Positions 1 to 49,769 of a DNA stretch of 49,769 bases are shown here, piece by piece. Position numbers and translations under genes: made by a program. Position 1 is the first letter of the stretch, and every line of letters begins with the position of its first letter. Source of the DNA: a virus (lineage: Duplodnaviria > Heunggongvirae > Uroviricota > Caudoviricetes); the IMG/VR virus record IMGVR_UViG_638341086_000008; one strand, given 5' to 3'. The notes below the pieces were generated by a model, which worked only from the letters and a program-made list of their open reading frames with translations, was not told where the DNA came from and ran no database searches.

Positions 1-19
1 CTATTTGATAAATATTAAA

Positions 20-130
20 TTAATTTTTCATTGCTTCGTTATGGGGCATGGTTGGGGCAAACTCGCTTAACTGTGTATTTAACAAAGCTACCTGTGCATT
101 ATTGTTTTCAGACATCCATTTTCCGTATAC
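20..130 (-). pseudogene. int: 3' fragment of the prophage tyrosine integrase gene, displaced by the IS66-family insertion; encodes VYGKWMSENNNAQVALLNTQLSEFAPTMPHNEAMKN including the presumed catalytic Tyr
   Basis: Manual translation of the minus strand from 130 continues in frame with the int ORF at 2836..4022 once the IS (137..2835) and one copy of the 8-bp duplication are removed; stop TAA at 22..20; the Y-G-K-W motif follows the G-H box as expected for tyrosine recombinases. Confidence 0.7.
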
Positions 131-189
131 CTGAAAGTAACCGGCTCATTTAAACCGTCTGGTCTGTTTCCTCCGGCTCTACAAAAATA

Positions 190-867
190 ATGTCCATCAT
201 TTTTAATGGACACTATCGTATGAAACACCGGACCTGGATCACTGAAGCTTTACGTCTTCACTTTGAAGAACATTTACCCCGGGTTGTGGCCGGGCGTCGC
301 CTGAGTGTACCAAAATCAACAGTTTGTAGTATGTTCGTGCGCTTTCGGAGAGCTGGCCTTTCGTGGCCTTTGCCCGCAGGCATGTCGGAGCAGGAACTTG
401 ATGCCTGCCTTTACGGACAATTTTCCACGGTACCAGTCGTACGTCCTGAAAGCACCGTTATATCCGAAGCCCCCGTGGTAAAAAAACGTCCCCGGCGGCC
501 CAACTTCCCTTATGAGTTTAAAATCGCCTTAGTGGAGCAGTCACTACAGCCCGGAGCCTGTGTGGCGCAGATCGCCCGGGAAAACGGAATCAACGATAAC
601 CTGCTCTTCAACTGGCGCCATCAATACCGGAAAGGTGGCCTGCTGCCTTCCGGAAAAAATATGCCGGCACTGCTTCCCGTGACGTTAACGCCGGAGCCGG
701 ATAATAAAATCCCGGCCCCCGCACAGGAACCAGAGCAGATAAATACACCGTCCGACAGTCTGTGTTGTGAGCTGGTTCTGCCGGCCGGAACTCTCAGGCT
801 TAAAGGTAAACTGACGCCGGCGTTATTACAGACACTTATCCGCGAAATAAAAGGGAGCAGCCACTGA
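190..867 (+). CDS. tnpA: IS66-family accessory protein TnpA with an unusual ~95 aa N-terminal extension
   Basis: C-terminal half (PNFPYEFKIALVEQSLQPGACVAQIARENGINDNLLFNWR) matches the HTH of the other two IS66 TnpA copies in this window; the N-terminal part (..RAGLSWPLPAGMSEQELDACLYG) resembles an IstA-like HTH region. Confidence 0.7.
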   Translation: MSIIFNGHYRMKHRTWITEALRLHFEEHLPRVVAGRRLSVPKSTVCSMFVRFRRAGLSWPLPAGMSEQELDACLYGQFSTVPVVRPESTVISEAPVVKKRPRRPNFPYEFKIALVEQSLQPGACVAQIARENGINDNLLFNWRHQYRKGGLLPSGKNMPALLPVTLTPEPDNKIPAPAQEPEQINTPSDSLCCELVLPAGTLRLKGKLTPALLQTLIREIKGSSH

Positions 868-1214
868 TGATATCTCTCCCTGCAGGTTCGCGTATCTGGC
901 TGGTTGCAGGTATCACCGATATGCGAAATGGCTTTAACGGCCTGGCATCAAAAGTTCAGAACGTCCTGAAGGATGACCCGTTCTCCGGACACCTGTTCAT
1001 CTTCCGCGGACGCCGGGGTGACCAGATAAAAGTGTTGTGGGCTGACAGTGACGGACTGTGCCTCTTCACCAAACGCCAGGAGCGGGGCCGCTTCGTCTGG
1101 CCAGTCACCCGTGACGGCAAGGTGCACCTTACTCCGGCTCAGTTATCCATGCTTCTTGAAGGTATCAACTGGAAGCACCCGAAACGAACGGAACGCGCTG
1201 GAATCCGCATATAA
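867..1214 (+). CDS. tnpB: IS66-family TnpB (Orf2)
   Basis: 115 aa; ATGA overlap with tnpA; motif LVAGITDMRNGFNGLA...LFIFRGRRGD...LCLF conserved with the two other copies in the window. Confidence 0.85.
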   Translation: MISLPAGSRIWLVAGITDMRNGFNGLASKVQNVLKDDPFSGHLFIFRGRRGDQIKVLWADSDGLCLFTKRQERGRFVWPVTRDGKVHLTPAQLSMLLEGINWKHPKRTERAGIRI

Positions 1215-1233
1215 CCCGTTGTAAAGTGAGGAT

Positions 1234-2805
1234 ATGGACACCTCACTTGCTCATGAGAACGCCCGCCTGCGGGCACTGTTGCAGACGCAACAGGACACCA
1301 TCCGCCAGATGGCTGAATACAACCGCCTGCTCTCACAGCGGGTGGCGGCTTATGCTTCCGAAATCAACCGGCTGAAGGCGCTGGTTGCGAAACTGCAACG
1401 TATGCAGTTCGGTAAAAGCTCAGAAAAACTTCGTGCAAAAACCGAACGGCAGATACAGGAAGCACAGGAGCGAATCAGCGCACTTCAGGAAGAAATGGCG
1501 GAAACGCTGGGTGAGCAATATGACCCGGTACTGCCATCCGCCCTGCGCCAGTCTTCAGCCCGTAAACCGTTACCGGCCTCACTTCCCCGTGAAACCCGGG
1601 TTATCCGGCCGGAAGAGGAATGCTGTCCTGCCTGTGGTGGTGAACTCAGTTCTCTGGGATGTGATGTGTCAGAGCAACTGGAGCTTATCAGCAGCGCCTT
1701 TAAGGTTATCGAAACACAACGTCCGAAACAGGCCTGTTGCCGGTGCGACCATATCGTGCAGGCACCAGTACCTTCAAAACCCATTGCACGCAGTTATGCC
1801 GGAGCGGGGCTTCTGGCCCATGTTGTCACCGGGAAATATGCAGACCATCTGCCGTTATACCGCCAGTCAGAAATATACCGTCGTCAGGGAGTGGAGCTGA
1901 GCCGTGCCACACTGGGGCGCTGGACAGGTGCTGTTGCTGAACTGCTGGAGCCGCTGTATGACGTCCTGCGCCAGTATGTGCTGATGCCCGGTAAAGTCCA
2001 TGCTGATGATATCCCCGTCCCGGTCCAGGAGCCGGGCAGCGGTAAAACCCGGACAGCCCGGCTGTGGGTCTACGTCCGTGATGACCGTAACGCCGGTTCA
2101 CAGATGCCCCCGGCGGTCTGGTTCGCGTACAGTCCGGACCGGAAAGGTATCCATCCACAAAATCACCTGGCCGGTTACAGCGGTGTGCTTCAGGCCGATG
2201 CTTACGGTGGTTACCGGGCGTTATACGAATCCGGCAGAATAACGGAAGCCGCGTGTATGGCTCATGCCCGGAGAAAAATCCACGATGTGCATGCAAGAGC
2301 GCCCACCTACATCACCACGGAAGCCCTGCAGCGTATCGGTGAACTGTATGCCATCGAGGCAGAGGTCCGGGGCTGTTCAGCAGAACAGCGTCTGGCGGCA
2401 AGAAAAGCCAGAGCCGCGCCACTGATGCAGTCACTGTATGACTGGATACAGCAACAGATGAAAACACTGTCGCGTCACTCAGATACGGCAAAAGCGTTCG
2501 CATACCTGCTGAAACAGTGGGATGCACTGAACGTGTACTGCAGTAATGGCTGGGTGGAAATCGACAACAACATCGCAGAGAACGCCTTACGGGGAGTGGC
2601 CGTAGGCCGGAAAAACTGGATGTTCGCGGGTTCCGACAGCGGTGGTGAACATGCGGCGGTGTTGTACTCGCTGATCGGCACATGCCGTCTGAACAATGTG
2701 GAGCCAGAAAAGTGGCTGCGTTACGTCATTGAACATATCCAGGACTGGCCGGCAAACCGGGTACGCGATCTGTTGCCCTGGAAAGTTGATCTGAGCTCTC
2801 AGTAA
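1234..2805 (+). CDS. tnpC: IS66-family transposase TnpC (intact, 523 aa)
   Basis: N-terminal leucine-zipper-like region, CxxC...CxxC zinc-finger motifs, DDE-type core; full length with no frameshift, unlike copies 2 and 3. Confidence 0.85.
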
Positions 2806-2831
2806 ATATCAATACGGTTCTGACGAGTCGC

Positions 2832-4022
2832 TTACACCTGAAATACCATTTGCGCATCTGCATGGCCCATCTGGTTTGCTATAAATGCCGGGTTAGCACC
2901 AGCTGTCAGCGACCAGCAGGCATAAGTATGTCTCGACTGATATGATTTTCGATGGCGGAGTCCGGCACGTTTTATCGCTGCGTCCCACATCTGCCTTATT
3001 GAGTCAACGGTAAAATGGTCACCATAATTTTTTACTCTCGCTGACACTTCAGGTTGAAAAACAAAGGTGCATTTTTGTTTTTCTGTTCTGCCATACTCTC
3101 TGAGGTGAACATCAATGATATGCTCTTTGCTCAGTCTCGTTAATGTCATCTGACTCCGGAGAGCGTCGATTGCTGGCTTAATAAGATGAATGACCCGATT
3201 GGTTCCCGCCTGTGTTTTTGGTACCGTGAAACGGTCTTTTGCTAAATTTCTCCTGATCATCATTGTTCCATTTTTCAGATCTATGTCCTCCCATCCAAGT
3301 GCACACAGCTCACCAGGGCGAACGCCAGTATAAACAGAAACACACCATAAATTTTTTGCTTGCTGATTTCTGCACGCATCGATAAGACGGATAAATTCCT
3401 CCCGCGCAAGAGGATCCGGAATGGTTCTTGATTCCTTTAATGGCGAGATCCCCTTAAACGGATTATCTGCCAGGTAACCGTTATCAACACCAAACTGGAA
3501 CACGGCGTTAAGATTTGTCATGTAATTATTTACAGTTACAGCCGTTCTCCCTGGTTGTGTAACAATATAGTTACTTTTGGGGATCTGGTATCCAGTCAGT
3601 AGCTCTTTACGAACCTCCAGTAATTTTTCTTTATTAATCGATGAGGCAAGATTTTTTTCACCGATTATGCTCAGGATATTTTTGATGACGGCACGGTATG
3701 TGTTGAGTGATGTTTTGGCGACTTCAGTTTCTTTCAGTGCCAGAAATTTTTCAGCCAGTTCTTTTATGGTTAAATCTTGTCGGGCCTCACCAAATTTTTC
3801 CAGATTGCGTGAGGAGGGAAACTGTTTTGCATAGTCGAAAACACCAGTTTTTATTGCGTAACAAACAGAGGAGCGTAGTTCACCTGCAACGCGCCTGTTT
3901 TTTGCTGTGTCAGGAACCCCCAGATTTTCCCTGACTCTTACGCCTTTATAAACAAACCAGATACGTAATTTCCCTCCATGGTTTTCCACGCCTGTCGGAT
4001 ATTTCATTTCAACTTCTCTCAT
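2832..4022 (-). pseudogene. int: Prophage tyrosine integrase, truncated at the C-terminus by IS66 insertion (stop codon supplied by the IS terminus)
   Basis: 396-aa ORF with integrase boxes (..RHTYACWSL.., ..MGHADAQMVFQV) ends at a TAA lying inside the IS end (2832..2834); native int sequence starts at 2836; the catalytic Tyr codon lies in the displaced fragment at 20..130. Confidence 0.8.
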
Positions 4023-4041
4023 TAGTTAGTGTGGCTTTTAG

Positions 4042-4293
4042 TCAAGTAAGATGACGTCTTGGTCTCGCTGATGCCTGGCGCTCAATCCAGCGATCAATTT
4101 CTTCCAGGTTGTAAAAGCATGGACTGTTATCCCATGGCATACCGTCATGAGCGACATGCTTATATTCCCTTCCTTCCATAAACGATTTTTCCCGGGCCTT
4201 TTTTAACGTACCTTTTTTTATTCCTTTCAGCGCAATTAACTGCTCTTCGGATACCCATTTGCCGGGAGAGACAATCATGATTACTTCGCTCAT
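4042..4293 (-). CDS. xis: Putative excisionase / small DNA-binding protein downstream of int
   Basis: 83-aa basic ORF immediately adjacent to int in the canonical int-xis position; function assigned by position and size only. Confidence 0.45.
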   Translation of the reverse strand: MSEVIMIVSPGKWVSEEQLIALKGIKKGTLKKAREKSFMEGREYKHVAHDGMPWDNSPCFYNLEEIDRWIERQASARPRRHLT

Positions 4294-4365
4294 CGATTTC
4301 TTTATCTCTTACATCAGACGAGCGCCGGTTGCAGAATACCAGTCACAACCGGCGACAGTTGAACA

Positions 4366-6837
4366 TTAAGAATCAGCCTGACTCGGGATCAGTTTTTGCC
4401 AGATAACTGAAACGTATTTTGCCTGGTAACGGGCGTCATCAAGTGCATTATGGCGCTCACCTTCGAATGGAATAGCCGTTCTGGCATCGAAGTCTATGGC
4501 TTTCCCCAGCTCAACGATTGTGCGTACATCGCGATCGTTGTAGTAACGCCACGGGCAGGGGATCCCCTGCCGTTCGTATGAACGGCGCAAAATCGTGTTG
4601 TCGAAGTTGGCTCCATTTCCCCAAACCTGAACAAAAAATTCACCGGAGTTTTCGTCGATAAATTCCCGCAATTGTAACAGTGCATCATCTAACGGGATTT
4701 CATCGGTCATAATGGCAGATTGCGCTTCGCGTGATTGCTTAAGCCACCATTTAATGGTGTCCCGATCAATGACTCCGCCAGCAGTTTCCAGATCGATAGT
4801 CTTACTAAATTCCGGTCCCATATCTCCGGTTTGCGGATCGAAAAATATTGCACCTATTGAGATGATCGGGGCATCAGGATTTTTTCCCATGGTTTCAAGG
4901 TCGATCATTAGATGGTCACACGTCCTGCTGGTGGATGTGATTTCGTGATGACCGTTCACCTTAATTGGGTGATCTGCCGTCTCGCCAGTTTCATTATCGC
5001 TATTGTGATGCTGATTGCCGCCAGTGTTCTCCTTGTGTGGATGTTCAGCGCCTTCCATTTCCTCCGGATCATCTTCCTGAACTTCAACCTGATACTCTTC
5101 ATCGAATGTTTCTTGGTATGTTGCGTCGCCCATCACCGCGCCACAATCAGGGCAGTTGCCGTCGCCGGTCTGACCGCAGGCGGTGCAGGCTTTTTCCACT
5201 TCCTGTTGCGCCACTGGTTCAGGCTGTTTCGTTTCTGGCTCGTTTTGTAACGCATTTGGACTGTTTTGTTCCGCTTTTTGGTAGTTCCGTTCCGATTCAT
5301 GCTGGTTCTGGTTCACAGAATCGCGGGTCTGGATCCCCTTAACCCATTTCGGATCATTCGGGTCACTAATCCCTTCAACAAATTCACCACGTGATGCAGC
5401 AAGCAACTTATCGGCGTCAGGCTGGCTGATATTGGCTGCCTGCATAATTTTGTTTACTTCGTCAGCGGTAACTTTTATCGGCTCTGGTTGTTCTGAATCT
5501 TCAGCGGTATCTACATTTTGCGGTAAGCCCGTGTATGTGCCATTTTTTCGGGCAAAATATTCTTCTTTTGTGATTTCAGTGGCGCCAGCAGCCAGTGCCT
5601 TATCCAGACCAGAAAGTTTGTTTGCGCGACCGTATTTTTCTCCGTCCTTATCTGCGAAGAGGAAATAGAACGGCCCCTCACGCTCTACAGATGGTTCAGC
5701 TTCCGGCGCGGTTTCATTTTTTGGGATATCAGATACCTCAGTTTCCACTGCATCAGTTTGTGTTTCTGATGACTGGAGAACATCAACAGTGCCCAGGTCT
5801 GTTTCTTCATTCTCAAACACGCCCTTTGTCGTCAGGTATTCGCAGATATATTTGTTCAGTGCTACGGGATCTTTGTGAATGTCGATCGGACGCTCACGGA
5901 CAAGGCCAAAAATAGTTTGGCGGTCGTAGCGAAGGGCATCAGGCTGTTTGCGCATTGATGCCGAGATACGCTTCCAGTCTTCGCGGTCGTTGTCGATAAC
6001 TTCTTTTTTTGCCCAGCGATGGATGCTGCCGTCAATGTTTCCGGCATCCACATCACCAGGCCAGAGAGCGTAGGCCAGTTCGTCATCCAGTGTTTTCCAT
6101 GTCTGCTTGTATTCGCGATGAATGGCAGCAATGACCGGGCTGATTTTTCCTGTTGAATTTTCAGTGTACTGTTGATTGGCTCTGGCGCGGGCGAGATCAA
6201 CAACAGACGTGTATTTTCCGGTTTCCTTGCGTTCACCTTCGCGACGTTTTTTCCAGATGCGCATCTCTGCCTGAATTTCGGGCCATTTAGCACCAGGAAT
6301 ACATTTATGCTTAACCCACCCAATGGCGTGCAACTTAAGCTCCGGATACATGGCGTTAACTTCTGGCATTTTCATCAACGCTTCAACGATATGTCCGTCG
6401 AATGTTGCCATGTCTTCCTGCAACAATTCCTGTGCGCTAATAACCATATCAACGGTGATGTTTTCACATGTGTCGAACTTAACCATGACAGCGTTCTGTA
6501 CTTCAGGGGCCAGCTTGTCAAAAGTGACGTTCATCGGATCGGATTCAGTCTCAACCGGGACAAAAGAAGCAGACTCCTCATCCCAGCGGTTTTCCTGCAT
6601 ATATTCAGCATCCCATGAATCGAGGGCAGGGCGGGGTATGCCAGGTTTATCCTCGCAGACAATAAATTTATAAGCGCAGTCCTGAGCAGCCGGATAATGT
6701 TCCAGGAACTGCCAGTGAAATTTTGCTCGAGCACGGCGTTCGTCGCCAGCTTCAATGGCTGTGGCTACAGCCACAGCGCCTTCTTCCCTTGTTGCCAGTT
6801 CGTCAGGAATAGCGGCGCAAATAAAGACTTTACTCAT
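4366..6837 (-). CDS. Large phage exonuclease-like protein: C-terminal DnaQ-like (DEDDh) 3'-5' exonuclease domain, central Cys4 zinc ribbon, long acidic linker
   Basis: 823-aa ORF; C-terminus carries exonuclease motifs (MIDLETMG..., ...HNALDDARY); CTACG...CPDCG zinc ribbon; position next to xis matches the early-left exo slot of lambdoid phages. Confidence 0.65.
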   Translation of the reverse strand: MSKVFICAAIPDELATREEGAVAVATAIEAGDERRARAKFHWQFLEHYPAAQDCAYKFIVCEDKPGIPRPALDSWDAEYMQENRWDEESASFVPVETESDPMNVTFDKLAPEVQNAVMVKFDTCENITVDMVISAQELLQEDMATFDGHIVEALMKMPEVNAMYPELKLHAIGWVKHKCIPGAKWPEIQAEMRIWKKRREGERKETGKYTSVVDLARARANQQYTENSTGKISPVIAAIHREYKQTWKTLDDELAYALWPGDVDAGNIDGSIHRWAKKEVIDNDREDWKRISASMRKQPDALRYDRQTIFGLVRERPIDIHKDPVALNKYICEYLTTKGVFENEETDLGTVDVLQSSETQTDAVETEVSDIPKNETAPEAEPSVEREGPFYFLFADKDGEKYGRANKLSGLDKALAAGATEITKEEYFARKNGTYTGLPQNVDTAEDSEQPEPIKVTADEVNKIMQAANISQPDADKLLAASRGEFVEGISDPNDPKWVKGIQTRDSVNQNQHESERNYQKAEQNSPNALQNEPETKQPEPVAQQEVEKACTACGQTGDGNCPDCGAVMGDATYQETFDEEYQVEVQEDDPEEMEGAEHPHKENTGGNQHHNSDNETGETADHPIKVNGHHEITSTSRTCDHLMIDLETMGKNPDAPIISIGAIFFDPQTGDMGPEFSKTIDLETAGGVIDRDTIKWWLKQSREAQSAIMTDEIPLDDALLQLREFIDENSGEFFVQVWGNGANFDNTILRRSYERQGIPCPWRYYNDRDVRTIVELGKAIDFDARTAIPFEGERHNALDDARYQAKYVSVIWQKLIPSQADS

Positions 6838-7146
6838 TTTGTTTTAACCTCATGACAGATTTAAGGATGAACAAATCCCTGCCATTGCTGGCATATAAGA
6901 ATGAAACCGGATATTTATTACGGAACTGTTTTAAAGACCTGCCGGGATTTCGATATTATCCTGGTGAATAACTTTATCGACCGGGTAACAGTTACCGGGA
7001 ATTTTCTGTTCGGTTGCTGCAGTCATACACTCCTGCATTGTCCTGTGAACACTGACTGCAATATCAACTGGCACTCCGGAAACAAGAAAAACTGAACCGC
7101 CCCGGGAATCCTGGAGACTAAACTTCCTGAGAAAGAGGTAAACAGG

Positions 7147-7473
7147 ATGACTAAAAATACTCGTTTTTCCCCTGAAGTCCGTCAACGGGCAGTCCGTATG
7201 GTTCTGGAAAGTCAGGGCGAATATGACTCACAATGGGCGACAATTTGTTCCATTGCTCCAAAGATTGGCTGTACGCCGGAGACTCTGCGTGTCTGGGTTC
7301 GCCAGCATGAGCGGGATACCGGGGGCGGTGATGGAGGGCTCACCACCGCTGAACGTCAGCGTCTGAAAGAGCTGGAGCGTGAAAATCGTGAACTGCGCCG
7401 CAGTAACGATATCCTTCGCCAGGCTTCCGCTTATTTTGCGAAGGCGGAGTTCGACCGCCTCTGGAAAAAATAA
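7147..7473 (+). CDS. IS629 OrfA (HTH/leucine zipper transposase subunit)
   Basis: 108 aa, [19 protein letters not shown]...; identical to the inverted copy at 17729..18055. Confidence 0.9.
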
Positions 7474-8360
7474 TGCCACTGCTGGATAAGCTGCGTGAGC
7501 AGTGCGGGGTCGGACCGGTATGCAGTGAACTGCATATTGCCCCGTCAACGTATTACCACTGTCAGCAACAGCGACATCATCCGGATAAACGCAGTGCCCG
7601 TGCGCAGCGCGATGACTGGCTGAAGAAAGAGATACAGCGCGTATACGATGAAAATCACAAGGTATACGGTGTGCGTAAAGTCTGGCGTCAGTTGTTACGG
7701 GAAGGTATCAGAGTGGCCAGATGCACTGTGGCACGTCTCATGGCGGTTATGGGACTTGCCGGTGTTCTCCGGGGTAAAAAGGTCCGTACGACCATCAGCC
7801 GGAAAGCCGTTGCCGCAGGCGACCGCGTAAACCGTCAGTTCGTGGCAGAACGACCTGACCAGCTGTGGGTGGCTGATTTTACTTACGTCAGCACATGGCA
7901 GGGCTTCGTCTATGTGGCGTTCATCATTGATGTGTTTGCCGGATACATTGTGGGGTGGCGGGTCTCATCGTCCATGGAGACGACATTCGTGCTGGATGCA
8001 CTGGAGCAGGCGTTATGGGCCCGTCGACCGTCCGGCACGGTCCATCACAGTGATAAAGGTTCTCAGTATGTATCGCTGGCCTACACACAGCGGCTTAAGG
8101 AAGCCGGATTACTGGCATCAACAGGAAGTACAGGCGACTCGTATGACAACGCGATGGCGGAGAGCATCAATGGTCTTTACAAAGCGGAGGTAATACACCG
8201 TAAGAGCTGGAAAAACCGTGCAGAAGTGGAACTGGCCACACTCACGTGGGTGGACTGGTATAACAATCGACGATTGCTGGAAAGGCTGGGCCATACTCCT
8301 CCGGCAGAAGCAGAAAAAGCTTATTATGCTTCCATCGGAAACGATGATCTGGCAGCCTGA
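7473..8360 (+). CDS. IS629 OrfB (DDE transposase catalytic subunit); probably expressed as OrfAB by -1 frameshift in the A6 run at 7464..7469
   Basis: 295 aa with DDE integrase core; reading frame is -1 relative to orfA; identical to the copy at 16842..17729. Confidence 0.9.
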   Translation: MPLLDKLREQCGVGPVCSELHIAPSTYYHCQQQRHHPDKRSARAQRDDWLKKEIQRVYDENHKVYGVRKVWRQLLREGIRVARCTVARLMAVMGLAGVLRGKKVRTTISRKAVAAGDRVNRQFVAERPDQLWVADFTYVSTWQGFVYVAFIIDVFAGYIVGWRVSSSMETTFVLDALEQALWARRPSGTVHHSDKGSQYVSLAYTQRLKEAGLLASTGSTGDSYDNAMAESINGLYKAEVIHRKSWKNRAEVELATLTWVDWYNNRRLLERLGHTPPAEAEKAYYASIGNDDLAA

Positions 8361-8431
8361 GTTCACAGATAAAACACTCTCCAGGAAACCCGGGGCGGTT
8401 CAGTATACGGCCATTTATACAGGAAAAGCCT

Positions 8432-8602
8432 ATGTCAGAACGTAAAAACTCAAAATCACGCCGTAATTATCTCGTTAAATGTTCCTGCCCAAACTGCACC
8501 CAAGAGTCAGAACACAGTTTTTCAAGAGTACAAAAAGGTGCCCTTTTGATCTGCCCTCATTGCAACAAAGTATTCCAGACAAATCTTAAAGCTGTAGCCT
8601 GA
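8432..8602 (+). CDS. Small zinc-ribbon protein (56 aa, CxxC...CxxC), hypothetical
   Basis: Manually translated ORF MSERKNSKSRRNYLVKCSCPNCTQESEHSFSRVQKGALLICPHCNKVFQTNLKAVA; below the 60-aa cut-off of the ORF track; two CxxC pairs. Confidence 0.35.
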   Translation: MSERKNSKSRRNYLVKCSCPNCTQESEHSFSRVQKGALLICPHCNKVFQTNLKAVA

Positions 8603-8659
8603 TTGATTTTATTAGTAACAAGTATTTTTTATATTTTAATAATATATTTAAAGCAGATA

Positions 8660-8684
8660 ATAAAAAACCCGCCTGAGCGGGTTT
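8660..8684 (-). terminator. Rho-independent terminator hairpin (AAACCCGC-ctga-GCGGGTTT) with flanking A/T runs, downstream of cspB
   Basis: Perfect 8-bp GC-rich stem, 4-nt loop, T-run on the minus strand. Confidence 0.5.
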
Positions 8685-8965
8685 GAGATTGTGGTGCTTT
8701 TTGTGGGAGTCATCCACTTACGCACTTTGTTTTGCCATGCCAGCAGTTAGCTTCTGCTGTAAAACTATTCATGCAGCAAACCTGCACTTCACCACAATGG
8801 TTAGCATACTTTTCCTGATTAAGATTTTGCCAAATATGCTAGCCATTGTTTCATGTATTGGACCTCCTTACTTTTTATTAAAGAGATCCAATATTCACTA
8901 CTCTGTCCGTATCTCTACTCAGGCATCAGCCTTCTTCGTTATCGTATACAGACGAGCGATGAATT

Positions 8966-9181
8966 TTAATCAGTAATGATGACATTTGCTGCTGCAGGAC
9001 CTTTAGCACCACTCTCTATAGAGAAGGTAACCTTTTGACCTTCAAATAAGGTTCGATAATTATCATTCTGAATCGCAGAAAAATGCACAAACACATCTTT
9101 ACTACCATCAACAGGAGAAATAAAGCCGAAACCTTTATCAGCGTTAAACCATTTTACTAAACCAGTCATTTTATTTGACAT
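8966..9181 (-). CDS. cspB: Cold-shock protein CspB-like (CspA family)
   Basis: 71 aa, [21 protein letters not shown]... with RNP1/RNP2 cold-shock domain motifs. Confidence 0.85.
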
Positions 9182-9481
9182 TCTACATTCCTTAACTTGA
9201 GCCTTTCGGCATAAATGGTTTGCATAACAGAAACGACTTCGTACTTAATTGGAGAGACTCAAAGAAGGAATAAGTGAATAACACCTGAAATGAGAACTGC
9301 TTTAGTAAACTACTTCGTATATCGTCTGTTCTTCAAACCGACGCAATCATTAACGCATAGTTGAACATATGAAGCAATGTTTATTTTAGACATCCAGCCA
9401 TCTTCAACCCCATCAAAAAACTATAGCTTTCTTCAGGAACGTGTGTATAGTGCGCCAAGTTATCAGTATTAAGGAATTTTT

Positions 9482-9694
9482 TTGTCCCGTAAAATGACAG
9501 GAATTGTCAAAACCTTTGACGGCAAAAGCGGCAAGGGTCTTATCACCCCATCCGATGGTCGTATCGATGTCCAGCTTCATGTTTCAGCGCTCAATCTCCG
9601 CGATGCAGAAGAAATTACCACCGGATTACGCGTGGAATTTTGCCGGATAAATGGTCTGCGTGGCCCTTCAGCTGCCAATGTTTACCTTTCATGA
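9482..9694 (+). CDS. cspF: Cold-shock-like protein CspF-like
   Basis: 70 aa, [23 protein letters not shown]...; divergently arranged with cspB as in Qin-type prophages. Confidence 0.8.
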
Positions 9695-9978
9695 GCTATA
9701 TTAAAGCTTTAATTTCAGGCCCCATCGGATCACACATGGAGAGTTTTTATGAATAACCCCGTCTGTCTTGATGACTGGTTGATTGGCTTTAAAAGCTTAT
9801 GCTGTACTTTGGCCGTAATAGCTCTGCTAATAATATAATAAGCAGACTCATTGTGTTTAGGGACATTGTACTGGAAGAAAACATTTTAAACATCAGGCAA
9901 ATAACCAAGTCACCAGCTAAATAATAAGTTAACAGACATGAGTCCCGGGATGAGATTCAACATTACCATTGCCCCATT

Positions 9979-10009
9979 TAAAGCACAAAACCCGCTCATC
10001 AGCGGGTTT
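9979..10009 (-). terminator. tR'-like intrinsic terminator just downstream of the late promoter (possibly bidirectional)
   Basis: Hairpin AAAACCCGC-tcatca-GCGGGTTTT followed by a T-rich tract on the minus strand; sits about 40 nt downstream of the predicted promoter, as lambda tR' follows pR'. Confidence 0.55.
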
Positions 10010-10055
10010 TCTACTTTTTCTTAACGTCGGGTATACAAAGCCCATCGTTGAAAAA

Positions 10056-10084
10056 ATTTTATCCATATTTTTTGAAAAATGCAA
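10056..10084 (-). promoter_or_regulatory. Candidate Q-dependent late promoter (pR'-like): TTGCAT - 17 bp - TAAAAT
   Basis: Sigma70-like -35/-10 with 17-bp spacer, immediately downstream of the antiterminator Q gene and upstream of the hairpin at 9979..10009. Confidence 0.5.
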
Positions 10085-10115
10085 ACATCATGTCGCCATC
10101 TTCAGCAAAAATCAT

Positions 10116-10868
10116 TTATCTCGTCACCTTCCTCAATTGCGCTTCCGCGTATGCTTCTTCCTGCCAGCACTTTGTTACCAGTTTACCAATGACGTCCGCA
10201 TACCCCTTATACCACTGATAATCGGTCAGGTCTGGTACCAGCTTCTGGACATGACGTCGTGCCAGCGTGGTCGGTAAACGACTAAACCGGTTTCCATTAC
10301 AACGCCCACAAATCTTATATACCGGTACGCCATGAAACCGGGTTCTTTTTTCATCCAGAACAATCCCTTTACCCTTACACCCTCTGCACGCTGTGCTGAC
10401 TTCGCCCTTACCATGGCAATGCTGACATAGTTCCTTCACCCATTCTTCCTTGATTACAGATTCCCCGCGTCTGTAGTGTTTCACCACTTCGCGCAATACA
10501 TTATAAAATCCCGTACCTGAACAATGCTCACAGCGAGCCTTACTTGCCGCAGACCTGGAGTAATCAGCAAAGGCAAAACTCACGAGGTAAGGAATAATCT
10601 GTAACCGGATTTCTTCACTCAATTTGTTCAATGTCGGGTTATCCAGTGCCATCGCGTAATTTAGCAGGCCTTCAATCGCAAACTGAGGGTCCTGAACACC
10701 AACTTTTGCCAGAAATAAGGCCAACCCAAGTGGTGCTTTCGACTGCACCATCCCCTGCGCTGCCATTACATCCGTAATTGTTAAACAACCGGTGCCTGTC
10801 GCTGGAGCGTCATCGCTCAATTTTGGAGATTTTGGGGAGTAATATTTTGGTAAGGCTTCAAGGTTCAT
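10116..10868 (-). CDS. quuQ: Late-gene antitermination protein Q homologue
   Basis: ORF with multiple CxxC zinc-binding motifs (CEHCSGTG, CQHCHGKG, CRGCKGKG, CGRCNG); start taken at the internal Met (MNLEALPKYY) giving ~250 aa; position upstream of the pR'/tR' pair. Confidence 0.75.
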   Translation of the reverse strand: MNLEALPKYYSPKSPKLSDDAPATGTGCLTITDVMAAQGMVQSKAPLGLALFLAKVGVQDPQFAIEGLLNYAMALDNPTLNKLSEEIRLQIIPYLVSFAFADYSRSAASKARCEHCSGTGFYNVLREVVKHYRRGESVIKEEWVKELCQHCHGKGEVSTACRGCKGKGIVLDEKRTRFHGVPVYKICGRCNGNRFSRLPTTLARRHVQKLVPDLTDYQWYKGYADVIGKLVTKCWQEEAYAEAQLRKVTR

Positions 10869-10881
10869 GCTCGTTCTCCAC

Positions 10882-11931
10882 TTACGCCAGTACGCCAATT
10901 GCCAGCGCGCGATCGATAAAACGAAATATCAGCTCCAGTTGGGAGCCATACTTATCTTCAAATGCCACTGTATCCGTATGCAGCTCGTTGTGATGCTTTC
11001 TGCACAAAGGCAACACAAAGAGATCATGTGCTTTTGTTCCCATTCCGCCCTGCCCGTGACCAATCAGATGATGCGGATCGTCGGCTGGCATACCGCAGCA
11101 AGCACACGGCTGTGTCTTAACCCAACGTGTGTATTTCTCCTTAACCCAGCGGCGACGTTTAGGCAGCTTCATGAAAGATTCCGGAGACTCTGGATCAACG
11201 GTGATGCTTACCACCGTCTTTTCCTGTGGTGATTTTTGTTGCTGGTGGGCGTAAGGCAACGGTGCAAGATTTTTTGTGCGTTGTTTCAATATGCTGGTGG
11301 CGGTCTGCTCTCCCGGTACGATGTCGCTTTCGCGGTACACCGAGCAGATTTTTTCCGCTGGTAATCCCAGCGAACGACGCGATACAGCCTCAGGTAGTGC
11401 ATCCACCACCTGATTGCAGACCGCCCACCAGGATAATTCAGCCAAAGATAATTCCCGCTCCTGCGTACCGCTTATTGCGTGACGGATGACGTCAATCACC
11501 CATGCTGTCAGATTTTGTTGAGCAAGCAGCTCCAGTGATTCCGATGTCTGGTCACGCAGTTGGTTGTCGCAGTGCCAGCACAACACCATTGCGCCGGTAC
11601 CATAACGGTGAATGACTGTTTCAGTGTGATGGTAATCGCCATTAGGCCACTGGCAGGATGTAACATGACGTAATAGCCAGTCGGACAATGCGCCAACGCC
11701 GCCAGCAGCACGAATCACCCGTTCGTTACTAAAAAACGGCAGCAATGTTTTGTCTTCCGCCAGCGGCTGGCGAACGGCAGGAACGACTCCGGATGGCAGA
11801 TTACGCATGCTTTTTGGTTCCGGTTCCACCAGCACTCGAGGATTATGAAATATCTGTATGGATTCACGGCCCGGCTTAAGGACCACCAGCCCAAGCTCAG
11901 GCACCAGAACAGGTCTAAGTAATACCCGCAC
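10882..11931 (-). CDS. ydfU: DUF968-family prophage protein (YdfU-like), C-terminal Cys/His-rich motif
   Basis: Long ORF with C-terminal ...CACCGMPADDPHHL...CRKHHNELH; start placed at the GTG at 11931..11929 preceded by GGAGG, giving 349 aa and removing the overlap with the upstream ORF. Confidence 0.7.
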   Translation of the reverse strand: MRVLLRPVLVPELGLVVLKPGRESIQIFHNPRVLVEPEPKSMRNLPSGVVPAVRQPLAEDKTLLPFFSNERVIRAAGGVGALSDWLLRHVTSCQWPNGDYHHTETVIHRYGTGAMVLCWHCDNQLRDQTSESLELLAQQNLTAWVIDVIRHAISGTQERELSLAELSWWAVCNQVVDALPEAVSRRSLGLPAEKICSVYRESDIVPGEQTATSILKQRTKNLAPLPYAHQQQKSPQEKTVVSITVDPESPESFMKLPKRRRWVKEKYTRWVKTQPCACCGMPADDPHHLIGHGQGGMGTKAHDLFVLPLCRKHHNELHTDTVAFEDKYGSQLELIFRFIDRALAIGVLA

Positions 11932-11932
11932 G

Positions 11933-12211
11933 TTACCTCCAGATCCGTTGCTGGAAAGTGCGGGACGCACGTGGTGGGCGTTCGGAATAAGGCAGCCTGA
12001 CAGAGATTATCCAGTGCCGATAGTCGAGACTGAGAGCTTTCTTAACCTCGAACCCGCGCCTGCGGTAAGAATGAATCAGCCATTCGGCCTGTTCTGCAGT
12101 GCATGGAGGGTGCTGGAACCATTCAGACTTGAATGCGTGAGAATACCGCCCGTGCGTGCAGGCAAGAACGGGCGAATTATCAGAATTGTAATATTTTGCG
12201 TTGCGTGCCAT
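11933..12211 (-). CDS. Hypothetical phage protein (92 aa) immediately upstream of ydfU
   Basis: ORF with GGAG 8 nt upstream of the ATG; stop abuts the proposed ydfU start; no function assignable. Confidence 0.45.
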   Translation of the reverse strand: MARNAKYYNSDNSPVLACTHGRYSHAFKSEWFQHPPCTAEQAEWLIHSYRRRGFEVKKALSLDYRHWIISVRLPYSERPPRASRTFQQRIWR

Positions 12212-12277
12212 CGGTTTTCTCCGGTGGCACGGTGTTACTCAGCGGGAGTTCAGCCCCGCGCAAGATTGTAGATGAGT

Positions 12278-12529
12278 TTATTCTCCTGAAAAAGCAGAAA
12301 AGCCAGCTTTTATTCCGATCTCTTTCAATGCCTGTAATGAAGTGACAAACTCACCTTCGCGCAAGATAAATCCGTCCGTGACCCGAGCATCCACAAAATT
12401 AATTAACGCAGCCCCATTCTTTCGCAAACACATAATGCGGTAATGACTAACAAGATTTCCATTTTCAACGCACACAGCATAGAGGCCATCTTCACAAAAA
12501 ATTTTACGCAGTTCTTCGATGTTCATCAT
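12278..12529 (-). CDS. rem: Rem-like small prophage protein
   Basis: 83 aa, MMNIEELRKIFCEDGLYAVCVENGN...; position between ydfU and hokD as in Qin. Confidence 0.65.
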   Translation of the reverse strand: MMNIEELRKIFCEDGLYAVCVENGNLVSHYRIMCLRKNGAALINFVDARVTDGFILREGEFVTSLQALKEIGIKAGFSAFSGE

Positions 12530-12640
12530 CAGAATCCTTCCGGATAATTAGCTCTCCCCTTTAAGGGACCATCCCTCTTATCCCTGCGCGCTACTTAAGT
12601 ATTTTTGATTCTATTCCGGCACCGTCCAGAACTTCAAACG

Positions 12641-12677
12641 CGTTGAAAATAAAAACAAAAACCCGCCGAAGCGGGTT
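12641..12677 (-). terminator. Rho-independent terminator downstream of the relB-relE-hokD operon
   Basis: Hairpin AACCCGC-cgaa-GCGGGTT followed on the minus strand by TTTTTGTTTTTATTTTC. Confidence 0.6.
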
Positions 12678-12745
12678 AAGTGCGGGTGCGTTGAGGATGC
12701 CTGCCACATCAGAGGTGGCGAGGGATTTCTCCCCCGCCGGGTCTC

Positions 12746-12901
12746 TTACTCCTCAGGTTCGTAAGCTGTGAAGACAGCGACCTCCGTCTGGCCGGTTCGG
12801 ATTCGTACCTCGCAGAGGTCTTTCCTCGTTACCAGTGCCGTCACTATGACGGTTAAACAGATGACGATCAGGGCGATTAACATCGCCTTTTGCTGCTTCA
12901 T
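12746..12901 (-). CDS. hokD: Hok-family membrane toxin (HokD/RelF-like), 51 aa
   Basis: Manual translation gives MKQQKAMLIALIVICLTVIVTALVTRKDLCEVRIRTGQTEVAVFTAYEPEE; absent from the ORF track because it is under 60 aa; a spurious plus-strand ORF (12768..12989) overlaps it. Confidence 0.85.
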   Translation of the reverse strand: MKQQKAMLIALIVICLTVIVTALVTRKDLCEVRIRTGQTEVAVFTAYEPEE

Positions 12902-12972
12902 AGCCTGCTTCTCCTGTCAACGCAAAGCAGAAGTGTCACCTTCGGTGCGAAACAGAGATGTCATGCTTTGGT

Positions 12973-13260
12973 TCAGAGAATGCGTTTGACCGCCTCGCTA
13001 TATACTTCCGAGCGTTCTCTTTTCCCAACAGAAATCACGAAAACGACAACTTTCTCGTCTATAACCTGGTATACAAGGCGATAGCCTGAAGACCGGAGCT
13101 TAATCTTGTAACAATCAGGCATACCACGGAGCTTGTTTGCTTCAATCCGGGGTGACTCAAGTACTTCAACCAGCTTCTTTTTCAACTGTTCACGTACCGT
13201 CGAGCCCAGCTTTCGCCATTCCTTTAGTGCCCGCTCGTCAAAATCCAGAAAATACGCCAT
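12973..13260 (-). CDS. relE: RelE mRNA interferase toxin
   Basis: 95 aa, MAYFLDFDERALKEWRKL...; ATGA overlap with relB (shared position 13260). Confidence 0.9.
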   Translation of the reverse strand: MAYFLDFDERALKEWRKLGSTVREQLKKKLVEVLESPRIEANKLRGMPDCYKIKLRSSGYRLVYQVIDEKVVVFVISVGKRERSEVYSEAVKRIL

Positions 13261-13499
13261 CAGAGTTCATCCAGCGTCACACGTACTGGCTTAGGATTAC
13301 GAAGCCGTTCTTTCACTATCTCCACAAGTTCAGCATCTTCATCACTCAGGAGTGTCTGTTTGAACGGCAAGCGTTCATTGTCAGCGATATACTCGAGCAT
13401 GAGACGAAGCGCTTCAGAAGGAGTTACACCCATTTTTTCAAGCGCGGCGTAAGAACGCGCTTTAAGTTCATCGTCAATACGCAGGTTAATGCTACCCAT
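13260..13499 (-). CDS. relB: RelB antitoxin
   Basis: 79 aa, MGSINLRIDDELKARSYAALEKMGVTPSEALR...; RHH-type antitoxin upstream of relE. Confidence 0.9.
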   Translation of the reverse strand: MGSINLRIDDELKARSYAALEKMGVTPSEALRLMLEYIADNERLPFKQTLLSDEDAELVEIVKERLRNPKPVRVTLDEL

Positions 13500-13510
13500 G
13501 TCTTACACCT

Positions 13511-13536
13511 CTTGTAATTACAAATGTCATTACAAG
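13511..13536 (-). promoter_or_regulatory. relO-like operator: inverted TTGTAAT repeats (CTTGTAATTACAAATGTCATTACAAG) immediately upstream of relB
   Basis: Palindromic hexad repeats within 12-40 bp of the relB start codon, typical of the RelB/RelE autoregulated operator. Confidence 0.55.
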
Positions 13537-13829
13537 TATCGCACTACAACATGCTTAGGGCAAGTCACGAAGGAAGTCAGAAAGTAGTCGTAAGAACGGT
13601 GATCACTGTCCGCTTTGTGCCAGGAGCAGCCATTGCTAAGTCCATCCTGTATTGTGCAGGTCAGCTCGTTTTTAAAGAGTCCGGCCATCATCTTACTGGT
13701 ACAGACACCATATACTTTGTGACGGTCAGGCTACATATGCACAACTCAACTTATTCATCTATTTTTTGCTTTAGCATGTCAGTGTTGCTTTCTCGTCGGC
13801 GGGTGAGCGGTGACCTGACCTGTCGATAA
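13524..13829 (+). CDS. Hypothetical 101-aa ORF divergent from relB (possibly ydfV-like)
   Basis: Open reading frame only; start codon lies inside the relO palindrome; no recognisable motif. Kept at low confidence. Confidence 0.25.
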   Translation: MSLQVSHYNMLRASHEGSQKVVVRTVITVRFVPGAAIAKSILYCAGQLVFKESGHHLTGTDTIYFVTVRLHMHNSTYSSIFCFSMSVLLSRRRVSGDLTCR

Positions 13830-14101
13830 AGGAACGTAGCACGTTTTATGCAACACCCGCATGCGGCAGAAAATTATTGCCGAACGTTTACCCCTGTCAA
13901 CAAGCTTTACTTTCTGAGGCGCGCCAGCCCGCGAGGAAAACAATCTGAACATCAAACAATTAATGACACAAGAAATACGATTAAAGATTTTTTTGTGCAT
14001 GCCGATAGTGCTTTTTGTAAGCGTAAACTGACCGCCGTATGTAGCCATCAGACGAGAATTGGTAACTTAGACGCCCATCTGATATAGACGGACATCTAAG
14101 T

Positions 14102-14527
14102 ATGGAATTACAGGACTGGCGAAAAGAACCTCGTAAAAACTATTCGAATGAATTCAAACTTCGTATGGTGGAACTGGCATCACAACCTGGAGCTTGTGTT
14201 GCACAGATTGCACGTGAAAATGGCGTCAATGATAATGTTATTTTCAAATGGCTCAGGCTCTGGCAGAACGAAGGGCGTGTTTCGCGGCGTCTTCCGGTAA
14301 CGACCTCTTCTGACACTGGCGTTGAATTATTACCTGTAGAAATAACGCCGGATGAGCAGAAAGAACCTGTGGCGGCCATTGCGCCGTCTTTATCCACTTC
14401 CACTCAGACCAGAGTCAGTGCCAGTTCCTGCAAGGTGGAATTCCGTCACGGTAACATGACGCTGGAAAATCCATCGCCAGAGCTGCTCACAGTGTTGATC
14501 CGTGAACTGACCGGGAGGGGAAGATGA
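14102..14527 (+). CDS. tnpA: IS66-family TnpA (copy 2)
   Basis: 141 aa; HTH region ASQPGACVAQIARENGVNDNVIFKWLR. Confidence 0.8.
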   Translation: MELQDWRKEPRKNYSNEFKLRMVELASQPGACVAQIARENGVNDNVIFKWLRLWQNEGRVSRRLPVTTSSDTGVELLPVEITPDEQKEPVAAIAPSLSTSTQTRVSASSCKVEFRHGNMTLENPSPELLTVLIRELTGRGR

Positions 14528-14874
14528 TCTCACTCCCATCAGGTACCCGTATCTGGCTCGTTGCCGGCGTTACCGATATGCGTAAATCCTTCAACGGACT
14601 GGGAGAACAGGTACAACATGTGCTGAATGATAATCCCTTCTCCGGTCACCTGTTTATCTTCCGTGGCCGACGGGGTGACACCGTCAAAATTCTTTGGGCT
14701 GATGCTGATGGTCTGTGCCTGTTCACCAAACGCCTGGAGGAAGGCCAGTTTATCTGGCCTGCGGTACGTGACGGCAAGGTATCCATTACCCGCTCGCAAC
14801 TGGCAATGCTCCTCGATAAGCTGGACTGGCGTCAGCCAAAAACATCCAGCCGTAACTCACTGACAATGTTGTAA
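14524..14874 (+). CDS. tnpB: IS66-family TnpB (copy 2)
   Basis: 116 aa; MISLPSGTRIWLVAGVTDMRKSFNGL... conserved with the other copies; ATGA overlap with tnpA. Confidence 0.85.
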   Translation: MISLPSGTRIWLVAGVTDMRKSFNGLGEQVQHVLNDNPFSGHLFIFRGRRGDTVKILWADADGLCLFTKRLEEGQFIWPAVRDGKVSITRSQLAMLLDKLDWRQPKTSSRNSLTML

Positions 14875-14904
14875 AAAACTCCTGACCGCATTATAAAAAC
14901 GGTC

Positions 14905-16517
14905 ATGAGTCAGAAATACCTCATTCGCATCGCAGAGCTGGAAAGGTTGCTCTCTGAGCAGGCTGAAGCCCTCCGTCAGAAAGACCAGCAACTGAGTCTG
15001 GTTGAAGAGACGGAAGCCTTCCTGCGCTCTGCACTGACACGTGCCGAAGAAAAGATCGAAGAAGATGAACGGGAAATAGAACATCTGCGGGCTCAGATAG
15101 AAAAACTGCGCCGGATGCTGTTCGGTACCCGTTCTGAAAAACTGCGTCGTGAAGTTGAACTGGCTGAGGCTCTGCTGAAACAACGTGAACAGGACAGCGA
15201 TCGTTACAGTGGGCGGGAAGACGATCCTCAGGTTCCCCGCCAGTTGCGACAGTCGCGCCATCGTCGTCCGTTACCGGCACACCTTCCCCGTGAAATACAC
15301 CGCCTGGAGCCAGAAGAAAGCTGTTGCCCGGAGTGTGGCGGTGAGCTGGATTATCTGGGGGAAGTCAGCGCTGAACAGCTGGAACTGGTGAGCAGTGCCC
15401 TGAAAGTGATCCGCACAGAACGGGTAAAAAAAGCCTGTACAAAATGTGACTGTATTGTTGAAGCACCGGCGCCGTCCCGCCCGATAGAGCGTGGTATCGC
15501 GGGCCCCGGATTACTTGCCCGCGTGTTAACGGGAAAATACTGCGAACATCTGCCACTGTATCGTCAGAGTGAAATCTTTGCCCGCCAGGGTGTCGAACTG
15601 AGCCGGGCCTTACTCTCCAACTGGGTTGACGCGTGCTGCCAGTTAATGACACCGGTGATGATGCCCTGTACCGTTATGTAATGAACACCCGCAAGGTTCA
15701 CACTGATGACACACCGGTAAAGGTACTGGCACCGGGTCAGAAAAAGGCGAAAACAGGGCGTATCTGGACGTATGTCCGGGATGATCGCAATGTGGGTTCG
15801 TCATCTCCTCCAGCGGTCTGGTTCGCGTACTCGCCGAACCGGCAGGGGAAACACCCGGAGCAACACCTCCGCCCCTTCCGGGGTATCCTGCAGGCGGATG
15901 CGTTCACAGGTTACGACAGGTTGTTCAGTGCAGAACGTGAAGGTGGTGCACTGACAGAAGTTGCGTGCTGGGCCCATGCCCGGCGAAAAATCCACGATGT
16001 ATACATCAGCAGCAAAAGTGCGACGGCAGAAGAAGCCCTGAAGCGAATCAGTGAACTGTACGCCATCGAGGATGAAATACGGGGATTACCGGAGTTAGAG
16101 CGTCTTGCCGTCAGGCAGCAGCGAAGCAAAGTGTTACTGACGTCGCTGCATGAATGGATGGTGGAGAAGAATGGTACGCTGTCGAAAAAATCCAGACTGG
16201 GCGAAGCGTTCAGCTATGTACTGAATCAGTGGGATGCCCTCTGTTATTACAGTGATGACGGTCTGGCGGAGGCGGATAATAATGCTGCGGAAAGAGCGCT
16301 TCGTGCAGTCTGTCTCGGAAAGAAAAACTTTATGTTCTTTGGCAGCGATCACGGCGGCGAGCGTGGAGCACTGTTGTACGGGCTGATCGGCACCTGCCGT
16401 CTGAACGGTATCGATCCGGAAGCGTATCTGCGCCATATCCTGAGCGTACTGCCGGAATGGCCTTCCAACCGAGTTGATGAACTCCTGCCATGGAACGTAG
16501 TACTCACCAATAAATAA
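14905..16517 (+). pseudogene. tnpC: IS66-family transposase TnpC (copy 2), interrupted by a frameshift near 15633..15681
   Basis: Two overlapping ORFs (14905..15681 and 15633..16517) together cover the full TnpC alignment seen in copy 1; the frame changes where copy 1 reads ..[14 protein letters not shown]... Confidence 0.75.
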
Positions 16518-16570
16518 GCGTCAATACGGTGCTCCGTTGACGCTTACTGCTTTTTTAAAAGGAGAAATCT

Positions 16571-16799
16571 ATGTCTGTCACAATTCAGGGAAATACCTCA
16601 ACCGTTATTTCAAACAACTCCGCCCCGGAAGGAACATCAGAAATAGCCAAAATCACAAGACAAATTCAGGTGCTGACTGAAAAGCTTGGGAAAATCTCAT
16701 CGGAAGAGGGGATGACGACACAGCAGAAAAAAGAAATGGCTGCATTGGTACAGAAGCAAATTGAAAGCCTCAGGGCTCAACTGGAGCAGTTGTTAAGGC
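16571..16799 (+). pseudogene. flxA: flxA-like gene truncated at its 3' end by IS629 copy 2
   Basis: ORF begins MSVTIQGNTSTVISNNSAPEG...; from codon 77 onward the reading frame runs into the IS629 terminal repeat (16800). Confidence 0.6.
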
Positions 16800-16841
16800 T
16801 GAACCGCCCCGGGTTTCCTGGAGAGTATTTTATCTGTGAAC

Positions 16842-17729
16842 TCAGGCTGCCAGATCATCGTTTCCGATGGAAGCATAATAAGCTTTTTCTGCTTCTGCCG
16901 GAGGAGTATGGCCCAGCCTTTCCAGCAATCGTCGATTGTTATACCAGTCCACCCACGTGAGTGTGGCCAGTTCCACTTCTGCACGGTTTTTCCAGCTCTT
17001 ACGGTGTATTACCTCCGCTTTGTAAAGACCATTGATGCTCTCCGCCATCGCGTTGTCATACGAGTCGCCTGTACTTCCTGTTGATGCCAGTAATCCGGCT
17101 TCCTTAAGCCGCTGTGTGTAGGCCAGCGATACATACTGAGAACCTTTATCACTGTGATGGACCGTGCCGGACGGTCGACGGGCCCATAACGCCTGCTCCA
17201 GTGCATCCAGCACGAATGTCGTCTCCATGGACGATGAGACCCGCCACCCCACAATGTATCCGGCAAACACATCAATGATGAACGCCACATAGACGAAGCC
17301 CTGCCATGTGCTGACGTAAGTAAAATCAGCCACCCACAGCTGGTCAGGTCGTTCTGCCACGAACTGACGGTTTACGCGGTCGCCTGCGGCAACGGCTTTC
17401 CGGCTGATGGTCGTACGGACCTTTTTACCCCGGAGAACACCGGCAAGTCCCATAACCGCCATGAGACGTGCCACAGTGCATCTGGCCACTCTGATACCTT
17501 CCCGTAACAACTGACGCCAGACTTTACGCACACCGTATACCTTGTGATTTTCATCGTATACGCGCTGTATCTCTTTCTTCAGCCAGTCATCGCGCTGCGC
17601 ACGGGCACTGCGTTTATCCGGATGATGTCGCTGTTGCTGACAGTGGTAATACGTTGACGGGGCAATATGCAGTTCACTGCATACCGGTCCGACCCCGCAC
17701 TGCTCACGCAGCTTATCCAGCAGTGGCAT
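16842..17729 (-). CDS. IS629 OrfB (copy 2)
   Basis: Protein identical to 7473..8360. Confidence 0.9.
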   Translation of the reverse strand: MPLLDKLREQCGVGPVCSELHIAPSTYYHCQQQRHHPDKRSARAQRDDWLKKEIQRVYDENHKVYGVRKVWRQLLREGIRVARCTVARLMAVMGLAGVLRGKKVRTTISRKAVAAGDRVNRQFVAERPDQLWVADFTYVSTWQGFVYVAFIIDVFAGYIVGWRVSSSMETTFVLDALEQALWARRPSGTVHHSDKGSQYVSLAYTQRLKEAGLLASTGSTGDSYDNAMAESINGLYKAEVIHRKSWKNRAEVELATLTWVDWYNNRRLLERLGHTPPAEAEKAYYASIGNDDLAA

Positions 17730-18055
17730 TATTTTTTCCAGAGGCGGTCGAACTCCGCCTTCGCAAAATAAGCGGAAGCCTGGCGAAGGATATCGTTACT
17801 GCGGCGCAGTTCACGATTTTCACGCTCCAGCTCTTTCAGACGCTGACGTTCAGCGGTGGTGAGCCCTCCATCACCGCCCCCGGTATCCCGCTCATGCTGG
17901 CGAACCCAGACACGCAGAGTCTCCGGCGTACAGCCAATCTTTGGAGCAATGGAACAAATTGTCGCCCATTGTGAGTCATATTCGCCCTGACTTTCCAGAA
18001 CCATACGGACTGCCCGTTGACGGACTTCAGGGGAAAAACGAGTATTTTTAGTCAT
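17729..18055 (-). CDS. IS629 OrfA (copy 2)
   Basis: Protein identical to 7147..7473. Confidence 0.9.
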
Positions 18056-18645
18056 CCTGTTTACCTCTTTCTCAGGAAGTTTAGTCTCCAGGATTCCCGG
18101 GGCGGTTCACGCTGCCGTCAGAGGCAAAACAACCAAAACCGCCGAAGGAATGCTCACCAACATGCTCGGAGATATTGCAGCAGAAGCTCAGCTTTATGCT
18201 GAAATTGCTGACGAACGCTACATCGCAGGAGTGACTTGTCAACAGATCTATGAATCTTTAAGAGATAAAAAGCATCAAATGTAGGGTAATATTAAATCGG
18301 AACATTTACATCGCGGAATGTAAAATTTGAATAAAAAGGACTCTTCCATGAGCCAAAATTCCTGAAATCTTAAGGGTAAGATAAAAGGTCTTAATCAGAA
18401 TGACACGTTTTATTAATAAATAAAGCTATTCTTTCATTGCTGTGTTTTTCTTTACAAAAGTAATCCTTGCTATGGGTGGTTAATCATGCGTTAATGGTGT
18501 TCTGGTTTGTTACAAATTTATCTGAAGCAGTCATTGTTATAATTTTATTATTTGTACCTCTTGAGATTTCCTTGTTGGTTTTTCTCTCTGATATTTTTTT
18601 CGGACCATTCTGCCCAAGGGCTAATTTCTTCAAAAGGTAATAATT

Positions 18646-18858
18646 ATGTCTAACAAAATGACTGGTTTAGTGAAATGGTTTAACCCTGAAAAAGGTTTTG
18701 GTTTCATCACGCCGAAAGATGGCAGCAAAGATGTGTTTGTCCATTTCTCAGCAATTCAGAGCAACGATTTCAAAACATTAACTGAGAATCAGGAAGTTGA
18801 ATTTGGTATTGAGAACGGACCTAAAGGTCCTGCCGCTGTTCATGTAGTGGCGCTTTGA
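18646..18858 (+). CDS. cspI: Cold-shock protein CspI-like (CspA family)
   Basis: 70 aa, [34 protein letters not shown]...; long AT-rich 5' leader typical of cold-shock genes. Confidence 0.8.
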
Positions 18859-19129
18859 GGTAGACAATATTACAAACCATATTCACTTTAGATGCCCGTG
18901 TTGTCATGGTTCCCAGTATAGAACATCATCTTTTGATGTTTCTGACATGAATCCTTTCGGGGCAAAATGTATCTTTTGTAAATCAATGATGATTACATTT
19001 GATAATATTTCACAATACTTAAATGCCAGCCGTCTGTCGTTGGATTTAAAAAAGTGAAAATGAAGGCTCCTTCGGGAGCTTTTTTGCTTGGTGTCTATTC
19101 GATGGATACTCACATACTACGGTAACATC

Positions 19130-19360
19130 ATGAAAAAAATCATAGTTTTTTTTAACTCTGAACCAGCAGTGGTAGTGCCAGCGATGACTGGAGTTAACAC
19201 CATCATGCGTGAATATCCAAATGGCGAAAAAACACACCTTACTGTAATGGCCGCAGGGTTTCCATCTCTGACCGGAGATCATAAAGTCATTTATGTAGCC
19301 GCGGATCGACATGTTACTTCAGAAGAAATTCTGGAAGCAGCAATAAGGCTCTTGAGTTGA
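19130..19360 (+). CDS. Small hypothetical prophage protein (ynfN-position ORF)
   Basis: ORF from the internal Met MKKIIVFF...; assigned by its position between cspI and gnsB; weak ribosome-binding site. Confidence 0.3.
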   Translation: MKKIIVFFNSEPAVVVPAMTGVNTIMREYPNGEKTHLTVMAAGFPSLTGDHKVIYVAADRHVTSEEILEAAIRLLS

Positions 19361-19528
19361 TTTGATGCTATTGCATTGATAATTCAGGAAAATTCTCTTT
19401 GTCTGTTTGTGTAAAATTTAGACTATCGTATGTTGATTATTGCGATGTTTCATCTTATCTTTTACACGTTTGCACCATATAATCGACTTACTGTGTAACT
19501 GGAAAGTCATAACAGACTAAAAGAGGAA

Positions 19529-19705
19529 ATGATGAATATTGAAGACTTAAAAACAAAAGCAGAAGCAGATATTTCTGAATATATAACAAAAAAAATTATT
19601 GAACTTAAGAAAAAGACCGGGAAAGAAGTTACCAGTATTCAGTTTACCGCACGGGAAAAAATGACGGGTCTTGAAAGCTATGATGTCAAGATTAATTTAA
19701 TCTGA
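19529..19705 (+). CDS. gnsB: GnsA/GnsB-family small protein (58 aa)
   Basis: Manual translation MMNIEDLKTKAEADISEYITKKIIELKKKTGKEVTSIQFTAREKMTGLESYDVKINLI; AAGAGGAAA ribosome-binding site just upstream; under the ORF-track cut-off. Confidence 0.7.
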   Translation: MMNIEDLKTKAEADISEYITKKIIELKKKTGKEVTSIQFTAREKMTGLESYDVKINLI

Positions 19706-19856
19706 TGTATTCAATAATAAAATTTATCCATAAACCTCGTTTTTACGGGGTTTTGTTATATTTGAATGGTTCCGAATATCTAAATCACAATTGTTGATGG
19801 TTTTTATTAAACCAATGCAGTCCGGCTCAGGAGTGAGAGAAGCCGGACGTTATGGT

Positions 19857-20288
19857 TTAGCGTGGTAAGATCTGTGTAGTTTTCTGGATGCTTTCAGTAA
19901 TTTTCTGGATGCTTTCAGTAAATAGTAATGAGTTATCAAAGGCATAGTAATATCTTTGGTGTTCCTGGATATTTGTAACCCATCGGAAAACTCCTGCTTT
20001 AGCAAGATTTTCCCTGTATTGTTGAAATGTGATTTCTTTTGATTTCAACTTATTATAGGAGGTCTCTATAAGATGTTTGTTTCTGGAGAATTTAACATTT
20101 ACAACCTTTTTGAGTCCTTTTACTAACACTATGTTGTCGTTTTCTAACACAATGTGAATATTATCTGTGGCTAAATAGTAAATATAAAGTGAGACATTGT
20201 GACGTTTTAGCTCAGAATAAAATAATTCACAGTTTAAATCTTTACGCACTTGATCGAATATTTCTTTAAAAATGGCAGCCTGAGCCAT
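19857..20288 (-). CDS. ydfO: YdfO-like (DUF1398) prophage protein with a 7-aa C-terminal tandem duplication
   Basis: [34 protein letters not shown]...; start set at the second Met; C-terminus shows [14 protein letters not shown] from the 21-bp tandem repeat at 19880..19921. Confidence 0.65.
19880..19921. repeat. 21-bp near-perfect tandem duplication (TTTCTGGATGCTTTCAGTAAT x2) inside the 3' end of ydfO
   Basis: Direct inspection: two adjacent copies differing at one base. Confidence 0.8.
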
Positions 20289-20588
20289 TGGTAAACCTTC
20301 CATGTGATACGATGGCGCGTAGTTAGCATTATCGTGTTTATTGTTTCAATCTGGTCTGACCTCTTTGTGTTTTGTTGATGATTTATGTCAAATATTAAGC
20401 CTGTTTTTAATGAATAGTGTTGATTGCGTAACAAAATTGAGCCTTGCTGGCATCCAGGAGGGATATGCAACCGACAGATGTATGTAAGGTCGATGTACTC
20501 AAACTTTCATACTTTTCCTCTTTTATGCAGTAAGATTTGAAGTAATATTTTAACCGCTAGATGACGAGCAAACGCATGGAGCGACAAA

Positions 20589-20795
20589 ATGAATAAAGAA
20601 CAATCTGCTGATGAACTCTCGTTGGATCTGATTCGTGTAAAAAATATGCTTAATAGCACCATTTCTATGAGTTACCCGGATGTTGTAATTGCATGTATAG
20701 AACATCAGGTGTCTCTGGAAGCATTCAGGGCAATTGAGGCAGCGTTGGTGAAGCACGATAAGAATTCGAAGGATTATTCCCTGGTGGTTGACTGA
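20589..20795 (+). CDS. Small prophage protein (68 aa; ynfO-position ORF)
   Basis: [71 protein letters not shown]; assigned by position between ydfO and the terminase genes. Confidence 0.45.
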
Positions 20796-21109
20796 GCACC
20801 ATAACTGCTAATCATTCAAACTATTTCACCTGTGACAGAGTCAATATCGCATTCTGTCACTGTCAGGCTAATACAGAGCTGCAATTCAACTACTGCAATG
20901 TCCTCGTAATTAGGTGAATTTACAATATCGTCCTGTTCGGATGCCGGTTGCATTGCTGAAGATGAGGCATTTATGGTTCGCATATTTTCCCCTCATGCTC
21001 GTCAGTCCTGTGCGTAGGAAGAAACAGGACACTCACACTAATTTGTGTGGGCATGCTGTGATGTCCTTCTGAATTATTCCTATGCCATTATGTAAAGCGC
21101 TGTATCAGA

Positions 21110-21260
21110 TGCTCATCACGGCTGTCAGGCTGTCAGGCTGTCGGGTCCTCCCGGTGGGGGCCCCTGCCACGGGGCGGGAGCGTCGCGGAAAAAGGCTAGT
21201 TTTTGCATTTCCATGGCGGCGGCAGCATGTTTGGTAATTTATTGATAATTAAAAGTTATT
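21110..21260 (+). other. Candidate cos / packaging-initiation region upstream of the terminase small-subunit gene
   Basis: GC-rich block (GGCTGTCAGGCTGTCAGGCTGTCGGG tandem repeats, CCCGGTGGGGGCCCCTGCCACGGGGCGGGAGCGTCGCGG, CCATGGCGGCGGCAGC) followed by an AT-rich tract, in the position cosQ-cosN-cosB occupies in lambda. Confidence 0.35.
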
Positions 21261-21367
21261 TCTCTTTTTACCTGTACAATATTTTTTTCTCCCTGTCATT
21301 AGACCAGTTTGCAATTAATTGAAATATATAAATAAACATGATTTTCACCTGCCAGATGGAGTTGCTT

Positions 21368-21895
21368 ATGTCAAATGTGAGCGGGATCGGTGATGCTTAT
21401 TACTGGAGTGTTTTTAAAATCGCTGAGGCCTTTGGGCTTCACCGGGACACAGTAAAAAAACGGCTCCTCGCGGCCAACACTCCTGTGGCTGCGACTATCA
21501 GGGGGAACCCCGTTTACGCCCTGCAGCATGTCGGGCCAGCCCTGTTTAGTGTGAAGCATGAGGCAGCAGACTCTGTTCATGATCCATCCCGTATGGAGCC
21601 GAAAGAGAGAAAGGACTGGTACCAATCTGAAAATGAAAGGATCAAGCTGGAAAAGGAGCAGCGAAAACTCATCCCCGTTGATGAAGTAGTCATCGTCTAT
21701 TCGTCCATGAGAAAGGCTGTCGTCCAGGTTCTGGAGACAATTCCGGATGTTCTTGAACGCGATTGCGCCCTGACTCCTCAGGCCGTCGGCGTTGTGCAGC
21801 AGGCCATTGATGACCTGCGATACACTCTTCAGGAAAAATCCTACGAGGCTTGTGCTGCTGAATTAATTCCTGATGAGGAAGGAGAGAGTCTCTAG
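21368..21895 (+). CDS. Terminase small subunit (Nu1-like)
   Basis: First gene of the morphogenesis cluster, directly upstream of the terminase large subunit; start chosen at the ATG with GGAG 8 nt upstream (the ORF could start at 21338). Confidence 0.65.
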   Translation: MSNVSGIGDAYYWSVFKIAEAFGLHRDTVKKRLLAANTPVAATIRGNPVYALQHVGPALFSVKHEAADSVHDPSRMEPKERKDWYQSENERIKLEKEQRKLIPVDEVVIVYSSMRKAVVQVLETIPDVLERDCALTPQAVGVVQQAIDDLRYTLQEKSYEACAAELIPDEEGESL

Positions 21896-21903
21896 GAGGA
21901 ATA

Positions 21904-24003
21904 ATGGGTTTTTCATCAGCCCGAAATTTGGGAAGGGACATATCGGCAGGATTTTCCCCACCACGTCGCATGCCGATTTCGGAGGCTGTTAAAAAATTCA
22001 TGCGTGTTCCCAAGGGGGCTGGTAACTCGGTGCCATGGGATCCTGAACTGACACCCTACATCATTGAGCCCATGAACTGCCTGGCATCGCGTGAATACGA
22101 TGCGGTGATTTTTGTTGGTCCTGCGCGAACAGGGAAGACCATTGGTCTGATCGATGGATGGATTGTCTATACCATCGTTTGCGATCCTTCGGACATGCTC
22201 GTTGTGCAGATGACCGAAGATAAGGCCCGCGAGCATTCTAAAAAGCGCCTCGACAGAACGTTCAGAAGCAGTGCGGCGGTAAAGAAAAGAATGAGTCCAC
22301 GTCGTAACGACAATAATGTCCATGATAAGACGTTCAGGGATGGCTCGTTCCTTAAAATTGGTTGGCCCTCGGTCAACATTATGTCGTCGTCGGATTACCG
22401 GTTTGTCGCCTTAACCGATTACGACCGTTTTCCGGAGAATATCGACAGCGAGGGTGATGGTTTCTCCCTGGCCTCAAAACGTACCACCACATTTATGTCC
22501 GCCGGGATGACTCTGGTGGAGAGCTCGCCGGGACGTGACATCTGCGACAGCAAATGGCGACGTAAGTCGCCTCATGAAGCGCCACCGACGACTGGTATTC
22601 TTTCCCTTTACAATCGTGGTGACCGCCGCCGCTGGTACTGGTCATGTCCGCACTGCGGTGAATATTTTCAGCCAGCCATGGATGCCATGACCGGCTACCG
22701 TAATGAACCGGATCCCTTTAAAGCCAGTGAGGCGGCGTATCTACTTTGCCCGCACTGCAGCGGCATTATCACTGCGGAGAAAAAGCGTGAGCTCAATAGT
22801 GCAGGAGTCTGGTTGCGTGAAGGTCAGGTCATTGATCGTAACGGCAACGTTTCCGGTGAACCGCGCCGCTCCCGTATCGCCAGTTTCTGGATGGAAGGGC
22901 CAGCTGCTGCGTATCAGACCTGGGCGCAACTGGTTTACAAATTACTGACTGCAGAACAGGAGTATGAAGCGACAGGAAGCGAAGAAACACTCAGGGCGGT
23001 TATCAACACCGACTGGGGATTGCCTTATCTTCCTCGTGCCAGCATGGAGCAACGAAAAAGTGAACTGCTTGAGCAGCGGGCAGAGCCAGTTCCTTCCCGC
23101 AGTGTGCCGGATGGCGTTAATTTCCTTGTGGCGACAGTGGATGTGCAGGCGGGACGTCATCGCCGTTTTGTGGTTCAGGTAACGGGCTATGGCAGTCGTG
23201 GCGAACGCTGGATTATTGATCGTTACAACATCACGCAGTCATTGCGCAGTGACTGCGACGGGGAGAGCCAGCGAATTGATCCGGCCAGCTATCCGGAAGA
23301 CTGGGATGTCCTGCTGACGGATGTTTTTCATAAAAGCTGGCCGCTGGCCTCCGATCCTTCTCAACAAATGCGACTGATGGCAATGGCGGTGGACTCCGGC
23401 GGTGAAGACGGGGTCACTGATAATGCCTATAAATTCTGGCGTCGTTGCCGTCGTGATGGCCTTGGTAAACGTATTTACCTGTTTAAGGGTGACAGCATCC
23501 GGCGCGCAAAACTGATCAGCCGTACATTCCCTGATAACACCGGACGAACGGGCCGCCGGGCGCAGGCCGCAGGTGATGTGCCGCTCTGGCTTCTTCAGAC
23601 GGATGCCCTGAAAGACCGGGTGAATAACGCGTTATGGCGTGACTCGCCAGGTCCAGGCTATGTGCATTTCCCTGACTGGCTGGGGAGCTGGTTTTACGAC
23701 GAACTGACGTATGAAGAGCGGAGCAGTGACGGGAAATGGAGTAAGCCGGGTCGCGGTGCCAACGAAGCTTTTGACCTGATGGTGTATGCCGAGGCTCTGG
23801 TCATTCTGCATGGATACGAAAAGATCCGCTGGCCGGATGCACCGGAATGGGCGAGCCGGGAGACCTGGCTGGAGTGTGTCCAGGACAGTACCGAACCGTC
23901 ATCCTCACCGGAACCGGTATCCACGCCTGTTAAAAAACAAAAACGGAAGAAAACAGTAACTGACGATGTTAACCCCTGGCTGACTTCCGGAGGATGGTTA
24001 TGA
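21904..24003 (+). CDS. Terminase large subunit (gpA-like)
   Basis: 699 aa with a Walker-A-like P-loop (GPARTGKT) and a C-terminal nuclease region; AGGAGG ribosome-binding site; canonical position. Confidence 0.85.
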   Translation: MGFSSARNLGRDISAGFSPPRRMPISEAVKKFMRVPKGAGNSVPWDPELTPYIIEPMNCLASREYDAVIFVGPARTGKTIGLIDGWIVYTIVCDPSDMLVVQMTEDKAREHSKKRLDRTFRSSAAVKKRMSPRRNDNNVHDKTFRDGSFLKIGWPSVNIMSSSDYRFVALTDYDRFPENIDSEGDGFSLASKRTTTFMSAGMTLVESSPGRDICDSKWRRKSPHEAPPTTGILSLYNRGDRRRWYWSCPHCGEYFQPAMDAMTGYRNEPDPFKASEAAYLLCPHCSGIITAEKKRELNSAGVWLREGQVIDRNGNVSGEPRRSRIASFWMEGPAAAYQTWAQLVYKLLTAEQEYEATGSEETLRAVINTDWGLPYLPRASMEQRKSELLEQRAEPVPSRSVPDGVNFLVATVDVQAGRHRRFVVQVTGYGSRGERWIIDRYNITQSLRSDCDGESQRIDPASYPEDWDVLLTDVFHKSWPLASDPSQQMRLMAMAVDSGGEDGVTDNAYKFWRRCRRDGLGKRIYLFKGDSIRRAKLISRTFPDNTGRTGRRAQAAGDVPLWLLQTDALKDRVNNALWRDSPGPGYVHFPDWLGSWFYDELTYEERSSDGKWSKPGRGANEAFDLMVYAEALVILHGYEKIRWPDAPEWASRETWLECVQDSTEPSSSPEPVSTPVKKQKRKKTVTDDVNPWLTSGGWL

Positions 24004-24212
24004 ACCAGAATGATATCGAAGCCATGATTCAGCGTTATACGGAAGCTGAAATGGCGGTGCTGGACGGAAAATCCGTCACCTTTAATGGTCAGCAGATGAC
24101 CATGGAAAACTTATCTGAGATCCGGCAGGGACGGCAGGAGTGGGAGCGCCGCCTTGCGGCTCTGATTACACGACGACGGGGGCATCCCGGGTACCGGCTG
24201 GCGAGGTTCTGA
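24000..24212 (+). CDS. Head-tail joining protein (gpW-like)
   Basis: ~70-aa ORF between terminase and portal; GGAGG 8 nt upstream; stop overlaps the portal start (TGATG). Confidence 0.6.
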   Translation: MNQNDIEAMIQRYTEAEMAVLDGKSVTFNGQQMTMENLSEIRQGRQEWERRLAALITRRRGHPGYRLARF

Positions 24213-25720
24213 TGGCAATTCTTGATGATGTGATTGGCGTTTTTTCACCAGGATGGAAAGCAGCAAGGCTGCGTTCCCGTGCGGTGATCCAGGCTTATGA
24301 GGCCGTAAAAACGACGCGGACACACAAAGCCCGACGGGAGAACCGAACTGCCGACCAGTTAAGCCAGTACGGGGCCGTGTCGTTACGTGAGCAGGCCCGT
24401 TACCTTGATAACAACCACGATCTGGTTATTGGTGTATTTGACAAGCTGGAAGAACGGGTGGTGGGGAAAAACGGGATTATTGTCGAGCCACATCCGGTAT
24501 TACGCAATGGGGCCATTGCCCGTGACCTGGCTGCGGAGATTCGCACCCGATGGAGTGAATGGTCTGTCAGCCCGGAAGTCACCGGGCAGTTTACCCGTCC
24601 GATGCTGGAACGTCTGATGCTTCGTACCTGGCTGCGCGATGGTGAGGTGTTTGCCCAGATGGTTTCCGGGCGCATAAACAGCCTGGCGCCTTCTGCCGGT
24701 GTTCATTTCTGGCTGGAGGCGCTCGAGCCGGACTTTATTCCCATGACCAGTGATGAGAGCAACAGGCTGAATCAGGGCGTGTTTGTTGATGACTGGGGGC
24801 GTCCCGAAAAATATCTGGTGTATAAAAGCCGTCCCGTATCCGGACGGCAGATGGAAACCAAAGAAGTGGATGCAGAGCGAATGCTGCATCTTAAATTTGT
24901 TCGCCGTCTGCACCAGATGCGCGGGACGTCTTTGTTGTCCGGTGTGCTGATCCGCCTCAGTGCCCTGAAAGAATATGAAGATTCTGAGCTGACTGCAGCA
25001 AGGATCGCCGCTGCTCTGGGGATGTACATCCGGAAAGGCGACGGGCAGAGCTATGAACCGGATGGTAATGGCAGAAAGGAGAATGAACGTGAGCTTACCA
25101 TTCAGCCGGGCATTATTTACGACGATCTGAAACCCGGCGAAGAAATCGGAATGGTGAAGTCGGATCGCCCCAATCCTAACCTTGAAACTTTTCGTAATGG
25201 TCAGTTGCGTGCCGTGGCGGCGGGCAGTCGTCTGAGTTTTTCCAGTACAGCGCGCAACTATAACGGCACTTACAGCGCCCAGCGTCAGGAGCTGGTTGAA
25301 TCCACTGATGGCTACCTGATCCTGCAGGACTGGTTTATTGGTGCCGTCACCCGCCCGATGTATCGTGCATGGCTGAAACAGGCTGTGGCATCCGGTGTTA
25401 TCAGGCTACCCCGCGATCTTGACCGTTCTTCACTGTATACCGCGGTGTATTCCGGACCAGTGATGCCGTGGATTGACCCTGTTAAGGAGGCTGAGGCCTG
25501 GAAAATCCAGATTCGTGGTGGAGCGGCGACAGAATCAGACTGGGTACGTGCTGGTGGTCGTAATCCGGATGATGTCAAACGTCGGCGCAAGGCCGAAATT
25601 GATGAAAACCGCAAGCTGGATCTGGTATTTGATACCGATCCGGCCAGTGATAAAGGAGGCAGTAGTGCCGCAACGAAACGACAGGAGCCGCAGCACACCG
25701 ACGACCAGTCCGAAGAATAA
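24212..25720 (+). CDS. Portal protein (gpB-like)
   Basis: ~500 aa in the canonical position after terminase/gpW; start taken at MAILDDVIG, overlapping the gpW stop. Confidence 0.8.
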   Translation: MAILDDVIGVFSPGWKAARLRSRAVIQAYEAVKTTRTHKARRENRTADQLSQYGAVSLREQARYLDNNHDLVIGVFDKLEERVVGKNGIIVEPHPVLRNGAIARDLAAEIRTRWSEWSVSPEVTGQFTRPMLERLMLRTWLRDGEVFAQMVSGRINSLAPSAGVHFWLEALEPDFIPMTSDESNRLNQGVFVDDWGRPEKYLVYKSRPVSGRQMETKEVDAERMLHLKFVRRLHQMRGTSLLSGVLIRLSALKEYEDSELTAARIAAALGMYIRKGDGQSYEPDGNGRKENERELTIQPGIIYDDLKPGEEIGMVKSDRPNPNLETFRNGQLRAVAAGSRLSFSSTARNYNGTYSAQRQELVESTDGYLILQDWFIGAVTRPMYRAWLKQAVASGVIRLPRDLDRSSLYTAVYSGPVMPWIDPVKEAEAWKIQIRGGAATESDWVRAGGRNPDDVKRRRKAEIDENRKLDLVFDTDPASDKGGSSAATKRQEPQHTDDQSEE

Positions 25721-25733
25721 TTCCTGGTTCAGG

Positions 25734-27692
25734 ATGCAGGCTGGTCACCAGAGTGACGCGGATATTTATATTTATGACGAGATTGGTTTCTGGGGTGTTA
25801 CAGCGAAGCAGTTTATCAGTGATCTGAATGCACTGGGCGATATCACCCACATTAATCTCCATATTAATTCACCGGGTGGCGATGTCTTTGAAGGCATCGC
25901 CATTTTTAATGCGCTGAAAACACATGGTGCGTCCATTACCGTTTATGTCGACGGTGTGGCGGCGTCAATGGCGTCGGTCATTGCGATGGTAGGAAACCCG
26001 GTCATTATGCCGGAAAACACCTTCATGATGATTCATAAACCATTTGGCTTTACGGGCGGTGATGCGGAGGACATGCGCACCTATGCCGACCTGCTCGATA
26101 AAGTTGAGGCGGTTCTGTTACCCGCTTATGCACAGAAAACCGGGAAAACCACCGATGAAATTGCTGCCATGCTGGCGGATGAGACCTGGATGTCCGGTGC
26201 CGAATGTCTGGCACAGGGATTTGCTGATCAGGTGACACCAGCCGTTAAGGCAATGGCATGTATTCAGTCAAAACGTACAGAGGAATTTAAAAAGATGCCG
26301 GAATCCATTCGAAATATGATTACTCCGCCACGCAACAGTGCTCCACGCGTACAGGATGATGGACCTGCAGCCTCCCGGACGCCAGTGCAGGCAGCAGCAC
26401 CCGTGGTGGATGAAAACAGCATCCGTGCGCAGGTCTTGGCAGAGCAAAAAGCGCGTGTAAACGGTATTAATGATCTGTTTGCCATGTTTGGCGGGCGTTA
26501 TCAGTCGTTGCAGACTCAGTGTCTTGCCGATCCTGAATGTTCGCTGGAGCAGGCCCGCGAAAAGCTGTTGAACGAGATGGGGCGCGAGTCCACGCCATCC
26601 AATAAAAATACCCCGGCTCATATTTATGCCGGTAACGGTAATTTTGTGGGGGACGGGATCCGCCAGGCGCTGATGGCGCGCGCCGGGTTTGAAAAAACTG
26701 AACGTGATAATGTCTACAACGGGATGACCCTGCGTGAATATGCCCGTATGTCACTGACTGAACGTGGTATTGGTGTTTCCAGTTATAACCCGATGCAGAT
26801 GGTCGGTGCGGCGTTCACACACAGTACGTCTGACTTCGGTAATATTCTGCTGGATGTTGCGAACAAAGCCATTCTGCAGGGCTGGGAAGATGCCCCTGAA
26901 ACCTATGAACAGTGGACGCGGAAAGGTCAGTTGTCTGATTTTAAAATTGCCCATCGTGTGGGTATGGGGGGCTTCAGTGCTCTGCGTCAGGTGCGTGAAG
27001 GGGCAGAATATAAATACGTCACCACCGGAGATAAACAGGCCACTATTGCACTGGCGACCTATGGCGAGCTGTTCAGTATCACCCGTCAGGCCATTATCAA
27101 TGATGATCTGAATATGCTGACCGATGTCCCGATGAAGCTGGGCCGTGCGGCGAAATCCACTATTGCCGATCTGATTTATGCCATTCTGACGTCTAACCCG
27201 AAAATCTCCACAGATAATGTAAGTCTGTTCGATAAAGCGAAACATGCAAACGTACTGGAGAGCGCGGCAATGGACGTGGCATCGCTGGATAAAGCCCGCC
27301 AGTTGATGCGCGTTCAGAAAGAGGGTGAGCGTCATCTGAATATTCGTCCTGCGTTCGTACTGGTACCGACGGCGATGGAGTCTGTTGCTAACCAGGTCAT
27401 TCGCTCCTCAAGTGTCAAGGGGGCTGACATTAACGCCGGTATTATTAACCCGGTGAAAGATTTTGCGACCGTTATTGCAGAGCCTCGTCTTGATGATAAC
27501 AGCCAGACCACCTTCTACCTGGCTGCGTCCAAAGGCTCCGATACGATTGAAGTGGCTTATCTCAACGGTGTGGATACGCCATATATTGATCAGATGGAGG
27601 GCTTCAGTGTGGATGGCGTGACAACGAAAGTGCGTATTGACGCTGGTGTTGCGCCAGTTGATCACCGCGGCCTGGTGAAATGTACGGCGTAA
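25734..27692 (+). CDS. Fused head-maturation protease (ClpP-like serine protease) and major capsid protein
   Basis: N-terminal ClpP-like domain (..INSPGGDVFEGIAIFNAL..HGASITVYVDGVAASMASVIAM..) followed by a long capsid-like C-terminal region in one ORF; start set at the first ATG after the portal stop. Confidence 0.7.
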   Translation: MQAGHQSDADIYIYDEIGFWGVTAKQFISDLNALGDITHINLHINSPGGDVFEGIAIFNALKTHGASITVYVDGVAASMASVIAMVGNPVIMPENTFMMIHKPFGFTGGDAEDMRTYADLLDKVEAVLLPAYAQKTGKTTDEIAAMLADETWMSGAECLAQGFADQVTPAVKAMACIQSKRTEEFKKMPESIRNMITPPRNSAPRVQDDGPAASRTPVQAAAPVVDENSIRAQVLAEQKARVNGINDLFAMFGGRYQSLQTQCLADPECSLEQAREKLLNEMGRESTPSNKNTPAHIYAGNGNFVGDGIRQALMARAGFEKTERDNVYNGMTLREYARMSLTERGIGVSSYNPMQMVGAAFTHSTSDFGNILLDVANKAILQGWEDAPETYEQWTRKGQLSDFKIAHRVGMGGFSALRQVREGAEYKYVTTGDKQATIALATYGELFSITRQAIINDDLNMLTDVPMKLGRAAKSTIADLIYAILTSNPKISTDNVSLFDKAKHANVLESAAMDVASLDKARQLMRVQKEGERHLNIRPAFVLVPTAMESVANQVIRSSSVKGADINAGIINPVKDFATVIAEPRLDDNSQTTFYLAASKGSDTIEVAYLNGVDTPYIDQMEGFSVDGVTTKVRIDAGVAPVDHRGLVKCTA

Positions 27693-27778
27693 ACGTCGCA
27701 GACAACAACTCTGATGGCCCGTAAGGGCTTTTTTTGTACCTGAAATCAGCCCCTGAACGGGGCTGTGCGGAGACAGTT

Positions 27779-28102
27779 ATGGCAAAGAATTTTGTAGAAG
27801 AAGGAAAAACGGTGGCGATTGTTGCAAGTGCAGCCATCAGCAGCGGAGATCTGGTGCAGGTGGGTGATGTTTTTGCGGTGGCGCTGACCGATATTCCACA
27901 GGGAGAAACAGGCGACGGCATAACCGAAGGTGTGTTTATGCTGCCTAAGCTGAAAACGGATGACATGAAAACGGGTAAGAAGGTTTATCTGAAGTCAGGA
28001 AAAGTTCAGCTGACTAACAGCGGCTCTGATCCGCTGGTCGGGGTTGTCTGGGCAGATGCCGGAACCAGTGCAGAAGAAGTGCCGGTAAAACTCAATGTCT
28101 GA
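27779..28102 (+). CDS. Small head-associated structural protein (decoration / DUF2190-like)
   Basis: ~108 aa directly after the capsid gene; GGAG ribosome-binding site; assignment by position and size. Confidence 0.4.
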   Translation: MAKNFVEEGKTVAIVASAAISSGDLVQVGDVFAVALTDIPQGETGDGITEGVFMLPKLKTDDMKTGKKVYLKSGKVQLTNSGSDPLVGVVWADAGTSAEEVPVKLNV

Positions 28103-28370
28103 TCCCTTTTCCCGGCTGGCAGCGCGTATGGATGCGATCACGGTCAGAAAGATGGGAAAGACAGCCTCGATTAATGATGTCGATATGACTGTGATCCCGG
28201 GAGAAACACTGGCAGAGCTGAATGCTCTGTCCGGACCTGCGGTCTCTCTGGTGGTGTTTTCTTCGGGATACCGCCCACGGCGCGGGGATCGCGTTGTTTA
28301 TGACGGACAACAATGGACGGTCACACGGCATGAACGTTTTAACGGTAAGCCAATGATCTTTATTGAGTAA
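28095..28370 (+). CDS. Head completion / head-tail connector protein (FII-like)
   Basis: 91-aa ORF overlapping neighbours in the head-tail joining segment of the cluster. Confidence 0.4.
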   Translation: MSDPFSRLAARMDAITVRKMGKTASINDVDMTVIPGETLAELNALSGPAVSLVVFSSGYRPRRGDRVVYDGQQWTVTRHERFNGKPMIFIE

Positions 28371-28381
28371 TGAGGTGTGGG

Positions 28382-28960
28382 ATGAAGGGGCTTGAGAATG
28401 CCATCCGCAATCTGAACAGCCTTGATACCCGTATGGTGCCACAGGCCAGCGCATGGGCGATAAACCGTGTGGCACAGAAAGCGGTCTCGGTTGCCACCCG
28501 GCAGGTTGCCGGGAATACCGTTGCGGGAGATAACCAGGTGAAAGGGATCCCCCTGAAACTGGTACGTCAGCGTGTCCGGGTGTTTAAAGCCAGTCCGTCA
28601 GGAAAAATGACGGCCAGGATCCGCGTTAACCGGGGCAATCTGCCCGCCATTAAGCTGGGGACAGCCCGGGTCAGACTGGCCCGGCGTGGTGGAAAACTGC
28701 AGTACCGTGGCAGTGTGCTGAAGGTGGGTAAATATCTTTTCCGGGATGCGTTTATTCAGCAACTGGCGAATGGTCGCTGGCATGTGATGCGACGTATTGA
28801 TGGCAAAAATCGTTACCCCATTGATGTGGTGAAAATCCCGCTGTCCGGACCGCTGACACAGGCATTTGAAGATGCCCGCGACCACATCATTGCTGCGGAA
28901 ATGCCGAAACAGCTGGGGTATGCACTGAAACAACAACTGAGGTTATGGCTGACCCGATGA
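28382..28960 (+). CDS. Tail completion / head-tail adaptor protein (gpZ / HK97 gp10-like)
   Basis: ~190 aa between the connector and gpU; GAGGTG ribosome-binding site. Confidence 0.45.
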   Translation: MKGLENAIRNLNSLDTRMVPQASAWAINRVAQKAVSVATRQVAGNTVAGDNQVKGIPLKLVRQRVRVFKASPSGKMTARIRVNRGNLPAIKLGTARVRLARRGGKLQYRGSVLKVGKYLFRDAFIQQLANGRWHVMRRIDGKNRYPIDVVKIPLSGPLTQAFEDARDHIIAAEMPKQLGYALKQQLRLWLTR

Positions 28961-29358
28961 ACCGACATACACAAATCCGCCAGGTCGTACTGGCACGCCT
29001 TCGGGAACAGTGTGGAGACAGCGCCACGTTTTTTGACGGGCTTCCGGCATTTGTTGATGCGCAGGAACTGCCTGCCGTGGCGGTGTGGCTGAGTGATGCT
29101 CAGTACACCGGAAAAATGACGGATGAAGATGACTGGCAGGCTGTTCTGCATATTGCTGTCTTCATCCGGGCACAGGCACCGGATTCAGAGCTGGATATGT
29201 GGATGGAGAGCACCATTTTCCCGGCCCTGAATGATGTACCAGCACTTTCCGGACTCATCGACACCCTGATCCCACTCGGTTTTAACTATCAACGTGATAA
29301 TGAGATGGCCACCTGGGCGATGGCGGAAATCACGTACCAGATCACGTACACGAATTAA
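28945..29358 (+). CDS. Minor tail protein U (tail terminator)
   Basis: ~135 aa with ..ATFFDG..PAVAVWL..AQYTG...DDWQAVLHI..F..AQAPDSELDMWMES motifs resembling lambda gpU as I recall it; directly precedes the major tail gene. Confidence 0.7.
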   Translation: MADPMNRHTQIRQVVLARLREQCGDSATFFDGLPAFVDAQELPAVAVWLSDAQYTGKMTDEDDWQAVLHIAVFIRAQAPDSELDMWMESTIFPALNDVPALSGLIDTLIPLGFNYQRDNEMATWAMAEITYQITYTN

Positions 29359-29368
29359 GGAGGTGGTA

Positions 29369-30112
29369 ATGACCACACCAAATCCACTGGCAAAAACGAA
29401 AGGTGCGGGAACGACGTTCTGGATGTATACCGGCAAGGGCGATGCGTTTGTGAACCCTTTATCGGACACTGACTGGCTGCGTCTTGCGATGGTGAAGGAT
29501 CTGCAACCTGGCGAAATGACCGCTGATGCAGAAGATGACACTTATCTCGATGATGAAGATGCAGACTGGAAAACGACAACCCAGGGGCAGAAATCAGTCG
29601 GTGATACTTCGGCGACGCTGGCCTGGCGTCCGGGGGACAGCGGGCAGAAAAAACTGGTTCAGTTGTTCGACTCCGGTGAAGTCTGCGCGTTTCGTATCAA
29701 ATATCCCAACGGTACTGTTGATGTTTTCCGTGGCTGGCTGAGTTCACTGGGTAAAACCATTGCTTCAAAAGACGTGATGACCCGCACAGTGAAAATCAGC
29801 GGTGTGGGGCGTCCGTATCTGGCAGAGGAAGGCACTGAAACCGTGGGCGTTACCGGGCTGACGGTGGCACCGGCATCTGCCAGTGTAAAAGTGGGAGCAA
29901 CCACCACGCTGACCTTTACAGTAAAACCTGACGGAGCCAGTGACAAAGCGATCAGTGTGCATTCGACAGATCCACAGACTGCCACGGTGACCCTGAACGG
30001 GCTTGTGGCCACGGTGAAAGGCGTGAAGCAGGGCAGTGTCAGCATTGTGGGCATGACTTCTGACGGCGATTTTGTGGCAGTGGCTACGGTGGCTGTCAGC
30101 GCCGCAGGTTAA
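29369..30112 (+). CDS. Major tail protein V with C-terminal Ig-like (Big_2) domain
   Basis: Starts MTTPNPLAKTKGAGTTFWMYTGKGD after AAGGAGGTGG; ..YLDDEDADW..GQKS.GDTS.TLAW.. and a C-terminal Ig-like stretch, as in lambda gpV. Confidence 0.85.
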   Translation: MTTPNPLAKTKGAGTTFWMYTGKGDAFVNPLSDTDWLRLAMVKDLQPGEMTADAEDDTYLDDEDADWKTTTQGQKSVGDTSATLAWRPGDSGQKKLVQLFDSGEVCAFRIKYPNGTVDVFRGWLSSLGKTIASKDVMTRTVKISGVGRPYLAEEGTETVGVTGLTVAPASASVKVGATTTLTFTVKPDGASDKAISVHSTDPQTATVTLNGLVATVKGVKQGSVSIVGMTSDGDFVAVATVAVSAAG

Positions 30113-30169
30113 CAGGACGATACTCATCATTTGCCCCGGTTATCCGGGGCTTTTTTGCAGGTGGAGAAC

Positions 30170-30559
30170 ATGATGTTTCTGAAACAGGGCACGTTTAATT
30201 ATGAAAAGCAGTCCGTGGTGCTCAGTGAGCTGTCCGGGCTGCAGAGAATTGAATATCTGGCGTTTGTTCAGCAGCGAACGGCAAAGTTTGATGCCGAAGA
30301 GGGAGAACTGCCGGAGGCTGAACGACAGATTGCTTTTCTGCGGATGGGGATGGATATCAATGCCTGGCTGGTTTCCCGCTCACTGTGGAATGCGGAACAG
30401 TCTCAGGATGTTGAGACGCTTTGCGCATCCGTTATTACAACATGGTCGTATGATGCCCTGGGAACGGGGGCGGAGATGGTTCTGTCGCTGAGCGGTATGG
30501 GAGCCATTGAGAATGCCGGGGATTTGGAGCATGAGGTGCTGACGCCGGAAAAGTCCTGA
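30170..30559 (+). CDS. Tail assembly chaperone G
   Basis: Starts MMFLKQG after GGTGGAG; ..LSELSGLQRIEYLAF.. motif; immediately upstream of the tape-measure gene. Confidence 0.8.
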   Translation: MMFLKQGTFNYEKQSVVLSELSGLQRIEYLAFVQQRTAKFDAEEGELPEAERQIAFLRMGMDINAWLVSRSLWNAEQSQDVETLCASVITTWSYDALGTGAEMVLSLSGMGAIENAGDLEHEVLTPEKS

Positions 30560-30897
30560 CGCGGGAAATGCAGTTTGTCATGCGGCTTGCCCGGGAGTTC
30601 AGGCGGGCAGACTGGCGGCGGATGCTGTCGGAAATGTCGGCCACTGAGCTTGGTGAGTGGGGCGATTATTTCCGGATGCAGAGCTTCAGTGATGTGTGGA
30701 TGGATGCGCAGTTTGCCTCGCTGAAGGCATTGATCGTGAGAATGGTGTCCGGCAGCAGTGATGCTGCGGTGGCTGATTTCAGCCTTTTACCGGAAGAGAA
30801 CGGGATACCGGAGCGAACGGACGAAGAACTGATGCATCTTGGGGAAGGTATTTCCGGAGGTGTGCGTTATGGACCAGATAGCCAACCTGGTCATTGA
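30170..30897 (+). CDS. Tail assembly chaperone G-T fusion produced by programmed -1 ribosomal frameshift (slip at GGAAAAG, 30547..30553)
   Basis: The -1 frame is open from the end of G through 30897 (..KVLTREMQFVMRLAREF...), overlapping the tape-measure start, the conserved G/GT architecture of long-tailed phages. Confidence 0.6.
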
Positions 30898-33800
30898 TTT
30901 GGGGATTGATGCGGCAGAGTTTAAAAATGAAATTCCCCGTATCAAAAACCTTCTGAATCGTGCAGCCAGCGATGCAGAACGGTCTTCTGCCCGTATGCAG
31001 CGTTTTATGGAGCGTCAGACTCAGGCCGCCCGGCAGACAACGCAGGCGGCTTCTTCGGCTGCAACAGCCGCATCCGTCCATGCGCAGACGGTGGAGAAGA
31101 ACGCACAGGCTCATGAACGCATGGCCCGCGAGGTGGAGAAAACCCGCCAGCGCATGGAGGCGCTGAGCCAGAAAATGCGCGAGGAACAGGCGCAGGCCAT
31201 GGCTCTGGCGGAGGCTCAGGATAAAGCGGCTGCTGCGTTTTATCGTCAGATTGACAGTGTGAAACAGGCCAGTGCGGGGCTGCAGGAATTACAGCGTATT
31301 CAGCAGCAGATCCGACAGGCCAGAAACAGTGGCGGGATTGGTCAGCAGGATTATCTGGCGCTGATTTCTGAGGTTACTGCGAAAACCCGTGTTCTTACAC
31401 AGGCTGAGGAAGAGGCTACCCGACAGAAAGTGGCGTTTATCCGTCAGCTTAAAGAGCAGGCAACCCGCCAGAATCTTTCATCTTCTGAGTTGCTTCGTGC
31501 CAAGGCAGCCCAGCTGGGGGTAAGCAGTGCTGCAGAAGTGTATATCCGCAAAATGGAGCAGGCAGGAAAAGCCACGCATTCGCTGGGTCTGAAAAGTGCA
31601 GCAGCCCGCCAGGAGATAGGCGTTCTGATAGGTGAACTGGCCCGCGGCAATTTAGGGGCGCTGAGGGGATCCGGGATAACGCTGGCTAACCGTGCCGGAT
31701 GGATAGACACACTGATGTCACCGAAAGGCATGATGCTTGGCGGGGTTATTGGCGGTATTGCCGCGGCCGTCTATGGTCTGGGTAAAGCCTGGTATGACGG
31801 TCAGAAGGAGGGGGAAGAATTTAACCGCCAGTTGTCGCTGACGGGGCATTATGCCGGAGTCACTGCCGGGCAGCTGTGGACGCTCAGTCGTGCTATTTCC
31901 GGGAATGGTATCACGCAACATGCTGCAGCCGGTGCGCTGGCTCATGTGGTGGGGAGTGGTGCATTTCGTGGAAACGATATCGGTATGGTGGCGAGAGCTG
32001 CCGCACAGATGGAGCGATCGGTTGGCCAGTCGGTCAGCGATACCATAAATCAGTTTAAGCGGCTGAAGGATGATCCTGTAAATGCCGCGAAGGCTCTGGA
32101 CAATGAGCTGCATTTTCTTACTGCCACTCAGCTTGAGCAGATACGTGTCCTTGGGGATCAGGGACGGTCCAGTGAGGCTGCACGGATAGCCATGTCTGCA
32201 CTGGCAGAGGAAACCGGTCGGCGTACTGCGGATATTGATAATAACCTCAATGCGCTTGGCAGTACGCTGAAGTATCTGTCTGATTTGTGGAGTCGTTTCT
32301 GGGATGCGGCCATGAATATTGGTCGTGAAGACTCGCTGGATGAACAGATTACCGCTTTACAGGAGAAAGTGTCGTGGGCGAAAAGACTCCCCTGGACGGC
32401 ATCATCTTCTCAGGTTGAATACGATCAGCAGCGTCTTAACGATCTTCAGGAGAAAAAACGCCAGAAGGATTTGCAGGATGCAAAAGAGCAGGCAGAGCGG
32501 AATTATCAGGAGCAACAGAAACGACGTAATGCTGAAAATGCTGCACTGAACCGGATGAATGAAACGGAAGCAGCACGACATCAGCGTGAAATTGCGCGTA
32601 TTAATGCCATGCAGTACGCCGACCAGGCTGTCAGGGATGCGGCGATACAACGTGAAAATGAACGTTACGAGAAAGCCCTGGCATCCGGTAAGAAAAAAAC
32701 ACGCGAAACCCGTAATGATGAGGCCACCCGGTTATTGCTGCAGTACAGTCAGCAACAGGCACAGGTGGAAGGACAGATTGCTGCTGCAAGACAGTCAGCA
32801 GGCATTGCCACTGAAAAGATGACAGAAGCGCATAAACAGCTTCTGGCTCTGCAGCAGCGCATCAGCGATCTGGACGGGAAAAAACTGACGGCAGATGAAA
32901 AGAGTGTGCTGGCCCGTAAAGATGAACTGATTCAGGCACTGACGCTGCTGGATGTAAAACAGCAGGAGCTTCAGAAACAGACGGCACTCAACGATCTGAA
33001 GAAAAAAACAATTCAGCTGACCAGTCAACTGGCTGAAGAAGAGCGCGCTCAGCGTCAGCAACATGACCTGGATATCGCCACGGTGGGTATGGGTGATCAG
33101 CAGCGGCAGCGATATCAGGTACAACTGAGTCTTCGCCAGAAATACCAGCAACAGCTGGAGCAGTTGAGGCGGGATAGTGAGCAGAAAGGGACATATAACA
33201 CGGATGACTACAGAAAAGCCGAGCAGGCGCTGACGGAGAGCCTGAACCGACAACTGAATGAGAGTCGCCGTTACTGGCAACAGCTTGAAGTTGTGCAGGG
33301 TAACTGGAAAAACGGAGTCCTGCGTGCATTTCAGGATTTTACCGTGGATGCAGACAATACGGCAGGAATAGCAGAACAGGTGTTCTCGTCAGCCTTCAGC
33401 AACATGAGAAATGGCCTGGCAACTTTTGTCACTACCGGCAAACTCAACTTCAAATCCTTCACCTCTTCGGTGCTGTCAGATATGGCGAAAATCCTGGCGC
33501 AGGCAACCATGATGAAATCGATAAAAGGGATTGGCAGTGTACTGGGATTTGATCTCAGCAGCCTTTCCCTGAATGCCAATGGGGGGATTTATCAGTCTGC
33601 TGATTTGAGTCGTTACAGTGGCACGGTGGTTAACCGTCCGACGTTTTTTGCTTTTGCAAAAGGCGCGGGTGTGATGGGGGAAGCTGGACCTGAAGCCATT
33701 CTGCCACTGCGTCGTGGTGCTGACGGTAAGCTGGGGGTTGTGGCGGATATTGGTGGTTCAGGTATGGCGATGTTTGCCCCGCAGTACAACATCGAGATCA

Positions 33801-33934
33801 ATAACGATGGCACGAACGGGCAGATAGGTCCGGCTGCCCTGAAGGTGGTTTATGACCTTGGGAAAAAAGCGGCAGCGGACTTTATGCAACAGCAGGCCCG
33901 TGATGGTGGTCGGTTAAGTGGAGCATATCGGTAA
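30869..33934 (+). CDS. Tail tape measure protein (gpH-like)
   Basis: ~1020-aa, highly alpha-helical, Q/A/R/E-rich ORF in the canonical position; GGAGGTG ribosome-binding site. Confidence 0.85.
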   Translation: MDQIANLVIDLGIDAAEFKNEIPRIKNLLNRAASDAERSSARMQRFMERQTQAARQTTQAASSAATAASVHAQTVEKNAQAHERMAREVEKTRQRMEALSQKMREEQAQAMALAEAQDKAAAAFYRQIDSVKQASAGLQELQRIQQQIRQARNSGGIGQQDYLALISEVTAKTRVLTQAEEEATRQKVAFIRQLKEQATRQNLSSSELLRAKAAQLGVSSAAEVYIRKMEQAGKATHSLGLKSAAARQEIGVLIGELARGNLGALRGSGITLANRAGWIDTLMSPKGMMLGGVIGGIAAAVYGLGKAWYDGQKEGEEFNRQLSLTGHYAGVTAGQLWTLSRAISGNGITQHAAAGALAHVVGSGAFRGNDIGMVARAAAQMERSVGQSVSDTINQFKRLKDDPVNAAKALDNELHFLTATQLEQIRVLGDQGRSSEAARIAMSALAEETGRRTADIDNNLNALGSTLKYLSDLWSRFWDAAMNIGREDSLDEQITALQEKVSWAKRLPWTASSSQVEYDQQRLNDLQEKKRQKDLQDAKEQAERNYQEQQKRRNAENAALNRMNETEAARHQREIARINAMQYADQAVRDAAIQRENERYEKALASGKKKTRETRNDEATRLLLQYSQQQAQVEGQIAAARQSAGIATEKMTEAHKQLLALQQRISDLDGKKLTADEKSVLARKDELIQALTLLDVKQQELQKQTALNDLKKKTIQLTSQLAEEERAQRQQHDLDIATVGMGDQQRQRYQVQLSLRQKYQQQLEQLRRDSEQKGTYNTDDYRKAEQALTESLNRQLNESRRYWQQLEVVQGNWKNGVLRAFQDFTVDADNTAGIAEQVFSSAFSNMRNGLATFVTTGKLNFKSFTSSVLSDMAKILAQATMMKSIKGIGSVLGFDLSSLSLNANGGIYQSADLSRYSGTVVNRPTFFAFAKGAGVMGEAGPEAILPLRRGADGKLGVVADIGGSGMAMFAPQYNIEINNDGTNGQIGPAALKVVYDLGKKAAADFMQQQARDGGRLSGAYR

Positions 33935-34263
33935 TGGAGACGTTTCACTGGAAAGTGCGCCCGGATATGAATGTGGTATCAGAGCCGAAAGTGGTGACAG
34001 TGAAGCTGGGCGATGGTTATGAACAGCGTCGTGCGGCGGGACTGAATAACCAGTTGTCGATTTACAGCGTGACGATACGTGTTCGTAAATGTGAACACCC
34101 ATCTTTAAAAGCCTTTCTGGAACGGCACTGTGGCGTCCGCGCATTTCAGTGGACGCCACCTTATGACTGGAAGCCGATCAGGGTGGTTTGTCGTAAATGG
34201 TCGGCAAGCGTGGGGGCGTTGTGGGTAACCATAACGGCAGATTTTGAACAGGTCGTGGCATAG
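33934..34263 (+). CDS. Minor tail protein M
   Basis: 109 aa, METFHWKVRPDMNVVSEPKVV..GDGYEQR..WTPPYDW..; lambda gpM-like. Confidence 0.8.
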   Translation: METFHWKVRPDMNVVSEPKVVTVKLGDGYEQRRAAGLNNQLSIYSVTIRVRKCEHPSLKAFLERHCGVRAFQWTPPYDWKPIRVVCRKWSASVGALWVTITADFEQVVA

Positions 34264-34272
34264 GAGTCTCTG

Positions 34273-34971
34273 ATGCAGGATATTCCACAGGAAACACATC
34301 ATGAGACGACACGCCTCACTCAGTCAGCCCAGGTGGTGCTCTGGGAAATCGATCTGACAGTGGTCGGTGGAGAACGTTATTTTTTCTGTAATGAGCAGAA
34401 CGATAAAGGTGAGCCGGTCACCTGGCAGGGGCGACAGTATCAGGCGTATCCCATTCAGGGGACGGGATTTGAACTGAACGGCAAAGGCAGTGCTGCCCGT
34501 CCGACACTGACGGTTTCTAACCTGCACGGCATGGTCACCGGGATGGCGGAAGACCTGCAGAGTCTGGTCGGAGGAACGGTGGTCCGGCGTAAGGTTTACG
34601 CCCGTTTTCTGGATGCGGTGAACTTCGTCAACGGAAACAGTGACGCCGATCCGGAGCAGGAGGTGATCAGCCGCTGGCGCATTGAGCAGTGCAGCGAACT
34701 GAGCGCGGTGAGTGCCTCTTTTGTACTGTCCACGCCGACGGAAACGGACGGCGCTGTTTTTCCGGGACGTATCATGCTGGCCAACACCTGCACCTGGACC
34801 TATCGCGGCGATGAGTGCGGTTATCACGGTCCGGCGGTCGCGGATGAATATGACCAGCCAACGTCCGATATCACGAAGGATAAATGCAGCAAATGCCTGA
34901 GCGGTTGTAAGTTCCGCAATAACGTCGGCAACTTTGGCGGCTTCCTTTCCATTAACAAACTTTCGCAGTGA
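34273..34971 (+). CDS. Minor tail protein L
   Basis: 232 aa with C-terminal Cys cluster (CGYHG...CSKCLSGC), as in lambda gpL. Confidence 0.8.
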   Translation: MQDIPQETHHETTRLTQSAQVVLWEIDLTVVGGERYFFCNEQNDKGEPVTWQGRQYQAYPIQGTGFELNGKGSAARPTLTVSNLHGMVTGMAEDLQSLVGGTVVRRKVYARFLDAVNFVNGNSDADPEQEVISRWRIEQCSELSAVSASFVLSTPTETDGAVFPGRIMLANTCTWTYRGDECGYHGPAVADEYDQPTSDITKDKCSKCLSGCKFRNNVGNFGGFLSINKLSQ

Positions 34972-34976
34972 ATCCC

Positions 34977-35075
34977 ATGACAGAGACAGAATCAGCGATT
35001 CTGGCGCACGCCCGGCGATGTGCGCCAGCAGAGTCGTGCGGCTTCGTGGTGAGAACACCGGAGGGGGAAAGATAT
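34977..35075 (+). pseudogene. Tail assembly protein K, 5' fragment (33 codons) upstream of the IS66 insertion
   Basis: MTETESAILAHARRCAPAESCGFVVRTPEGERY, then the IS end GTAAGCG at 35076; reading frame resumes at 37537. Confidence 0.8.
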
Positions 35076-35112
35076 GTAAGCGTGCAGCAAGAACCGTATT
35101 GACGGGGATGTG

Positions 35113-36650
35113 TTATTCAGTCGGCAGTGCTACGCGCCAGGGGAGCAGTTCGCCGACCCGGTTTATCGGCCAGTCGGCTATGACGTCAAGGACATAGCGG
35201 AGGTAGCTTTCTGGCTCCACTCCGTTCAGTTTGCACGTCCCGATCAGGCTGTACAGCAGCGCTCCCCGCTCTCCTCCATGATCCGAACCGAAGAACAGGT
35301 AGTTTTTGCGGCCCAGACTGACCATCCGCAACGCATTTTCAGCGATGTTATTGTCCGCCTCAGCCCAGCCATCATCTGCATAGTACGTCAGCGCCGGCCA
35401 CTGGTTCAGGGCGTATGCGAACGCTTTCGCCAGTTCTGAGTGTCGCGACAGGGTTTTCATCTTTTCACGCAGCCAGCTTTCCAGGGATTTCAGCAGCGGT
35501 TTCGTTTTCAACTGACGTTCGGCAAGGCGCTGCTCCGCCGTCATTCCCCTTATCTCTGCCTCGATGGCGTACAGTTCGCCGATCCGTTTCAGCGCTTCCT
35601 CCGTCAGGGCTGACGGGGTGCGAACGTGCACATCGTGGATTTTACGGCGGGCGTGAGCCCAACAGGCGGCTTCCGTTATCCGGCCATCCCGGTACAGCTC
35701 GTTGAACCCGGCGTATGCATCCGCCTGCAGTACACCACTGAACCCCGCAAGATGGGTCTGCGGATGGATGCCTTTTCTGTCCGGGCTGTAAGCGAACCAC
35801 ACCGCCGGCGCCAGCGTTGACCCGGCGTTACGGTCGTCACGAACGTAGGTCCATAACCGCCCGGTCTTCGTTTTCTTATTGCCTGGCAACAGCACCGGGA
35901 CAGGCGTGTCATCAGCATGGAGCTTACCGTCAGTCAGCACATAGTCCTGAAGCGCTTCTTCCAGCGGTGACAGTAGCCGGCAGCATGCATCCACCCAGCC
36001 CGACAGCAGTGAACGACTCAGCTCCACGCCCTGGCGGCCGTACATTTCAGACTGGCGGTACAGCGGGGTGTGCTCTGCATACTTTGAGATCAGCACGCGG
36101 GCCAGCAGCCCCGGTCCTGCGATACCCCGCTCGATGGGCCGTGAAGGCGCGGGGGCTGCACGATGGCATCGCACTGAGTACAGGCATGCTTTTCACGTAC
36201 AGTCCGGATAACCCGGAAGGCGCTGCGCATCAGCTCCAGCTGTTCGGCGGCATCCTCACCCAGATAGCTCAGCGAGCCTCCACATTCCGGGCAGCATGAC
36301 GCTGCCGGCAGCAGCCGTTTTTCATCGCGGGGGAGTGATTCGGGGAACGGTTTGCGGGTGCGGGTTTGACGCAGCGGGCGCTGCACGGCCGGGTCGTCAA
36401 CCCGACCGGTAAGGGTATCACTTTCTTTCTGAAGTGCCTTCAGGTCAGCTTCCATCGGTGCGATACGACGGGAGACTTTTTCCGAGCGGCTGCCGAAGTT
36501 CATCCGGCGCAGCTTATCCAGCTGTGCCTGCAGATGGTCTATTTCGCGTTCACGCTCGTTCAGCTTTTCCTGCAGGGCACGGTTCAGCGCCTCCTGTTCG
36601 GCAAGGAGACGTTTCAGTGCATTGATATCGTCAGGAAGTGAGCTGCTCAT
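35113..36650 (-). pseudogene. tnpC: IS66-family transposase TnpC (copy 3), frameshifted near 36090..36174
   Basis: Two overlapping minus-strand ORFs (36090..36650 and 35113..36174) together span the TnpC alignment. Confidence 0.75.
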
Positions 36651-36698
36651 ACCGGGTATATTACCAGGCTCATTCAGCGTCGACCAGGATAAAGAGGC

Positions 36699-37046
36699 TT
36701 ACAACATAGTCAGGGACGTAAGCAGTCTTTTAGGCTGCCGCCAGTCGATACCTTCCAGCAGCATCGCCAGCTGTGCCGGTGTGAGGAACACTTTGCCATC
36801 CCGGGCTGACGGCCAGGCGAAGCGGCCGCGCTCCAGCCGTTTGGTCAGCAGACACAGTCCATCGCCGGTAGACCAGAGGAGCTTTACCTGACTGCCATTA
36901 CGCCCACGGAAGATAAAAACGTGACCTGACATCGGATCGTCTTTCAGCGTCGTCTGCACCTTTGCCGCCAGGCCGTTGAAGCCGTTTCTCATATCGGTGA
37001 TGCCAGCGACCAGCCAGATCTTTGTCCCTGATGGTAATGGGATCAA
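36699..37046 (-). CDS. tnpB: IS66-family TnpB (copy 3)
   Basis: 115 aa, MIPLPSGTKIWLVAGITDMRNGFNGL.... Confidence 0.85.
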   Translation of the reverse strand: MIPLPSGTKIWLVAGITDMRNGFNGLAAKVQTTLKDDPMSGHVFIFRGRNGSQVKLLWSTGDGLCLLTKRLERGRFAWPSARDGKVFLTPAQLAMLLEGIDWRQPKRLLTSLTML

Positions 37047-37447
37047 CGTTTGAGCTCCCGTATCAGCAGGTTCAGGATATTTTCGCTGATGGCACCATTC
37101 AGACGGAGTGATCCGTGCCGGAACGTCACTTCACAGCTGATATTGAGTGATTCAGGTGTCGCAGCAGCTACAGGTTGTGACCGGGGGGAGGTTGTAGGGA
37201 CAACATCTTCGGCATCAAGTGTTATCGGGAGCAGCTCAGGCACGTTGTTTTCTGTTGTTGAAGGAGGACGTAGTTTTCCTTCGCGCCAGTACTGGCGCCA
37301 CTTGAACAGCAAATTATCGTTGATCCCATGCTCACGAGCGAGTTGCGCTACGGAGATCTCTGGTCGATGCGAGAGTTCAACCATTTTGATTTTGAACTCA
37401 ACGGGATAATTAGGGCTTTTTTTACGCACTGCGGTTAATGATTTCAT
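37043..37447 (-). CDS. tnpA: IS66-family TnpA (copy 3)
   Basis: 134 aa, ..YPVEFKIKMVELSHRPEISVAQLAREHGINDNLLFKWR.. Confidence 0.8.
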   Translation of the reverse strand: MKSLTAVRKKSPNYPVEFKIKMVELSHRPEISVAQLAREHGINDNLLFKWRQYWREGKLRPPSTTENNVPELLPITLDAEDVVPTTSPRSQPVAAATPESLNISCEVTFRHGSLRLNGAISENILNLLIRELKR

Positions 37448-37536
37448 GGATAGCGTCCACCATATTTGGTGTCCACTATTCTCTCAGGAATTTCAGGATC
37501 TGCCAGACGGTGCTGAGACGACGCTTACAAAGATAT

Positions 37537-38181
37537 TTTCCCTGCGTGAATATCTCCGGTGAGCCGGAGGCGTATTTCCGGATGTCGCCGGAGGACTGGC
37601 TGCGGGCAGAGATGCAGGGTGAGATTGTGGCGCTGGTCCACAGCCACCCCGGTGGTCTGCCCTGGCTGAGTGAGACCGACCGGCGGCTGCAGGTGCAGAG
37701 TGATTTGCCGTGGTGGCTGGTTTGCCGGGGGGCGATTCACAAGTTCCGCTGTGTGCCACATCTTTCCGGGCGGCGCTTTGAGCACGGGGTGACGGACTGT
37801 TACACGCTGTTCCGGGATGCTTACCATCTGGCGGGGATTGAGATGCCGGATTTTCATCGCGAGGATGACTGGTGGCGTCACGGTCAGAATCTCTATCTGG
37901 ATAATCTGGAGGCCACAGGGCTGTATCAGGTGCCGTTGTCAGCGGCGCAGCCGGGCGATGTGCTGCTGTGCTGTTTTGGTTCATCGGTGCCGAATCATGC
38001 CGCCATTTACTGTGGTGACGGCGAGCTGCTGCACCATATTCCTGAACAACTGAGCAAACGAGAGAGGTATACCGACAAATGGCAGCGACGCACACACTCC
38101 CTCTGGCGTCACCAGGCATGGCACGCATCTGCCTTTACGGGGATTTGCAACGATTTGGCCGCCGCATCGATCTGCGTGTGA
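37537..38181 (+). pseudogene. Tail assembly protein K, 3' fragment (NlpC/P60-like and JAB/MPN-like region)
   Basis: Frame resumes ..FPCVNISGEPEAYFRMSPEDW...HSHPGG...; joined to 34977..35075 it restores a continuous ORF across the target-site duplication. Confidence 0.8.
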
Positions 38182-38720
38182 AAACGGGGGCCGAAGCCAT
38201 CCGGGCGCTGGCCATGCAGATCCCGGCGTTTCGTCAGAAGCTGAGCGACGGCTGGTATCAGGTACGCATTGCCGGGCGTGATACAGGTGAAACGGAATTA
38301 TCAGCCCGTCTTAATGAACCGCTGGCAAATGGTGCTGTGATCCATATCGTGCCGCGTCTGGCAGGAGCCAAAAGTGGCGGTGTGTTTCAGGCTGTGCTGG
38401 GGGCGGCTGTTATGGCGGTTGCTATATGGATGCCGGGGGTAGGAATTATGGCGAGTAATCTGCTGTTTTCTCTCGGTGCCAGTATGACGCTTGGCGGTGT
38501 TGCACAGATGCTGGCCCCTAAACCCAAAACCCCCCGCACACAGACAACGGATAACGGCAAACAGAACACCTATTTCTCCTCACTGGATAACATGGTTGCC
38601 CAGGGCAATGTTCTGCCCGTTCTGTACGGTGAAATGCGCGTGGGGTCACGCGTGGTTTCTCAGGAGATCAGCACGGCAGACGAAGGGGATGGTGGTCAGG
38701 TTGTGGTGATTGGTCGTTGA
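38079..38720 (+). CDS. Tail assembly protein I
   Basis: 213 aa, MAATHTLPLASPGMARICLYGDLQRFG..., ubiquitin-like N-terminus; overlaps the end of K as in lambda. Confidence 0.8.
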   Translation: MAATHTLPLASPGMARICLYGDLQRFGRRIDLRVKTGAEAIRALAMQIPAFRQKLSDGWYQVRIAGRDTGETELSARLNEPLANGAVIHIVPRLAGAKSGGVFQAVLGAAVMAVAIWMPGVGIMASNLLFSLGASMTLGGVAQMLAPKPKTPRTQTTDNGKQNTYFSSLDNMVAQGNVLPVLYGEMRVGSRVVSQEISTADEGDGGQVVVIGR

Positions 38721-38780
38721 TGAAAAACGTTTTATGTGAAACCGCCTGCGGGCGGTTTTGTCGTTTCTGGAGCGTGAGGA

Positions 38781-41700
38781 ATGGGTAAAGGCAGCAGTAA
38801 GGGGCATACCCCGCGCGAAGCGAAGGACAACCTGAAATCATCCCAGATGCTGAGCGTGATAGACGCCATCAGTGAAGGGCCGATTGAAGGTCCGGTGGAT
38901 GGATTAAAAAGCGTGCTGCTGAACAGTACGCCAGTGCTGGACAGTGAGGGGAATACCAACATCTCCGGCGTCACGGTGGTGTTCCGGGCCGGTGAGCAGG
39001 AGCAGACACCGCCGGAGGGATTTGAATCCTCCGGCTCCGAGACGGTGCTCGGTACGGAAGTGAAATACGACACGCCGATCACCCGGACCATCACGTCGGC
39101 AAACATTGACCGACTGCGTTTTACCTTCGGCGTGCAGGCACTGGTGGAAACCACCTCAAAGGGGGACAGGAATCCATCGGAAGTCCGCCTGCTGGTTCAG
39201 ATACAACGTAACGGTGGCTGGGTGACGGAAAAAGACATCACCATTAAGGGTAAAACCACTTCACAGTATCTGGCCTCGGTGGTGGTGGATAACCTGCCGC
39301 CGCGCCCGTTCAGTATCCGGATGCGCAGGATGACGCCGGACAGCACCACAGACCAGCTGCAGAACAAAACGCTCTGGTCGTCATACACCGAAATTATCGA
39401 TGTGAAACAGTGCTACCCGAACACGGCACTGGTCGGCGTGCAGGTGGACTCGGAGCAGTTCGGCAGCCAGCAGGTGAGCCGTAATTATCATCTGCGCGGG
39501 CGTATTCTGCAGGTGCCGTCGAATTATAACCCGCAGACGCGGCAATACAGCGGTATCTGGGACGGAACGTTTAAACCGGCATACAGCAACAACATGGCCT
39601 GGTGTCTGTGGGATATGCTGACCCATCCGCGCTACGGCATGGGGAAACGTCTTGGTGCGGCGGATGTGGATAAATGGGCGCTGTATGTCATCGGCCAGTA
39701 CTGCGACCAGTCAGTGCCGGACGGCTTTGGCGGCACGGAGCCGCGCATCACCTGTAATGCGTATCTGACCACACAGCGCAAGGCGTGGGATGTGCTCAGT
39801 GATTTCTGCTCGGCGATGCGCTGTATGCCGGTATGGAACGGGCAGACGCTGACGTTCGTGCAGGACCGGCCATCAGATAAGGTGTGGACCTATAACCGCA
39901 GTAATGTGGTGATGCCGGATGATGGCGCGCCGTTCCGCTACAGCTTCAGCGCCCTGAAGGACCGCCATAATGCCGTTGAGGTGAACTGGATTGACCCGGA
40001 CAACGGCTGGGAGACGGCGACAGAGCTTGTTGAAGATACGCAGGCCATTGCCCGTTACGGTCGTAACGTCACGAAGATGGATGCCTTTGGCTGTACCAGC
40101 CGGGGGCAGGCACACCGCGCCGGGCTGTGGCTGATTAAAACGGAACTGCTGGAAACGCAGACCGTGGACTTCAGCGTGGGTGCTGAAGGGCTTCGCCATG
40201 TACCGGGCGATGTCATTGAAATCTGCGATGATGACTATGCCGGTATCAGCATCGGCGGGCGCGTGCTGGCGGTGAACAGCCAGACCCGGACGCTGACGCT
40301 CGACCGTGAAATCACGCTGCTATCCTCCGGCACCACGCTGATAAGCCTGGTTGACGGGCAGGGGAGTCCGGTGAGCGTGGAGGTCCAGTCCGTCACTGAC
40401 GGCGTGAAGGTGAAAGTGAGCCGTGTTCCTGACGGCGTTGCCGAATACAGCGTGTGGGGACTGAAGCTGCCGACGCTGCGCCAGCGCCTGTTCCGCTGCG
40501 TGAGTATCCGTGAGAACGACGACGGCACGTATGCCATCACTGCCGTGCAGCATGTACCGGAGAAAGAGGCCATCGTGGATAACGGGGCGCACTTTGACGG
40601 CGACCAGAGCGGCACGGTGAATGGTGTCACGCCGCCAGCGGTGCAGCACCTGACTGCCGAAGTCACCGCAGACAGCGGGGAGTATCAGGTGCTGGCACGC
40701 TGGGATACGCCGAAGGTGGTGAAGGGCGTGAGCTTTATGCTTCGCCTGACCGTGGTAGCGGATGACGGCAGTGAGCGGCTGGTCAGCACGGCCCGGACGG
40801 CGGAAACCACATACCGCTTCACGCAGCTGGCGCCAGGGAACTACAGGCTGACAGTCCGGGCGGTAAATGCCCGGGGGCAGCAGGGCGATCCGGCATCGGT
40901 ATCGTTCCGGATTGCCGCACCTGCAGTGCCGTCGCGGATTGAGCTGACGCCGGGCTATTTTCAGATAACCGCCACGCCGCATCTTGCCGTTTATGACCCG
41001 ACGGTACAGTTTGAGTTCTGGTTCTCGGAAAAGCGGATTACCGATATCAGGCAGGTTGAAACAACAGCCCGCTATCTTGGTACGGCGCTGTACTGGATAG
41101 CCGCCAGTATCAATATCAAACCGGGCCATGATTATTACTTTTATATCCGCAGTGTGAACACCGTTGGCAAATCGGCATTCGTGGAGGCCGTCGGTCGGGC
41201 GAGCGATGATGCGGAAGGTTACCTGGATTTTTTCAAAGGCAAGATAACCGAATCCCATCTCGGCAAGGAGCTGCTGGAAAAAGTTGATCTGACGGAGGAT
41301 AACGCCAGCAGACTGGATGAGTTTTCGAAAGAGTGGAAGGACGCTAACGATAAATGGAATGCCATGTGGGGCGTCAAAATTGAGCAGACCAAAGACGGCA
41401 AACATTATGTCGCGGGTATTGGCCTCAGCATGGAGGACACGGAGGAAGGCAAGCTGAGCCAGTTTCTGGTTGCCGCTAACCGTATCGCGTTTATTGACCC
41501 GGCAAACGGGAATGAAACGCCGATGTTTGTGGCGCAGGGCAACCAGATATTCATGAACGACGTGTTCCTGAAGCGCCTGACAGCCCCGACCATTACCAGT
41601 GGTGGAAATCCACCGGCATTTTCCCTGACATCAGACGGAAAGCTGACCGCTAAAAATGCGGATATCAGTGGCAGTGTGAATGCGAACGCCGGGACGCTCA

Positions 41701-42194
41701 ACAATGTCACGGTAAATGAAAACTGTACGATTAAGGGCATGCTGGAGGCGACTCAGGTCAGAGGTGACTTCGTTAAAGCTGTATCCAAATCATTCCCGAA
41801 ACAGGCTGGTACGTGGGGTAATACGGAAACACCAAACGGGACGGTTACAGTCACCATCAGCGATGATCATAACTTTGACCGTCAAATCATTATTCCGCCC
41901 ATTATCTTTAACGGAATAGCGTATAGCGATCCGGGAAGTGGTAATAACCCGGGAGGTACAAGATACACGGGTTATGGTTTTGAAGTTCGCAAAAACGGTG
42001 TATTAATCGCATCCAGAGAAACTAAAGGGGCCATTCCCGGTAGTTACAGTGCAGTTATTGATATGCCGAGTGGTGGTGGTAGCGTCACTCTGGAGTTTAA
42101 GATTTTCCAGAAAGGCAATCAGGGGGCAGGCAATATCACCGACTGTACGGTGATTGTGACCAAAAAAGCCGCTTCCGGCATCAGTATTCGTTGA
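38781..42194 (+). CDS. Tail tip / host-specificity protein J
   Basis: 1137 aa, [20 protein letters not shown]...; fibronectin-III-like central repeats; a distinct C-terminal ~150 aa that I take to be the receptor-binding region. Confidence 0.9.
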
Positions 42195-42222
42195 AATTGT
42201 TATAACCCATATAAGGGCACCA

Positions 42223-42250
42223 GAAATGGTGCCTTTTTTATTGCAGAAAA
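42223..42250 (+). terminator. Rho-independent terminator after J
   Basis: AAGGGCACC-agaaa-TGGTGCCTT hairpin followed by TTTTTTATT. Confidence 0.7.
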
Positions 42251-42263
42251 GCGAGAGGTAATT

Positions 42264-42863
42264 ATGCGTAAACTTTATGCCGCCATTTTTTCCGCAGCCA
42301 TTTGTCTGGCCGTATCCGGTGCGCCTGCATGGGCATCTGAACATCAGTCCACGCTGAGCGCGGGGTATCTTCATGCCTCGACGAACGTTCCCGGCAGTGA
42401 TGATCTGAACGGGATTAACGTGAAATACCGTTATGAGTTTACGGACACACTGGGGATGGTGACGTCGTTCAGCTATGCAGGAGACAAGAATCGCCAGCTG
42501 ACCCGTTACAGCGATACCCGCTGGTATGAAGATTCCGTGCGTAACCGCTGGTTCAGCGTGATGGCGGGGCCGTCTGTACGCGTGAATGAATGGTTCAGCG
42601 CGTATGCGATGGCAGGCGTGGCTTACAGCCGTGTGTCGACTTTCTCCGGGGATTATCTCCGCGTAACTGACAACAAGGGGAAAACGCACGATGTGCTGAC
42701 CGGAAGTGATGACGGTCGCCACAGCAACACGTCTCTGGCGTGGGGAGCTGGCGTGCAGTTTAACCCGACCGAATCCGTGGCCATTGATATTGCTTATGAA
42801 GGCTCCGGCAGTGGCGACTGGCGCACTGACGGTTTCATCGTGGGTGTCGGTTATAAGTTCTGA
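42264..42863 (+). CDS. lom: Lom/Ail-family outer membrane beta-barrel protein (prophage moron)
   Basis: 199 aa with signal peptide and C-terminal ..YEGSGSGDWRTDGFIVGVGYKF, ending in Phe as beta-barrel outer membrane proteins do; own ribosome-binding site and terminator. Confidence 0.85.
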   Translation: MRKLYAAIFSAAICLAVSGAPAWASEHQSTLSAGYLHASTNVPGSDDLNGINVKYRYEFTDTLGMVTSFSYAGDKNRQLTRYSDTRWYEDSVRNRWFSVMAGPSVRVNEWFSAYAMAGVAYSRVSTFSGDYLRVTDNKGKTHDVLTGSDDGRHSNTSLAWGAGVQFNPTESVAIDIAYEGSGSGDWRTDGFIVGVGYKF

Positions 42864-42888
42864 TTAGCCAGGTAACACAGTGTTATGA

Positions 42889-42917
42889 CAGCCCGCCTGT
42901 TCAGGCGGGCTTTTTTG
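42889..42917 (+). terminator. Rho-independent terminator after lom
   Basis: GCCCGCCTG-ttca-GGCGGGC hairpin followed by TTTTTTG. Confidence 0.7.
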
Positions 42918-42927
42918 TGGGGTGAAT

Positions 42928-45888
42928 ATGGCAGTAAAGATTTCAGGTGTACTGAAAGACGGCACAGGAAAACCGGTACAGAACTGCACAATCCAGCTGA
43001 AAGCAAAACGTAACAGCACCGCGGTGGTGGTGAACACGCTGGCCTCAGAAAATCCGGATGAAGCCGGGCGTTACAGCATGGACGTTGAGTACGGTCAGTA
43101 CAGCGTTATTCTGTTGGTGGAAGGATTCCCGCCGTCACATGCCGGGACCATCACCGTGTATGAAGATTCCCGACCCGGTACGCTGAATGATTTTCTCGGT
43201 GCCATGACGGAGGATGATGCCCGTCCGGAGGCTCTGCGCCGTTTTGAACTGATGGTGGAAGAGGTGGCGCGTAACGCGTCCGCGGTGGCACAGAACACGG
43301 CAGCCGCGAAGAAGTCAGCCGGCGATGCCGGCACATCTGCCCGTGAGGCGGCAACCCATGCGACTGATGCTGCAGGCTCAGCACGCGCAGCCAGCACGTC
43401 AGCCGGACAGGCCGCGTCGTCGGCTCAGTCAGCGTCTTCCAGCGCAGAAACGGCATCAACAAAGGCCACTGAAGCGGAAAAAAGTGCTGCCGCTGCAGAG
43501 TCCTCAAAAAGCGCGGCGGCCACCAGTGCCGCTGCGGCGAAAACGTCAGAAACGAATGCGGCAGCGTCACAACAATCAGCAGCCACTTCTGCATCCACCG
43601 CGACCACGAAAGCGTCAGAAGCAGCCACTTCAGCACGGGATGCGGCGGCTTCAAAAGAGGCGGCAAAATCATCAGAAACGAACGCATCATCAAGCGCCAG
43701 TAGTGCCGCTTCCTCGGCAACGGCGGCAGGAAATTCCGCGAAGGCGGCAAAAACGTCCGAGACGAACGCCAGGTCTTCTGAGACGGCAGCGGGACAGAGC
43801 GCCTCAGCTGCGGCAGGCTCAAAAACAGCGGCTGCATCATCTGCCAGCGCCGCGTCAACAAGTGCCGGGCAGGCCTCAGCCAGTGCCACCGCTGCCGGAA
43901 AATCGGCAGAAAGTGCCGCATCGTCTGCTTTAACAGCCACAACGAAGGCTGGCGAAGCCACTGAACAGGCCAGCGCAGCAGCGAGTTCTGCTTCCGCAGC
44001 GAAGACATCCGAAACGAACGCGAAAGCGTCGGAAACCCGTGCAGAATCCTCAAAAACGGCTGCCGCATCGTCCGCCAGTTCGGCGGCGTCATCGGCATCA
44101 TCTGCATCTGCTTCAAAAGATGAGGCGACCAGACAGGCGTCAGCAGCAAAGGGCAGCGCCACGACGGCATCCACGAAGGCGACAGAGGCAGCTGGCAGTG
44201 CGGCAGCGGCAGCACAGAGCAAAAGTACGGCGGAATCCGCGGCAACGCGCGCCGAGACAGCAGCAAAACGGGCAGAGGATATTGCATCCGCCGTGGCGCT
44301 TGAGGATGCGAGCACGACGAAAAAGGGGATAGTACAGCTCAGCAGTGCGACCAACAGCACTTCCGAGTCACTGGCGGCAACGCCAAAAGCCGTTAAGGCC
44401 GCGTATGAGCTGGCTAACGGGAAATACACCGCACAGGATGCAACGACAGCACAGAAAGGGATAGTTCAGCTTAGCAACGCGACCAACAGCACATCTGAAA
44501 TGCTGGCGGCAACGCCAAAGTCGGTAAAGGCAGCCTATGACCTTGCTAACGGGAAATATACTGCTCAGGACGCTACGACAGCACAAAAAGGAATTGTCCA
44601 GCTCAGTAGTGCAACCAACAGCACATCTGAAACGCTTGCCGCGACACCGAAAGCAGTGAAAGCAGCTAATGACAATGCGAATGGTCGGGTACCTTCTGCC
44701 CGTAAGGTGAATGGTAAGGCGCTTTCAGCGGATATAACACTGACGCCGAAAGATATTGGTACGCTTAACTCAACAACAATGTCATTCAGCGGTGGTGCTG
44801 GTTGGTTCAAATTAGCAACGGTAACCATGCCACAGGCGAGTTCTGTTGTTTCAATTACGTTGATTGGTGGCGCTGGATTTAACGTGGGGTCACCTCAACA
44901 GGCAGGTATATCTGAACTTGTTTTACGTGCAGGTAATGGTAATCCGAAGGGGATTACTGGTGCTTTATGGCAGCGCACATTGACAGGGTTTACAAATTTT
45001 GCCTGGGTTAATACATCTGGTGATACTTACGATATTTACGTTGCAATCGGAAATTATGCGACTGGTGTAAATATTCAATGGGATTATACCAGTAATGCCA
45101 GCGTGACGATTCATACGTCACCAGCATATTCTGCTAATAAGCCGGAAGGGTTAACGGACGGTACAGTTTATTCACTCTATACGCCATCAGAGCAGTTTTA
45201 TCCGCCTGGCGCACCAATCCCGTGGCCATCAGATACCGTTCCGTCTGGCTATGCCCTGATGCAGGGGCAGGCTTTTGACAAATCTGCATACCCGAAACTT
45301 GCAGCGGCTTATCCGTCAGGCGTGATCCCTGATATGCGTGGCTGGACGATTAAGGGCAAACCTGCCAGTGGTCGGGCCGTATTGTCTCAGGAACAGGACG
45401 GCATTAAATCGCATACCCACAGCGCCAGCGCATCCAGTACGGATTTGGGGATGAAAACCACATCGTCGTTTGATTACGGCACTAAATCCACGAATAACAC
45501 TGGTGCGCATACCCATAGTTTAAGTGGCAGCACGAATGCAGCTGGTAATCACAGCCATAGAGATGGCCGTCGATTTAACCCCAGTGTTTTTAAAGATACT
45601 TATCAATATGGTTATACAAGCTCAGGTCAAAATACCTGGGGTGTACAAGGCTCAGTAGGTATGTCTACGGGGTGGTTAGCGAATACCAGTACAGATGGTA
45701 ATCATAGCCATTCACTGTCCGGCACAGCAGCATCTGCAGGTGCACACGCGCATACTGTCGGTATTGGTGCTCATACGCACTCCGTTGCGATTGGTTCACA
45801 TGGACACACCATCACCGTTAACGCTGCTGGTAACGCGGAAAACACCGTCAAAAACATCGCATTTAACTATATTGTGAGGCTTGCATAA
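42928..45888 (+). CDS. stf: Side tail fibre protein (Stf)
   Basis: Starts [17 protein letters not shown]; long Ala/Ser/Thr-rich low-complexity centre; three tandem ~39-aa fibre repeats; His-rich HxH C-terminal tip. Confidence 0.85.
44323..44675 (+). repeat. Three tandem ~117-bp repeats inside stf, each encoding ~39 aa (..[40 protein letters not shown])
   Basis: Direct inspection of nucleotide and translated sequence; the third copy is degenerate at its end. Confidence 0.75.
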
Positions 45889-46463
45889 TGGCATTCAGAA
45901 TGAGTGAACAACCACGGACCATAAAAATTTATAATCTGCTGGCCGGAACTAATGAATTTATTGGTGAAGGTGACGCATATATTCCGCCTCATACAGGTCT
46001 GCCAGCAAACAGTACCGATATTGCACCACCAGATATTCCTGCTGGCTTTGTGGCTGTTTTCAACAGTGATAAGGCATCGTGGCATCTCGTTGAAGACCAT
46101 CGGGGTAAAACGGTTTATGACGTAGCGTCAGGGGACGCGTTATTTATTTCTGAACTCGGTCCGTTACCGGAAAATGTTACCTGGTTATCGCCGGAAGGGG
46201 AGTTTCAGAAGTGGAACGGCACAGCCTGGGTGAAAGATGCAGAAGCAGAAAAACTGTTCCGGATCCGAGAGGCGGAAGAAACAAAAAACAGCCTGATGCA
46301 GGTAGCCAGTGAGCATATTGCGCCACTTCAGGATGCTGTAGATCTGGAAATCGCAACGGAGGAAGAAACCTCATTGCTGGAAGCCTGGAAAAAGTATCGG
46401 GTGTTGCTGAACCGTGTTGATACGTCAACTGCACAGGATATTGAATGGCCAGCACTGCCGTAG
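45888..46463 (+). CDS. tfa: Tail fibre assembly protein (Tfa)
   Basis: 191 aa; start overlaps the stf stop (TAATG); conserved C-terminal ..[26 protein letters not shown]. Confidence 0.85.
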
Positions 46464-46559
46464 GGTAAAACATATAAATTCTATAATTAGATGTATCTTT
46501 CCATTTACGGCAAGGAAGGGGGCTTGGAAGACGTAAGCATCTCACACCGAGATTATTTT

Positions 46560-47150
46560 TTATATGTCAGGTGTCTGAAGTTTTGCTTTGGCTCTTAAAA
46601 TGGTTTGCCGCGAGGTTTTGAATTCCCGGGCAATGGCACTTATACTTACACCTGACTTAATTCGTTCGAATACCACCTGTTTCTGTTCTTCATTTAACAC
46701 AGGTGGTCGACCAAAACGTTTCCCTGCGCCGCGGGCTCTTACTATCCCGGAATGAGTGCGTTCAAGTAAAAGGTCTCGTTCAAATTCAGCGACTGCTGAA
46801 ATTACGTGCATCATCATTTTTCCTGTTGGACTGGTCAGGTCAATGCCCCCCAATGCTAAGCAATGCACTCTGATACCTGTTTCGGTCAGTTGTTCCACTG
46901 TTTTCCTGATATCCATTGCATTACAACCAAGGCGATCCAGTTTTGTCACAATCAATTGATCACCACATTTCAGGCGAGCAAGCAACCGGTTAAAACCAGG
47001 ACGCTCACTGGTTGCTGCTGAGCCGCTAATGTGTTCTTCGATTATTTGCTGAGGTTTGATTTTAAAACCTGCACTTTCGATTTCCCGGCGTTGATTTTCG
47101 ATGGTCTGATCCAGCGTTGATATCCGACAGTAAGCAAAAATTCGAGACAT
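46560..47150 (-). CDS. pin: Serine-recombinase DNA invertase (Pin/Gin/Hin family)
   Basis: 196 aa, [15 protein letters not shown]... with the catalytic Ser in the N-terminal resolvase domain and a C-terminal HTH; convergent with tfa. Confidence 0.9.
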
Positions 47151-47277
47151 AGTGAGACTCTATACGAAATTGGTGTTCATATCATAATGCATCTCAGAAA
47201 ATAATTTTGATTATTTTTGTGCATATTTGTATGTACACGTTCGAAAATAAACGAATGCGTATGCAACCCCGTAATTT

Positions 47278-47291
47278 TGGTGAGACCCAAA
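47278..47291. other. Perfect 14-bp palindrome CAAAATCGATTTTG upstream of pin (candidate recombinase or regulator site)
   Basis: Seen directly; only a loose resemblance to gix/hix-type half sites; followed by a second inverted repeat AACTCGG..CGAGTT at about 47303..47330. Confidence 0.25.
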
Positions 47292-47466
47292 ATCGATTTT
47301 GTGAAAAATGGCTTTAACTCGGTTTGTTTTTCGAGTTCCGGGCGGACTCAAGGAAGAAGAATAGTGTTGCGTGTTATTTTAACCAGATTTCAAGTTGTTT
47401 GGTCGTGGAAAAGTGGAGCAAAATGTTGTTAAAGTGGAAAAATGATAAAAAAGTAAGTTTATTATA

Positions 47467-47700
47467 TTACATTTTACCATTTAAATTTTGGTTGTCTTTA
47501 AGAACTGATATCGCTGTTTGTAATAATTCTTTGTTATCCAGCCATGATTTTTTCTTTATGTTTCCTTCAATGTAATCAAGCAATGTTCTGGTATTGATAG
47601 GTCTTCCCTGTTTTGCTACTTCCACTACAGCATCCCCTAGGATAATTCTTACTTCAGGAAGCTGCGCAGGGAACCACTTTAGGGTGTCTTTTGATTTCAT
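47467..47700 (-). CDS. ydfK: YdfK/YnaE-family small cold-shock-associated prophage protein
   Basis: Start set at the internal Met (MKSKDTLKWFPAQLPEVR..., 77 aa) with AAGGAA ribosome-binding site; the ORF track gives an 88-aa version from 47733. Confidence 0.65.
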   Translation of the reverse strand: MKSKDTLKWFPAQLPEVRIILGDAVVEVAKQGRPINTRTLLDYIEGNIKKKSWLDNKELLQTAISVLKDNQNLNGKM

Positions 47701-48485
47701 GAAGATATTCCTTAAAATATTATTGATTTTCATTGCGATATTGTATGTCTGATTCAGGATATGTTGACTTATACATCGGTTTTGTCTGGGTTATTGGATA
47801 TGCCAATCCCTAATTTTATTAGGGCATGGCTAAAAATGCTGAATATGATAAGGAGAGAAGTGATTATCAGTATGCTGTTCATATAGCCTCGAATTAGTAA
47901 TGTGTTATATATGATATAGTTGACAATTTTTATCTTGGGTGTTCTTAAAGTTCGTAGATAAACATTGTCGTTTCAGGTATACAGGAATGCTAACAGGTGG
48001 CAGCAAAAATCAGGCGGTTTATGGCGCAAGCTGAAGCGGCAACTGCAAACTATCTTATGCAGAGACTCTACACGGATTGGGTTTAAAAGTATACATAGAT
48101 AACAGTTTTTATCTGAAAAAGAAAAATATCAAGGTGATATAGCCTATATGCCTTTGATGCGGAGGAATGAATGTGATGGGAGTGATGTATCTGAATAGTT
48201 GAAAAACCGCAGACACGCCTTATGCAAGAACGTGCTGCGGTTGGCTGGTAAATTTTTCGATAGTGTGAGTATTGAATGATTTCCAGCCGTTCTTGATTTT
48301 ACGCATAAATCCATGAAAAAACTACTTATCTGTTGGGGAGTTTTTTTGGGGCATATATGGGACAGAAATAGGCCCCAGATAGACACTGAGATCGAACTTA
48401 GGATGCTTTTTAAAAAATGCAACTATCTGAAAAAACCTAGAAAACGCCAAGGAAACCACAGGATGGGAAAAAACACCTGTGAATT

Positions 48486-49769
48486 ATGGATTTCCAGTTA
48501 TATTCGCTCGGCGCAGCGTTGGTGTTTCATGAAATATTTTTTCCTGAATCATCAACGGCAATGGCGTTAATTTTGGCAATGGGAACCTACGGTGCAGGTT
48601 ATGTGGCGCGTATTGTCGGAGCATTTATTTTCGGCAAAATGGGCGACAGAATAGGGCGTAAAAAAGTGCTCTTTATTACCATCACCATGATGGGGATCTG
48701 TACCACCTTAATTGGTGTGTTACCGACCTATGCACAGATTGGTGTTTTTGCCCCCATCTTGCTGGTGACGCTGCGTATTATTCAGGGGTTGGGTGCAGGT
48801 GCGGAAATTTCCGGTGCCGGTACGATGCTGGCGGAATATGCACCAAAAGGTAAGCGCGGAATTATCTCCTCATTTGTAGCTATGGGAACTAACTGCGGAA
48901 CCTTGAGCGCAACGGCAATCTGGGCCTTTATGTTCTTCATTCTCAGTAAAGAGGAACTGCTGGCGTGGGGATGGCGTATACCGTTCCTGGCGAGCGTTGT
49001 CGTGATGGTCTTTGCTATCTGGTTACGTATGAATCTGAAAGAAAGCCCGGTCTTTGAGAAGGTTAATGACAGCAACCAACCCACAGCAAAACCTGCACCT
49101 GCTGGTAGCATGTTCCAGAGCAAATCCTTCTGGCTGGCAACAGGGCTGCGTTTTGGTCAGGCGGGTAACTCCGGGTTAATTCAGACTTTCCTTGCAGGCT
49201 ATTTAGTGCAGACGTTATTGTTTAACAAAGCAATTCCAACAGATGCATTGATGATTAGTTCGATTCTCGGCTTTATGACCATTCCGTTCCTTGGTTGGTT
49301 ATCCGATAAAATTGGTCGCCGGATCCCGTATATTATTATGAATACCTCCGCGATTGTGCTGGCATGGCCAATGCTTTCTATCATTGTAGATAAAAGCTAT
49401 GCCCCGAGCACCATTATGGTTGCACTGATTGTGATTCATAACTGTGCGGTGCTGGGATTATTTGCTCTGGAAAACATTACCATGGCAGAAATGTTCGGCT
49501 GTAAAAACCGCTTTACCCGGATGGCTATTTCTAAAGAAATTGGTGGTCTTATCGCTTCCGGTTTTGGTCCTATCCTGGCGGGTATTTTCTGCACCATGAC
49601 GGAATCCTGGTATCCGATCGCCATTATGATCATGGCATATTCAGTAATTGGTTTAATCTCTGCGCTGAAAATGCCAGAGGTGAAAGACCGTGATTTAAGT
49701 GCGCTGGAAGACGCTGCGGAAGATCAACCGCGTGTTGTAAGAGCTGCGCAACCTTCCAGAAGTCTGTAA
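48486..49769 (+). CDS. ydfJ: MFS-superfamily metabolite:H+ symporter, apparently 5'-truncated at the prophage junction
   Basis: 427-aa multi-pass membrane protein with MFS signature (..GKMGDRIGRKKVL..); an in-frame stop sits immediately upstream of the first ATG and the ORF lacks the usual first transmembrane segment; stop codon is the last base of the window. Confidence 0.75.
   Translation: MDFQLYSLGAALVFHEIFFPESSTAMALILAMGTYGAGYVARIVGAFIFGKMGDRIGRKKVLFITITMMGICTTLIGVLPTYAQIGVFAPILLVTLRIIQGLGAGAEISGAGTMLAEYAPKGKRGIISSFVAMGTNCGTLSATAIWAFMFFILSKEELLAWGWRIPFLASVVVMVFAIWLRMNLKESPVFEKVNDSNQPTAKPAPAGSMFQSKSFWLATGLRFGQAGNSGLIQTFLAGYLVQTLLFNKAIPTDALMISSILGFMTIPFLGWLSDKIGRRIPYIIMNTSAIVLAWPMLSIIVDKSYAPSTIMVALIVIHNCAVLGLFALENITMAEMFGCKNRFTRMAISKEIGGLIASGFGPILAGIFCTMTESWYPIAIMIMAYSVIGLISALKMPEVKDRDLSALEDAAEDQPRVVRAAQPSRSL

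Follow-up and report, generated by a model that had tools for sequence, protein, structure and literature searches.

The orphan recombinase gene pinQ of a Qin-type lambdoid prophage as a probable remnant of a Tn3-family transposon

The pinQ locus in the viral DNA examined here (IMG/VR record IMGVR_UViG_638341086_000008; 49,769 bp, analysed over its whole length and referred to below as the window) is very likely to be what remains of the resolution module of a Tn3-family transposon (Tn2501/Tn2502/Tn2503 type), stranded in a phage genome, and not a tail-fibre invertase of the Pin/Gin type. The parts of the transposon that would have survived are one terminal inverted repeat (46518-46553), the tnpR-like pinQ gene and the promoter-proximal portion of a three-part res (47161-47263), while the transposase gene and the other end would have been lost. 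The usual assumption for such a gene, that it is a 'Pin-type invertase that lost its cassette', appears to be wrong, the locus being instead a Tn3-family fragment carried by lambdoid phages. The gene itself is known. However, neither its transposon origin nor the replacement of a catalytic Arg by Cys in its product was found stated in the searchable literature, and these two are modest new points that can be tested.

Location of pinQ in the prophage

A lambdoid prophage of the Qin type is inserted in ydfJ, and its right arm makes up the last 11 kb of the window (Table 1). E. coli chromosomes match a 2.7-kb query from this region at 99.9% identity, with the genes annotated as tfaQ, pinQ, ydfK, ynfT and ydfJ', and the protein encoded in the window is 98% identical to PinQ and 99% identical to PinR of K-12. 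The gene is the long-annotated pinQ of Qin-type prophages, and its status as an orphan was likewise already known.

A tblastn search of the whole 49.8-kb window identified only a single copy each of tfa, of an stf C-terminus and of a serine recombinase, in agreement with the first-pass annotation of this DNA, which had reported a single tfa. That annotation had also described pin as converging on tfa with about 96 bp between them, and this was borne out, as tfaQ ends at 46463 and the stop side of pinQ is at 46560, leaving a gap of 96 bp (46464-46559).

The ydfK gene always accompanies pin in lambdoid phages and prophages, and in phages Tritos, mEp460 and Turner the pin-ydfK module lies between tfa and attP/int. 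The pin gene is also present in phage 2H10, which, like these three, is a viable temperate phage.

Table 1. Features of the prophage right arm and of the pinQ locus (positions in the window; A1, alignment of the upstream regions of the transposon relatives with the window)
Feature	Position	Strand	Remarks
J	38781-42194	+	
lom	42264-42863	+	
stfQ, side tail fibre	42922-45888	+	Pfam phage_tail_N, Phage_fiber_2, Collar; single copy, without an alternative C-terminal segment
tfaQ, tail fibre assembly	45888-46463	+	Pfam Caudo_TAP, E = 3e-44; annotated tfaQ in E. coli IAI1
Terminal inverted repeat remnant, Tn3-family (Tn2503-type)	46518-46553	.	38 bp in relatives; GGGG tip towards tfaQ
pinQ, 196-aa small serine recombinase	46560-47150	-	Pfam Resolvase and HTH_7; annotated pinQ
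Codon 76, TGT (Cys)	46923-46925	-	position of the catalytic Arg, R71 of Tn3/gamma-delta; CGT in relatives
res subsite III remnant	47161-47179	-	A1; sole family-like half-site TATACGAAAT at 47161-47170, promoter-proximal
Probable pinQ promoter -10 hexamer	47181-47186	-	TATGAT; TATAAT in all transposon relatives; block of conserved columns in A1; role suggested by position
Decayed res subsite II, 32 bp	47192-47223	-	TGCACAAAA...TTTCTGAGA, compared with TGTCCGAAA...TTTCGGACA in relatives; gap-free in A1
Positional homologue of res subsite I (crossover site in relatives)	47238-47263	-	heavily decayed; A1
14-bp perfect palindrome CAAAATCGATTTTG	47288-47301	.	outside the res-homologous block
ydfK, cold-shock protein gene	47467-47700	-	annotation of IAI1 and K-12; mechanical ORF reaches 47733
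ynfT			after ydfK; strand opposite to tfaQ, as for pinQ and ydfK
ydfJ', host transporter gene cut off at the prophage end	48486-49769	+	Pfam MFS_1; incomplete ydfJ in IAI1

Relationship of PinQ to resolvases and invertases

PinQ shares 38.0% amino acid identity with PinE, 34.8% with Gin and 35.5% with Cin, whereas its identity to TnpR resolvases of the Tn3 family is 71-82% (71% for TnpR of Tn2503 and 82% for TnpR of pECOED). Invertases of the Din family share roughly 60% or more identity with one another, a general figure for the family rather than one computed for the PinE, Gin and Cin pairs. Its sequence thus places PinQ outside the Pin/Gin/Cin/Hin group, and the 'Pin-type' label of the first-pass annotation, which was derived solely from the gene name, does not suit a protein only 38% identical to PinE. 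Among solved structures, Gin was a slightly better match to PinQ than gamma-delta resolvase (E = 1e-29 versus 1e-22), which tells against a resolvase origin.

The phage collection showed a gap in identity between the lambdoid copies, which are at least 98% identical to PinQ, and all others, which are at most 60% identical. Among plasmids, proteins with 60-90% identity to PinQ were found in hundreds of records. Where the context is intact, the genes for these TnpR relatives lie head-to-head with a Tn3-family transposase gene, and examples are found in pECOED (where tnpA is truncated by IS600 and its product has a DUF4158 N-terminus), in K. pneumoniae pTH164-2 and in pPCP of Y. pestis Java 9. 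The products of the neighbouring tnpA genes contain DUF4158 or have the annotation 'Tn3 family transposase'. The element in Y. pestis has been published as Tn2503, a class II transposon related to Tn2502 and Tn2501, which has divergent tnpR and tnpA genes and a res site with three regions of dyad symmetry (PMC3316555).

Prokka-style 'pinR' labels beside Tn5403 were considered as a guide to the identity of the transposon and were set aside as annotation transfer, the documented relative being Tn2503. Such labels call for caution, as resolvases of transposons on resistance plasmids receive the name 'pinR' from annotation pipelines.

Remnants of a transposon around pinQ

At the DNA level, the window and the tnpR region of pECOED are 81.6% identical over 727 bp (47246 to 46522 in the window), and this alignment runs from subsites II and III through the gene to 38 bp past the stop codon, where it stops at the tip of the terminal inverted repeat, to which these 38 bp correspond. 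For pECOED and pRM10386-2, the homologous sequence ends at GGGG, the exact point at which the plasmids diverge, and Tn2503 has an intact 38-bp repeat at both ends. The inverted repeat remnant in the window matches at 24 of 31 positions with one gap, and its score of 14, which equals the shuffle maxima, is not significant when taken alone. It is nevertheless credible because it is contiguous with the long pECOED alignment. No second inverted repeat was found in the window, nor was any tnpA fragment detected there by tblastn.

The position of the transposon tip (46518-46553) within the gap between tfa and pin would explain their tight convergent arrangement. Phages without pin were considered as a source of the 'empty site', but the lambda-like homology ends at ~46450-46469, within or just past tfa and not at the tip of the repeat, and the original insertion site can therefore not be reconstructed.

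Upstream of the gene, all of the relatives with 59-82% identity share an array consisting of subsite I, a 14-bp spacer, the 32-bp subsite II, a TATAAT hexamer and subsite III, in which subsite I is a 26-bp palindrome, TGACCGAAACCG-NN-CGGTTTCGTACA. This three-part res block aligns position by position with 47161-47263 in the window (A1). The homologue of subsite I keeps the 14-bp distance from subsite II that is seen in every relative, and the homology detectable by blastn fades at 47246. When the half-sites were scored with a matrix built from the relatives, the subsite III half-site TATACGAAAT reached 13.4 bits, compared with a training median of 15.1, whereas the two half-sites of subsite II scored 3.2 and 0.9 bits and the halves of subsite I 4.8-5.3 bits. 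The family motif is retained by one of the six half-sites, and both halves of the crossover subsite are among the five that have lost it. The window contains a single copy of the res-like site. As judged from this pattern of decay, 47161-47263 is probably the remnant of a res and not a working site.

Absence of a tail-fibre inversion switch

Neither the alternative tail-fibre C-termini nor the two opposed tfa genes that are seen in e14 and Mu are present in the window, and no segment in it is surrounded by two inverted 26-bp crossover sites of the form TTnTCnnAAACC-NN-GGTTTnnGAnAA. The weight-matrix search for gix/hix/pix-like sites proposed in the first-pass annotation was carried out using a 12-2-12 half-site matrix made from gixL and gixR of Mu, pixL and pixR of e14 and cixL of P1, all read from sequence, together with hixL. 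No 26-bp site of the gix, pix, cix or hix type was found anywhere in the window, including stf, tfa and the surroundings of pin; the best 26-mer scored 8.7 bits, compared with 29.6-33.3 bits for real gix, pix and cix sites and a mean maximum of 10.6 bits for shuffled sequence. A generic inverted-repeat search of 42000-48600 returned weak matches of 71-94% only, none of them flanking stf/tfa. The annotated recombinational enhancer of Cin, a Fis-dependent element of the kind that Din invertase genes have in their 5' end, could be aligned to nucleotides 18-90 of pinE (score 42) and 21-89 of gin (score 40), and no counterpart was found in pinQ, where a score of 11, which reflects sequence similarity only and not Fis binding, was within the range of shuffled sequences.

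No local stf/tfa inversion switch is present now, and the first-pass annotation, which had recognised neither an invertible stf/tfa cassette nor a pair of crossover sites, was right in this respect, as both the weight-matrix scan and the tblastn search indicate. Its interpretation of the locus as a 'degenerate inversion switch', in which a Pin/Gin-type switch would have decayed by loss of the second stf'/tfa' half and of the crossover sites, finds some support in the name of the gene and in its place beside stf and tfa, and in real switches (e14, Mu) the invertase does adjoin the tail-fibre genes. However, it is contradicted by an identity to the invertases of 35-38% set against 71-82% to transposon resolvases, by the lack of any crossover-like site in the window and of an enhancer homologue in pinQ, and by the inverted repeat and res remnants of a transposon that flank pinQ. 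In addition, the same pin-ydfK module is found beside tail-fibre modules that are unrelated to one another, as in Tritos and mEp460. This interpretation can hence be given almost no credence, and, because pinQ appears to have come from a transposon, it is probable that a tail-fibre switch never existed here.

The first-pass annotation had also drawn attention to a perfect 14-bp palindrome upstream of pin. The palindrome exists, but it is located at 47288-47301, ten bases away from the 47278-47291 given there. Four perfect 14-bp palindromes occur in the window, compared with 2.9 expected from shuffles, and the chance of at least one such palindrome in the local 2-kb AT-rich stretch is ~0.15. 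As a Din-type site, the palindrome had negative scores in all registers. With a 3-nt gap it can be likened to subsite I of a single distant relative, but an assignment to subsite I was rejected, as its halves score less than 1 bit as TnpR half-sites and because, in the multiple alignment (A1), 47238-47263 is the positional subsite I and the palindrome lies upstream of it, in a 31-nt stretch that has no counterpart in the transposons. The palindrome is probably a chance feature. An Rfam scan of 46300-48600 gave no match in the pin-ydfK spacer, and a promoter and terminator scan gave weak 9-of-12 promoter-like matches only, which are not informative.

Loss of a catalytic residue and conservation of the gene

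The Cys residue encoded by codon 76 was found in all 95 of the E. coli, Shigella and phage loci that were fetched, including those for PinQ and PinR of K-12, and an Arg residue was found at the same position in all ten transposon-type loci as well as in PinE, Gin and Cin. The other residues that correspond to the catalytic set of Tn3 resolvase (Y6, R8, S10, D36, R68 and R71) are present in PinQ as Y7, R9, S11 and R73, except that the position of D36 is occupied by Glu, likewise in the transposon relatives. In Tn3 resolvase, the R71A and R71K substitutions abolished recombination and lowered cleavage ~1000-fold, although R71 mutants were described as 'not inert' (PMC2794168), and Cys76 may leave PinQ some residual activity.

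With no partner site in the window, a ruined crossover subsite and Cys in place of the catalytic Arg, the module should neither invert nor resolve DNA locally. It has to be considered whether the upstream region could still be a working res at which PinQ resolves multimers of phage, prophage or plasmid in cis, given that the intact relatives share its exact layout, with res between tnpA and tnpR, and that the gene is conserved in viable phages. However, with five of the six half-sites off the motif, both halves of the crossover subsite among them, and with the catalytic Arg lost, this is highly improbable. Furthermore, lambdoid phages package their DNA from concatemers, and these phages are not known to need a resolvase.

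The 196-aa open reading frame is intact in all 79 viral loci, and a comparison of two alleles from the phage lineage, with differences at 60 of 591 nucleotides, gave a dN/dS of 0.34-0.40. Judged by this ratio, pinQ is under purifying selection in the phage lineage. About half of the complete E. coli genomes carry the gene, and frameshifted copies were found in Shigella and in a single genome of E. coli (loci L023 and L024). The frameshifts, the decay of the res and of the inverted repeat, the loss of tnpA and the active-site substitution would all be expected if pinQ had no function and were a relic in decay, as its sites are, but the intact reading frames in the viral loci, the dN/dS values, the carriage by about half of the complete E. 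coli genomes and the published phenotypes of a pinQ deletion (PMC12529663) make such a relic improbable. Conservation of the gene suggests, rather, that the helix-turn-helix domain, which is unchanged, probably allows the protein to bind DNA to this day.

In 2756 of the 2805 E. coli genomes with a pin-ydfK junction (98%), the sequence is colinear from pin to ydfK, across the res remnant and the palindrome. The non-colinear carriers that were listed had two-piece matches, an IS1 insertion or a truncation. Searched for rearrangement breakpoints at the res remnant or the palindrome, the 2805 E. coli carriers gave no sign of inversion at the population level.

Reported activity of PinQ on the e14 P segment

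Kirigo et al. (NAR 2025; PMC12529663) reported that the P segment of e14, 1797 bp in length, is inverted in trans by PinQ and by PinR, which is almost identical to it, and that this inversion leads to a chimeric StfE2 that blocks adsorption of phage T2, giving PinQ a role in phage defence. When PinQ was overproduced, inversion of the P segment reached 88%, compared with 26-30% in controls, and deletion of pinQ reduced the inversion as well as T2 resistance and T2 survival, whereas deletion of stfP, stfE or e14 had no effect (PMC12529663). The effects of overproduction and deletion speak for a degree of recombinase activity in trans. No inversions were found in Qin or Rac (PMC12529663), which agrees with the colinearity of 2756 of the 2805 carriers described above. 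The alternative offered in the first-pass annotation, another role for pin, finds support in spirit in the reported effect of PinQ in trans on e14.

The presence of Cys76 in all 95 loci is directly relevant to the claim that it is PinQ itself by which the P segment is inverted. In the published study, PinQ is treated as an invertase on the basis of its name and of 38% identity to PinE, the relationship to Tn3 and TnpR is not mentioned, and the results include neither assays in vitro nor work with purified protein or a catalytic mutant (PMC12529663). The 'locked' pinE deletion used in that work does not discriminate between the possibilities, because the enhancer is inside pinE (nucleotides 18-90).

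A fully competent invertase that acts only in trans, by directly cutting and rejoining the pix sites of e14, would be compatible with a transposon origin of the gene, and would account for the high level of inversion on overproduction and for the lower inversion and T2 survival on deletion of pinQ. However, PinQ has Cys at the position of Tn3 R71, where substitution by Ala or Lys lowers cleavage ~1000-fold (PMC2794168), and the pix half-sites score only ~2.5 bits on the half-site matrix of PinQ's own family. Moreover, a plain invertase should settle near 50:50, as reported for PinE (49%), and a value of 88% would suggest selection or some other effect. With these points, and with the limits of the published evidence given above, direct cutting of the pix sites is possible but on the whole rather unlikely. 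The reported effect fits an action of PinQ in trans, be it as a regulator or as a weak recombinase.

Under the preferred reading of the locus as a transposon fragment, PinQ would most likely act by binding DNA, and might repress its own promoter at the surviving half-site of subsite III or modulate other sites in trans. Alternatively, it could be, at best, a strongly attenuated recombinase with an action in trans such as that reported on the P segment of e14. A further possibility, which we put forward only tentatively, is that PinQ and PinR are co-opted resolvases, the lambdoid phages having kept under purifying selection a TnpR of the Tn2501 type that has lost a catalytic Arg and its own res, and whose present job would not be the catalysis of resolution but perhaps that of a DNA-binding regulator, or of a partner or modulator that biases the inversion carried out by true invertases such as PinE. 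If this is true, the published defence model, in which PinQ is the invertase, would need a different molecular mechanism.

Comparison with known systems

The closest counterparts of the gene studied here are pinQ (b1545, in Qin) and pinR (b1374, in Rac) of K-12, which are the same gene, Cys76 included. Their neighbours are arranged as in the window, with stf and tfa followed by pin, ydfK or ynaE, and ynfT or ynaM in the opposite orientation. The K-12 counterpart and the prophage in the window also share their site of insertion in ydfJ. However, J, lom and stfQ are of full length in the window, whereas stfQ is truncated in K-12.

The TnpR resolvases of the Tn2501/Tn2502/Tn2503 group of Tn3-family transposons, among them those encoded by pECOED and K. 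pneumoniae pTH164-2, are also close to PinQ (71-82% identity for the protein and, for pECOED, 81.6% for the DNA over 727 bp), and the order of elements is the same as in the window, namely res subsites I, II and III, with the -10 box between II and III, followed by the gene and the terminal inverted repeat. Unlike these transposons, the window has no tnpA and no second inverted repeat, five of the six res half-sites have decayed, and the catalytic Arg has become Cys. The module in the window also belongs to the b region of lambdoid phages, whereas the TnpRs of the Tn2501 group are carried by transposons.

The Din invertases, Pin of e14, Gin of Mu, Cin of P1 and Hin of Salmonella, resemble PinQ in being small serine recombinases with an N-terminal catalytic domain and a C-terminal helix-turn-helix, and in adjoining tail-fibre genes, and the P segment of e14 is itself reportedly affected by PinQ. 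PinQ differs from them in its identity of only 35-38% and in having no 26-bp sites, no enhancer in the 5' part of the gene and no alternative stf'/tfa' segments. Fin, from prophage Fels-2, is a true member of the Din family, unlike PinQ. Its action on the H segment of Salmonella embodies the same idea as the published model for PinQ, that of a prophage recombinase acting in trans (PMC12529663).

Features at and around pinQ

When the window was scored throughout against the TnpR-family half-site motif, a matrix built from the res half-sites of TnpR relatives, the top match was TGACCGAAAC (13.9 bits), which lies within the pinQ coding sequence and may be a chance occurrence. The window copy also carries a small deletion directly upstream of the pinQ start codon, with GAGTCTCACTATG present where another E. 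coli allele and a plasmid tnpR gene (L113 and L108) have GAAGATCTCACTATG. This deletion might alter the initiation of pinQ translation.

An inverted repeat, AACTCG-N10-CGAGTT, is located between the 14-bp palindrome and ydfK. It could form a weak hairpin where the ydfK transcript ends; a terminator scan made no call at this position. The longer form of ydfK, which begins at an upstream ATG, had no match in Pfam or NCBIfam searches.

On the other side of pinQ, the 3' half of tfaQ includes a full-length match to the Rfam family IS009 (RF02111), with a score of 226.7 bits where the family's gathering score is 117, and this segment of the tfa coding sequence is a small RNA candidate. In stfQ, the DNA matching the three Phage_fiber_2 copies consists of three near-identical units of ~120 bp.

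Coordinates of features in the window
Feature	Position	Strand	Description
stfQ	42922-45888		side tail fibre; three Phage_fiber_2 repeats by Pfam
stfQ repeat units	~44300-44660
IS009 (RF02111) match	46231-46429	+	in tfaQ
Half-site motif match	46879-46888	-	in pinQ
Segment with small deletion	47151-47160		upstream of pinQ
AACTCG-N10-CGAGTT	47316-47337		inverted repeat
ydfK, mechanical ORF	47467-47733	-	88 aa
ydfK, RefSeq form	47467-47700	-	77 aa

PinQ-like genes in other genomes

A pair of divergent PinQ-like tnpR genes was found in Erwinia oleae contig83 (L020; ~1299-2650). The two genes have one central res subsite I in common while subsites II and III are separate for each, and this arrangement is that expected if two inverted res sites had recombined. 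A PinQ-related transposon is also present in K. pneumoniae pTH164-2 (L110; ~774-1860), where IS5075 interrupts the terminal inverted repeat beside tnpA, leaving only its inner portion, ATTATCCCACGCTAAG.

Transposon resolvases in Klebsiella resistance plasmids have been called 'pinR' by annotation pipelines, as in 'Tn5403-pinR' (PMC13253593, PMC13340248), and similarity transfer is the route by which this misleading invertase name spreads.
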